From the IMG/VR virus record IMGVR_UViG_3300037461_000469, positions 1 through 29,751 of that record: a DNA stretch of 29,751 nucleotides; one strand, written 5' to 3'. Made by a program: the position numbers and the translations under genes. This stretch comes from a virus. Taxonomy: Duplodnaviria > Heunggongvirae > Uroviricota > Caudoviricetes. Of this stretch, positions 1-29,751 are shown piece by piece; the first letter of the stretch is position 1; each line of letters starts with the position of its first letter. Below the pieces are notes generated by a model that was not told the origin of the DNA, searched no databases, and saw nothing but the letters and a program-made list of their open reading frames with translations.

Positions 1-5
1 CATCA

Positions 6-257
6 ATGTCAGTTTCATTTACAAGACAAATGAAAAACGCTCGTGTTTTCTTGCAGAGGGTTCCTGCTGTTGGGGAAGGAGCAATTGCCGCAGGCTTGGA
101 AAAAAGATATGCAAAAGTAACAGCAATCACAAATACAGGATTTAGGGTGAGTCAAATGGGTAGTATCGTAAAATCAGGAAGCGACTACAAAAGAATAGAT
201 GCATCTGATGCCGGCGCAAATCAATATTACTACTTCGTAATTGGGGAGACAGTTTAA
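6..257 (+). CDS. Virion protein C-terminal domain (H-type lectin/gp53-like); probably the 3' end of a gene truncated by the window edge
   Basis: The frame is open upstream of the ATG at 6. Motifs RVFL...TAITNTGF...FVIGE match the C-terminus of 257..1879. TAATG stop/start overlap with the next gene. Confidence 0.65.
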   Translation: MSVSFTRQMKNARVFLQRVPAVGEGAIAAGLEKRYAKVTAITNTGFRVSQMGSIVKSGSDYKRIDASDAGANQYYYFVIGETV

Positions 258-1879
258 TGCCACAGAAAGTGGGAGCCGCAGGGCAAGTAATCAATTTCAA
301 TTTCGTACACGAGTTCGTGGCTGAAAATCTCAACAAACTCCTCTACTCGACTTTTACGCCTGGCGTTCTAAAATTTGACTACCTATTATCTGGTAGTGAA
401 ATAGAGATTAATTCTTTTTCTGCTTTAATACGTCCTAAAAATCAAAATTTCTTAGTCAAAGTCGATACACTAAGTTCCTTTAAGGTGGTTACTGGCGCAC
501 ACAATACTTATTTGGTTGCCTATATGGATTGGATAACTCCACCGAACGGATTTAACTACGAGACAGCAGACTATGGAATTTCAGGATATTCGGGATATTA
601 CACCGAAGATATTATTCCTTGTAGAATAGAATTAGATAACAGTATCAACTCCACACCTACAAAACACAATCTTACCGTAGGTGATATTATTCGTTTTGAC
701 GCAAGCAAGGGAGGAATTATTCAAGACCAAGACTATTACGTAGTGGAACTTCCAAATAATTCCGAAGAATCATTTATCATTTCCGCATCCGCAGGAGGAA
801 CACCATTTGTTACATACTCCAAAGAGGTGCAATATTTGAATTTCAAAAAGATGAATTCCCATATCGTGAAGTTCTCCTTCGTAGAAGAAAGTGAAATAGA
901 TTCGGATTATAATATTATTTTAGGTAAATTTATAGTCAGCCCTGGCGGTATAAAACACGCTTTGGATTTGACTTATCAAACCCAAGTCTACCTGAATGAC
1001 AACTGCATCAATTATGATACGTTGATTCGTTCAGGAGTGAGAACCCTTGAAGGAACTAATCCTGATTATATCGATGATGGAACTACGCAACGCCACGTTG
1101 GTAACACATCAGGAAATATTCCTTTAAGCAACAGTACGATGAACGTGGGACTTAACGCTCAGTACTTGAACGGCATCACAGTCAGCGATGCCGCAAACAG
1201 TATTGGCCTGAAGAATGGAGTTCTCTCGACTAATATGATTGCCGCAAGATTGCTTCGGGGCGGGTACGAGTATGCCCTTGGCCAGTCAGGTCTTATCAGT
1301 TACACAGGCTTCTCAGGATACAACGTGTCAGGATGGAGTGGTGCTTCAGGATTCTCGGCTTACTCAGGATATTTACCTATCAATAACACCGTACTTCAAA
1401 TATCTCTTAATGCGGAATATTTTGACGGCTATAGAGTTTCTGAATTTTCTTTGGTAGACCATACACACCGTCTAGATGAAATTGCCGATGGTACAACCTA
1501 CAAGAAAATTACGAACGTAGACGAGAATGGGCGTGTGGTAGCAGATTCATTAGGGCCTAAGACTCTAGAATACCGCCACCAAAGCCTGACAGTTCCGTTT
1601 CGCTACGACCTCACAACTCCAAAAAAGATATTCATGCTTGCAGGAGAAATTGGAAAAAGGGGGTCATCAGGAATAACATTCCGTAAAACATTTACAGATG
1701 CTCCTAGGGTTTTCCTTTTGAACCAAGAGACTGATGAGTGGAAATCAGTAGATGAAACTGCCATCACCACTACTGGATTTTGGGTTCACCACCACGAAGG
1801 CACATCAGGAACAAGTCTAGTTTCTGATAGTTCAACTGCTTTCTCAACCCATTGGCTCGCTGTTGGAGAATTGGCTTAG
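257..1879 (+). CDS. Putative baseplate/tail-fibre structural protein
   Basis: 540 aa. Contains HNLTVGDIIRF...YYV (a common virion beta domain), short GYSG patches and a C-terminal ITFRKTFTDAPRVFL...ITTTGF...WLAVG lectin-like domain. Structural-gene context. Confidence 0.7.
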   Translation: MPQKVGAAGQVINFNFVHEFVAENLNKLLYSTFTPGVLKFDYLLSGSEIEINSFSALIRPKNQNFLVKVDTLSSFKVVTGAHNTYLVAYMDWITPPNGFNYETADYGISGYSGYYTEDIIPCRIELDNSINSTPTKHNLTVGDIIRFDASKGGIIQDQDYYVVELPNNSEESFIISASAGGTPFVTYSKEVQYLNFKKMNSHIVKFSFVEESEIDSDYNIILGKFIVSPGGIKHALDLTYQTQVYLNDNCINYDTLIRSGVRTLEGTNPDYIDDGTTQRHVGNTSGNIPLSNSTMNVGLNAQYLNGITVSDAANSIGLKNGVLSTNMIAARLLRGGYEYALGQSGLISYTGFSGYNVSGWSGASGFSAYSGYLPINNTVLQISLNAEYFDGYRVSEFSLVDHTHRLDEIADGTTYKKITNVDENGRVVADSLGPKTLEYRHQSLTVPFRYDLTTPKKIFMLAGEIGKRGSSGITFRKTFTDAPRVFLLNQETDEWKSVDETAITTTGFWVHHHEGTSGTSLVSDSSTAFSTHWLAVGELA

Positions 1880-1922
1880 ATATTTTTGACGAATTCGATA
1901 AATAACATAGAGGAGTGAAAAT

Positions 1923-3101
1923 ATGAGCAAATATGTGGACGTACAAGGTTATGCGGGGACTGATTATAAACAAAGCGTAATCTGGCATTATAAAACAGAC
2001 ATCGACAGAGATGTTCTGAATCGTTGGTTCGTTAATATCTTTGAACAGGGTGTGTTGTATTACACCCTTAATCCTGATACTACAATCGACCCACCTGAAG
2101 TTGGTCCCACCATTTCAGCAGGAACATCATTTTTAATTAAACAAAAAGATGCGACCTCTCCTAATGAAAAAATCGCCAAGGTCGATATGATTTCTGATTA
2201 TGTACTTCCTGTTTATGCCGATGGAGCAGGATATGCCTTGATAGCACAATGGGATAACGATGATGATGAATACCGTGGTGTTGAGTTCTTCTTAAAAACT
2301 CCTGCGGAAATGCTTACCCTTATTGCTTCTGGAGAAAATTATGTTCAATTCGGAACGGTAACTATAGATTCTACAGCAGGCGGCGGCGCAACTCCTGGCT
2401 TGGTAAGTAGCAATACAACTGTTGGTCAAACTACAGCCTCAATGTATTCAGGATTAAATGGATGGTCAGGATATTCAGGAGTAGTAGGTCAATCAGGATA
2501 TTTAGGTGAGTCAGGATATTCAGGCTTCTCAGGATATTCAGGAGTAGATGGTGCGGCCGCGCTGATAGGTGATTCAGGATACTCAGGTGTGTCAGGTTAC
2601 AGCGGTGAAAATCCTGGATACTCAGGAGTATCGGGATACAGCGGCGTGTCGGGCTACAGCGGAGTAGGAGGTAGTGGATATAGTGGTGTGTCGGGCTATT
2701 CAGGTGTATCAGGATTTTCAGGAACCGCAGGTTCCGAATGTATTCTTGTAACTTGTTCTGATGAAGATACTCCCCTTACGACAGGATGGAAAACTGTTTT
2801 TCGTATGCCATATGCGATGGTATTAACTAGTGTTAAAGGAACATTGAGTACTAGTGGGGGAACTGCTGTAGATAGGGTAGAGGTAAAACTTCGTTATAAT
2901 TCAGATTATCCTGGCGATGAGGGAACTAATTTCTTATCTTCGACTCTTAGCATTTTAACAAAATCAGCAACATTAACGCCAGGTGGAGGAGGGATTACAT
3001 TCACTTATCTTCCTGCTGATTCAGAAATTTTAGTAGGAGTTCAATCTACAAGTGGTACTGTTGCTGGCTTAAAGGTATACCTTATCGGCAACAAATTGTA
3101 A
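1923..3101 (+). CDS. Gly-X-Ser repeat virion protein (tail-fibre-like)
   Basis: 392 aa, SD AGAGGAG. Central GYS/GVS triplets. C-terminal CSDEDTPLTTG..FRMPYAMVLTSV...GLKVYLIG domain that I recognise from phage structural proteins. Confidence 0.75.
   Translation: MSKYVDVQGYAGTDYKQSVIWHYKTDIDRDVLNRWFVNIFEQGVLYYTLNPDTTIDPPEVGPTISAGTSFLIKQKDATSPNEKIAKVDMISDYVLPVYADGAGYALIAQWDNDDDEYRGVEFFLKTPAEMLTLIASGENYVQFGTVTIDSTAGGGATPGLVSSNTTVGQTTASMYSGLNGWSGYSGVVGQSGYLGESGYSGFSGYSGVDGAAALIGDSGYSGVSGYSGENPGYSGVSGYSGVSGYSGVGGSGYSGVSGYSGVSGFSGTAGSECILVTCSDEDTPLTTGWKTVFRMPYAMVLTSVKGTLSTSGGTAVDRVEVKLRYNSDYPGDEGTNFLSSTLSILTKSATLTPGGGGITFTYLPADSEILVGVQSTSGTVAGLKVYLIGNKL
2444..2722 (+). repeat. Gly-X-Ser coding tandem repeat (9-bp unit)
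   Basis: Units such as TCAGGATAT / AGCGGAGTA are directly visible. Confidence 0.9.
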
Positions 3102-3120
3102 AAATGGAGAGTAATAAAGC

Positions 3121-4374
3121 ATGATTGGATTTATTGATAGTTTCCGATTTAACACCCTACCCGCAGGAATAATCGTCCCTTGGGCTGGTACCCGTGGTGC
3201 ATCTGCACCGCCAGGATGGTCTCTTGTTACTCATCCTAATAATGGAGTAGCCGGCTACAGCGGATGTTATATTAGGGGAGCGGGTGGTATAGTAGCAGTC
3301 GGGTCTTCGGGAATAGGTGGCTCACCAGATGGTAAAGTTACATTTTTTACGACATCAGATGGCTTACATAATAGTGCAGACCATAGAGTATGGGGAACTT
3401 CAGGTTGTACAGGACAATATCAGATAGATGCATTTAATAATAGCCGCCGAAAAGCAGACGGCGATGCCGCAGGAAATCACAACCATAGATTACTTTGCAC
3501 ACCAACAATGGGATACAATCAATATCAATTTATTAAAGCAACAACTTCAAAGGAAAAACTTCCAGCCAATGCTATTCTTTTAAATACCACACATTCCAAT
3601 ATTTCTTGGTTGACACAGATAGCAACAGAAGGAAAATATTTAAGAGCAGGAAACAGTACTGCTACTGGAGAAACTTCTGTTAATATTATTCAATGGGCTG
3701 ATGAGGGTGCTGGCATACTTGGTGGTAAACATACCCACGGATGGACTAATTATCAACCACCAAGTATAGATACACCTGGAGTACCACAAAAAGTGTATCC
3801 TAAAATTTTTATTATACCTGACCATCCAGACTATGATGGACGGGATGGATACCATGACCATGCTATCAACTCAGTAACCCTCAGAGATAAACTTAAAAAA
3901 GTATATGTAACAGCATGGACAAAGGCAACCTCTTTCTATGGATTTAAAGGAATGATTGGATTTTGGGAGGCGGCACTTCCTGTTCCTTCAGGCTGGGCCG
4001 TTTGTGATGGGAATAACGGGACTATAGATATGAGAGAACATTTTATAATGATGGGGGGTATAACTGATAGCACTCCTTTGGGGTCTAGAACAGGAACAAA
4101 TGTAATAAGTATCTTACCATCATCAGGAAACTTATTAGCGATGCAAAGATTTTCTAACCGCTTACAAGGTACTCTCGGTCATACCCATCATGTAGGTCCG
4201 GATGGTGAAAGTGCTGAATGGGTAGATGACCCCGATATTACAACAACTAATATATTAAGATTGGAGGTACAGCACGAACGTAGAGATGTTGACCATGACC
4301 ATCCTCTCACTCAGGGAACAAATTTGTCATTTTATCCACAATATTGCGCTTTATATATTATTCAAAAGTTATAG
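3121..4374 (+). CDS. Tail-collar domain short tail fibre protein (T4 gp12/gp10-like architecture)
   Basis: Collar motifs LPAGIIVPWAG..PPGW and GMIGFW..VPSGWAVCDGNNGTIDMREHF. Several HxH motifs (HNH, HTH, HDH). Ends PQYCALYIIQKL. Confidence 0.75.
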   Translation: MIGFIDSFRFNTLPAGIIVPWAGTRGASAPPGWSLVTHPNNGVAGYSGCYIRGAGGIVAVGSSGIGGSPDGKVTFFTTSDGLHNSADHRVWGTSGCTGQYQIDAFNNSRRKADGDAAGNHNHRLLCTPTMGYNQYQFIKATTSKEKLPANAILLNTTHSNISWLTQIATEGKYLRAGNSTATGETSVNIIQWADEGAGILGGKHTHGWTNYQPPSIDTPGVPQKVYPKIFIIPDHPDYDGRDGYHDHAINSVTLRDKLKKVYVTAWTKATSFYGFKGMIGFWEAALPVPSGWAVCDGNNGTIDMREHFIMMGGITDSTPLGSRTGTNVISILPSSGNLLAMQRFSNRLQGTLGHTHHVGPDGESAEWVDDPDITTTNILRLEVQHERRDVDHDHPLTQGTNLSFYPQYCALYIIQKL

Positions 4375-4386
4375 GAGAAGTATGGT

Positions 4387-5580
4387 ATGCCAAATATAGA
4401 CGCTCGTGAAATAATGGGGTTGGGGGCCGCATCAGGAATATCTGGCTACAGCGGCAGAGTAGGGTGGTCAGGAGTCTCAGGATTTTCTGCTCAAACGCCT
4501 GGAGACTCAGGATATTCAGGAATATCAGGGTATTTTGGAATATCAGGCTACAGCGGCGAATCAGGCTACAGCGGCGAATCAGGCTACAGCGGCTACTCAG
4601 GCTACAGCGGTGAATCAGGTTACAGCGGCGAAAAAGGAGAACCAAGCGCTGCAACATCAGGCTATTCCGGTCCATCAGGCTACTCAGGCATATCAGGCTT
4701 TAGCGGCTACTCAGGCGTATCAGGCTTTAGCGGCTACTCAGGCTACAGCGGCTACTCAGGCTACAGCGGCGTATCAGGATTTTCTTCGCAGTCTGGTTAC
4801 AGCGGAATATCGGGTTACTCTGCGTACTCAGGCTACAGCGGATACTCAGGTTATAGCGGATACTCAGGCTATAGCGGTAAATCGGGTTATAGCGGCTACA
4901 GCGGAATATCGGGATACAGCGGAATATCGGGATACAGCGGCAAATCGGGCTACTCAGGCATATCAGGTTACAGCGGTGAAAAAGGAGAACCAAGCGCTGC
5001 AACATCAGGCTATTCCGGTCCATCAGGCTACAGCGGCTACTCAGGCTACAGCGGATATTCAGGCTATAGCGGCAAGTCAGGATATTCCTCACCATCAGGC
5101 TACAGCGGCTACTCAGGCTACAGCGGCGTATCGGGCTACAGCGGCGTATCGGGCTACTCAGGCTACTCAGGGATATCAGGCTACTCAGGTATATCAGGCT
5201 ACAGCGGTATATCAGGCTACAGCGGCAAGTCGGGCTATTCAGGTGTTTCAGGATTCAGCGGCCTAGGAGTTGCAGGCGTTTACTCGACAACATTTGATGC
5301 TAGTGCATCATGGTCGAACATGACCACTTACTACAAAATCGATTTTACCCACAGTTTAAACTCTCAAAAATTAGTCGTACAAGTTTGGGATGAAACGGTT
5401 TCGCCAGGAAATTCGGGATATGACCCCGTACCTGTCGCTCCATACTACGAGACGCAAACAGTTCCTAAACCTTATCAACTAGTAAAGAGAGGAAATAATG
5501 AACTTCGTTTGCAAGTTAACCAAACTCCTGGCGTTGATGGAAGATTTGCAGGCCGAATTGTAATAATTTCTATAACGTAA
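4387..5580 (+). CDS. Gly-X-Ser repeat virion protein, about 70% repeat
   Basis: 397 aa, SD AGGAG. Residues about 15-292 are G-X-S triplets. C-terminal FTHSLNSQKLVVQVWD beta domain. Confidence 0.8.
   Translation: MPNIDAREIMGLGAASGISGYSGRVGWSGVSGFSAQTPGDSGYSGISGYFGISGYSGESGYSGESGYSGYSGYSGESGYSGEKGEPSAATSGYSGPSGYSGISGFSGYSGVSGFSGYSGYSGYSGYSGVSGFSSQSGYSGISGYSAYSGYSGYSGYSGYSGYSGKSGYSGYSGISGYSGISGYSGKSGYSGISGYSGEKGEPSAATSGYSGPSGYSGYSGYSGYSGYSGKSGYSSPSGYSGYSGYSGVSGYSGVSGYSGYSGISGYSGISGYSGISGYSGKSGYSGVSGFSGLGVAGVYSTTFDASASWSNMTTYYKIDFTHSLNSQKLVVQVWDETVSPGNSGYDPVPVAPYYETQTVPKPYQLVKRGNNELRLQVNQTPGVDGRFAGRIVIISIT
4429..5262 (+). repeat. Gly-X-Ser coding tandem repeat, including an exact 54-bp duplication (4630-4683 and 4978-5031)
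   Basis: TCAGGCTAC/AGCGGCTAC units. The block GAAAAAGGAGAACCAAGCGCTGCAACATCAGGCTATTCCGGTCCATCAGGCTAC occurs twice, 348 bp apart. Confidence 0.92.
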
Positions 5581-5601
5581 AATAAGGATGTTAAACTATA
5601 G

Positions 5602-5925
5602 ATGCCAACAAGAGCAGGGGAAATCCTACTAAACAATAACCAAGCCACCTATGCCAATCTGCTCTCCTTCTATACGAAAACATTCAAGGGTGCGCTGATA
5701 AACTACAGCGTAATGCGTGGCAACCAAGTCGAACAGGGCGAAATTCACCTGACGTACAACCGCTTTACGAATACCGCACAAATCGTAACGGTTGCCAACT
5801 TTGATGAAACAGGAGTCTTATTTTGTGCCTCTGTCGATGAAGAATATGTAAGGGTATTGTATATTTCCTCGAATACAGGAGTCGCTCCTATCTTTAAACA
5901 CTCCATTACTTACTTTCCATTATAA
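5602..5925 (+). CDS. Hypothetical structural protein
   Basis: 107 aa, predicted beta-rich (FKGALINYSV..GEIHLTYN). TAATG coupling to the next gene. Confidence 0.65.
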   Translation: MPTRAGEILLNNNQATYANLLSFYTKTFKGALINYSVMRGNQVEQGEIHLTYNRFTNTAQIVTVANFDETGVLFCASVDEEYVRVLYISSNTGVAPIFKHSITYFPL

Positions 5926-7610
5926 TGAGCAGAAGAATATTTCAAAACTGTGATAAAGTCTTCACCATCGAAGATAATGGCGTAATCACAGCAGGAGATA
6001 CACAGGGTTATGATGACTTAGCCCAAGCATCAGGACATAGTGGATACAACAATATCCCTAACCTGAACTTTATCGATGACCGAACAGTTGGTGTATTGAC
6101 AGTACCAACTTTTAAGGATAATGGTGATGGAACAGTAACAATAGGAGCCACAACTGTCCATCTTCGGGACAATCCCAACAGCACGGGGGCCATTATTGAA
6201 TATCCTGTAGCGGGTGCAACATTAGGCCCATTGACAATTAGTGGTATGCAGTATATCACTATTCATTACAACGGCGGCAGTCCTGAATATAGAATAGTAA
6301 ATTATCCAACCCAAACTAGCAGTAGTGATGAGATAATTGTTTTTGTTGTATGGCGTATTGATGATGGAGTCATCGATGAAGTTCATTCTATCGATACGGG
6401 AACTGTCGGTAAAGGACTTGCCAATAAAATGTTTTTTGTCCAAGCATGGACAGACCCTTATAGATTATTTTATGGTGATTATACAACAGCCCGTATTGCT
6501 GAAATCACCACACCTACAAACAGAACAATCACCGTTACAGGCGGCCCCGTTTATGCCCTCAATCAAATAGTAACACTAGGTAATTTTGATTCTTCCGTGG
6601 ATAGAATGACCTTTACTCGACAGGTTGCAGGAGTTTGGACATATTCAGACGAAACAACATACAACAATACCGACTATTGTAATGCTGGAGTCGTAACTCC
6701 TATTCCTGCAAATAAGTATGCAGTTAGATGGTTTTATCGAAGCATCGGAGATGCCAAACAAGTATTTTATCTTTTAGGAAGGAACTATTACAACACTTCC
6801 GATTTAGCAAAAAAAGAAATACCTTACGATACAATTCCTTCTGTTCTTCGCTACCATTGTATGCTTATCGGCAGGTCGGTTGTTCAGGAAGGCGTAGTAG
6901 ATGGTGAAACAGAAACCTATTTTGTTTCAGGTGGCGGTGGAGGCGGCGGTGGTGTTGGTGCATCGGGATTTAGTGGTGAAAGTGGTTACAGCGGCAAGTC
7001 AGGATACTCTGCTTACTCAGGCGTATCAGGCTATTCTGCATACTCAGGAGTTAGCGGTTACTCAGCCTACAGCGGTGTGTCGGGTTACAGCGGCATATCA
7101 GGCTTTTCTGCCTACAGCGGAGTATCGGGATATTCTGCATACTCAGGTATATCGGGGTTTAGCGGATATCGGACAAATATTATTTCCCAAGCCCACACAT
7201 TTGCTGTAGGTGATGTTATTCGGTATGATGGGGGGACGAATACTTATATTAAAGCGCAAGCCGATTCAGTCGTAAATGCCGAAGTTATCGGCATCGTTAC
7301 GGCAGTTCCAAGCGGTACGGTATTTGAATATATTACTCACGGTATAGTATCGGGATTAGTTGGATTGACGGATGGTGATGTATATTTTTTAAGTGAAACT
7401 ACTGCGGGTTTGCTAACGGATGTTTCCCCAACCGATATAGGGGAAGTATCAAAACCCCTATTGTTAGCCACTTCATCAACAGAAGGAATATTTTTTAACT
7501 TTCGTGGTGTGGAAATTGTAGAGGATAGAGGAATTTCGGGATATTCGGGTTATTCAGGCGGCGGTGGAAGTGGTGGAGCAGATATATTACAAGTTCAAAT
7601 ATTTAGTTAG
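5925..7610 (+). CDS. Gly-X-Ser repeat virion/tail-fibre protein
   Basis: 561 aa. GYS/AYS tract at about 6961-7168. Domain QAHTFAVGDVIRY..YIKAQAD..EVIGIV..GDVYFLSETTAG resembles common phage virion domains. Ends GGADILQVQIFS. Confidence 0.75.
   Translation: MSRRIFQNCDKVFTIEDNGVITAGDTQGYDDLAQASGHSGYNNIPNLNFIDDRTVGVLTVPTFKDNGDGTVTIGATTVHLRDNPNSTGAIIEYPVAGATLGPLTISGMQYITIHYNGGSPEYRIVNYPTQTSSSDEIIVFVVWRIDDGVIDEVHSIDTGTVGKGLANKMFFVQAWTDPYRLFYGDYTTARIAEITTPTNRTITVTGGPVYALNQIVTLGNFDSSVDRMTFTRQVAGVWTYSDETTYNNTDYCNAGVVTPIPANKYAVRWFYRSIGDAKQVFYLLGRNYYNTSDLAKKEIPYDTIPSVLRYHCMLIGRSVVQEGVVDGETETYFVSGGGGGGGGVGASGFSGESGYSGKSGYSAYSGVSGYSAYSGVSGYSAYSGVSGYSGISGFSAYSGVSGYSAYSGISGFSGYRTNIISQAHTFAVGDVIRYDGGTNTYIKAQADSVVNAEVIGIVTAVPSGTVFEYITHGIVSGLVGLTDGDVYFLSETTAGLLTDVSPTDIGEVSKPLLLATSSTEGIFFNFRGVEIVEDRGISGYSGYSGGGGSGGADILQVQIFS
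6961..7168 (+). repeat. Gly/Ala-X-Ser coding tandem repeat
   Basis: Repeated SGYSAYSGV-type 9-residue units. Confidence 0.9.
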
Positions 7611-7621
7611 GAGAATAAAGA

Positions 7622-7978
7622 ATGGCAACATATTCAAAACAAAAATTGAGTGGTTCAACAAATGGAAAGGCTATTAAACTATCTGGAACTGATTCGGCAG
7701 GAGCAGTAACAATTCATACTGCTATCAATAATGAAACAGATTGGGATGAAGTATGGGTATATTGTAATAATACTTCGGCGGCATCAGTAAAATTAACAAT
7801 TGAATGGGGAACTTCCACTGCGGCAGATGGAAATATAGAAAAAACTATACCCGCTGAAGATGGATTATACTGTATAATTCCAGGGTTGATTCTTCAAAAC
7901 TCATTAGTAATAGAAGCATTTGCGGGAACAGCAAATGTATTGTTGATTACTGGATTTGTAAATAGGATAACAGCATAA
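7622..7978 (+). CDS. Conserved phage structural protein (small beta-sandwich)
   Basis: 118 aa, SD AGGAG. MATYSKQKLSGSTNGKAIK...DEVWVY...KLTIEWG...GFVNRIT is a pattern I recognise from phage hypothetical proteins. Confidence 0.7.
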   Translation: MATYSKQKLSGSTNGKAIKLSGTDSAGAVTIHTAINNETDWDEVWVYCNNTSAASVKLTIEWGTSTAADGNIEKTIPAEDGLYCIIPGLILQNSLVIEAFAGTANVLLITGFVNRITA

Positions 7979-7980
7979 AA

Positions 7981-8685
7981 ATGAGTAGAGCCTTTTATCG
8001 AAATCGATTGGTATTGGGGGCAATACCACAAATACCAAGAACATATTATGGTGCTAGTTTATTACACATGAATGGAGATAATGAATCAACTACTTTTACC
8101 GATGTTTCTGGAAAAATTTGGACTCCAAATGGAAATGCTAAATTATCAACCTCTAGTCCTAAATTTGGAACTGCTTGTGGAACATTTGCTGCCGCTACTG
8201 ATTATATCTCTACTCCAGCAAATACAGATTTTAATTTAGCAACAAATAATTTTACGATTGATTTTTGGTGTATAGTTCCAGATGCGGTTACAAATGTAAA
8301 TTTTTATAAACAACGGTTGGATGGTGATAACTATGTCGCTATATCAAGAAACATGACTTATGGTTCTTGGTTTTATGCTGAATTGTCTAATACCCAAGTC
8401 ATATATTGTCTTGCTGGTAATCTAAAAAGTATAGGGGGTGGCACGGCTTGGACTCATATTGCCGTTACTAGAAGCGGTAGTGCATGGAAATTTTTTGCGG
8501 GGGGAGTAGACCAAACAACATCAGGAAGCACTTCATCTGCAACGGTTCCTTATTTTGCTTCAACTGATATTATAATAGGAGAACAAACATCGGGAACTGG
8601 CACAGTCAAACTTGATGAATTTAGAATTTTGAATGGTGAGGCTATATGGACTTCCAATTTTTCAGTTCCGACAGCAGAGTATTAA
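7981..8685 (+). CDS. LamG/concanavalin-A-like jelly-roll virion protein
   Basis: LLHMNG...TFTDVS...KFG...NFTIDFW...WTHIAVTRSG...LDEFRI..G.A.WTSNF is a typical LamG-like signature. Confidence 0.8.
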   Translation: MSRAFYRNRLVLGAIPQIPRTYYGASLLHMNGDNESTTFTDVSGKIWTPNGNAKLSTSSPKFGTACGTFAAATDYISTPANTDFNLATNNFTIDFWCIVPDAVTNVNFYKQRLDGDNYVAISRNMTYGSWFYAELSNTQVIYCLAGNLKSIGGGTAWTHIAVTRSGSAWKFFAGGVDQTTSGSTSSATVPYFASTDIIIGEQTSGTGTVKLDEFRILNGEAIWTSNFSVPTAEY

Positions 8686-8733
8686 TAATATGGGATGTAT
8701 AAAAATTCTTTAGATAAAAATAAATAGGAATAG

Positions 8734-9519
8734 ATGGCACAATCTGCAACAATAATTTATGGTCGCTCAGGATTTTCAGGATTCAGCGGAACAGGTTTCT
8801 CTGGATTCAGCGGCTATAGTAGTTTCAGCGGATACTCAGGCAAATCAGGGTACAGCGGCATATCAGGATTTTCTTCGCAATCGGGATACAGCGGCTATTC
8901 AGGCGTATCCGGCTACTCCGCATACTCAGGTGTATCGGGGTACAGCGGTAAGTCGGGTTATAGCGGATACTCAGGCGTATCAGGCTACTCAGCCTACTCA
9001 GGCGTAAGCGGTTACAGCGGCAAGTCGGGCTATAGCGGCTACTCAGGCGTGTCGGGCTTCTCTGCGTACTCAGGCGTATCAGGCTATAGCGGCGTGTCAG
9101 GCGTAAGCGGCTACTCAGGTATATCGGGTTACAGCGGCTACTCAGGCGTGTCAGGCTACTCAGGCATATCGGGCTACTCAGGCATCAGCGGTTACTCAGG
9201 CTACAGCGGCTATTCTGGACAAATACCCGCAACAGGAAATTCAGGTTATGTATCTAAATTTACTTCTACTACTGCATTAGGTAATTCTATACTTTATGAT
9301 AATGGAACAACAGTTTCCATAGGTATTACTGGTGGTGATGCAAATGCTATATTACAATTGGACAGCACTACGCAAGGATTTTTACTACCAAGAATGACAA
9401 CAGCACAAAAAAATGCTATTGATACTCCACCTGAAGGATTAATAGTTTATGATACAACACTTCATATACTTTGTTATTATAATGGTTCTAGTTGGGTATC
9501 TATTGGGACTTATGCTTAG
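8734..9519 (+). CDS. Gly-X-Ser repeat virion protein
   Basis: 261 aa. About 150 aa of G-X-S triplets, then AILQLDSTTQGFLLPRMTTAQKNAI..P.EGLIVYDT...YNGSSW, a domain common in fibre proteins. Confidence 0.8.
   Translation: MAQSATIIYGRSGFSGFSGTGFSGFSGYSSFSGYSGKSGYSGISGFSSQSGYSGYSGVSGYSAYSGVSGYSGKSGYSGYSGVSGYSAYSGVSGYSGKSGYSGYSGVSGFSAYSGVSGYSGVSGVSGYSGISGYSGYSGVSGYSGISGYSGISGYSGYSGYSGQIPATGNSGYVSKFTSTTALGNSILYDNGTTVSIGITGGDANAILQLDSTTQGFLLPRMTTAQKNAIDTPPEGLIVYDTTLHILCYYNGSSWVSIGTYA
8761..9219 (+). repeat. Gly-X-Ser coding tandem repeat
   Basis: Repeated SGYSG/SGVSG/SAYSG triplets. Confidence 0.9.
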
Positions 9520-9602
9520 ACACAAATAATATTGGTAAAAATATTAAATGACAAATTATGGTTTAAATACTAAATATATATGGATAACCGTTAGGAGGAA
9601 AA

Positions 9603-10976
9603 ATGGCAGATAAAATGTATTTTATGTCGAGCGATATGTTCGCTATGACTAACCCAGGCCAAAAGTTTGTAACTTGGAATGGTTCAACTTGGATATTGGA
9701 TGAAGAGCGTTGGTTCAATTATTGCGCTTTGGATATGGCGAATCGTGGAGTTAATATGATGAGGTGGTTAGGATGGGGTGTATGGCCTAATTGGAATGAC
9801 CCTAATGGATACAAAACCAATCTCACCCCATTCATTCAGGTTTCAGATGGCGTATTTGACCTTACGAAACGTAACGACAAGTATTGGGAAATTGCAGAGA
9901 AAATGATTCGGATTATGAATTATCCCTCGCAGACAGCAGGGAATACCGCACCAGGTATTACTCTTTGGATTGACCTTTTCTATCAATATACCAATGATAG
10001 TAATGACCAACAATTTTCTCCTTGGCGCAATAACGTTCAAGAAACTAAAGACCTTTACGACATTGAAAATCGTCAGTATGCTTTGGCGTATATGTTGGAA
10101 TGGTTTAAACTCGCAAAAGAAAAAGGCTTAAAGATTATTTTCGGAATGGGTAATGAAATGACGGCAGAAAGTCTAGACTTTTGTTACTTCATTTTGGATA
10201 CAATGGACCAGCAAAGAATTTGGCCTCATGCTTGGGGAATTTGTCCTGATATTCCTTCAAATGGTAATGACCTTTTTAAGAAACTTCCAGGTTATATTTA
10301 TGATAGAGGTTTATTCATGTGGCATCCTCTACGTCAAGACCCTGCTGATAGATGGGACACAAGTATTATTCGTCCAACCCACGGTTGCTGCGGCTGCGTC
10401 AACAATCAAGGGGTGAATGTATTTGAACAGGCTATGCAATATTGGGCTTGTCTTCCTGTTCGTTGGCAAGTAAGCGATGATGGTTGTATGGGTGGTGCTA
10501 CACCACGGCCAGGCGTTGACCAATGGACAGATATGGTAACTAAAATTTGTACTTGGCGAGGAACGGATGCTTTAACCTTAGATTGGGCTGGTATTGATAA
10601 ACCAACGATGGGTATTGAACACCTTCCTGACGATGAACTTTGGGACGATTGCAGAGATGAACAACTCAAAATTTTTGAAGCAATGGCGGCCCCTTATGAA
10701 CAATATGTTGCGCCGTGGGAAAATAAAGGTAAGTGGACAGTTCCTTACATCAAGCCTGAGTGTCAAATTGGAGAAACCAAGACCGAAACTTGTTGGGATG
10801 GCTCGACAATCGTTACTCACACTTGTGAAAATAACCATTGGGTTCCTACCAATGCGACTTGCCCTTCGCAGGATTGCAAGTGCATCTACTACTTGAACAT
10901 TCACGACAGTTGGCTTGGTATCCCGAACTTCATCAAGTGTATCTTGGGGAAGAAAGACCCATACTGCAAAAAGTAA
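9603..10976 (+). CDS. Glycoside-hydrolase-like TIM-barrel protein (GH-A clan/GH5-like) with Cys-rich C-terminal extension
   Basis: SD AGGAGG. MANRGVNMMRW, GITLWIDLF and IIFGMGNEM (NE acid/base-like motif). Trp/Tyr-rich. Eight Cys in the last about 70 aa. Confidence 0.55.
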   Translation: MADKMYFMSSDMFAMTNPGQKFVTWNGSTWILDEERWFNYCALDMANRGVNMMRWLGWGVWPNWNDPNGYKTNLTPFIQVSDGVFDLTKRNDKYWEIAEKMIRIMNYPSQTAGNTAPGITLWIDLFYQYTNDSNDQQFSPWRNNVQETKDLYDIENRQYALAYMLEWFKLAKEKGLKIIFGMGNEMTAESLDFCYFILDTMDQQRIWPHAWGICPDIPSNGNDLFKKLPGYIYDRGLFMWHPLRQDPADRWDTSIIRPTHGCCGCVNNQGVNVFEQAMQYWACLPVRWQVSDDGCMGGATPRPGVDQWTDMVTKICTWRGTDALTLDWAGIDKPTMGIEHLPDDELWDDCRDEQLKIFEAMAAPYEQYVAPWENKGKWTVPYIKPECQIGETKTETCWDGSTIVTHTCENNHWVPTNATCPSQDCKCIYYLNIHDSWLGIPNFIKCILGKKDPYCKK

Positions 10977-11011
10977 GCAAATTTATGGTAAAGGATTGAC
11001 GAAAATAAACA

Positions 11012-12394
11012 ATGGATAAAATCTTAAAAAATCCGCAGTTAGTATCGGCAGAATTATTTACTACAGGTTTTTGTAATTTAGACTGCTCCTACTGTTATAT
11101 TGAAAAGACGGACTATCTCAAAAAAATCCACCAAGATATTCTAAAAAAGATACAGACAGGGGAATATATCAAGGAACTCTATTCTCTTTACGGAGACCAA
11201 CTTGAAGCCATCACCTTTTGGGGAACAGAACCTCTGCTTTCTTTAAACTTGTTAGTAGAACAGGTTCCATCCATTCTTCAAGTCTTTCCAAAACTTAATC
11301 ACTTCGGCTTCTCGACAAACTTGATGGTAAATACTCAAAGCATAATCAACTTTATCAAAGCGATTCCAACAGATAGGGATATCAAAATAAAGATTCAGGT
11401 TTCTATTGATGGCCCTCCTGAAATCACAGACATAAATCGTCAAGGGAGTGCAACAGTAACTATCAAGAATAATTTTCTAAATATTGTAAGAATTCTTCAA
11501 CCTATGGAATTGGGAAAGGTAAGTGTAGAGTTCGTACTGAAGCCCACTTGGTCAACTGAAAATCTGATGTGGTTCATCAAGGAACCATCTAGACTCTATT
11601 ACTACTTTTACTTCTTCGATGAGTGGATAGAAAGAGCAAAAACAATTAACAAATCGAAAAATATCTGTCTTAATATTCAAGGTATACCCACGATGGCTGT
11701 TCCCGGCACCTATACTTCAAAAGATGGAAAAATGTTTGCAAAACTCTGTGATGACCTTGCCTTTCTAGCATATAAAAATAAAAAATCTTCTCTCTTCATT
11801 CATCACCGTGGTTTATTTAACTCATATTCCTATAGACTGATACGTTTACTCAATCACAATAGAGAATTTGCTATGAGACCTGAAAATTTTTCTTGTTCGG
11901 CAGGGAGGTCGCAAAACCAATTAGGAGAACACAGAGACTTTCACCTTTGCCATCGTTCTCTTTTTATGAATCATCCTGAATATGTAAATGAGTTGAAGGA
12001 TGAAGGTAATTGGGATTTCCACTTACAGCAGAAGGATAGAATAAACCTGTTAAAGAATAAACACATCGTGAATATCGATGACCAATTAGAAGTAGATAGA
12101 GCGTCATATACATGGCTAGCAGGCCAAGCCTTTTCCAAACATAAGATAGCCTGTGGTCTAGCAAATATTAAGGAACTAGTTTACAGCAAACAAATTGATG
12201 AGATATACGAAGATAAGGATTTGGCTTATTTATTTTCTATCTTTATTAACTATGCCCTAGGATGCCCTGCGGAAAATATACTCCAAACAGGAACCCTTTT
12301 TAGTTCATCATTATCTTTATACAGACTATTCGGTAACGGCGCATTTTCAATAATTTTAAGAGAGGTCAGAAATGAGTTATCAGCAAGAGAATAA
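11012..12394 (+). CDS. Radical SAM protein with reduced (twitch-like) auxiliary domain
   Basis: CNLDCSYC (CxxxCxxC), ITFWGTEP, FSTN, VSIDGP..DINR. C-terminal FSCSAG...FHLCHR. Confidence 0.88.
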   Translation: MDKILKNPQLVSAELFTTGFCNLDCSYCYIEKTDYLKKIHQDILKKIQTGEYIKELYSLYGDQLEAITFWGTEPLLSLNLLVEQVPSILQVFPKLNHFGFSTNLMVNTQSIINFIKAIPTDRDIKIKIQVSIDGPPEITDINRQGSATVTIKNNFLNIVRILQPMELGKVSVEFVLKPTWSTENLMWFIKEPSRLYYYFYFFDEWIERAKTINKSKNICLNIQGIPTMAVPGTYTSKDGKMFAKLCDDLAFLAYKNKKSSLFIHHRGLFNSYSYRLIRLLNHNREFAMRPENFSCSAGRSQNQLGEHRDFHLCHRSLFMNHPEYVNELKDEGNWDFHLQQKDRINLLKNKHIVNIDDQLEVDRASYTWLAGQAFSKHKIACGLANIKELVYSKQIDEIYEDKDLAYLFSIFINYALGCPAENILQTGTLFSSSLSLYRLFGNGAFSIILREVRNELSARE

Positions 12395-13706
12395 TGAAAT
12401 CGTAAAAAACTTTTTAGAACGAACATATTTCAAAGCGTGGAGAGAATGGGAAGCCGCTGAAAAGGATACGGGATATTTTCTCAATAATTACAGGAATCTA
12501 GAGTTCGACCTCTCTGACGTTTGTGAGTTAAAATGCTCATATTGTTACGTTACCAAATTCGGCAAACAATATTTTCCTGACCCCGCACTAAAGAACCCTC
12601 AAACAATCTTCGACAACGCTAAGGTCGTAATGGATTGGTTATGGGAGAACCAAATGAGACCTAAGTTAGAATTGTTCGGGGGCGATGCGCTCAATCAGAA
12701 GGTAGGTTTCGATATCATTAACGAAGTCATAACTAGGGCTGAAGCAGGCAAACCGTCTTTTACAGAAATCATAGTCCCAACCAATATGAATTTTCTTCTC
12801 GATGATGATAAAATAATCCTTGTTGAAGATTTTATTGAAAGAGGAAAGAAGGTAAATTTACCTTTATTTCTAAGTGCTTCTGTTGATGGTATTTATATGG
12901 AAGATAATAGGTCATTCAGAAGCAACAGAAAGAGAGATGAACAATTTTATGACAAACTCTTTAAATTCGCCAAAAAATATCACTTTGGATTTCATCCTAT
13001 GGTATATTCAGAAAACATCGAAAAATGGTGGGATAATTTTTTATGGTTTCAAAGAAAATTTAAAGAATACGATTTACCCCCAACTTCTATGTATCTTCTT
13101 GAAGTAAGAAATGCTGAATGGAACGAAGAACAATGTAAACATCTCTATGAATTTCTGAAAAAACTTACAATGTGGGTAACAAAAAACCTACAACAATACG
13201 AAGACCCTGCAAGAGAGTTCTATAGAAAAAAATGGTCATTTAATACTTTATCTAACCCATTTTCTCATATCGGTAGAGGATTAGGTTGCTCATTACAATC
13301 ATCAATGTATTTAAGAATGGGAGATTTAACTACATTTCCTTGTCATCGTTTAATGTACGATTACTTCAAATTGTTTCGTTTTATAAAAAAGGATGAAAAG
13401 ATTACCGATATTGAAGCAATTACCCCTGAGTTATTATTTGCAACTAACTCCACAAATACTTCCAATTTTCCTGTTTGTGAACATTGTATAGCAAACTCGA
13501 TATGCTCTTATGGATGTTTAGGGGCGCAGTTTGAAAACACAGGCGATATGTTCGTTCCCATTCCTTCAATGTGTAGGATGGAATTCTATAGATTAAAGGG
13601 TATTTTTGAAGGATTCAAGGAGAGTGGTTTATTGGATGGTTTATTAGGTATGGCCCAAGATGAAAGAAAAAAAATAATTTTGAGATTTATGGAGGAAACA
13701 AAATGA
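12372..13706 (+). CDS. Radical SAM/SPASM-domain protein (peptide/protein maturase-like)
   Basis: CELKCSYC, LFGGD, SASVDG..NR. SPASM-like GCSLQ...FPCHR...CEHCIANSICSYGC...SMC. Confidence 0.9.
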   Translation: MSYQQENNEIVKNFLERTYFKAWREWEAAEKDTGYFLNNYRNLEFDLSDVCELKCSYCYVTKFGKQYFPDPALKNPQTIFDNAKVVMDWLWENQMRPKLELFGGDALNQKVGFDIINEVITRAEAGKPSFTEIIVPTNMNFLLDDDKIILVEDFIERGKKVNLPLFLSASVDGIYMEDNRSFRSNRKRDEQFYDKLFKFAKKYHFGFHPMVYSENIEKWWDNFLWFQRKFKEYDLPPTSMYLLEVRNAEWNEEQCKHLYEFLKKLTMWVTKNLQQYEDPAREFYRKKWSFNTLSNPFSHIGRGLGCSLQSSMYLRMGDLTTFPCHRLMYDYFKLFRFIKKDEKITDIEAITPELLFATNSTNTSNFPVCEHCIANSICSYGCLGAQFENTGDMFVPIPSMCRMEFYRLKGIFEGFKESGLLDGLLGMAQDERKKIILRFMEETK

Positions 13707-14191
13707 ATTTAGATGAATTTATCAAGGCTTTACGTAAGTATATAGACACCCCTGATGCGGTATATATACTTGCTAGGAAAAAGGAACAATACTTGAAGGC
13801 TATTGCAATCGTAGAACGGGATGCAAAAATTTGCGACCAACAGGAAAATCCAACATTTGACTCAGCCGATGTAACCCTTCTAGTAGAAACGTTAGAACAT
13901 CTCTTAGCAGTTCTCAATGAACAGCCAATAGGTGAAGACACAACCAAATTTGCCGATGCCTATTCTACTTTGTTATACAATCACAACAAAAATACTCATA
14001 AATTAGAAAAAATTAGTACCCTTTCGCAAACGGTCAACCGCTACGCAAATCTTCGTCTAACCACGGCAGAGTTGATTCAAAATTTGAGAAAGATGAATAA
14101 ACAAATTAGAGACCTCAGTAATCTCTCTTACCAACCCGCCCAATTGAGTAAACATTATTTGGCAAGTTTCGACAAGAAGAATAATAAATAA
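13703..14191 (+). CDS. Hypothetical alpha-helical protein, coupled to the rSAM pair
   Basis: 162 aa, ATGA overlap with the rSAM/SPASM gene, SD GGAGG. Confidence 0.75.
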   Translation: MNLDEFIKALRKYIDTPDAVYILARKKEQYLKAIAIVERDAKICDQQENPTFDSADVTLLVETLEHLLAVLNEQPIGEDTTKFADAYSTLLYNHNKNTHKLEKISTLSQTVNRYANLRLTTAELIQNLRKMNKQIRDLSNLSYQPAQLSKHYLASFDKKNNK

Positions 14192-14208
14192 TATAGAGGA
14201 TTATATCT

Positions 14209-14856
14209 ATGCCTTTTACTTGGACAACACTTCCTGTTACTGCTGGCTCTAGCCAAATCGTATCACCTATAGTTGCTGAAATTCGTACAAATATCAACAC
14301 CGATAGAGGATATGTGGGGTTAGCCGCCATTGGAGCGGCACCAGGGACGTTCCCTACTAATTGGACAAAAACTATCGCCGCAGGAGTAAAGATAGAAGAG
14401 GCAGAATATACAGAAATGAAAACAGCACTAGATGCGGCTTGGGATGCAAATATTTGTACTGCACATCGGGTAACACATTATTCAATCTATCAAAGTACTC
14501 ACGATGCTTCCTATCGAGCAACCCATCAAACCACCTACCTAAGTGGCGATGATGGAACTGTAGAATCTAGCCATTTACATACAAACCGCGCAACTCACTA
14601 CGCAACCTATCAGGGAAGTCATCATACTTCAGATAAAGATACAAATAATACTTCTCACGATGTGGATTATCACGCATCTCATTGGACAACCCATTACGGA
14701 ACAAATCTTGCAAAACATAATGCCTCCTATGATGTTGTATATAATTCAGGCGGGGTAAATAATTTCTACTATGTTAGTGATGAGACAGGATATGATAATG
14801 GTGTGAACAGCGGCGATAATAACACATATGAAGGAGCATATAATCCTATCATTTAA
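14209..14856 (+). CDS. His/Tyr tetrad-repeat protein A (candidate rSAM substrate)
   Basis: 215 aa, SD AGAGGA. Residues 86-181 form 24 consecutive four-residue units starting with H/Y/D/N (one V), most ending in S/T. Confidence 0.8.
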   Translation: MPFTWTTLPVTAGSSQIVSPIVAEIRTNINTDRGYVGLAAIGAAPGTFPTNWTKTIAAGVKIEEAEYTEMKTALDAAWDANICTAHRVTHYSIYQSTHDASYRATHQTTYLSGDDGTVESSHLHTNRATHYATYQGSHHTSDKDTNNTSHDVDYHASHWTTHYGTNLAKHNASYDVVYNSGGVNNFYYVSDETGYDNGVNSGDNNTYEGAYNPII

Positions 14857-14874
14857 TATAGAGGGATAAATAAA

Positions 14875-15447
14875 ATGAGTTATTCAGCAGGATGTAAGGA
14901 TTGGACGCAAACAATTGCTATTGGTGGCGTAGTCGAAGCCGTTGACGTAAACGAATTTAAAACCAATGTGGATTGGATAAAGGATAACCTAGCCTGTCTC
15001 TCCCATAATACCACTTACCGCTCAACACATTATACCGGCGATGACGTAAGCCATAATACAACTTATCGCGGAACTCACGATACAGGAGTTCGAACAACCC
15101 ATGACACTTCAGAAAAATCATCTCACGATTCAACTTATCGGGCAACCCATTACACAGGCGACCTTTCATCCCACTACGAACAAAATTATAATAATCACGA
15201 TACAGGTTACGATGCGACTTATAATGTAACCCATTTACTAATCGCAAACACTGGCGACGATGCAACTTATATTGGTTTTCATTGCGTAGCAGACTTGAAT
15301 GAGTATGATAACGTTCATTGGATGTCTCAGGACGTAGGATATGATTCAACCGTAAGAGGAACTCACTACACAACTTATAACGATACTCATTTAGGAGCCT
15401 ATTTCTCCAAAGATAATACTTCAGATTTGGGTATAGACTCTCCTTAA
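14875..15447 (+). CDS. His/Tyr tetrad-repeat protein B (candidate rSAM substrate)
   Basis: 190 aa, SD GAGGG. All 14 His fall at positions divisible by 4. N-terminal motif shared with 14209..14856. Confidence 0.8.
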   Translation: MSYSAGCKDWTQTIAIGGVVEAVDVNEFKTNVDWIKDNLACLSHNTTYRSTHYTGDDVSHNTTYRGTHDTGVRTTHDTSEKSSHDSTYRATHYTGDLSSHYEQNYNNHDTGYDATYNVTHLLIANTGDDATYIGFHCVADLNEYDNVHWMSQDVGYDSTVRGTHYTTYNDTHLGAYFSKDNTSDLGIDSP

Positions 15448-15469
15448 AAACATAATAAAGGATTTAAAA

Positions 15470-16468
15470 ATGAAAGTTTTTCTGACGAATTTAGATGTCG
15501 GCAGCGGAATTGCTTACGTTGGTGGCGTAATTAAGAATTGGCTTCAGGAATTACCTATCACCCTTTTCGAATACAGAGACCAAACATCGGAATCCGCAAC
15601 CTATGCAGTACTACAAAGAGAAAAGCCTGACGTTATTGTGATAAACGAAATCTACCCTCGGATAATTTCACCTGTTCTTTACTACAAGATGACTTATCCG
15701 CAGACTGTAGTAATCCTTTTCTCGCACTCGCAGAAGGCTCTTTTGTCTGTACAAACTAACGATGCAAGCAAGCACAATCAACATACTGTACTGATGGATT
15801 TGATACACCGTTCTAAAGCCGTTTACGTTCTAGGAGCAAGAACGGAAAAAAATATAGGCAGAGAGATTGTCAAATTCTGTCCTTCTGACCCTGAAATTTT
15901 TTCTAATAAAACAAATTGGAACAAGAGACCTAATCTCTTTTGCATGATAAGTAATATTTACCCTGTAAAAGTATGCGAAGAATTTCTGAAGTTGGTAAAA
16001 AATATTCCTACCTCAATTGATGTGTATGGAGAATTACTTGATAGGTTCATAAGCCAATCTTACAAAGAATTATTCCTAGAGGCCACAAAACATAATCTTT
16101 GTTATAGGGGTGCGCTTTACCAAGAAAAAGTAGGCGAAGTACTCAATCAATACAAGTACATCATTTTTCCGCATCACGGACACGAATCGTTTTTTATGGT
16201 GCTTCATCAAGCCATTATGTGCGGAACCATCCCCATCGTTTTGAATGATAGAAGTGGAAAAGATTTTGATGGCTCGTGGATTGATTGGTGTGATGGGTTA
16301 TATTTTGGGGTAGAAAAAATTGAAGATTTTATTTCTAACTTAATAAAATTATCCACAGATAGGACAGATTTAACACCTGTCTCAAAATTTATTTCAACCG
16401 AAGTGATGAAGAGATTTGACTACTACGCCTTCAAAAAGGAATTTCAAACTTTTTTAGATAAACTATAA
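15470..16468 (+). CDS. GT-B fold glycosyltransferase (GT4-like)
   Basis: PDVIVIN, IDVYG...YRGAL. YKYIIFP..HESFFMVLHQAIMCGTIPIV resembles the GT4 ExFGxxxxEAxxxGxPVI motif. Confidence 0.75.
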   Translation: MKVFLTNLDVGSGIAYVGGVIKNWLQELPITLFEYRDQTSESATYAVLQREKPDVIVINEIYPRIISPVLYYKMTYPQTVVILFSHSQKALLSVQTNDASKHNQHTVLMDLIHRSKAVYVLGARTEKNIGREIVKFCPSDPEIFSNKTNWNKRPNLFCMISNIYPVKVCEEFLKLVKNIPTSIDVYGELLDRFISQSYKELFLEATKHNLCYRGALYQEKVGEVLNQYKYIIFPHHGHESFFMVLHQAIMCGTIPIVLNDRSGKDFDGSWIDWCDGLYFGVEKIEDFISNLIKLSTDRTDLTPVSKFISTEVMKRFDYYAFKKEFQTFLDKL

Positions 16469-16482
16469 ATAAATTTAATAAA

Positions 16483-16821
16483 ATGAAAATAATATTTATT
16501 AAATTTCTTAAATATCTACCGTGGGCATTTATTCAACAAATATTTGTCATTACTCTTTTTATTTTTTTCTTTTCGCATATAACAGTTTTTGGGGCAATTT
16601 TTTCCGCAGTTTCGATTTTTTCTTTTCTTCATTTTCCTAACAAATTTTTGATGTTTTTGACATTTTTTATAGAGATTATATTTTTATATTTTTATACAAG
16701 TGTATTTTCTTTATTATGGATAACGGGGGTTCATGCCCTTATTGCCGTATTGGTTAAAATCTACGTTCCTAGTGATATTACCCACGGTATGAGGGTTCTT
16801 TGGAATTATTATAAAAATTAA
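16483..16821 (+). CDS. Small membrane protein, CPBP/CAAX-protease (Abi)-like
   Basis: Several hydrophobic segments. WAFIQQ (EE-motif position), IFSFLHFPN (FxxxH) and LLWITGVHAL (Hxxx motif). Confidence 0.55.
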   Translation: MKIIFIKFLKYLPWAFIQQIFVITLFIFFFSHITVFGAIFSAVSIFSFLHFPNKFLMFLTFFIEIIFLYFYTSVFSLLWITGVHALIAVLVKIYVPSDITHGMRVLWNYYKN

Positions 16822-16844
16822 TGAATTATTACGAAAAGAGAACT

Positions 16845-17165
16845 TTAATCCCTTTTTTCTTCGAACTGCGCACAGTAGGCAATCTGTAAACCGACATAGG
16901 GCATCCCGTCTTTTGTCATCGAATCCATCATCGTCATGTATTTTTTGGTCTTTTCCCCGACCTTCCGACAGGCAGAAATGCGATGGTTTGCCACCACTCC
17001 TTCTTCAGCGGAGTGCTTGCAATTGACGCAACCTACCGCATCTTTGATTTCCCCTAGCATTTGGCGTGAGATTGCCCCATTTAAGACTATCTGGAGCCGT
17101 GCCTTGCGCCCCAGGCGGGTCAAACGTTTGTTTTTCGGCTCGTAGCCCTCAATAATGGGTATCAT
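16845..17165 (-). CDS. Hypothetical protein with CxxC..C..C
   Basis: 106 aa, SD AAGG-like. CVNCKH...AC...YC. GC-rich codon usage. Confidence 0.7.
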   Translation of the reverse strand: MIPIIEGYEPKNKRLTRLGRKARLQIVLNGAISRQMLGEIKDAVGCVNCKHSAEEGVVANHRISACRKVGEKTKKYMTMMDSMTKDGMPYVGLQIAYCAQFEEKRD

Positions 17166-17179
17166 CGATTTAAAGCCTT

Positions 17180-17623
17180 TTAAACGCTATTTTTGTCCTC
17201 AAAATACGTCCTGAGAATGGTGCTGTAGATGTGTGAATTGGGGATGTAACGGGGATTGTCGAACACGAACGTATCATCGTTGTACAGAATTTTCCCGATT
17301 GCGGCGGCTGTAGCCGAACTGCGGCTGATACCCGCATCGCATTGTACTACACAATGCTGTATATTTTCTTTTGCTTTCAAAACTAAATTTAAAATTTCTT
17401 TAGCATGATTTTTAGAAAATATAATGAGTCCTTCACCTTTATCTCTTACACCATAATCGTGTACCCATAATTCTATGTGTCCTTTACACCAAGGAGAAAA
17501 TATTATAGGCTTGTAATAAGTTTTAGGAGTTCTGTATCCTATACAAATATGATTATATGGATAAACAGCACTTACTTTTCTCCATTTTTCGAATGACATT
17601 ATGGTTATAAATATTCTATCCAT
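17180..17623 (-). CDS. Protein-tyrosine/dual-specificity phosphatase-like protein
   Basis: P-loop VVQCDAGISRSSA (CxxGxSRS), followed by the PNSHIY motif seen in small phage/bacterial PTP-like proteins. Confidence 0.8.
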   Translation of the reverse strand: MDRIFITIMSFEKWRKVSAVYPYNHICIGYRTPKTYYKPIIFSPWCKGHIELWVHDYGVRDKGEGLIIFSKNHAKEILNLVLKAKENIQHCVVQCDAGISRSSATAAAIGKILYNDDTFVFDNPRYIPNSHIYSTILRTYFEDKNSV

Positions 17624-17630
17624 TACTCAT

Positions 17631-17659
17631 ATTATACCACAGTTTGTTATACTAGTCAA
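17631..17659 (-). promoter_or_regulatory. Sigma70-type promoter (possibly leaderless transcript)
   Basis: TTGACT-17 nt-TATAAT with TGTGG extension. ATG at 17623 is 7 nt downstream of the -10. Confidence 0.75.
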
Positions 17660-17729
17660 GGAAAATACCATACTGAAGAACCCAAAATAAAAATGAAATT
17701 GGCATGGAAGAAAAGACGTTCGTTATAAT

Positions 17730-17921
17730 TTATTTGTCTTTGGTGTCAAGCCAACGGATGCATTTTCCTTTGTAAAAAAGAAATTCTTTTTCATTGTGAG
17801 ACTCCCAACATTTTTTTTTATGAGGGCAAACGACACACATTCCTTTAGGAAATTCTTTTACTCCATGTAGTTTTAACCACAAATCAGCCTTGTGTACCAA
17901 TGTTGTTTTATTCATCAGCAA
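17730..17921 (-). CDS. Small Cys-rich array-family protein
   Basis: LWLKLHG..CVVC..C..CIRWL. Confidence 0.75.
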   Translation of the reverse strand: MLMNKTTLVHKADLWLKLHGVKEFPKGMCVVCPHKKKCWESHNEKEFLFYKGKCIRWLDTKDK

Positions 17922-18108
17922 GCCACCTGATACACGTAGTTATATTTACATTTTGATATTCGTAGTTCCAACGCTTTCTCTCTTTCGTTGTTCTTTTACA
18001 AGTAGAAGCATATTTACAAATCTCATCACAAGAAATACCTTCGGGTAAAACCTTATATCCGTGCAGGGCTAGCCACAATTCAAACTTGTGCTGTAGTCTC
18101 TTGGTCAT
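17908..18108 (-). CDS. Small Cys-rich array-family protein
   Basis: KFELWLALHG..CDEIC..C..CIRWL. ATGA overlap with the upstream gene. Confidence 0.75.
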   Translation of the reverse strand: MTKRLQHKFELWLALHGYKVLPEGISCDEICKYASTCKRTTKERKRWNYEYQNVNITTCIRWLADE

Positions 18109-18413
18109 TTGAATATCCTAGGGTCAGGGTCGAGCCACTCTAGGCAAGCCTTTAAAACCCTGAAAGTAATATTTCCATCTTCATCTTCCACGTAATTCTT
18201 CACCCCAAAGTCAAGACCGTATCCGATGATTTTTATAGATTTACCTTCTTCCTCTATCTTAATGAAGGCTTTCCGAACAGATTCGGGCTTGCATACTCCA
18301 CGTAAAAGGCATTTTGTACAATCTTGTATCTTGACATCTTGCGTATATAATCCCCCGCTTAATTTCAAATACAGTTCAAACTTTTTTGCGAGTTTTTCTA
18401 TCTCCATTTTCAT
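18105..18413 (-). CDS. Small Cys-rich array-family protein
   Basis: KFELYLKLSG..CTKC..C..CLEWL. Confidence 0.75.
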   Translation of the reverse strand: MKMEIEKLAKKFELYLKLSGGLYTQDVKIQDCTKCLLRGVCKPESVRKAFIKIEEEGKSIKIIGYGLDFGVKNYVEDEDGNITFRVLKACLEWLDPDPRIFK

Positions 18414-18732
18414 TCCCTAGGAAGCCGAAACAAAACCAACACCAATCCCAATCAGAACTATGATAAGTTTTTCCACCAAGTATAAAAGTTCTCTTCCCAA
18501 TCCATTCTTTTTCTAAAAAACCACCATCACTCATTGTTAAGATTTTACCTGTCTTTACGTTATACAAAATTTGCCTGTTGTTGCCTTCGTATCTGATGTT
18601 GCAGATGCCCTCGTTTTTGGCTCTGCACTTTACACAATTGTTTTCCTTCGTGGTATCGTTGCACATTACAAGAGCATTGTTCCCGTGCAACGCACAGTAC
18701 AGTTTAATTTTGGAAATGTTACTTTTTTCCAT
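18376..18732 (-). CDS. Small Cys-rich array-family protein
   Basis: KIKLYCALHG..CVKC..C..WCWFC. Confidence 0.7.
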   Translation of the reverse strand: MEKSNISKIKLYCALHGNNALVMCNDTTKENNCVKCRAKNEGICNIRYEGNNRQILYNVKTGKILTMSDGGFLEKEWIGKRTFILGGKTYHSSDWDWCWFCFGFLGNENGDRKTRKKV

Positions 18733-18949
18733 TTGGGTCTGGCGTATAATTTTCGCAGAAGCACAGGAGTTGCATTTGCCCCCACCTATTCTTGTACTCG
18801 TAATAGGTCTGAGGAGTCATGCACTCCGTTTTGGCAGGGGATGAAAAGTGTTTGCAACTCGCACAACAAATCGGTTCACCCGATAATTTGTCGAGCAACT
18901 TGAACAGGTCTTTGTTGAATTTAACTTTCATTCCTAGCAACATTTTCAA
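18719..18949 (-). CDS. Small Cys-rich array-family protein (start uncertain; ATG at 18943 or 18931 also possible)
   Basis: LFKLLDKLSG..CCASC..C..CFCENY. Confidence 0.65.
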   Translation of the reverse strand: MKMLLGMKVKFNKDLFKLLDKLSGEPICCASCKHFSSPAKTECMTPQTYYEYKNRWGQMQLLCFCENYTPDPNGKK

Positions 18950-18967
18950 ACCCCCATTCGACCCCCG

Positions 18968-19414
18968 TTACGGTTTTGTGCAAGCCATGCCCTTGTGATA
19001 CGAGCAATTATTGCACAGTCTGTTGCACGATTGCGCACCCCGATTCCAAGGGGGATTCCACGTTCCAACCCGTTTTCCACTACTGTTGTAGGATGACACA
19101 CCTGAGAAGCCTGAGAAGCCTGAGACTCCTGAAAAGCCTGAAACTCCCGACCATCTTGAAACCCCGTGGCCTCGGAAAATATTTTTGTCATCGCTTTTAA
19201 ATTCTCGACAACTTGGTACTCCGTTGATTCTTGGAAAATTAATATCTTTCTTATACTTTTTGAGACAGTCGCTAGTCTTGGCGCAGTAGCCGCAATTTGG
19301 TGCGTACCCGTGGAGTTTCGTGTAAAGCCTAGACCAATTCTCTAGCCTAGTCTTATCTACTTTCCTTTGCTTCTTGCGTTCGATATATCTTTCAACCCAC
19401 TTGTCAATTATCAT
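18968..19414 (-). CDS. Cys-rich array-family protein fused to a Gly-Phe/Val-Ser repeat and a second Cys cluster
   Basis: Start moved to MIIDK (ATG 19414, 2 nt after the upstream TAG, GGAGAGGTAGGA upstream). RLYTKLHG..CGYC..C..CREF, then SGVSGFSGVSGFSGFSGVS, then CNRLCNNC..C. Confidence 0.7.
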   Translation of the reverse strand: MIIDKWVERYIERKKQRKVDKTRLENWSRLYTKLHGYAPNCGYCAKTSDCLKKYKKDINFPRINGVPSCREFKSDDKNIFRGHGVSRWSGVSGFSGVSGFSGFSGVSSYNSSGKRVGTWNPPWNRGAQSCNRLCNNCSYHKGMACTKP

Positions 19415-19416
19415 TC

Positions 19417-19698
19417 CTACCTCTCCGGGATGCAATCATCACAGCCTTCAAAATTATAAAACCCACAATATACGTCATACGTTTTCATCGGCTGTTTCAA
19501 TGTAAAAGTGTTTGGTAAGAGAATGTTATTCCCTTTCTCGTTTCCTTCATAATCGCAAAAAAACCGCACCGACTTTACTGCCCTACACTTTCTTCCGCAA
19601 TTCCCACACCAAGGTACTTTATTTCCATCTGTAATGTGATGTAGAATACAATACAAGCGGATTTTATCTAGGTTGATGCTCACTTTATCAAATACCAT
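19417..19698 (-). CDS. Small Cys-rich array-family protein
   Basis: KIRLYCILH..CGNC..C..FEGC. Close paralog of 19748..20020. Confidence 0.72.
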   Translation of the reverse strand: MVFDKVSINLDKIRLYCILHHITDGNKVPWCGNCGRKCRAVKSVRFFCDYEGNEKGNNILLPNTFTLKQPMKTYDVYCGFYNFEGCDDCIPER

Positions 19699-19747
19699 CC
19701 TAGGAGTATCAAAATCAGGTGTCCTAACAGGATAAAATCAAAAGCGT

Positions 19748-20020
19748 TCATTTATTTTTTCTCCAATTACTACACCCATCAAAAACGAAACGATTGGTTA
19801 TTTTACTAATATCTTCTTTACTATCTAATTTAAATGTGTGTTTTAAAATTTTACTAGAATCATCATGTATACAATGAAAATTAACTACTTTATATGGACA
19901 AGTCCCATTTTTCCAATCTCTACAATTTCCACAACGAGGAACATCCTTCCAATCTTCTACATTGTGTATTACACAATATAAAATGATTTTCTTCAGATTA
20001 AACGTTTTTGGCTTTTTCAT
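19748..20020 (-). CDS. Small Cys-rich array-family protein
   Basis: KIILYCVIH..CGNC..C..FDGCSNW. Confidence 0.72.
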   Translation of the reverse strand: MKKPKTFNLKKIILYCVIHNVEDWKDVPRCGNCRDWKNGTCPYKVVNFHCIHDDSSKILKHTFKLDSKEDISKITNRFVFDGCSNWRKNK

Positions 20021-20408
20021 AATATTTGCAACAACGGCCTAGGATGTAAAACGTCTTTTTGTCGCCCTTGACGAACATCAGGTCTTCCTTGTCGTTTATG
20101 CTGTGGCCTTTCTTACAAGTGTAGCCCCGCCACGTTTCATCCCGATGCTCACAGTTCGCACACGACAGTTTCAGATGGTGCATCTTGGCGATGAACCGCA
20201 AACGGTTGGCGATTGCCGCATCGGTAGGGGTCAGGCCAACGATGGTCTGAGCAACACCCTGAATGTGCTTGCAAATCTGTTTGCGAAAAATCCATTGAGG
20301 ACAGGAACAGCCGAATGAATTGTCCTCAGCCTGTGAAACTGTATAAAACTTGGTGCTATCGCTTTCCGATTGCACCGTCCATTTATTCCCCCACTTACCT
20401 TGACTCAT
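19998..20408 (-). CDS. SWIM zinc-finger protein fused to an array-family Cys domain
   Basis: VQSESD..KFYTV..GCSCPQWIFRKQICKHI (CxC-x9-CxH). C-terminal half RLRFIAKMH..CANC..C..CCKYY. Confidence 0.8.
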   Translation of the reverse strand: MSQGKWGNKWTVQSESDSTKFYTVSQAEDNSFGCSCPQWIFRKQICKHIQGVAQTIVGLTPTDAAIANRLRFIAKMHHLKLSCANCEHRDETWRGYTCKKGHSINDKEDLMFVKGDKKTFYILGRCCKYYEKAKNV

Positions 20409-20635
20409 TTTAACCCCTTGTTTGCGTTTTCGATAATCGAAAACATCCTAGCCGTTGCACAAGAAAAGTTGTTCTCCATGGCTTCGGGAGTATGCCGCTT
20501 GCAACGCCAATCCTTCGGCATGGTAACGTCAGCCTTATCGCAAAAGACGCATTGATGCCGAAACGGGCATTGAACCCCCTTCGGGATTCGACCCCCCACT
20601 AGGCCATTCATGTTCGTAAAATCAGGTCTGTCCAT
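20405..20635 (-). CDS. Cys-rich hypothetical phage protein
   Basis: SD GAGGT. GGRIPKG..CPF..C..C..C..FSCATAR. Confidence 0.7.
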   Translation of the reverse strand: MDRPDFTNMNGLVGGRIPKGVQCPFRHQCVFCDKADVTMPKDWRCKRHTPEAMENNFSCATARMFSIIENANKGLK

Positions 20636-20652
20636 TTTTACCTCTATACCCT

Positions 20653-20681
20653 ATTATACCACGAAAAAGAGCATTTATCAA
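20653..20681 (-). promoter_or_regulatory. Sigma70-type promoter
   Basis: TTGATA-17 nt-TATAAT with CGTGG extension, upstream of the SD and ATG at 20635. Confidence 0.7.
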
Positions 20682-20697
20682 GGCATATTGTTAGATT

Positions 20698-20925
20698 CTA
20701 ACGATTATCTTCCTTGGGTTCAATAATTTTCAAACTGTGCAAGACTTCCCATAATTCTATCCTTTTGGCATAAATAGGGAAGTGTTTTTTAAGAATACCT
20801 CTTACAATCTCTCGATGATAAGTATATCCTGTCTCATCGGGCAAATGGTAAGTATTCAAGTATTTAAAAATGCTGTACTTCCTAATGAATTCGATTGTCG
20901 AAGCCCGACTACGCAGTTCTTTCAT
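20698..20925 (-). CDS. Hypothetical protein
   Basis: 75 aa. Starts 2 nt after the rSAM stop. Carries KRIELWEVLH near its C-terminus. Confidence 0.6.
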   Translation of the reverse strand: MKELRSRASTIEFIRKYSIFKYLNTYHLPDETGYTYHREIVRGILKKHFPIYAKRIELWEVLHSLKIIEPKEDNR

Positions 20926-20927
20926 TT

Positions 20928-21428
20928 TTACAACAACTCAGGTAGTTCGAACAGCGTCTCCCCTCCGGGAACAATGCACTCTTCAACGGGCGTCCACTCA
21001 ATCGTCTTGGCCTTGAACACCCCAAGCGTCAGGATTTCCTTCCCTTCTCCCGCCTCACGAAACACGTTCAGCCTCAGCGACTTGCCGCTTGCTAGCAACT
21101 GAGCATAATTTTTTGCGGCGAAGTAGTTGAACTCGTCCACGGCTTCGGGGTCGTGCAGGGTCAAGCAGATGCCGTCCACGTAAGGCAGAATATCCATGAA
21201 CCCGTCCATGATGGCGGTGTAGAGGATAATCATACCCTTGCTTTCTTTCCTGATGTCCTTGATAATTTCCTTGACCTCATCGACAAAGAGCAACGGCTCA
21301 CCACCTGTCAGGATGATTTGCTCGTAGTTCCAATGGTCGATAGGCGGGGCAGGGGTGAATTTCTTGTTGGAACAAAGTTCACAATTTCTAGGGCATTTAT
21401 ACGTAACAATAACTCTTGCTTTTCCCAT
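20928..21428 (-). CDS. Short radical SAM protein (activase/QueE-like partial barrel)
   Basis: CPRNCELC (CxxxCxxC), IILTGGEPLL, ILYTA, VDGICLTLH. Only 166 aa. Confidence 0.8.
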   Translation of the reverse strand: MGKARVIVTYKCPRNCELCSNKKFTPAPPIDHWNYEQIILTGGEPLLFVDEVKEIIKDIRKESKGMIILYTAIMDGFMDILPYVDGICLTLHDPEAVDEFNYFAAKNYAQLLASGKSLRLNVFREAGEGKEILTLGVFKAKTIEWTPVEECIVPGGETLFELPELL

Positions 21429-21433
21429 ACTTA

Positions 21434-21462
21434 ATTATACCACAATTCGTTGCCCTTGTCAA
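21434..21462 (-). promoter_or_regulatory. Sigma70 consensus promoter (possibly leaderless transcript)
   Basis: TTGACA-17 nt-TATAAT with TGTGG extension. ATG is 5 nt downstream of the -10 and there is no SD. Confidence 0.8.
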
Positions 21463-21464
21463 CC

Positions 21465-21653
21465 CTAAACATATTTAACCCATTCTATACAGTTCTTATT
21501 TTTATCCCTTGGTACATCATCAGAGCATAATTCATTTTTATAAAGACAAAGCCAACAAAAATGTCCTTGGCTTTTATCGTGGTGCAATATTCTCCACAGT
21601 CGAACTTTACTTCTTAATTTCATCAATTCTCTTTTATTCACAGACTTAGACAT
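21465..21653 (-). CDS. Cys-rich array protein (last of 14 in transcription order)
   Basis: KVRLWRILH..CWLC..C..CIEWVKYV. Confidence 0.8.
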   Translation of the reverse strand: MSKSVNKRELMKLRSKVRLWRILHHDKSQGHFCWLCLYKNELCSDDVPRDKNKNCIEWVKYV

Positions 21654-21915
21654 ATTTAATCCACTCTGTGCAAAAATGATACCCTGCTAATTGACTTGAC
21701 CCCCACCACTCCGAAGGTAAAAACCTCATTTTTCCTTCGTCATTCCTCATTAATACTTGTTTAGGACAAATTTGTAAATGCTCAACCAAATTTATTATAC
21801 CCCTGCTTTCCCTACAATGTAGACACACGTTTTCGCCTTCGAGAATTTCACCGCTATGTAAAAGCATATATAATTTATATTTGTTCTCCCACTTTTTCAG
21901 TTCTTGCTCAGACAT
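21646..21915 (-). CDS. Cys-rich array protein
   Basis: KYKLYMLLH..CLHC..CP..CTEWIKYV. 8-nt overlap. Confidence 0.82.
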   Translation of the reverse strand: MSEQELKKWENKYKLYMLLHSGEILEGENVCLHCRESRGIINLVEHLQICPKQVLMRNDEGKMRFLPSEWWGSSQLAGYHFCTEWIKYV

Positions 21916-22141
21916 ATTTTATCCACTCAATACAGATATCGCCTTCTTTCAACAACTCGGTAACTGAATCGACTTCAATCAGGTACTTTTGGTGTCTCCT
22001 GTCTATCAAGACTTTTCTGGGACAGTCCACAGCGAGTTTATAATGCTTGCAGTACGAGCAACGCTCAAAGGACTGACGTGGATGCAGTTTATGCCACAAC
22101 AAATACTTGTTGTGCCATTTTCTCAGTTCTTCCTTAGACAT
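21908..22141 (-). CDS. Cys-rich array protein
   Basis: KYLLWHKLHP..CSYC..CP..CIEWIKYV. Confidence 0.82.
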   Translation of the reverse strand: MSKEELRKWHNKYLLWHKLHPRQSFERCSYCKHYKLAVDCPRKVLIDRRHQKYLIEVDSVTELLKEGDICIEWIKYV

Positions 22142-22391
22142 CCTTCACCCACTCCACGCAACAACACTTTTTAATCCCCCAAGGGTCTCCAAAGAAAATT
22201 TCCGTTAATTCTATATCCACTAGCAACAAATATTTTTTCTTACAACCGATATAATAGAACCCTCTACCGTTGCTCTTGACGTGTCTGCAACCAATACAGC
22301 AGTCAAAATTTCCTTCTTTCCACGCTTCCCAATAGTCAGGGTGTAGTTTAAAATAAAGTCTGAGTTTGTTTAAAATGGAATCGCTAAACAT
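22134..22391 (-). CDS. Cys-rich array protein
   Basis: KLRLYFKLHP..CIGC..C..CVEWVKDV. Confidence 0.82.
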   Translation of the reverse strand: MFSDSILNKLRLYFKLHPDYWEAWKEGNFDCCIGCRHVKSNGRGFYYIGCKKKYLLLVDIELTEIFFGDPWGIKKCCCVEWVKDV

Positions 22392-22680
22392 ATTTCACCC
22401 ATTCTTGACAAGGCCATCTACCCGTCATTATCTCCATCACACCCATAGTTTTGTTGTAGTGCATAACATAAATCGGGCATTTGTCCTCAGCGGTTATACC
22501 TACACCCCTGCCCCTCATGCAGATGATACACTTGGCAACAGGGTCAGTTTCGTTCGGATGTAATCTCATCCAAAGTTCGTACTTTTTTGCCCATTTCCTG
22601 AGTTCGGCTTCAGATAATTCAAATCCCATCTTCTTGATAGTGAAGGAATTGTTGCTAGCACTACTTGTTTGTTGTATCAT
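22384..22680 (-). CDS. Cys-rich array protein
   Basis: Start moved to ATG 22680 (ATGA overlap with the upstream stop). KYELWMRLHP..CIIC..CP..CQEWVKYV. Confidence 0.78.
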   Translation of the reverse strand: MIQQTSSASNNSFTIKKMGFELSEAELRKWAKKYELWMRLHPNETDPVAKCIICMRGRGVGITAEDKCPIYVMHYNKTMGVMEIMTGRWPCQEWVKYV

Positions 22681-22904
22681 TTGCCTACGTAATTCTTCTT
22701 CAACAGGAAGGCAATACAACACAGATGTTCCCCCTTTCTATCCCTGTAAGCCCCTCTCCATCCCTGCTGTTTTACACACTTATCCAAATCATTTTGCAAA
22801 AGGCAATACTCACAGTACTCATAATTTGCTTTACCCATAAGGGGGTGTGTAGCCTTCCAAAAATCGTACTTGTTCCAAAGGCGTTCCTTCTGCTTCCTGT
22901 TCAT
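22677..22904 (-). CDS. Cys-rich array protein (CxAFL subtype)
   Basis: KYDFWKATHP..CEYC..C..CIAFLLKKNYV. Confidence 0.78.
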   Translation of the reverse strand: MNRKQKERLWNKYDFWKATHPLMGKANYEYCEYCLLQNDLDKCVKQQGWRGAYRDRKGEHLCCIAFLLKKNYVGK

Positions 22905-23197
22905 TTTACGTAATTCCCTTTCCGAAGGAACGCTAGACAGTAATATCCCTGCTCCAATAAATCATCGTAGTATTGGTTTGCTTGCTTACAGGATGCTACA
23001 TTTTTAAGTCCAAAAATACAATGTGCACAGTTTATTCCCTTGCCCCCTGTTAGTTTCTGCCACAGCCTGTACTTACCCTTCAATCGTTCTATTTCCGCAG
23101 GGTCAGGTGGATGGAGTTCTTCGAAACGTAGTTTGTTCTTTATCTTTATCTTTATCTTTAAATGACTCATTATTTCTACCGCAGTAAAATTATGCAT
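22901..23197 (-). CDS. Cys-rich array protein (CxAFL subtype)
   Basis: KYRLWQKL..CAHC..C..CLAFLRKGNYV. In-frame 6-bp microsatellite (CTTTAT x about 3.8 at 23138-23160) encodes KIKIKIK. Confidence 0.78.
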   Translation of the reverse strand: MHNFTAVEIMSHLKIKIKIKNKLRFEELHPPDPAEIERLKGKYRLWQKLTGGKGINCAHCIFGLKNVASCKQANQYYDDLLEQGYYCLAFLRKGNYVK

Positions 23198-23453
23198 TTT
23201 TAATCCACTCTACGCAGTACACATCGTCCATTCCCTCTTCGTAAGGGAATAACTTTACAAAGTCTCCCGTTACTAACCTATTGCTAGGACAATGCAGGAC
23301 ACCGACATAATGACCTTCGACAACGGGGGTGTGTATACAACTTGAACACCTGCTCTGAAAGTTGAACATATTGTGGTCTTGCATAAATTCAGGGTGTAGT
23401 TGTACAAACAACCTGAACTTGTTCTCCCACTTCTTCACTTCTTTCTCAGACAT
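23190..23453 (-). CDS. Cys-rich array protein
   Basis: KFRLFVQLHP..CSSC..CP..CVEWIKNA. Confidence 0.82.
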   Translation of the reverse strand: MSEKEVKKWENKFRLFVQLHPEFMQDHNMFNFQSRCSSCIHTPVVEGHYVGVLHCPSNRLVTGDFVKLFPYEEGMDDVYCVEWIKNA

Positions 23454-23700
23454 TCTTAATCCACTCTATGCAGATATCGTTGTGTTTGAGTTTGCCGAAC
23501 ATAAATTTCTTTTTGTCGCACTCAAAGTCCCATCCGTTGCGGATAAGCAACGTCCTCTCAGGACAGCTGCTGCCCACTTTATGTTTACCTGAGTGCGGAC
23601 AGAACCCGCACGTATTGGTCTTGCCAAATATCGTATCGGGATGGAGTTTCAACCACAAAACAAACTTGCCTGACCACCTTATCAATTGCTTCCTATGCAT
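23446..23700 (-). CDS. Cys-rich array protein
   Basis: Start moved to the junction ATG at 23700 (MHRK). KFVLWLKLHP..CGFC..CP..CIEWIKNV. Confidence 0.8.
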   Translation of the reverse strand: MHRKQLIRWSGKFVLWLKLHPDTIFGKTNTCGFCPHSGKHKVGSSCPERTLLIRNGWDFECDKKKFMFGKLKHNDICIEWIKNV

Positions 23701-24025
23701 TTTTAATCCACTCCGCACAGATGAAATGATAGGGATAAGGGGATTCGTTGCGAAATTCGATTGTCTTCAAATCGGAACTCGCCATCAACTTTCCCCTGAA
23801 CTCTTTTTCCCGCTTGCAATCCCGTACATATTCGAAATTACGATATCCGTTTGCATCCAACACTAGAGTCCCCAATTTCCTTACCTTGTTAGTTGCTTGG
23901 TAGTAGCGGCAGTTCTCGCAGAGTTCTTCCTCTCGGTGATGTTGGAACCAAGCCATCACCCCGCCTCGCAGGGCAAACCACAACCTAATCTTCCCTAGCC
24001 AATACTCGTTGTTCATCTTAGGCAT
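23693..24025 (-). CDS. Cys-rich array protein
   Basis: KIRLWFALRG..CENC..C..CAEWIKNA. Confidence 0.82.
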   Translation of the reverse strand: MPKMNNEYWLGKIRLWFALRGGVMAWFQHHREEELCENCRYYQATNKVRKLGTLVLDANGYRNFEYVRDCKREKEFRGKLMASSDLKTIEFRNESPYPYHFICAEWIKNA

Positions 24026-24326
24026 TTCGTATCCACTCCACGCAGTCGTAATGCATCCCCTCGTTGCAAAACGAAATCTTTCCGTTCCGCAAATCCAACT
24101 TTAAAAACGGCCTAGGACAATCGTGGCCGCTTACCACAATCCTTCTGTAATGAGGACAGGCGATGCCACACCTACCAGGAAATGGCTCCTTCGGATTCAA
24201 CCTACACCACAAATCGAACTTGCCCTGTAGACGTTTTAATTCCAAGGCCTCTCGTTGTAATCTAGATTGCTCTTTTCGCAAACGCCTACGCTCTTCCCTC
24301 TTCAAAGACCGCATAAACTTACGCAT
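24018..24326 (-). CDS. Cys-rich array protein with basic coiled N-terminus
   Basis: KFDLWCRLNP..CGIAC..CP..CVEWIRNA. Confidence 0.82.
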   Translation of the reverse strand: MRKFMRSLKREERRRLRKEQSRLQREALELKRLQGKFDLWCRLNPKEPFPGRCGIACPHYRRIVVSGHDCPRPFLKLDLRNGKISFCNEGMHYDCVEWIRNA

Positions 24327-24606
24327 ACCTAATCCACTCTATGCAGAAACAACCCTTCCACTTATCCGTAGCCAAATCTTCCATCGAAGCAACAAACACC
24401 ATTCTTTTATTCGGATTAAAGCACAACAGACCAAGTTTCGATATGCAAGGCCATTTCATCACATTCGTGCTTTTACCTTCGTTATGTTTACAAATTTTAG
24501 TGCAAGAATTCACAGGCCAATCCAACCCATGATTAAGAACCAACCACAATTTATATTTCCTATCCCAATACCCGACATCATGCTCGTTAGACATCCCGTT
24601 AAACAT
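24319..24606 (-). CDS. Cys-rich array protein
   Basis: KYKLWLVLNHG..CTKIC..C..CIEWIRYA. Confidence 0.82.
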   Translation of the reverse strand: MFNGMSNEHDVGYWDRKYKLWLVLNHGLDWPVNSCTKICKHNEGKSTNVMKWPCISKLGLLCFNPNKRMVFVASMEDLATDKWKGCFCIEWIRYA

Positions 24607-24838
24607 GGCGCACCCACTCTATGCATCGGTTGCCGCCAACAGTCATCGCTCCCCGCATCAACACCGTCTTGCCCGTAATAGAATTGTAAACAGGCCTGAG
24701 TTGGGTCTGACACCATTCGCTCTCGTGCAGATGGGGACACACAGCACACAGCCCTACAACAGTTCCGTGCAGAGACATCCACACCTTCGCCTTGTTCGCT
24801 AGTTTATTCAATTCCCGTTCAGAAAAAGGCTCATACAT
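24599..24838 (-). CDS. Cys-rich array protein
   Basis: KAKVWMSLHG..CAVC..C..CIEWVRHV. Confidence 0.82.
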   Translation of the reverse strand: MYEPFSERELNKLANKAKVWMSLHGTVVGLCAVCPHLHESEWCQTQLRPVYNSITGKTVLMRGAMTVGGNRCIEWVRHV

Positions 24839-25193
24839 ATTTCACCCATTCCATACAGGGCATACTCTTAAAGGCTTTTATAAATCCTCTGCTTCTAACT
24901 GTTGCCATTTTCTCTTCCTGTGAAACGACACAAAAGCGTCCATCTTTATTCACAAGCAAGTATCGAGGACAACCCCCGCCCATGACAGTCTTTCCGCTCC
25001 GCTCCCGACATATCTGACATCTATTTCCTGGGCCATTCAAATCAGGATGCAAACGCTTCCAAAGTTCGTATTTTCGTTCCAATCTAGCCAACTGTTCAGG
25101 GGTCAATCCAAACCCCATTTTCAAGTCGCTATCATCGTACCATTTCTGATAATACTCAGAATACAAATCGTTTTCTAAGATGCCTGTACGCAT
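24831..25193 (-). CDS. Cys-rich array protein (first of 14 in transcription order)
   Basis: KYELWKRLHP..CQIC..CP..CMEWVKYV. Directly downstream of the promoter at 25221-25249. Confidence 0.82.
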   Translation of the reverse strand: MRTGILENDLYSEYYQKWYDDSDLKMGFGLTPEQLARLERKYELWKRLHPDLNGPGNRCQICRERSGKTVMGGGCPRYLLVNKDGRFCVVSQEEKMATVRSRGFIKAFKSMPCMEWVKYV

Positions 25194-25220
25194 ATTAATT
25201 CCATTCTAATCCACAACTAT

Positions 25221-25249
25221 ATTATATCACATCTTGCCCCATCTGTCAA
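25221..25249 (-). promoter_or_regulatory. Sigma70 consensus promoter heading the 14-gene array
   Basis: TTGACA-17 nt-TATAAT with TGTGA extension. Confidence 0.8.
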
Positions 25250-25747
25250 CCCCGCTTCGGGTGTGTAAGATACCTAGTGTCGTTAGTGTTCAAACGATAT
25301 CAAAGTGATATTACTATCGGCACAGGCTTAGGGTCGCACAGGGCGAACGATAAGGCACATTCCCGCTTAAAACGCATCAGAACGCAATCTATCTAAATTT
25401 TCAATCGTTAGAAATATAACGAATACCTTATGATTCATTCCGAATTCAAGCCCAACCGTCAGACCCTACGAATTTTCGCACCCTACGAATTAAATAAACC
25501 CTGCGCTTTTTACGCAGCATAGGGCCAAATTTCTACCCTAATCGTACTTAATTTGCGAAGAGTGCCGATACATCCGAACTATTCGAAATATCCTGAAATG
25601 CCTGAATCTCCACTCCTACTTAACGAATCGTAATATCGGCCTGATTTGACCCCAAATTAATCACCAGTAGACCCACTAAAACTGCCCTTTAAAGTAGTTT
25701 AAATTGTAAAAGCCATAGAGCGGATATAATTTTCACTCGGATGAGTG

Positions 25748-25767
25748 TTTTCAACGTTCGTTGAAAA
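25748..25767. repeat. Perfect 9-2-9 inverted repeat TTTTCAACG-TT-CGTTGAAAA
   Basis: Read directly from the sequence. Possible operator or hairpin. Confidence 0.7.
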
Positions 25768-25775
25768 AGGGGTAG

Positions 25776-25818
25776 AAAATGAAAAGGGGCTTCAGGCTGG
25801 CGAGAACCTGAAGCCCCT
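25776..25818 (-). terminator. Rho-independent terminator after the AAA+ gene
   Basis: 12-bp stem AGGGGCTTCAGG/CCTGAAGCCCCT with a 10-nt loop, followed on the - strand by TTTCATTTT. Confidence 0.85.
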
Positions 25819-25831
25819 AGAGATAATAAGG

Positions 25832-27172
25832 TCAGTCGATATCAGCCAACGAACGCCACTTGCTGAAGATGAGGCCGTAGATGTCCACGATGTCATCGCC
25901 CTCAGCGTTCTTCTCAACCTTGACCTTGCCGGCCTTCAGAGCCTTCTGAAAGCCCTTGTCAATCTTGTCGAGAGCGTCCATATCATCCTTCACGTTGACG
26001 AGGAACAGGATGGTTAATTCCTCACGGTTGTCGGTCTTGTCCTTCGGGTTCTTCATGTTGACGAAATACTGAAAGACTTCGAAGGCACGGTCATCGCTGA
26101 ACTTGGCAAGCAAGTCCTTGTTGAGCAGGGTGTTGCCGACCTTCTGCGAGGCCACGAGTTGCAGAGCGACCTCTTCGTAGTACATCTTCTTGTCCACGAG
26201 CGTCTTGACATCGGGGATGTCCTTCGTCAGTTCCTTGAAGGTTTCGAACTTTGCGGCACACGACTGACCCACGCTGTCAGCCACGGCATCGTACTCCTTC
26301 TCACCGAACTTGACCTTCATCAGAGCCTTTTCCCACGAACGGAAGGTCGGGAAGTTGCCCTTGCCCAACTGACCTTCGATATGATAGAGAGCATCCTTGT
26401 CCTGCTCCTTGCTGAACTGAAGGAAGGCCACCATCGTCTCATCGTAGCCGTGATTGCCTTGACTGACGTACTTGACGAAGCCTTCGTAGTCGATGTCAAG
26501 GCTGATGTGGTCGAAGCGGTTCTCCAAGGCCAACGACATTTCGAAGTGCGTACCCGGACACTCAGGCGGGTTCCCTGCGGCGAGAACAACGCAACGCTCA
26601 GGCAGACGATAATCGCCAACTTTCCTGTCGTTGATTAACTGATAGCCCGCGCTCTGAACCATGTCGGGAGCGAGAGGCAGTTCGTCCAACAGCAAGTAGA
26701 CAGGCCACTTGAAATCGGGGGCGGGAAGGATAGAACTGAAGCGGATGAACCCCGCTTTCTGATTGGCGGTGTCGTAGAAGGGCGCACCCTTGATTTCAAC
26801 AGGGTCAACCTGAGACAGCCGCACGTCCATCAGGACGTAGCCGTTCGGATGCTTTTCGAACTCAGCGATTTCGGTCTTGTTGAACCAATTCCAACCCGAA
26901 GCGTCCCACGGCCGAAGCCGATTGAGCATCGCAGGGTCGAACAGGGGCTTACCCTTCGCATCGACAGCGTTCGTCCACGTCTCACGGCAGATAGCAGAGA
27001 TAATCTGCGACTTGCCGATTCCGGGCATCCCCCAAATAAACAGGGGCGTATTGAAGGTGAAGTTGCCCGAATCCACCGCCTTCAGTCGGCTCACCATCTT
27101 CTGAACGATAGTGTTCCGATACTGCTTCATGTTCAATGACCGAACATTCATGTGTTGTTTTGAACTCGCCAT
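25832..27172 (-). CDS. MoxR-like AAA+ ATPase
   Basis: SD AAGGAG. Walker A GMPGIGKS, Walker B LLLDEL, AAGN sensor, ALENRF arginine-finger region. Confidence 0.88.
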   Translation of the reverse strand: MASSKQHMNVRSLNMKQYRNTIVQKMVSRLKAVDSGNFTFNTPLFIWGMPGIGKSQIISAICRETWTNAVDAKGKPLFDPAMLNRLRPWDASGWNWFNKTEIAEFEKHPNGYVLMDVRLSQVDPVEIKGAPFYDTANQKAGFIRFSSILPAPDFKWPVYLLLDELPLAPDMVQSAGYQLINDRKVGDYRLPERCVVLAAGNPPECPGTHFEMSLALENRFDHISLDIDYEGFVKYVSQGNHGYDETMVAFLQFSKEQDKDALYHIEGQLGKGNFPTFRSWEKALMKVKFGEKEYDAVADSVGQSCAAKFETFKELTKDIPDVKTLVDKKMYYEEVALQLVASQKVGNTLLNKDLLAKFSDDRAFEVFQYFVNMKNPKDKTDNREELTILFLVNVKDDMDALDKIDKGFQKALKAGKVKVEKNAEGDDIVDIYGLIFSKWRSLADID

Positions 27173-27195
27173 TATTGACTCCTTATTATGTCTTA

Positions 27196-27224
27196 ATTAT
27201 AGCACAAATTGATGCGTTTGTCAA
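27196..27224 (-). promoter_or_regulatory. Sigma70 consensus promoter of the AAA+ gene
   Basis: TTGACA-17 nt-TATAAT with TGTGC extension. Confidence 0.82.
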
Positions 27225-27228
27225 GCCC

Positions 27229-27543
27229 TTACTGACCCTTCGGAACCTTGGAGAGCATCGAAAACGGGACGCTGTACTGAGTGTTGGCATACGCCACACC
27301 GCTGTACAGGTTCTTGACGGACACGATGGCCTTCGTCCTGTTCATCTTGATAATCTCGCCCACCTTATGACCACTACGCTTGCTAGTGAACACGACCTTA
27401 TCCCCAACCTTGAAGGACAAGGACTTCAGCAAGGTCTCGTGTGAACGCTTGTGCTTGATGACGCTTACGACCTGATGATTCAGTTCAATCAGGTCAGCCA
27501 TATCCATCTTGCCTATCTCATTCAGTAACTTATCGCTTATCAT
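27229..27543 (-). CDS. Hypothetical protein with an SH3/KOW-like C-terminal half
   Basis: Start moved to MISDK (ATG 27543), because the track's MCYN N-terminus is the promoter TGTGCTATAAT read as codons. FKVGDKVVF..GEIIKMNRTKAIV pattern. Confidence 0.72.
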   Translation of the reverse strand: MISDKLLNEIGKMDMADLIELNHQVVSVIKHKRSHETLLKSLSFKVGDKVVFTSKRSGHKVGEIIKMNRTKAIVSVKNLYSGVAYANTQYSVPFSMLSKVPKGQ

Positions 27544-27549
27544 ATCCCT

Positions 27550-27578
27550 ATTATAGCACAATAAAGGAGACTTGTCAA
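27550..27578 (-). promoter_or_regulatory. Sigma70 consensus promoter (possibly leaderless transcript)
   Basis: TTGACA-17 nt-TATAAT with TGTGC extension. ATG is 6 nt downstream of the -10. Confidence 0.82.
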
Positions 27579-27908
27579 GGGGTTAGGACTGTTCCCTAGG
27601 GTCGTATAAGGGCGTACTATCGGTACTTTACGTAGGGTCGTAGAGGTCGTATGGGTGGGGGTGGGTAGACCCCCTAGGGGAGTAGGGGCGCATATGGGGG
27701 ATATTGTTAGAATATAACGATTGGGCTTACTCAGAGGACTCTCCATTTCCGAAGTCAAATATGTCTCCGTACCACCCACATTTTCGAAAGGGATAGAGTC
27801 TCATATTTTCCCCCGTTCTTACCCCGACTTAAAGGTGTGGAAAGTTCCAATCTTTTCCAACCTGCGCCAGGAAGGAAACTTAAAAACAATCCTTTTTACA
27901 ACTTGACA

Positions 27909-27974
27909 ACCCGCACAATATTGCGGCTTATTCGCAAATAGAGGGTGCTACCCGCACAATATTGCGGCTTATTC
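27909..27974. repeat. Exact 25-bp direct repeat x2 (27909-27933 and 27950-27974), each containing CCGCA-N6-TGCGG
   Basis: ACCCGCACAATATTGCGGCTTATTC occurs twice with 41-bp periodicity. Confidence 0.88.
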
Positions 27975-28045
27975 AACGTGTCCATGTCGTGTACACGTTA
28001 TAAAGACGTGTACGAAAACAATCCTTTTTTGGACACGTTTTAGGA

Positions 28046-28330
28046 TTAGCCTTTCTTGCCGAACAGGGATAACAGCAGTCGGAAGAGCGACATCTTTGGT
28101 ACGAACCACTTACAATTGTTGTATCTGTTCAGATATTCGGGGTCTTGCAGATAGACCTTTTCCTTTTTGTTGTAATGGGATTGGTATGCTGTATTTTCAG
28201 GGTGATTGCATTTATCGTCTACATTAAGACTGTCGGACATCGTATCACAAAATTCGGCAAGAAACCACCAATGCTTGAAATACTTACAATCTCGGCAAAA
28301 TATTTCGTTTCTGATTTCGTTGTTATTCAT
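28046..28330 (-). CDS. Cys-rich hypothetical phage protein
   Basis: CRDCKYF..C..CNHPEN..NRYNNCKWF. Confidence 0.72.
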   Translation of the reverse strand: MNNNEIRNEIFCRDCKYFKHWWFLAEFCDTMSDSLNVDDKCNHPENTAYQSHYNKKEKVYLQDPEYLNRYNNCKWFVPKMSLFRLLLSLFGKKG

Positions 28331-28333
28331 TTC

Positions 28334-28651
28334 TTACTCTTTTGTTTCTTCCCAACTTTCTACAATGAAGGCTAGTTCCAAGGTCTTTTTGTCGGATACT
28401 GTAACCCTGAAACCCCCTGTTTCGATACACCAATTTCTTTCAAGAATGGGAAGGTCTTTTATTTCTTCTAGATGGTCGAGCGTGTCTTTGAAGAGCATGA
28501 GGGCTGTTGCCTTCATTTCAGGGATGTTTGGAACCCTGCCATGTCGCCAAGGCCAATTTAATGTTGTCATAACCTTGTGTACTTTCTCCCAATTGAACCT
28601 GAGAATAATATTGGAAATGGTTAGGTCGAAGTCGTTCTTTTTTGTTTTCAT
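28334..28651 (-). CDS. Conserved phage hypothetical protein
   Basis: I recognise the pattern FNWEKVHKVMTTLNWPW..VP..ETGGF..LELAF from phage hypothetical proteins. Confidence 0.72.
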   Translation of the reverse strand: MKTKKNDFDLTISNIILRFNWEKVHKVMTTLNWPWRHGRVPNIPEMKATALMLFKDTLDHLEEIKDLPILERNWCIETGGFRVTVSDKKTLELAFIVESWEETKE

Positions 28652-28668
28652 TCTTTTTCTCTGTCTTA

Positions 28669-28677
28669 ATTATAACA
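28669..28677 (-). promoter_or_regulatory. Extended -10 promoter element (TGTTATAAT); no -35 at the expected position
   Basis: TATAATTAAGACA is shared with the 27196 promoter. It lies upstream of the ATG at 28651. Confidence 0.5.
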
Positions 28678-28702
28678 TAGTTTGGATTGTTTAGGGTTTG
28701 GA

Positions 28703-28888
28703 TTATTTAGGGTTTGTAGGGTTCAATTTGGAATGGTGTATTTTGGTACAGTTGGGACATATGCCGTGGCTGATTCTGTTTTTGGGAAATTCTTTTGGGA
28801 TTTCCTGTTGAATCCATGTGGGTCTGGATTTGATTTTACCGCAGTACATACATAAGGTTAGGATTTCTACTTGTTTATTGTCGTGCAT
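28703..28888 (-). CDS. Small zinc-ribbon protein
   Basis: CMYCGKIK..W..ISHGICPNC, a widespread CxxC..SHGICxxC zinc ribbon. Confidence 0.75.
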   Translation of the reverse strand: MHDNKQVEILTLCMYCGKIKSRPTWIQQEIPKEFPKNRISHGICPNCTKIHHSKLNPTNPK

Positions 28889-28889
28889 T

Positions 28890-29276
28890 TTATTTGTATT
28901 TAAAATAGGATTCGAATACTTCGGCTACGTGTTCGCGGGAGTATTTGAGGTTGTAGAATAGCCATATCCTGTCCGTAAAGTCCTTTTTCTTTTCGGGAGT
29001 AGGCTCGTATTTCCATTGTTCGGCATAGGCCTTGCACTCGGAACGAAGGCGGTAGGAGCGGATGGCTCCGTAGAGGATATTGTGTATAAGTAAGCCGTGC
29101 GTCCACCACTCCTTCACGTGGGTGAACTCGTGGGCGAGAAGGCCTTTGTCGCGGACGTAGGAGTTACCTATTATTATAAGGAAGGCGGCGGCTTTGCCCC
29201 TTACGACATAGCCCTTGCCTTTTTGCACTTTGTTTACGTAAAGGATGATTGCGGGAAACTTAAATTTGATTGTCAT
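28890..29276 (-). CDS. HExxH zincin-like protein
   Basis: LLAHEFTHVKEW...SECKAY (HExxH plus a downstream Glu). Confidence 0.7.
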   Translation of the reverse strand: MTIKFKFPAIILYVNKVQKGKGYVVRGKAAAFLIIIGNSYVRDKGLLAHEFTHVKEWWTHGLLIHNILYGAIRSYRLRSECKAYAEQWKYEPTPEKKKDFTDRIWLFYNLKYSREHVAEVFESYFKYK

Positions 29277-29328
29277 ACCTATATTTATTTGTTTTTCTGC
29301 CTGTCTGGGCCGAAAATATCATCCATTA

Positions 29329-29562
29329 TCATACGAGTATATCATTCAACACATCGGCAACCGTTGGGGAAACGATAAGGTAGTTCGCCCTGACCCTGCG
29401 GGTTGCGGCTTTTATCCTGTCGCTCATTTGGTAGAAAGGGCAGTAATAGGAACACCCCTTGCACTTTTTCGCCTCTTCGGGGTCGATGTAGGAATAGCAG
29501 AAATGGTTCAGCACCACTCTCAGTTTTTCCTTGTCGGAGAGTTCGCACGACTTCAGTATCAT
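29329..29562 (-). CDS. Small hypothetical protein (CxxC..C plus a capsid-like C-terminal segment)
   Basis: ATG directly follows the upstream TAG. CKGC..C, then ATRRVRANYLIVSPTVADVL. Confidence 0.62.
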   Translation of the reverse strand: MILKSCELSDKEKLRVVLNHFCYSYIDPEEAKKCKGCSYYCPFYQMSDRIKAATRRVRANYLIVSPTVADVLNDILV

Positions 29563-29748
29563 CTACCAACCCCTATCGTCCGGTTTTAAATTGTCCGTCA
29601 TCCCTATCATTTCTAGTTCTTGGTATTTCTTATCTTCCTCTACCCTTTTTTGCAGTTCTGCTTCGTAAAAGGAACAGCCGAAGCAGAATTTGCCAGGAAT
29701 ACAACCGGCGAACACGCAACCCCCGTTCAGGACTTGGTACAGTTTCAT
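29563..29748 (-). CDS. Small Cys-rich protein, possibly array family; may be 5'-truncated by the window
   Basis: KLYQVLNGGC..C..CFGC. Confidence 0.55.
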   Translation of the reverse strand: MKLYQVLNGGCVFAGCIPGKFCFGCSFYEAELQKRVEEDKKYQELEMIGMTDNLKPDDRGW

Positions 29749-29751
29749 TTT

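Follow-up and report, generated by a model that had tools for sequence, protein, structure and literature searches.

What would an uncultivated large phage of the Caudoviricetes modify with two radical SAM enzymes that it encodes next to a pair of repeat proteins? Most of what is known about radical SAM/SPASM maturases concerns small bacterial peptides, and the question is raised by a gene cluster in a stretch of viral DNA of 29,751 nt (IMG/VR record IMGVR_UViG_3300037461_000469), here called the window. Seven co-oriented open reading frames on the + strand were confirmed within positions 11012-16821, separated by intergenic gaps of 14–22 nt where they do not overlap, and the coordinates, overlaps and gaps (Table 1) are exactly those given by an earlier sequence-only reading. 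The same reading had placed the cluster directly after the tail-fibre block; tail-fibre genes do precede it, but a 457-aa gene without annotation (9603-10976) intervenes. The core of the cassette consists of two radical SAM enzymes (rSAM1 and rSAM2), a helper and two repeat proteins (rep1 and rep2). The two distinct enzymes and the helical accessory protein probably modify the repeat regions of the two co-encoded partners post-translationally.

Table 1. Genes of the cassette and the adjoining small reading frame in the window
Feature	Position	Strand	Description
rSAM1	11012-12394	+	460-aa radical SAM enzyme, CX3CX2C at C21/C25/C28, reduced auxiliary region
rSAM2	12372-13706	+	444-aa radical SAM/SPASM enzyme, CX3CX2C at C51/C55/C58; 23-nt overlap with rSAM1
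helper	13703-14191	+	162-aa all-alpha accessory protein; ATGA overlap with rSAM2
rep1 (long type)	14209-14856	+	215 aa, duplicated N-terminal module then tetrads
rep2 (short type)	14875-15447	+	190 aa, single N-terminal module then tetrads
GT	15470-16468	+	332-aa GT1-family (GT-B) glycosyltransferase; lineage-dependent accessory of the cassette
small hydrophobic ORF	16483-16821	+	112 aa; outside the conserved cassette

The assignment of the two large proteins to radical SAM enzymes of the SPASM peptide-maturase type was borne out. By Pfam profile search, PF04055 matched rSAM1 with 30.9 bits and rSAM2 with 22.1 bits, the latter under the cutoff of 29.5. The CX3CX2C motif is invariant in rSAM1 (29/29 sequences), and in rSAM2 its last two cysteines occur in 31/31 sequences and the first in 27/31. 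Measured against the SPASM criterion (C-x9-15-G-x4-C ... C-x2-C-x5-C-x3-C ... C, plus CX3CX2C), rSAM2 combines the radical SAM motif with all seven auxiliary cysteines (C306, C324, C369, C372, C378, C382 and C401, each in 31/31 sequences), and the SPASM domain model TIGR04085 matched it with E = 7e-4. rSAM1 is a radical SAM enzyme with only three further conserved cysteines (C295, C313 and C418, found in 29/29, 29/29 and 28/29 sequences), and because only these three of the auxiliary cysteines are kept, its auxiliary region is reduced and twitch-like. The term twin enzymes, used for them before, does not fit this difference, nor the lack of any BLASTP similarity between the two outside the CX3CX2C loop. 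They were aligned by hhalign at 18% identity (91.8% probability) and are distant homologues only.

Neither enzyme reached a cutoff in an NCBIfam profile search. The top match was PapB (NF047865, cutoff 340) with 54.3 bits for rSAM1, 53.1 bits for rSAM2 and 33–58 bits across ten relatives; it led in every family member tested and was aligned along the full length of rSAM2 (residues 43-393). The family profile of rSAM1, compared with solved structures, matched ChlB best (9gm3, E = 2e-10), followed by anSME and CteB, and rSAM2 matched 8vpo and CteB. All named relatives of both enzymes (PapB, anSME, QhpD, CteB, ChlB, GrrM, YhhB and HxsB) are peptide or protein maturases; an affiliation with cofactor- or nucleotide-modifying families, which would speak against a protein-modification system, was not found among the named matches. 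Where named families matched, the alignment spanned mainly the generic N-terminal core, with scores far under the cutoffs.

The accessory protein, earlier described as helical, is predicted by AF2 to form a six-helix bundle of 162 aa (pLDDT 88.8). No NCBIfam or Pfam family matched it, and the model retrieved nothing at E < 0.1 from solved folds. Its family, marked by an N-W-N motif and a C-terminal P-P-x-x-E-L-S-x-H-Y-L motif, comprises 513 clusters at 50% identity among 1.84 billion representatives.

The N-terminal motif common to the two repeat proteins was recovered by a dedicated HMM (repN) and is conserved family-wide, with an invariant Trp and with Asp and Cys at 90% or more, above any repeat position. 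In rep2, the module contains Trp10, Asp33 and Cys41 (14995-14997), and the tetrads start at 14998. The module of rep1 is duplicated (residues 1-35 and about 49-83) and ends at Cys83 (14455-14457), followed from 14458 by tetrads of the form [S/T]-[H/Y]-x-x. In rep2, 24/30 His/Tyr residues lie in one register, and pairs of His/Tyr at distance 4 number 15 in rep2 and 14 in rep1 (4.5 +/- 1.8 and 4.3 +/- 1.8 in shuffles, respectively). His is the best-conserved repeat residue among rep1 orthologues (0.75) and reaches 0.64 in rep2 repeats; Tyr (0.42 in rep1 orthologues) swaps freely with Val/Leu. rep1 matched no family in Pfam, NCBIfam or PHROG. AF2 gave no confident model for the window's own repeat proteins (pLDDT 55); in rep2, confidence was limited to the module helix, about residues 20-40.

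A His/Tyr four-residue register had been proposed as the target of the enzymes. It occurs far beyond chance in the window, but it is specific to this lineage, and related cassettes use other residues, namely Tyr/Asp/Ser/Gly or Gly/Asp/Asn nearly free of aromatics. On the enzyme tree, such aromatic-poor arrays have more than one origin, and a few Tyr/His tetrads survive in them at the C-terminal end. Constant across the lineages are a period of 4 or 8 residues, with peaks of family-wide self-similarity at lags 4, 8 and 12, and a Cys ahead of the repeats. In locus L015, the N-terminal module is lost or fused and the repeats make up the C-terminal half of a protein of 505 aa; in L057 and L061, it is replaced by a membrane-anchor type, and the Cys and the repeats persist. 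The repeat protein of the second gene in L021 lacks the junction Cys. The module is thus interchangeable, and the Cys after it is nearly universal. Both the exchange of Tyr for Val/Leu and the recurrent aromatic-poor arrays would count against an aromatic-specific chemistry. The tetrad chemistries (His/Tyr, Tyr/Asp, Gly/Asp/Asn) match no characterised RiPP class, so that a modification of them, if it takes place, would probably be a new type of reaction.

A census yielded 39 non-redundant loci with both radical SAM genes intact, at 30–68% identity. The helper is present in 38/39, and exactly two repeat proteins are encoded in 29/39. Homologues without neighbouring tetrad-repeat genes would weaken the proposed system; such genes are kept in 36/39 loci, however. 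The gene orders seen were rep-rep-rSAM1-rSAM2-helper, rSAM1-rSAM2-helper-rep-rep and rSAM1-helper-rep-rep-rSAM2-helper, with adjacency kept throughout. A detector independent of HMMs found 73 periodic DNSTGYH-rich reading frames among 1586, and all of them (73/73) lie <2.5 kb from a radical SAM pair and on its strand; the same cassette was recovered when neighbourhoods were sampled starting from the helper. The co-occurrence of enzymes, helper and repeats is tight and does not depend on gene order. Besides the tail-fibre genes upstream in the window, tail-tube and large unannotated genes precede the cassette in L008 and a tail-fibre gene does so in L024; a structural-module context is established for few loci only, because most upstream neighbours elsewhere are unannotated. 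The cassette was not found in any isolate phage searched. A literature search returned no paper describing it and no described system with such a target, in line with the sequence-only reading, which had recognised none.

Two further genes had been counted as parts of the system. The GT-B enzyme is supported by PF00534 (E = 5e-8, 33.1 bits, gathering cutoff 26.4) but is optional, as its orthologues adjoin the cassette in 12/39 loci. The CPBP-like label of the supposed membrane protein at 16483-16821 was not borne out, which leaves six of the seven gene identities of that reading upheld. PF02517 (CPBP/Rce1-like protease), whose criterion is a gathering score of 22.4 including the N-terminal Glu-Glu-x-x-x-Arg catalytic motif, gave 11.7 bits (E = 0.33), and of its 93 positions only 36-91, towards the C-terminal end, were matched. 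In the closest relatives, L002 and L004, the small reading frame is absent and the glycosyltransferase gene is followed directly by convergent genes. The conserved cassette contains neither a protease nor an exporter.

How the cassette might work can be outlined as follows. The repeat proteins are likely the substrates. The helper would dock on one of the radical SAM enzymes, comparable to HxsD on HxsC, and present the repeat protein. 5'-Deoxyadenosyl radical chemistry could then link residues within the molecule repeatedly along the tetrads or functionalise their C-H bonds in other ways. The links might be triceptide-like, ring-to-C-beta, at His/Tyr-x-[S/T] sites, and a chemistry of the cyclophane type is considered rather doubtful. 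A separate step might fall to the second enzyme; the conserved junction Cys is one conceivable site of it, though an improbable one. In the window's lineage, the glycosyltransferase would subsequently glycosylate the Ser/Thr-rich product. This product would probably be a beta-helical, fibre-like protein of the virion and not a released small peptide; its association with the virion, taken separately, is given slightly less than an even chance. That phages of anoxic habitats obtain a fibre or spike part from proteins cross-linked or rewired along a four-residue repeat by two dedicated radical SAM enzymes is a tentative possibility. Cross-linking, glycosylation and metal loading, the outcomes named in the sequence-only reading, are each hypothetical.

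The modified repeat proteins could also be RiPP-like or HxsA-like effectors of infection, acting in superinfection exclusion, in counter-defence or on the envelope, and no virion parts at all. HXS, the nearest architectural analogue, produces a periplasmic effector by which phage DNA is kept from entering the cell (PMC13128918). Members in L063 have the size of RiPP precursors (71 and 99 aa), a literal SHGSHGSHGSH run occurs in L057, the conserved N-terminal module could serve as a leader, and Saccharibacteria-binned copies with a Lys-rich N-terminus and a hydrophobic helix suggest export or anchoring. An effector role is nevertheless unlikely, since the phage repeat proteins have no signal peptide, protease and exporter are missing from the cassette, the small membrane reading frame is not conserved, the genes are co-oriented with and downstream of fibre genes, and some repeat proteins are 250–500 aa long, fused to larger proteins or similar to gp5/VgrG beta-helices.

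Another explanation takes the repeat proteins as ordinary self-assembling fibre or spike proteins, which maybe bind metal via stacked His, and lets the two enzymes and the helper act elsewhere, for instance on another virion protein, on a sugar or on a host factor. T4 gp37, for example, binds iron through His. This is very unlikely in view of the near-obligate, specific and order-independent pairing of repeat and enzyme genes, of named enzyme relatives that all act on peptides or proteins, and of repeats that stay with the enzymes despite an altered N-terminal context, even if the repeats of some members resemble self-assembling triple beta-helices and extra radical SAM, glycosyltransferase, methyltransferase and sulfotransferase genes in some neighbourhoods suggest glycan chemistry. 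Just as improbable is a different chemistry on the same substrates without cross-links in the tetrads, either epimerisation, as carried out by PoyD and YydG, or a thioether/quinone-type cofactor made from Trp, Asp and Cys of the module, with QhpD/QhpC as a precedent. The strong conservation of Trp10, Asp33 and Cys41, the existence of aromatic-poor repeats and the QhpD- and PapB-family models among the best matches would be compatible with it. However, these family matches are all far under the cutoffs, L015 has lost the Trp-containing module and L057/L061 have exchanged it for another type with the enzymes retained, and one L021 protein does without the junction Cys.

To our knowledge, few radical SAM maturases act on whole proteins, namely anSME, QhpD and now HxsB/C. 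The phage-encoded cassette, with about 500 lineages at 50% identity, joins two unlike radical SAM enzymes and a helper with strictly periodic, fast-evolving repeat proteins, and modification of these repeats would point to an enzyme chemistry that is new and acts on a programmable scaffold of repeats. Should they be parts of a fibre or spike, a virion structural protein would for the first time be seen to carry an enzymatically installed radical-SAM modification.

The analogy to His-Xaa-Ser and CXXX systems with two radical SAM enzymes and an accessory protein, already proposed from the sequence, is supported as regards a dedicated protein-modification cassette. A four-residue target repeat and a SPASM maturase are shared with the CXXX system, but TIGR04115 scored only 31.8 bits with rSAM1 and 11.5 bits with rSAM2 (cutoff 350), and rep1 and rep2 contain 1 and 3 Cys, whereas CXXX targets have one per tetrad. 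None of 37 repeat-protein and 21 helper members matched the CXXX-system models, and the radical SAM enzymes of Cys-richer loci matched only PapB, weakly. In the ESM Atlas, a neighbour cluster of rep2 is viral and carries PF27846 (CXXX target) with a score of 0.81, which is a lead only. With PapB and CteB (ranthipeptides/sactipeptides) and with QhpD, rSAM2 shares the full SPASM motif. QhpD, of quinohemoprotein amine dehydrogenase, is a precedent for a radical SAM enzyme that cross-links a protein subunit. PapB differs by its sub-cutoff scores and by Cys-X3-Asp/Glu type motifs, which are absent from the repeat proteins with their one conserved Cys.

The eight-residue period is reminiscent of the triple beta-helix of the T4 gp5 C-terminus and VgrG (DUF2345). 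The long repeat protein of L021 passes the Pfam thresholds of PF22178 and PF10106 (Gp5_trimer_C and DUF2345/VgrG; 41.2 vs 30.9 and 52.8 vs 30.7), and the two of L008 are slightly under the gp5C/VgrG thresholds (25.5 and 22.1); rep1 and rep2 of the window matched no Pfam beta-helix family. We know of no requirement of gp5/VgrG helices for radical SAM enzymes.

Synthases of triceptides (three-residue cyclophanes) comprise ChlB, XyeB, GrrM/OscB, YhhB, FxsB and HaaB/HtkB (e.g. PMC11499958). ChlB is the best solved relative of rSAM1, weak matches to YhhB, GrrM and AmcB were obtained, and the window's tetrads hold many aromatic-x-[S/T/A/G] motifs of the aromatic-X-X type, as in GrrA/FxsA. However, the best scores of 45 bits (YhhB, cutoff 445) and 42 bits (GrrM, cutoff 310) leave the enzymes outside these families, with matches restricted to the generic core (residues about 10-190). 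In the cassette, two enzymes and a helper take the place of one enzyme, the predicted substrates of up to 500 aa come without a leader protease, and Tyr is replaceable by Val/Leu, some lineages being almost without aromatics.

The closest known system is HXS (HxsABCD; Li et al., Nat Commun 2026), a bacterial antiphage system in which two radical SAM enzymes and the small HxsD, which binds one of them, HxsC, mature a repeat-bearing protein (PMC13128918). The architecture is similar, but the cassette is not a member. Common to both are two adjacent, unlike radical SAM enzymes, a small dedicated accessory and a repeat-bearing protein, no short peptide, as the target of HXS and the presumed target of the cassette; many of the window's tetrads have Ser/Thr two positions after His. 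With the NCBIfam set TIGR03976-03979, which includes the HxsD model TIGR03976 (motifs LYW and LLNDYxLRE), HxsB (TIGR03978, cutoff 370) scored 33.3 and 22.4 bits, no match was obtained with HxsC (TIGR03977), and 0/21 helper and 0/37 repeat-protein members matched any Hxs model. HXS has one substrate, HxsA, with five His-Xaa-Ser triplets of period 3; the cassette has two predicted ones with tens of repeats of period 4 or 8, and the phage proteins lack a peptidoglycan-binding domain as well as a signal peptide. HXS is a bacterial defence, whereas phages encode the cassette, beside fibre genes. If the repeats are modified as proposed, the cassette would give viruses a new means of making host-contact structures more stable or more diverse, and would mirror the HXS defence.

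Two radical SAM enzymes, a helper and proteins with four-residue repeats (rep proteins) occur together in many uncultivated phage contigs. Pattern and profile scans with the enzymes first yielded three close relatives; they were later extended to 35 loci on viral contigs and 17 on MAG contigs, all annotated with HMMs built from five seed loci. After de-duplication, both radical SAM enzymes (rSAM1 and rSAM2) were intact in 39 loci, of which 38 also contained the helper and 12 a glycosyltransferase (GT). Rep proteins were recognised by HMM in 34 of the 39, and 29 of these had exactly two, one long with a duplicated N-terminal module and one short. Adding an HMM-free detector, based on DNSTGYH-rich composition and self-similarity at lags 4 and 8, raised the number to 36; repeat genes thus stay next to the enzyme homologues, as the sequence-only reading had anticipated. 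This detector flagged 73 of 1586 ORFs, all 73 within 2.5 kb of a radical SAM pair and on the same strand. Among the three loci without a recognised rep protein, L052 lies on a contig from which the upstream sequence is entirely missing, and in L057 a His/Ser-rich membrane-anchored protein occupies the rep position. Gene order depends on the lineage, with the reps before the enzymes, after the helper, or between the enzymes together with a second helper, adjacency always being kept. We consider it shown that enzymes, helper and rep proteins form one functional unit.

Some loci have additional genes. In the close relative L004, three additional genes have been inserted, 5' of rSAM1 and between the two enzyme genes; by motif reading alone they resemble GIY-YIG and HNH homing endonucleases, and the cassette genes are intact. 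Larger modification islands surround some cassettes (L009 and the contig of P0045) and include further radical SAM genes, one of them with DUF512, as well as GT2/methyltransferase and sulfotransferase genes.

Features of the window and of cassette loci in other contigs, with their positions
Feature	Contig or locus	Position	Strand	Remark
457-aa protein gene	window	9603-10976	+	Cys-rich C-terminal part
Seven co-oriented ORFs	window	11012-16821	+	
rSAM1	window	11012-12394	+	
rSAM2	window	12372-13706	+	
Helper	window	13703-14191	+	
rep1	window	14209-14856	+	long type
rep2	window	14875-15447	+	short type
GT	window	15470-16468	+	
TATAAATA motif	window	16464-16471		12 nt 5' of the 112-aa ORF
112-aa hydrophobic ORF	window	16483-16821	+	T-rich; unique to this phage among close relatives
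Convergent gene	window	16845-17165	-	kept beside the cassette in L002 and L004
Convergent gene	window	17180-17623	-	kept beside the cassette in L002 and L004
Inserted genes	L004	6476-8008, 9486-10169		
rSAM2 of 605 aa	L035-L038	6383-8200		
Set with third radical SAM enzyme	L057	2867-5580		Saccharibacteria bin
Set with third radical SAM enzyme	L061	1862-5569		Saccharibacteria bin
Miniature rep genes	L063	2845-3371		71 and 99 aa
Modification island	L009	13354-14451		

The IMG/VR record is 168.8 kb long and estimated to be 74% complete, and the window is its first 29.7 kb. The seven co-oriented ORFs are present exactly where they had been placed, and their tight packing was seen in full (one overlap of 23 nt, another of the ATGA type, and gaps of 14-22 nt). 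The cassette had been described as lying directly after the tail-fibre block; collagen-like tail-fibre genes are indeed upstream, but a 457-aa gene intervenes, and a strand switch follows on the 3' side. The product of this gene had no match in Pfam, NCBIfam or PHROG, and the gene is kept immediately 5' of rSAM1 only in the window's lineage (window, L002, L004/L012, L011). The last of the seven ORFs did not hold up as a CPBP-like membrane protein, its Rce1-like/CPBP match reaching only E = 0.33. Because of this and because it is missing from the closest relatives, in which convergent genes come directly after the GT (L002, L004), it was left out of the system. The T4-type late promoter motif TATAAATA was found three times in the window versus 2.3 expected, that is without enrichment, and scans for sigma-70 promoters and terminators stayed at background level. 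A 147-aa product of the convergent genes carries a C-x5-R-S signature (C-D-A-G-I-S-R-S) and has a sub-threshold match to the dual-specificity phosphatase family PF00782 (E = 0.007, 16.6 bits versus a cutoff of 33.5) and one to phrog_5614.

That two of the genes encode radical SAM enzymes was confirmed by Pfam, NCBIfam and PHROG scans. rSAM2 has the CX3CX2C motif, and the seven auxiliary Cys of a complete SPASM domain are present in all 31 sequences; in rSAM1, CX3CX2C is accompanied by just three other conserved Cys. The two cannot be called twins, as had been proposed, since BLASTP finds nothing between them past the cluster loop; their family profiles align in hhalign with 91.8% probability and 18% identity via the first 'C...CHR' auxiliary motif. 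No member of either enzyme reaches any NCBIfam cutoff. PapB was the best NCBIfam match throughout (33-58 bits versus a cutoff of 340), and the HxsB and CXXX maturase models gave 33 versus 370 and 32 versus 350 bits, respectively. By family profile, the nearest solved relatives of rSAM1 are the triceptide synthase ChlB (E = 2e-10), anSME and CteB, and those of rSAM2 are 8vpo and CteB. The named relatives all have peptide or protein substrates and none acts on cofactors or nucleotides, which places both enzymes outside the cofactor and nucleotide modification families.

In four loci (L035-L038), the length of rSAM2 and its match to the intein-containing radical SAM model NF038136 (E = 5.6e-12) suggest an intein inside the gene. 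The helper of L062 translates only if TGA is read as Trp, and the radical SAM genes of several other loci (L030, L032, L034, L039, L060) are in pieces under table 11, which suggests stop-codon recoding in some cassette phages.

The helper had been read as a helical accessory protein, and structure prediction agreed with a confident six-helix bundle (pLDDT 88.8). Its sequences have diverged strongly (mean column identity 25%), with an N-W-N and a C-terminal P-P-x-x-E-L-S-x-H-Y-L motif kept. Like both reps, it found nothing in the Pfam, NCBIfam and PHROG scans, with HxsD among the NCBIfam models; Foldseek against the PDB gave nothing below E = 0.19, the ESM Atlas gave no usable match, and the only strong matches in the AlphaFold DB were two uncharacterised MAG proteins (TM 0.83). 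An exhaustive profile search retrieved 513 helper clusters at 50% identity, 418 with E <= 1e-10, and in two sampled neighbourhoods two genes of ~430-450 aa lie in front of the helper.

The His/Tyr four-residue register claimed for the rep proteins is real in the window but not family-wide, as the tetrad chemistry varies by lineage. In rep2, 24 of 30 His/Tyr share one register, with 15 pairs at distance 4 versus 4.5 +/- 1.8 in shuffles; rep1 has 14 such pairs versus 4.3 +/- 1.8 and one register shift. The window's [S/T]-[H/Y]-x-x type is replaced by S-G-Y-D-S-S-Y-D type repeats in many lineages, by G-E-D-V-G-A-N-T in L008, and in L021 by T-V-D-S-G-D-D-V over > 300 residues with almost no aromatics. 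What is common is the periodicity (mean z over 50 proteins positive at lags 4 and 8, with +2.9 and +3.6, and negative at lags 2 and 6, with -3.2 and -2.5) and the N-terminal motif noticed in the window's reps, which runs across the family as M-x-F-x-W ... E-(I/L)-R-x-N-(I/V)-D ... (D/N)-x-N-x-C, with an invariant Trp and the Asp and Cys at least 90% conserved; a Cys immediately before the array is also common to the family. Direct searches with rep1 by peptide patterns gave no relative in viral contigs, and a set of 5.8 billion proteins gave only two, the family being visible only via enzyme neighbourhoods. Among close orthologues, no repeat residue of rep1 is conserved as well as His (0.75), which is also well kept in rep2 (0.64). 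Tyr exchanges mainly with Val/Leu, a pattern that inward-facing strand positions would show.

The rep proteins are probably the substrates of the enzymes, the main argument being that Cys and repeats are what travels with the enzymes. This follows from the interchangeable N-terminal context of the repeats. In L015, they form the C-terminal half of a 505-aa protein located after an 882-aa protein, while the N-terminal module is missing from the second rep; in L057 and L061, the N-terminus of the rep is rich in Lys and includes a hydrophobic helix, resembling a membrane anchor, and the rep of L057 contains SHGSHGSHGSH. These two loci combine rSAM1, rSAM2 and helper with a third, anSME-like SPASM enzyme; a TPR protein is also present in L061 and a 284-aa protein rich in Cys in L057. 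The two loci may represent cellular (CPR) forms of the cassette. The miniature reps of L063 have only ~35 residues of repeats, so that family members range from the size of a RiPP precursor up to 390-505 aa.

Whether the product is part of the virion is close to an even call, leaning slightly against. In favour, the cassette follows fibre or tail genes in the window, L008 and L024, the repeats are fused into a larger protein in L015, some reps resemble gp5C/VgrG, and the cassette contains neither a protease nor an exporter; of the upstream neighbours in ten loci, PHROG recognised only that of L024 as tail fibre. DUF2345 (VgrG) and Gp5_trimer_C are triple-stranded beta-helices made of octads. 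The long rep of L021 scores above the Pfam thresholds of both, and the two reps of L008 come close to them. The window's rep1 and rep2 matched neither family in Pfam, and neither model resolved the fold: three copies of rep2 predicted as a homotrimer scored 0.03 (pLDDT 28), and a long helix through its repeats (AF2, 37-member alignment, pLDDT 55) is not trustworthy. A beta-helical fibre is therefore suggested by homology of architecture and is not a result for this phage.

Maturation of the repeat protein HxsA in the bacterial His-Xaa-Ser antiphage system (HXS) requires both radical SAM enzymes, one of which, HxsC, binds the small HxsD (PMC13128918). By analogy, the helper probably docks one enzyme and presents the substrate. 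The first choice among reactions would be repeated triceptide-type ring-to-C-beta links at His/Tyr-x-[S/T] sites, as ChlB is the nearest solved relative of rSAM1. This chemistry is nevertheless rather unlikely; against it are the exchange of Tyr with Val and the origin of aromatic-poor arrays at least twice on the rSAM2 tree. Some Tyr/His tetrads, though few, persist at the C-terminal ends of such arrays, and the argument that these arrays exclude aromatic-directed chemistry was dropped for this reason. The other enzyme might plausibly carry out a second step on the junction Cys, forming a thioether in the manner of PapB or QhpD, at a still lower probability. The predicted glycosyltransferase was assigned to GT1 by family scans; it is an optional extra, present in a third of the loci, and would be consistent with O-glycosylation of the Ser/Thr-rich product.

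All cassette relatives are uncultivated, and neither blastn nor tblastn found the cassette in any of 50,697 deposited phage records, core matches being absent or marginal. The MAG records with the cassette come from Guaymas sediment and groundwater bins. Their labels were rejected as a guide to the host, as they span CPR bacteria, DPANN archaea, Thermoplasmata, Omnitrophota and Bacillota; these incompatible phyla and the identity of several MAG contigs to IMG/VR viral contigs point to phage DNA that was probably mis-binned. An anoxic habitat would suit the oxygen-sensitive radical SAM enzymes.

The helper and substrate families have no curated model, and no description of the cassette was found in the literature searched, in line with the earlier statement that no described system has such a target. 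The cassette resembles the HXS, CXXX-repeat, GrrM/FxsB and PapB systems in that SPASM enzymes would act on a repeated target, but it falls outside each of them in every membership test run.

What the first reader, a model, noticed from the sequence alone, without database searches (positions are those of the whole stretch)
14209..15447. Two proteins with a strict four-residue His/Tyr register after a shared leader-like motif
Seen: in the 190-aa protein all 14 His sit at positions divisible by 4, with nine in a row every 8 residues (44-108) alternating with Y/D/V/E/N. In the 215-aa protein 24 consecutive tetrads (86-181) start with H (11), Y (7), N (3), D (2) or V (1). Both tracts follow WT.TIA.G...E....E.KT..D...D...C..H, and the 215-aa protein has a second degenerate copy of this motif at its N-terminus. 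Both genes are preceded by an identical TAATATAGAGG (14189-14199 and 14854-14864). Inference: a leader or recognition element plus a core carrying multiple His/Tyr cross-link sites. An alternative is a trimeric beta-helix fibre with an axial His/Tyr metal ladder.
Basis: partly seen in the sequence, partly recalled or inferred. Interest (0 to 1): 0.85.

Follow-up and report, generated by a model that had tools for sequence, protein, structure and literature searches.

The report
Radical-SAM-linked repeat protein pair in phage
Two neighbouring phage proteins with a strict four-residue His/Tyr rhythm belong to a large undescribed family that always comes as a pair and nearly always sits beside two radical SAM enzymes among tail-fibre genes, so the phage probably modifies a fibre-associated protein chemically after it is made.

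Summary
In the 190-aa protein (B) all 14 His fall in one register. In the 215-aa protein (A), 24 consecutive tetrads start with H/Y/N/D/V.

A and B are paralogues in a large unannotated family: 501 clusters in a profile search. Members always occur as an adjacent pair, one with two N-terminal motifs (A-type) and one with a single motif (B-type). In 8 of 10 independent lineages the pair lies beside orthologues of the window's two radical SAM genes. Conversely, 18 of 22 viral loci with the second enzyme carry the pair. His-free members keep the enzymes. A Megasphaera prophage has the same layout with Cys-repeat cores.

The "leader-like" motif is homologous to a three-repeat domain of bacterial surface proteins; 42 of 44 such loci have no radical SAM gene nearby. 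A complex prediction joins A's two helices and B's one into a bundle (score 0.62, best control 0.00).

Best reading: a heterodimeric, tail-fibre-associated pair whose periodic tracts are radical SAM substrates, with unknown chemistry. The closest analogue is the bacterial HXS system. No modification was shown. This scan noted the same family earlier on other DNA (e1-5399986).

The parts
11012..12394 (+). Radical SAM enzyme 1 (460 aa). It has CxxxCxxC at residues 21-28 and only part of the C-terminal Cys set, so it is twitch-like with one auxiliary cluster.
   Evidence: Pfam Radical_SAM and Fer4_12. Weak hits to peptide-maturase models PapB, YhhB, GrrM and HxsB. The profile hits CteB 5wgg, anSME 4k37 and ChlB 9gm3. 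Cys columns. Orthologues in L001, L013, L014, L020, L022, L009 and L010.
12372..13706 (+). Radical SAM enzyme 2 (444 aa) with a full SPASM-type seven-Cys C-terminal set. It overlaps enzyme 1 by 23 nt.
   Evidence: Pfam Radical_SAM below cut-off. NCBIfam PapB 53 bits, SPASM domain 20 bits. Invariant Cys columns. The profile hits 8vpo, CteB and ChlB. Orthologues in 22 IMG/VR loci.
13703..14191 (+). Helical helper protein (162 aa) of no known family. It follows enzyme 2 in most lineages.
   Evidence: No family hit. blastp relatives directly after the enzyme 2 orthologue in L001, L013, L014 and L020, and a same-sized gene in L015.
14189..14199 (+). TAA stop of the helper gene plus the Shine-Dalgarno for A.
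14209..14856 (+). A-type protein (215 aa): two N-terminal motif copies, one invariant Cys, then the tetrad tract.
14215..14316 (+). A, motif copy 1 (aa 3-36; helix 19-35).
   Evidence: AF2 pLDDT 73-91. hhalign to the bacterial three-repeat domain. Interface residues 21-36.
14356..14463 (+). A, motif copy 2 (aa 50-85; helix 64-80). It ends in D-x-N-x-C83-x-x-H86; the Cys83 codon is 14455-14457.
   Evidence: C83 and W5 are invariant in 51 A-type sequences. Interface residues 62-83.
14464..14751 (+). A, tetrad tract (aa 86-181, 24 tetrads).
   Evidence: Family-wide tetrad composition.
14854..14864 (+). TAA stop of A plus the Shine-Dalgarno for B.
14875..15447 (+). B-type protein (190 aa): one motif copy (aa 9-43; the Cys41 codon is 14995-14997), then the tetrad tract (aa 44-176, nt 15004-15402).
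   Evidence: Interface residues 14-41.
15470..16468 (+). GT-B (GT4-like) glycosyltransferase (332 aa), a frequent but not constant member of the cassette.
   Evidence: Pfam Glycos_transf_1, 33 bits. Relatives inside the cassette in L001, L014 and L009.
9603..10976 (+). Unknown 457-aa protein directly upstream. Its membership in the cassette is uncertain.
   Evidence: No family hit. Conserved only in the close relative L001 at 79% identity.

Best explanation
A (215 aa) and B (190 aa) are the two subunits of a phage-encoded, tail-fibre-associated protein pair.

Predicted: their N-terminal motifs, two copies in A and one in B, together rebuild a three-repeat helical domain that bacterial surface proteins carry in a single chain. 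This joins A and B into a heterodimer, and two periodic tracts emerge from it side by side.

Inferred from conserved gene neighbourhood: each tract is a run of autonomous four-residue units. Positions 1 and 2 are large (H/Y/V/D/N, then D/N/Y). Positions 3 and 4 are small (S/A/T/G, then T/S/G). The tracts are the substrates of the two adjacent radical SAM enzymes, one SPASM-type and one twitch-like, working with the small helical helper.

Inferred by analogy with peptide-modifying radical SAM/SPASM enzymes (CteB, PapB, three-residue cyclophane formers, HxsB/C): these enzymes abstract a hydrogen atom and close short side-chain cross-links repeatedly along the tract. This would staple it into a stiff, protease-resistant rod.

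Inferred: the cassette's glycosyltransferase probably adds sugars to the many Ser/Thr.

The dense His ladder is a speciality of this phage clade and not the universal target. The chemistry of the modification is unknown.
For: 1. Register and paralogy.

2. Family size: 501 clusters at E<=1e-3 and 68 at E<=1e-10. The tetrad rule holds over 1891 tetrads in 90 proteins.

3. A-type then B-type are adjacent, 1:1, in every locus read: window, L001, L002, L008, L009 (twice), L010, L013, L014, L015, L020, L021, L022.

4. Orthologues of both radical SAM genes, and usually the helper, are contiguous with the pair in 8 of 10 independent lineages. These include T4-like giant phages and SU10-like podophages. 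The two lineages without them are short contigs.

5. Reverse test: all 22 IMG/VR loci with an enzyme 2 orthologue have enzyme 1 next to it, and 18 of the 22 have the A/B pair within 8 kb.

6. Members with zero to four His still carry both enzymes (L020, L022).

7. The Megasphaera sueciensis prophage L066 has tail fibre, radical SAM, a one-motif protein, a two-motif protein and a second radical SAM. Its cores are Cys repeats, a classic radical SAM substrate type.

8. A+B complex prediction: score 0.62, best of 3 controls 0.00.
- That mark was reached by 58 of 80 solved complexes and 2 of 110 mismatched pairs. These counts hold only roughly here, because my own alignments were used.
- The runs agree in at least 68% of contacts, and partner pLDDT is at least 54.
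- The interface is A 21-36 and 62-83 with B 14-41.
- The model supports binding but does not show it. Because the three helices are homologous, likeness may contribute to the score.

9. hhalign of the bacterial three-repeat domain against A's N-terminus: 99.1%, E 6e-19.

10. Gene position among collagen-like tail-fibre and LamG genes. A-type modules are fused behind LamG or discoidin-like domains in P0011 and P0039.
Against: - No modification has been observed. The link to the enzymes rests on gene neighbourhood alone.
- The enzymes match every characterised maturase model far below its cut-off, so no chemistry can be assigned.
- About 40% of tetrads start with V/D/N/E, and position 3 is Gly in 12%. 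A uniform aromatic-to-C-beta cyclophane in every tetrad is therefore impossible.
- AF2 models the tract as one long alpha helix at pLDDT 55-76. That helix is neither a peptide-like substrate nor credible given the T/S/G/N/D composition.
- 4 of 22 enzyme 2 loci show no recognisable pair.
- No evidence shows that A or B is in the virion. No relative exists in GenBank phage records.
Confidence: 0.6

Rival explanations
1. The radical SAM enzymes act only on the junction, for example a thioether from the invariant Cys of A (D-x-N-x-C-x-x-H) to a nearby residue or to B. The tetrad tract is then a purely structural, unmodified spacer.
For: - C83 is one of only two invariant residues in 51 A-type sequences, while His is not conserved.
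- The best NCBIfam hit for both enzymes is the thioether former PapB. The nearest solved relatives include the thioether former CteB.
- The Cys lies in the predicted A-B interface (A 81-83 with B 38-41).
- The prophage variant has Cys-rich cores with a PapB-like enzyme at 105 bits.
Against: - Many B-type proteins lack the junction Cys (L008, L009, L015).
- Two enzymes plus a helper for a single bond is lavish.
- This reading leaves unexplained why the tract keeps an exact 4-residue unit across 501 clusters.
Confidence: 0.15
2. A and B are unmodified fibre subunits whose in-register His/Tyr/Asp/Asn side chains form a metal-binding or hydrogen-bonded ladder. The radical SAM enzymes serve another substrate, such as the neighbouring tail fibres.
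For: - Tail-fibre neighbourhood.
- His is invariant every 8 residues within the window's clade.
- His positions of A and B are in opposite phase from the junction in that clade: 13 of 16 levels have exactly one His.
- From my own knowledge, T4 gp37 has a His-coordinated iron column.
Against: - His is dispensable family-wide, while the enzymes are retained.
- The pair is contiguous with the enzymes whatever the fibre genes nearby.
- A strict A+B pair and the 2+1 bundle give two tracts, not three.
- Indels of 4 residues do not fit a beta-helix with longer coils.
- There is no HxH motif array.
Confidence: 0.12
3. This is a classical RiPP. The N-terminal motif is a leader, and the tract is a core that is cross-linked, cleaved off and released as a small bioactive peptide.
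For: - Precursor-like genes sit next to radical SAM/SPASM maturase-like genes, and paralogous precursors are common in RiPP clusters.
- A conserved N-terminal region is followed by a variable core.
Against: - No leader peptidase, transporter or RRE/PqqD-like domain was found in the cassette genes I scanned.
- The cores are 100-250 residues long.
- A-type modules are fused behind 200-900-residue LamG or discoidin-like domains.
- The motif is a widespread structural domain without radical SAM neighbours and is the predicted A-B interface.
Confidence: 0.08

Closest known systems
HXS anti-phage system of bacteria: HxsA effector with His-Xaa-Ser repeats, radical SAM enzymes HxsB and HxsC, small protein HxsD (Li et al., Nat Commun 2026, PMC13128918)
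   Same: - Two adjacent radical SAM enzymes, a small accessory protein and a protein-sized (about 200 aa) substrate with repeated His-x-Ser/Thr motifs.
- The mapped site SHRSS resembles the window's S/T-H-x-S/T-S/T/G units (SHNTT, THDTS, SHDST).
- The substrate is a functional protein, not a released small peptide.
   Different: - HXS is bacterial and defensive. HxsA is exported, cleaved and anchored to peptidoglycan, and has five repeats.
- This cassette is phage-borne among tail-fibre genes, with 24-33 tetrads in each of two paired substrates.
- There is no specific homology. HxsB scores 33 bits against a 370-bit cut-off. HxsC is not among the 25 rows shown for enzyme 1 nor among all 22 for enzyme 2. 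HxsD and HxsA give no hit.
CXXX-repeat radical SAM target system (NCBIfam TIGR04114 target, TIGR04115 maturase; Pfam PF27846), described only by genome mining as far as I know
   Same: - A four-residue repeat of a candidate target residue next to a radical SAM maturase.
- An Atlas cluster carrying PF27846 (83% viral) is among the nearest feature neighbours of A, at 0.80. That is a lead only.
- A Megasphaera prophage has the same one-motif and two-motif pair with Cys-repeat cores.
   Different: - The window's proteins have a single junction Cys and H/Y/D/N/V at the repeat position.
- TIGR04115 scores 31.8 bits against a 350-bit cut-off.
- No hit of A or B to any NCBIfam or Pfam model.
- The prophage proteins also do not reach any NCBIfam model.
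Triceptides made by three-residue cyclophane-forming radical SAM/SPASM enzymes (XyeB, GrrM/OscB, FxsB, YhhB, ChlB)
   Same: - Repeated short units with an aromatic residue (His or Tyr allowed) and a cross-link partner two residues on.
- ChlB is the only single-sequence PDB hit of enzyme 1 (E 1.8e-5).
- YhhB and GrrM are among enzyme 1's better NCBIfam hits.
   Different: - Triceptides are small leader-dependent peptides.
- Here only about half of the tetrads start with an aromatic residue, and position 3 is often Gly or Ala.
- All family scores lie far below the cut-offs.
Phage fibres with axial metal sites (T4 gp37 tip with His-coordinated iron; cited from my own knowledge, not checked here)
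   Same: A fibre-module location and regularly spaced His residues.
   Different: - gp37 uses HxH motifs in a homotrimer.
- Here His recurs every 8 residues in a two-protein pair. His is not conserved in the family, and radical SAM genes are linked.

Membership tests
HXS system (HxsA-D) | Radical SAM pair matching the HxsB (TIGR03978) and HxsC (TIGR03977) models | tested here: not met
   Enzyme 1 scores 33.3 bits and enzyme 2 scores 22.4 bits against HxsB, whose cut-off is 370. HxsC is not among the 25 rows shown for enzyme 1 (of 54 families) nor among all 22 for enzyme 2.
HXS system (HxsA-D) | HxsD (TIGR03976) accessory protein and HxsA (TIGR03979) repeat protein | tested here: not met
   No hit for the helper, A or B at E<=1.
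HXS system (HxsA-D) | Architecture: two adjacent radical SAM genes, a small protein and a protein-sized His-repeat substrate | tested here: met
   Gene order in the window, compared with the description in PMC13128918.
CXXX-repeat radical SAM target system | Maturase matching TIGR04115 | tested here: not met
   Enzyme 1 scores 31.8 bits and enzyme 2 scores 11.5 bits, against a cut-off of 350.
CXXX-repeat radical SAM target system | Target peptide with Cys at every fourth residue | tested here: not met
   A has one Cys and B has three. The period of four is present but carried by H/Y/D/N/V. No NCBIfam or Pfam hit.
Triceptides / three-residue cyclophane formers | Enzyme in the XyeB, GrrM, FxsB, YhhB or AmcB families | tested here: not met
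   Best scores are YhhB 45 bits (cut-off 445), GrrM 42 (cut-off 310), AmcB 35 (cut-off 425) and XyeB 20 (cut-off 450).
Triceptides / three-residue cyclophane formers | Aromatic-x-x motif with a C-beta-bearing third residue | tested here: inconclusive
   Position 1 is H or Y in 50% of 1891 tetrads. Position 3 is S/A/T in 55% and Gly in 12%.
Triceptides / three-residue cyclophane formers | Cyclophane bond shown by MS/NMR | not testable with these tools
   This needs expression and mass spectrometry.
Classical RiPP precursor | Leader removed by a cluster-encoded peptidase or exporter, with an RRE (PqqD-like) recognition domain | tested here: not met
   No peptidase, transporter or PqqD-like hit in the cassette genes by Pfam, PHROGs or NCBIfam. 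The motif is a general structural domain.
Homotrimeric beta-helix fibre with metal ladder | HxH or equivalent inward His triads in a homotrimer | tested here: not met
   His lies at i and i+8. The only HxH is HLH at 122-124 of A. The proteins occur as a strict A+B pair with a 2+1 predicted bundle. Homotrimer folding was not run.
Bacterial three-repeat helical domain (unnamed; alignment A6) | Profile-level homology of the N-terminal motif | tested here: met
   hhalign 99.1%, E 6e-19, 67 columns, 42% identity. Neither Pfam family nor PDB relative.

The most novel reading that the evidence does not exclude
Many uncultivated phages, both T4-like giants and SU10-like podophages, build part of their host-contact apparatus from a heterodimeric rod. 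Two dedicated radical SAM enzymes cross-link its backbone at almost every fourth residue, and it may then be glycosylated. That would be the first radical-SAM-modified virion structural protein and a protein-scale relative of RiPP chemistry. The residue carried by the repeat (His/Tyr, Asp/Asn or Cys) differs between lineages.
Probability: 0.35. Interest if true: 0.88.

Novelty: new variant of a known kind. Interest (0 to 1): 0.78.

Why it matters
Radical SAM/SPASM maturases are known for small ribosomal peptides and a few bacterial proteins, such as quinohemoprotein amine dehydrogenase and HxsA. A widespread phage cassette that applies such enzymes to a pair of 150-300-residue repeat proteins beside tail-fibre genes would extend this chemistry to virus particles.

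It would also give hundreds of natural substrate variants with a fixed four-residue unit, and suggest a new way to make rigid, protease-resistant fibres.

The split of a three-repeat domain into a 2+1 heterodimer is a neat, testable assembly principle. A cultivable entry point exists: the prophage of Megasphaera sueciensis TMW 2.2488, which carries the Cys-core version.

Tried and rejected
- DNA similarity to GenBank phages: none. tblastn of A, enzyme 2 and two family members against phage records: none.
- Pfam, PHROGs, NCBIfam and PDB sequence searches of A, B and their family alignments: no family.
- Foldseek of the A model against BFVD and PDB: nothing below E 0.4.
- AF2 monomers gave only a low-confidence long helix for the tract. 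I do not rely on it.
- The broad alignment A2 was too diverse for the search for related loci.
- Literature searches for phage radical SAM fibre modification or CXXX repeats: nothing relevant.
- Atlas search of the helper: nothing usable.
- An A-B disulfide through the junction Cys is rejected as a general feature, because many B-type proteins lack that Cys.
- Complementary His phasing between A and B holds only in the window's clade, so it is not a family rule.
- The last context look-up (P0149) hit a 1.1-kb contig and told nothing.
- Homotrimer folding was not run. The single complex job went to A+B.

Full report
**Observation**

The window encodes two adjacent proteins on the + strand: A (14209-14856, 215 aa) and B (14875-15447, 190 aa).

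- In B, all 14 His lie at positions divisible by four. Nine in a row are spaced eight apart (44-108).
- In A, the 24 tetrads 86-181 begin with H 11, Y 7, N 3, D 2 and V 1.
- The chance of 14 of 14 His sharing one register is about 1.5e-8.
- A and B are paralogues: 33% identity, E 7e-17.
- No DNA tandem repeat underlies the rhythm.
- Indels between homologues come in multiples of four residues. The four-residue unit is therefore selected at the protein level and behaves as an autonomous unit.
- TAATATAGAGG before both genes is the upstream TAA stop plus a GAGG ribosome-binding site. Near copies precede other genes.

**Surroundings**

- Upstream lie collagen-like tail-fibre genes and a LamG-type gene.
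- Next comes an unknown 457-aa gene.
- Two overlapping radical SAM genes follow (11012-12394 and 12372-13706), then a 162-aa helical protein, A, B and a GT-B glycosyltransferase.
- Enzyme 2 keeps the seven-Cys SPASM set. Enzyme 1 keeps only part of it.
- Both enzymes match peptide-maturase models only weakly: PapB, YhhB, GrrM, QhpD-type, HxsB.
- Their nearest solved relatives are CteB, 8vpo, anSME and ChlB.
- They therefore belong to the peptide/protein-modifying SPASM/twitch group, but no chemistry can be assigned.
- The record is a 168.8-kb viral contig, 74% complete, with only this one A/B pair.

**Family**

- Word-based searches found only five close relatives.
- A profile search over 1.84 billion representatives found 501 clusters at E<=1e-3 and 68 at E<=1e-10.
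- The members have no Pfam, NCBIfam, PHROG or PDB relative.
- They fall into A-type (two N-terminal motifs) and B-type (one motif).
- Over 1891 tetrads in 90 proteins:
  - position 1 is H 29, Y 21, V 12, D 11, N 10, E 5 (%). This position is biased by how I followed the register;
  - position 2 is D 20, N 19, Y 18;
  - position 3 is S 27, A 14, T 14, G 12;
  - position 4 is T 33, S 19, G 16.
- The unit is therefore two large residues followed by two small ones.
- His is not conserved. Several members have zero to four His.
- In A-type proteins only W5 and the junction Cys (C83) are invariant. Many B-type proteins lack that Cys.

**Gene neighbourhood**

Every locus read has an A-type gene directly followed by a B-type gene.

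| Locus | Gene order |
|---|---|
| window, L001 | enzyme 1, enzyme 2, helper, A, B, GT |
| L013 | fibre, A fused behind a 900-residue discoidin-like protein, B, enzyme 1, enzyme 2, helper |
| L014 | fibre, LamG-A fusion, B, enzyme 1, enzyme 2, helper, GT |
| L015 | enzyme 2, helper, one gene, A, B |
| L009 | fibre, enzyme 2-like, GT, enzyme 1-like, B, A, B, A |
| L010 | enzyme 1-like, two small genes, A, B |
| L020, L022 (SU10-like podophages) | adaptor, fibre, A, B, enzyme 1, enzyme 2 (helper also in L020) |

- In L013 the called enzyme 1 gene lacked CxxxCxxC only because its start was mis-set.
- L008 and L021 are short contigs, so the flanks that could hold the enzymes are missing.
- L022's A has no His at all, and L020's has four. 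Both loci keep the two enzymes.
- Reverse test: all 22 IMG/VR loci with a clear enzyme 2 orthologue have enzyme 1 beside it, and 18 have the pair within 8 kb.
- Two of the four exceptions show other S/N/G-rich periodic ORFs in the same place.

This two-way linkage across different phage types is the main evidence that the pair and the enzymes form one functional unit.

**The N-terminal motif**

- Some hits of the profile search carry three tandem motif copies and no tetrad tract.
- An alignment of these (A6) found 44 loci in bacterial genomes, mostly at the C-terminus of large surface proteins of Acidobacteriota, Rokubacteria, Patescibacteria and others.
- 42 of the 44 have no homologue of either enzyme within 6 kb.
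- hhalign links A6 to the N-terminus of A-type proteins at 99.1%, E 6e-19.
- The motif is therefore a general structural repeat that normally comes in threes, not a dedicated leader.
- A has two copies and B has one, so I asked whether A and B rebuild the triplet. The complex prediction passed:
  - score 0.62, best of 3 controls 0.00;
  - the mark was reached by 58 of 80 solved complexes and 2 of 110 mismatched pairs. These counts are only rough here, because my own alignments were used;
  - the runs agree in at least 68% of contacts, and partner pLDDT is at least 54;
  - the confident interface is A 21-36 and 62-83 against B 14-41, which is the three motif helices.
- The model supports binding and does not prove it. 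Homology among the three helices may help the score.

**The two exceptions among the bacterial loci**

L066 is in the Megasphaera sueciensis chromosome, and L067 in an Acidaminococcaceae MAG.

- L066 has a tail-fibre gene, a PapB-like radical SAM gene (105 bits), a 99-aa protein with one motif, a 134-aa protein with two motifs, two further genes and a second radical SAM gene.
- L067 carries the same 99-aa and 134-aa pair between two radical SAM-like ORFs. I did not list its other genes.
- In both, the cores are Cys repeats (CQSxx, CQxC).
- This is the same architecture with a classic radical SAM substrate type. It supports the view that the periodic core is what the enzymes work on.
- It also links the family loosely to the CXXX-repeat target systems, a lead that the Atlas gave as well (0.80, below significance).
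- Neither set of proteins reaches the NCBIfam models.

**Structure**

- AF2 monomers give confident motif helices (pLDDT 85-91).
- The tract comes out as a single long alpha helix at pLDDT 55-76.
- Given the T/S/G/N/D-rich composition I do not trust the helix.
- Fold searches found nothing.

**Closest known**

- The bacterial HXS defence system has the same parts list: two adjacent radical SAM enzymes, a small partner and a roughly 200-aa protein with His-x-Ser repeats. A +8 Da change was mapped to SHRSS (PMC13128918).
- The window's units (SHNTT, THDTS, SHDST) resemble that site. However, no component reaches the Hxs models, and the setting is a phage fibre module.
- I found no paper on such a phage cassette and no relative in GenBank phage records.
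- An earlier report of this scan on another genome (e1-5399986) reached a similar reading. That is not independent evidence.

**Verdict**

- The substrate idea is well supported by linkage.
- The leader idea is weakened, because the motif is an assembly domain.
- The homotrimeric metal-ladder idea is unsupported.
- Whether A and B are modified, how, and whether they sit in the virion remain to be shown by experiment.

Noticed in passing
L020:12816-15167: The enzyme 2 orthologue of an SU10-like podophage is 783 aa. An intein with LAGLIDADG-type blocks sits directly after the CxxxCxxC motif (CDLACKYC|VGKGT...). The flanks align to the window's enzyme 2 residues 1-58 and 58-441.
   Followed up: partly
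L002:4790-5407 and 6885-7568: In a close relative of the window's phage, two GIY-YIG/NUMOD3 homing-endonuclease genes lie in the radical SAM gene region of the cassette.
   Followed up: no
L066:2469-3092, 5971-6270, 6280-6684: Three proteins of the Megasphaera prophage end in the same C-terminal motif, C(N/D)CDCGDD. They are a 207-aa structural-looking protein and both Cys-repeat proteins.
   Followed up: no
L008:1794-2630; L009:898-1911; L013:58-1128; L014:2-277; L066:3436-4869; L080:5852-6625: Tail-fibre genes just upstream of the cassette share a conserved C-terminal domain (..VYNDxADF..GKCY..CQMGVIGI..GWVLAYVD..PLTN..G.LT..RHWVKV). No Pfam family was seen for the one member I scanned (L066).
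   Followed up: no
window 14464-14751 versus 15004-15402: Counted from the junction Cys, His residues of A and B are in opposite phase. 13 of 16 levels have exactly one His, against 2-3 when shifted by one tetrad. This holds in the window, L001 and L002 but not in other lineages.
   Followed up: yes
L082, L083, L084, L086, L087: Radical SAM orthologues in these IMG/VR loci are split into several pieces by in-frame stops under table 11. This could reflect a recoded stop codon in these phages, or broken genes.
   Followed up: no
L085:5920-6603: Where the A/B pair would be expected, just upstream of enzyme 1, lies an ORF with a five-residue SNGxx rhythm after a C-x-C-x-x-H start. It may be another core type.
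   Followed up: no
window 9603-10976: A 457-aa protein with no family hit sits directly upstream of the radical SAM pair. It is conserved at 79% identity in L001 but was not seen in more distant cassettes.
   Followed up: partly
window 1903-1913 and 18251-18261 (-): One-mismatch copies of the TAA-TATAGAGG stop-plus-ribosome-site junction occur at other places in the window (four matches against 0.72 expected).
   Followed up: partly
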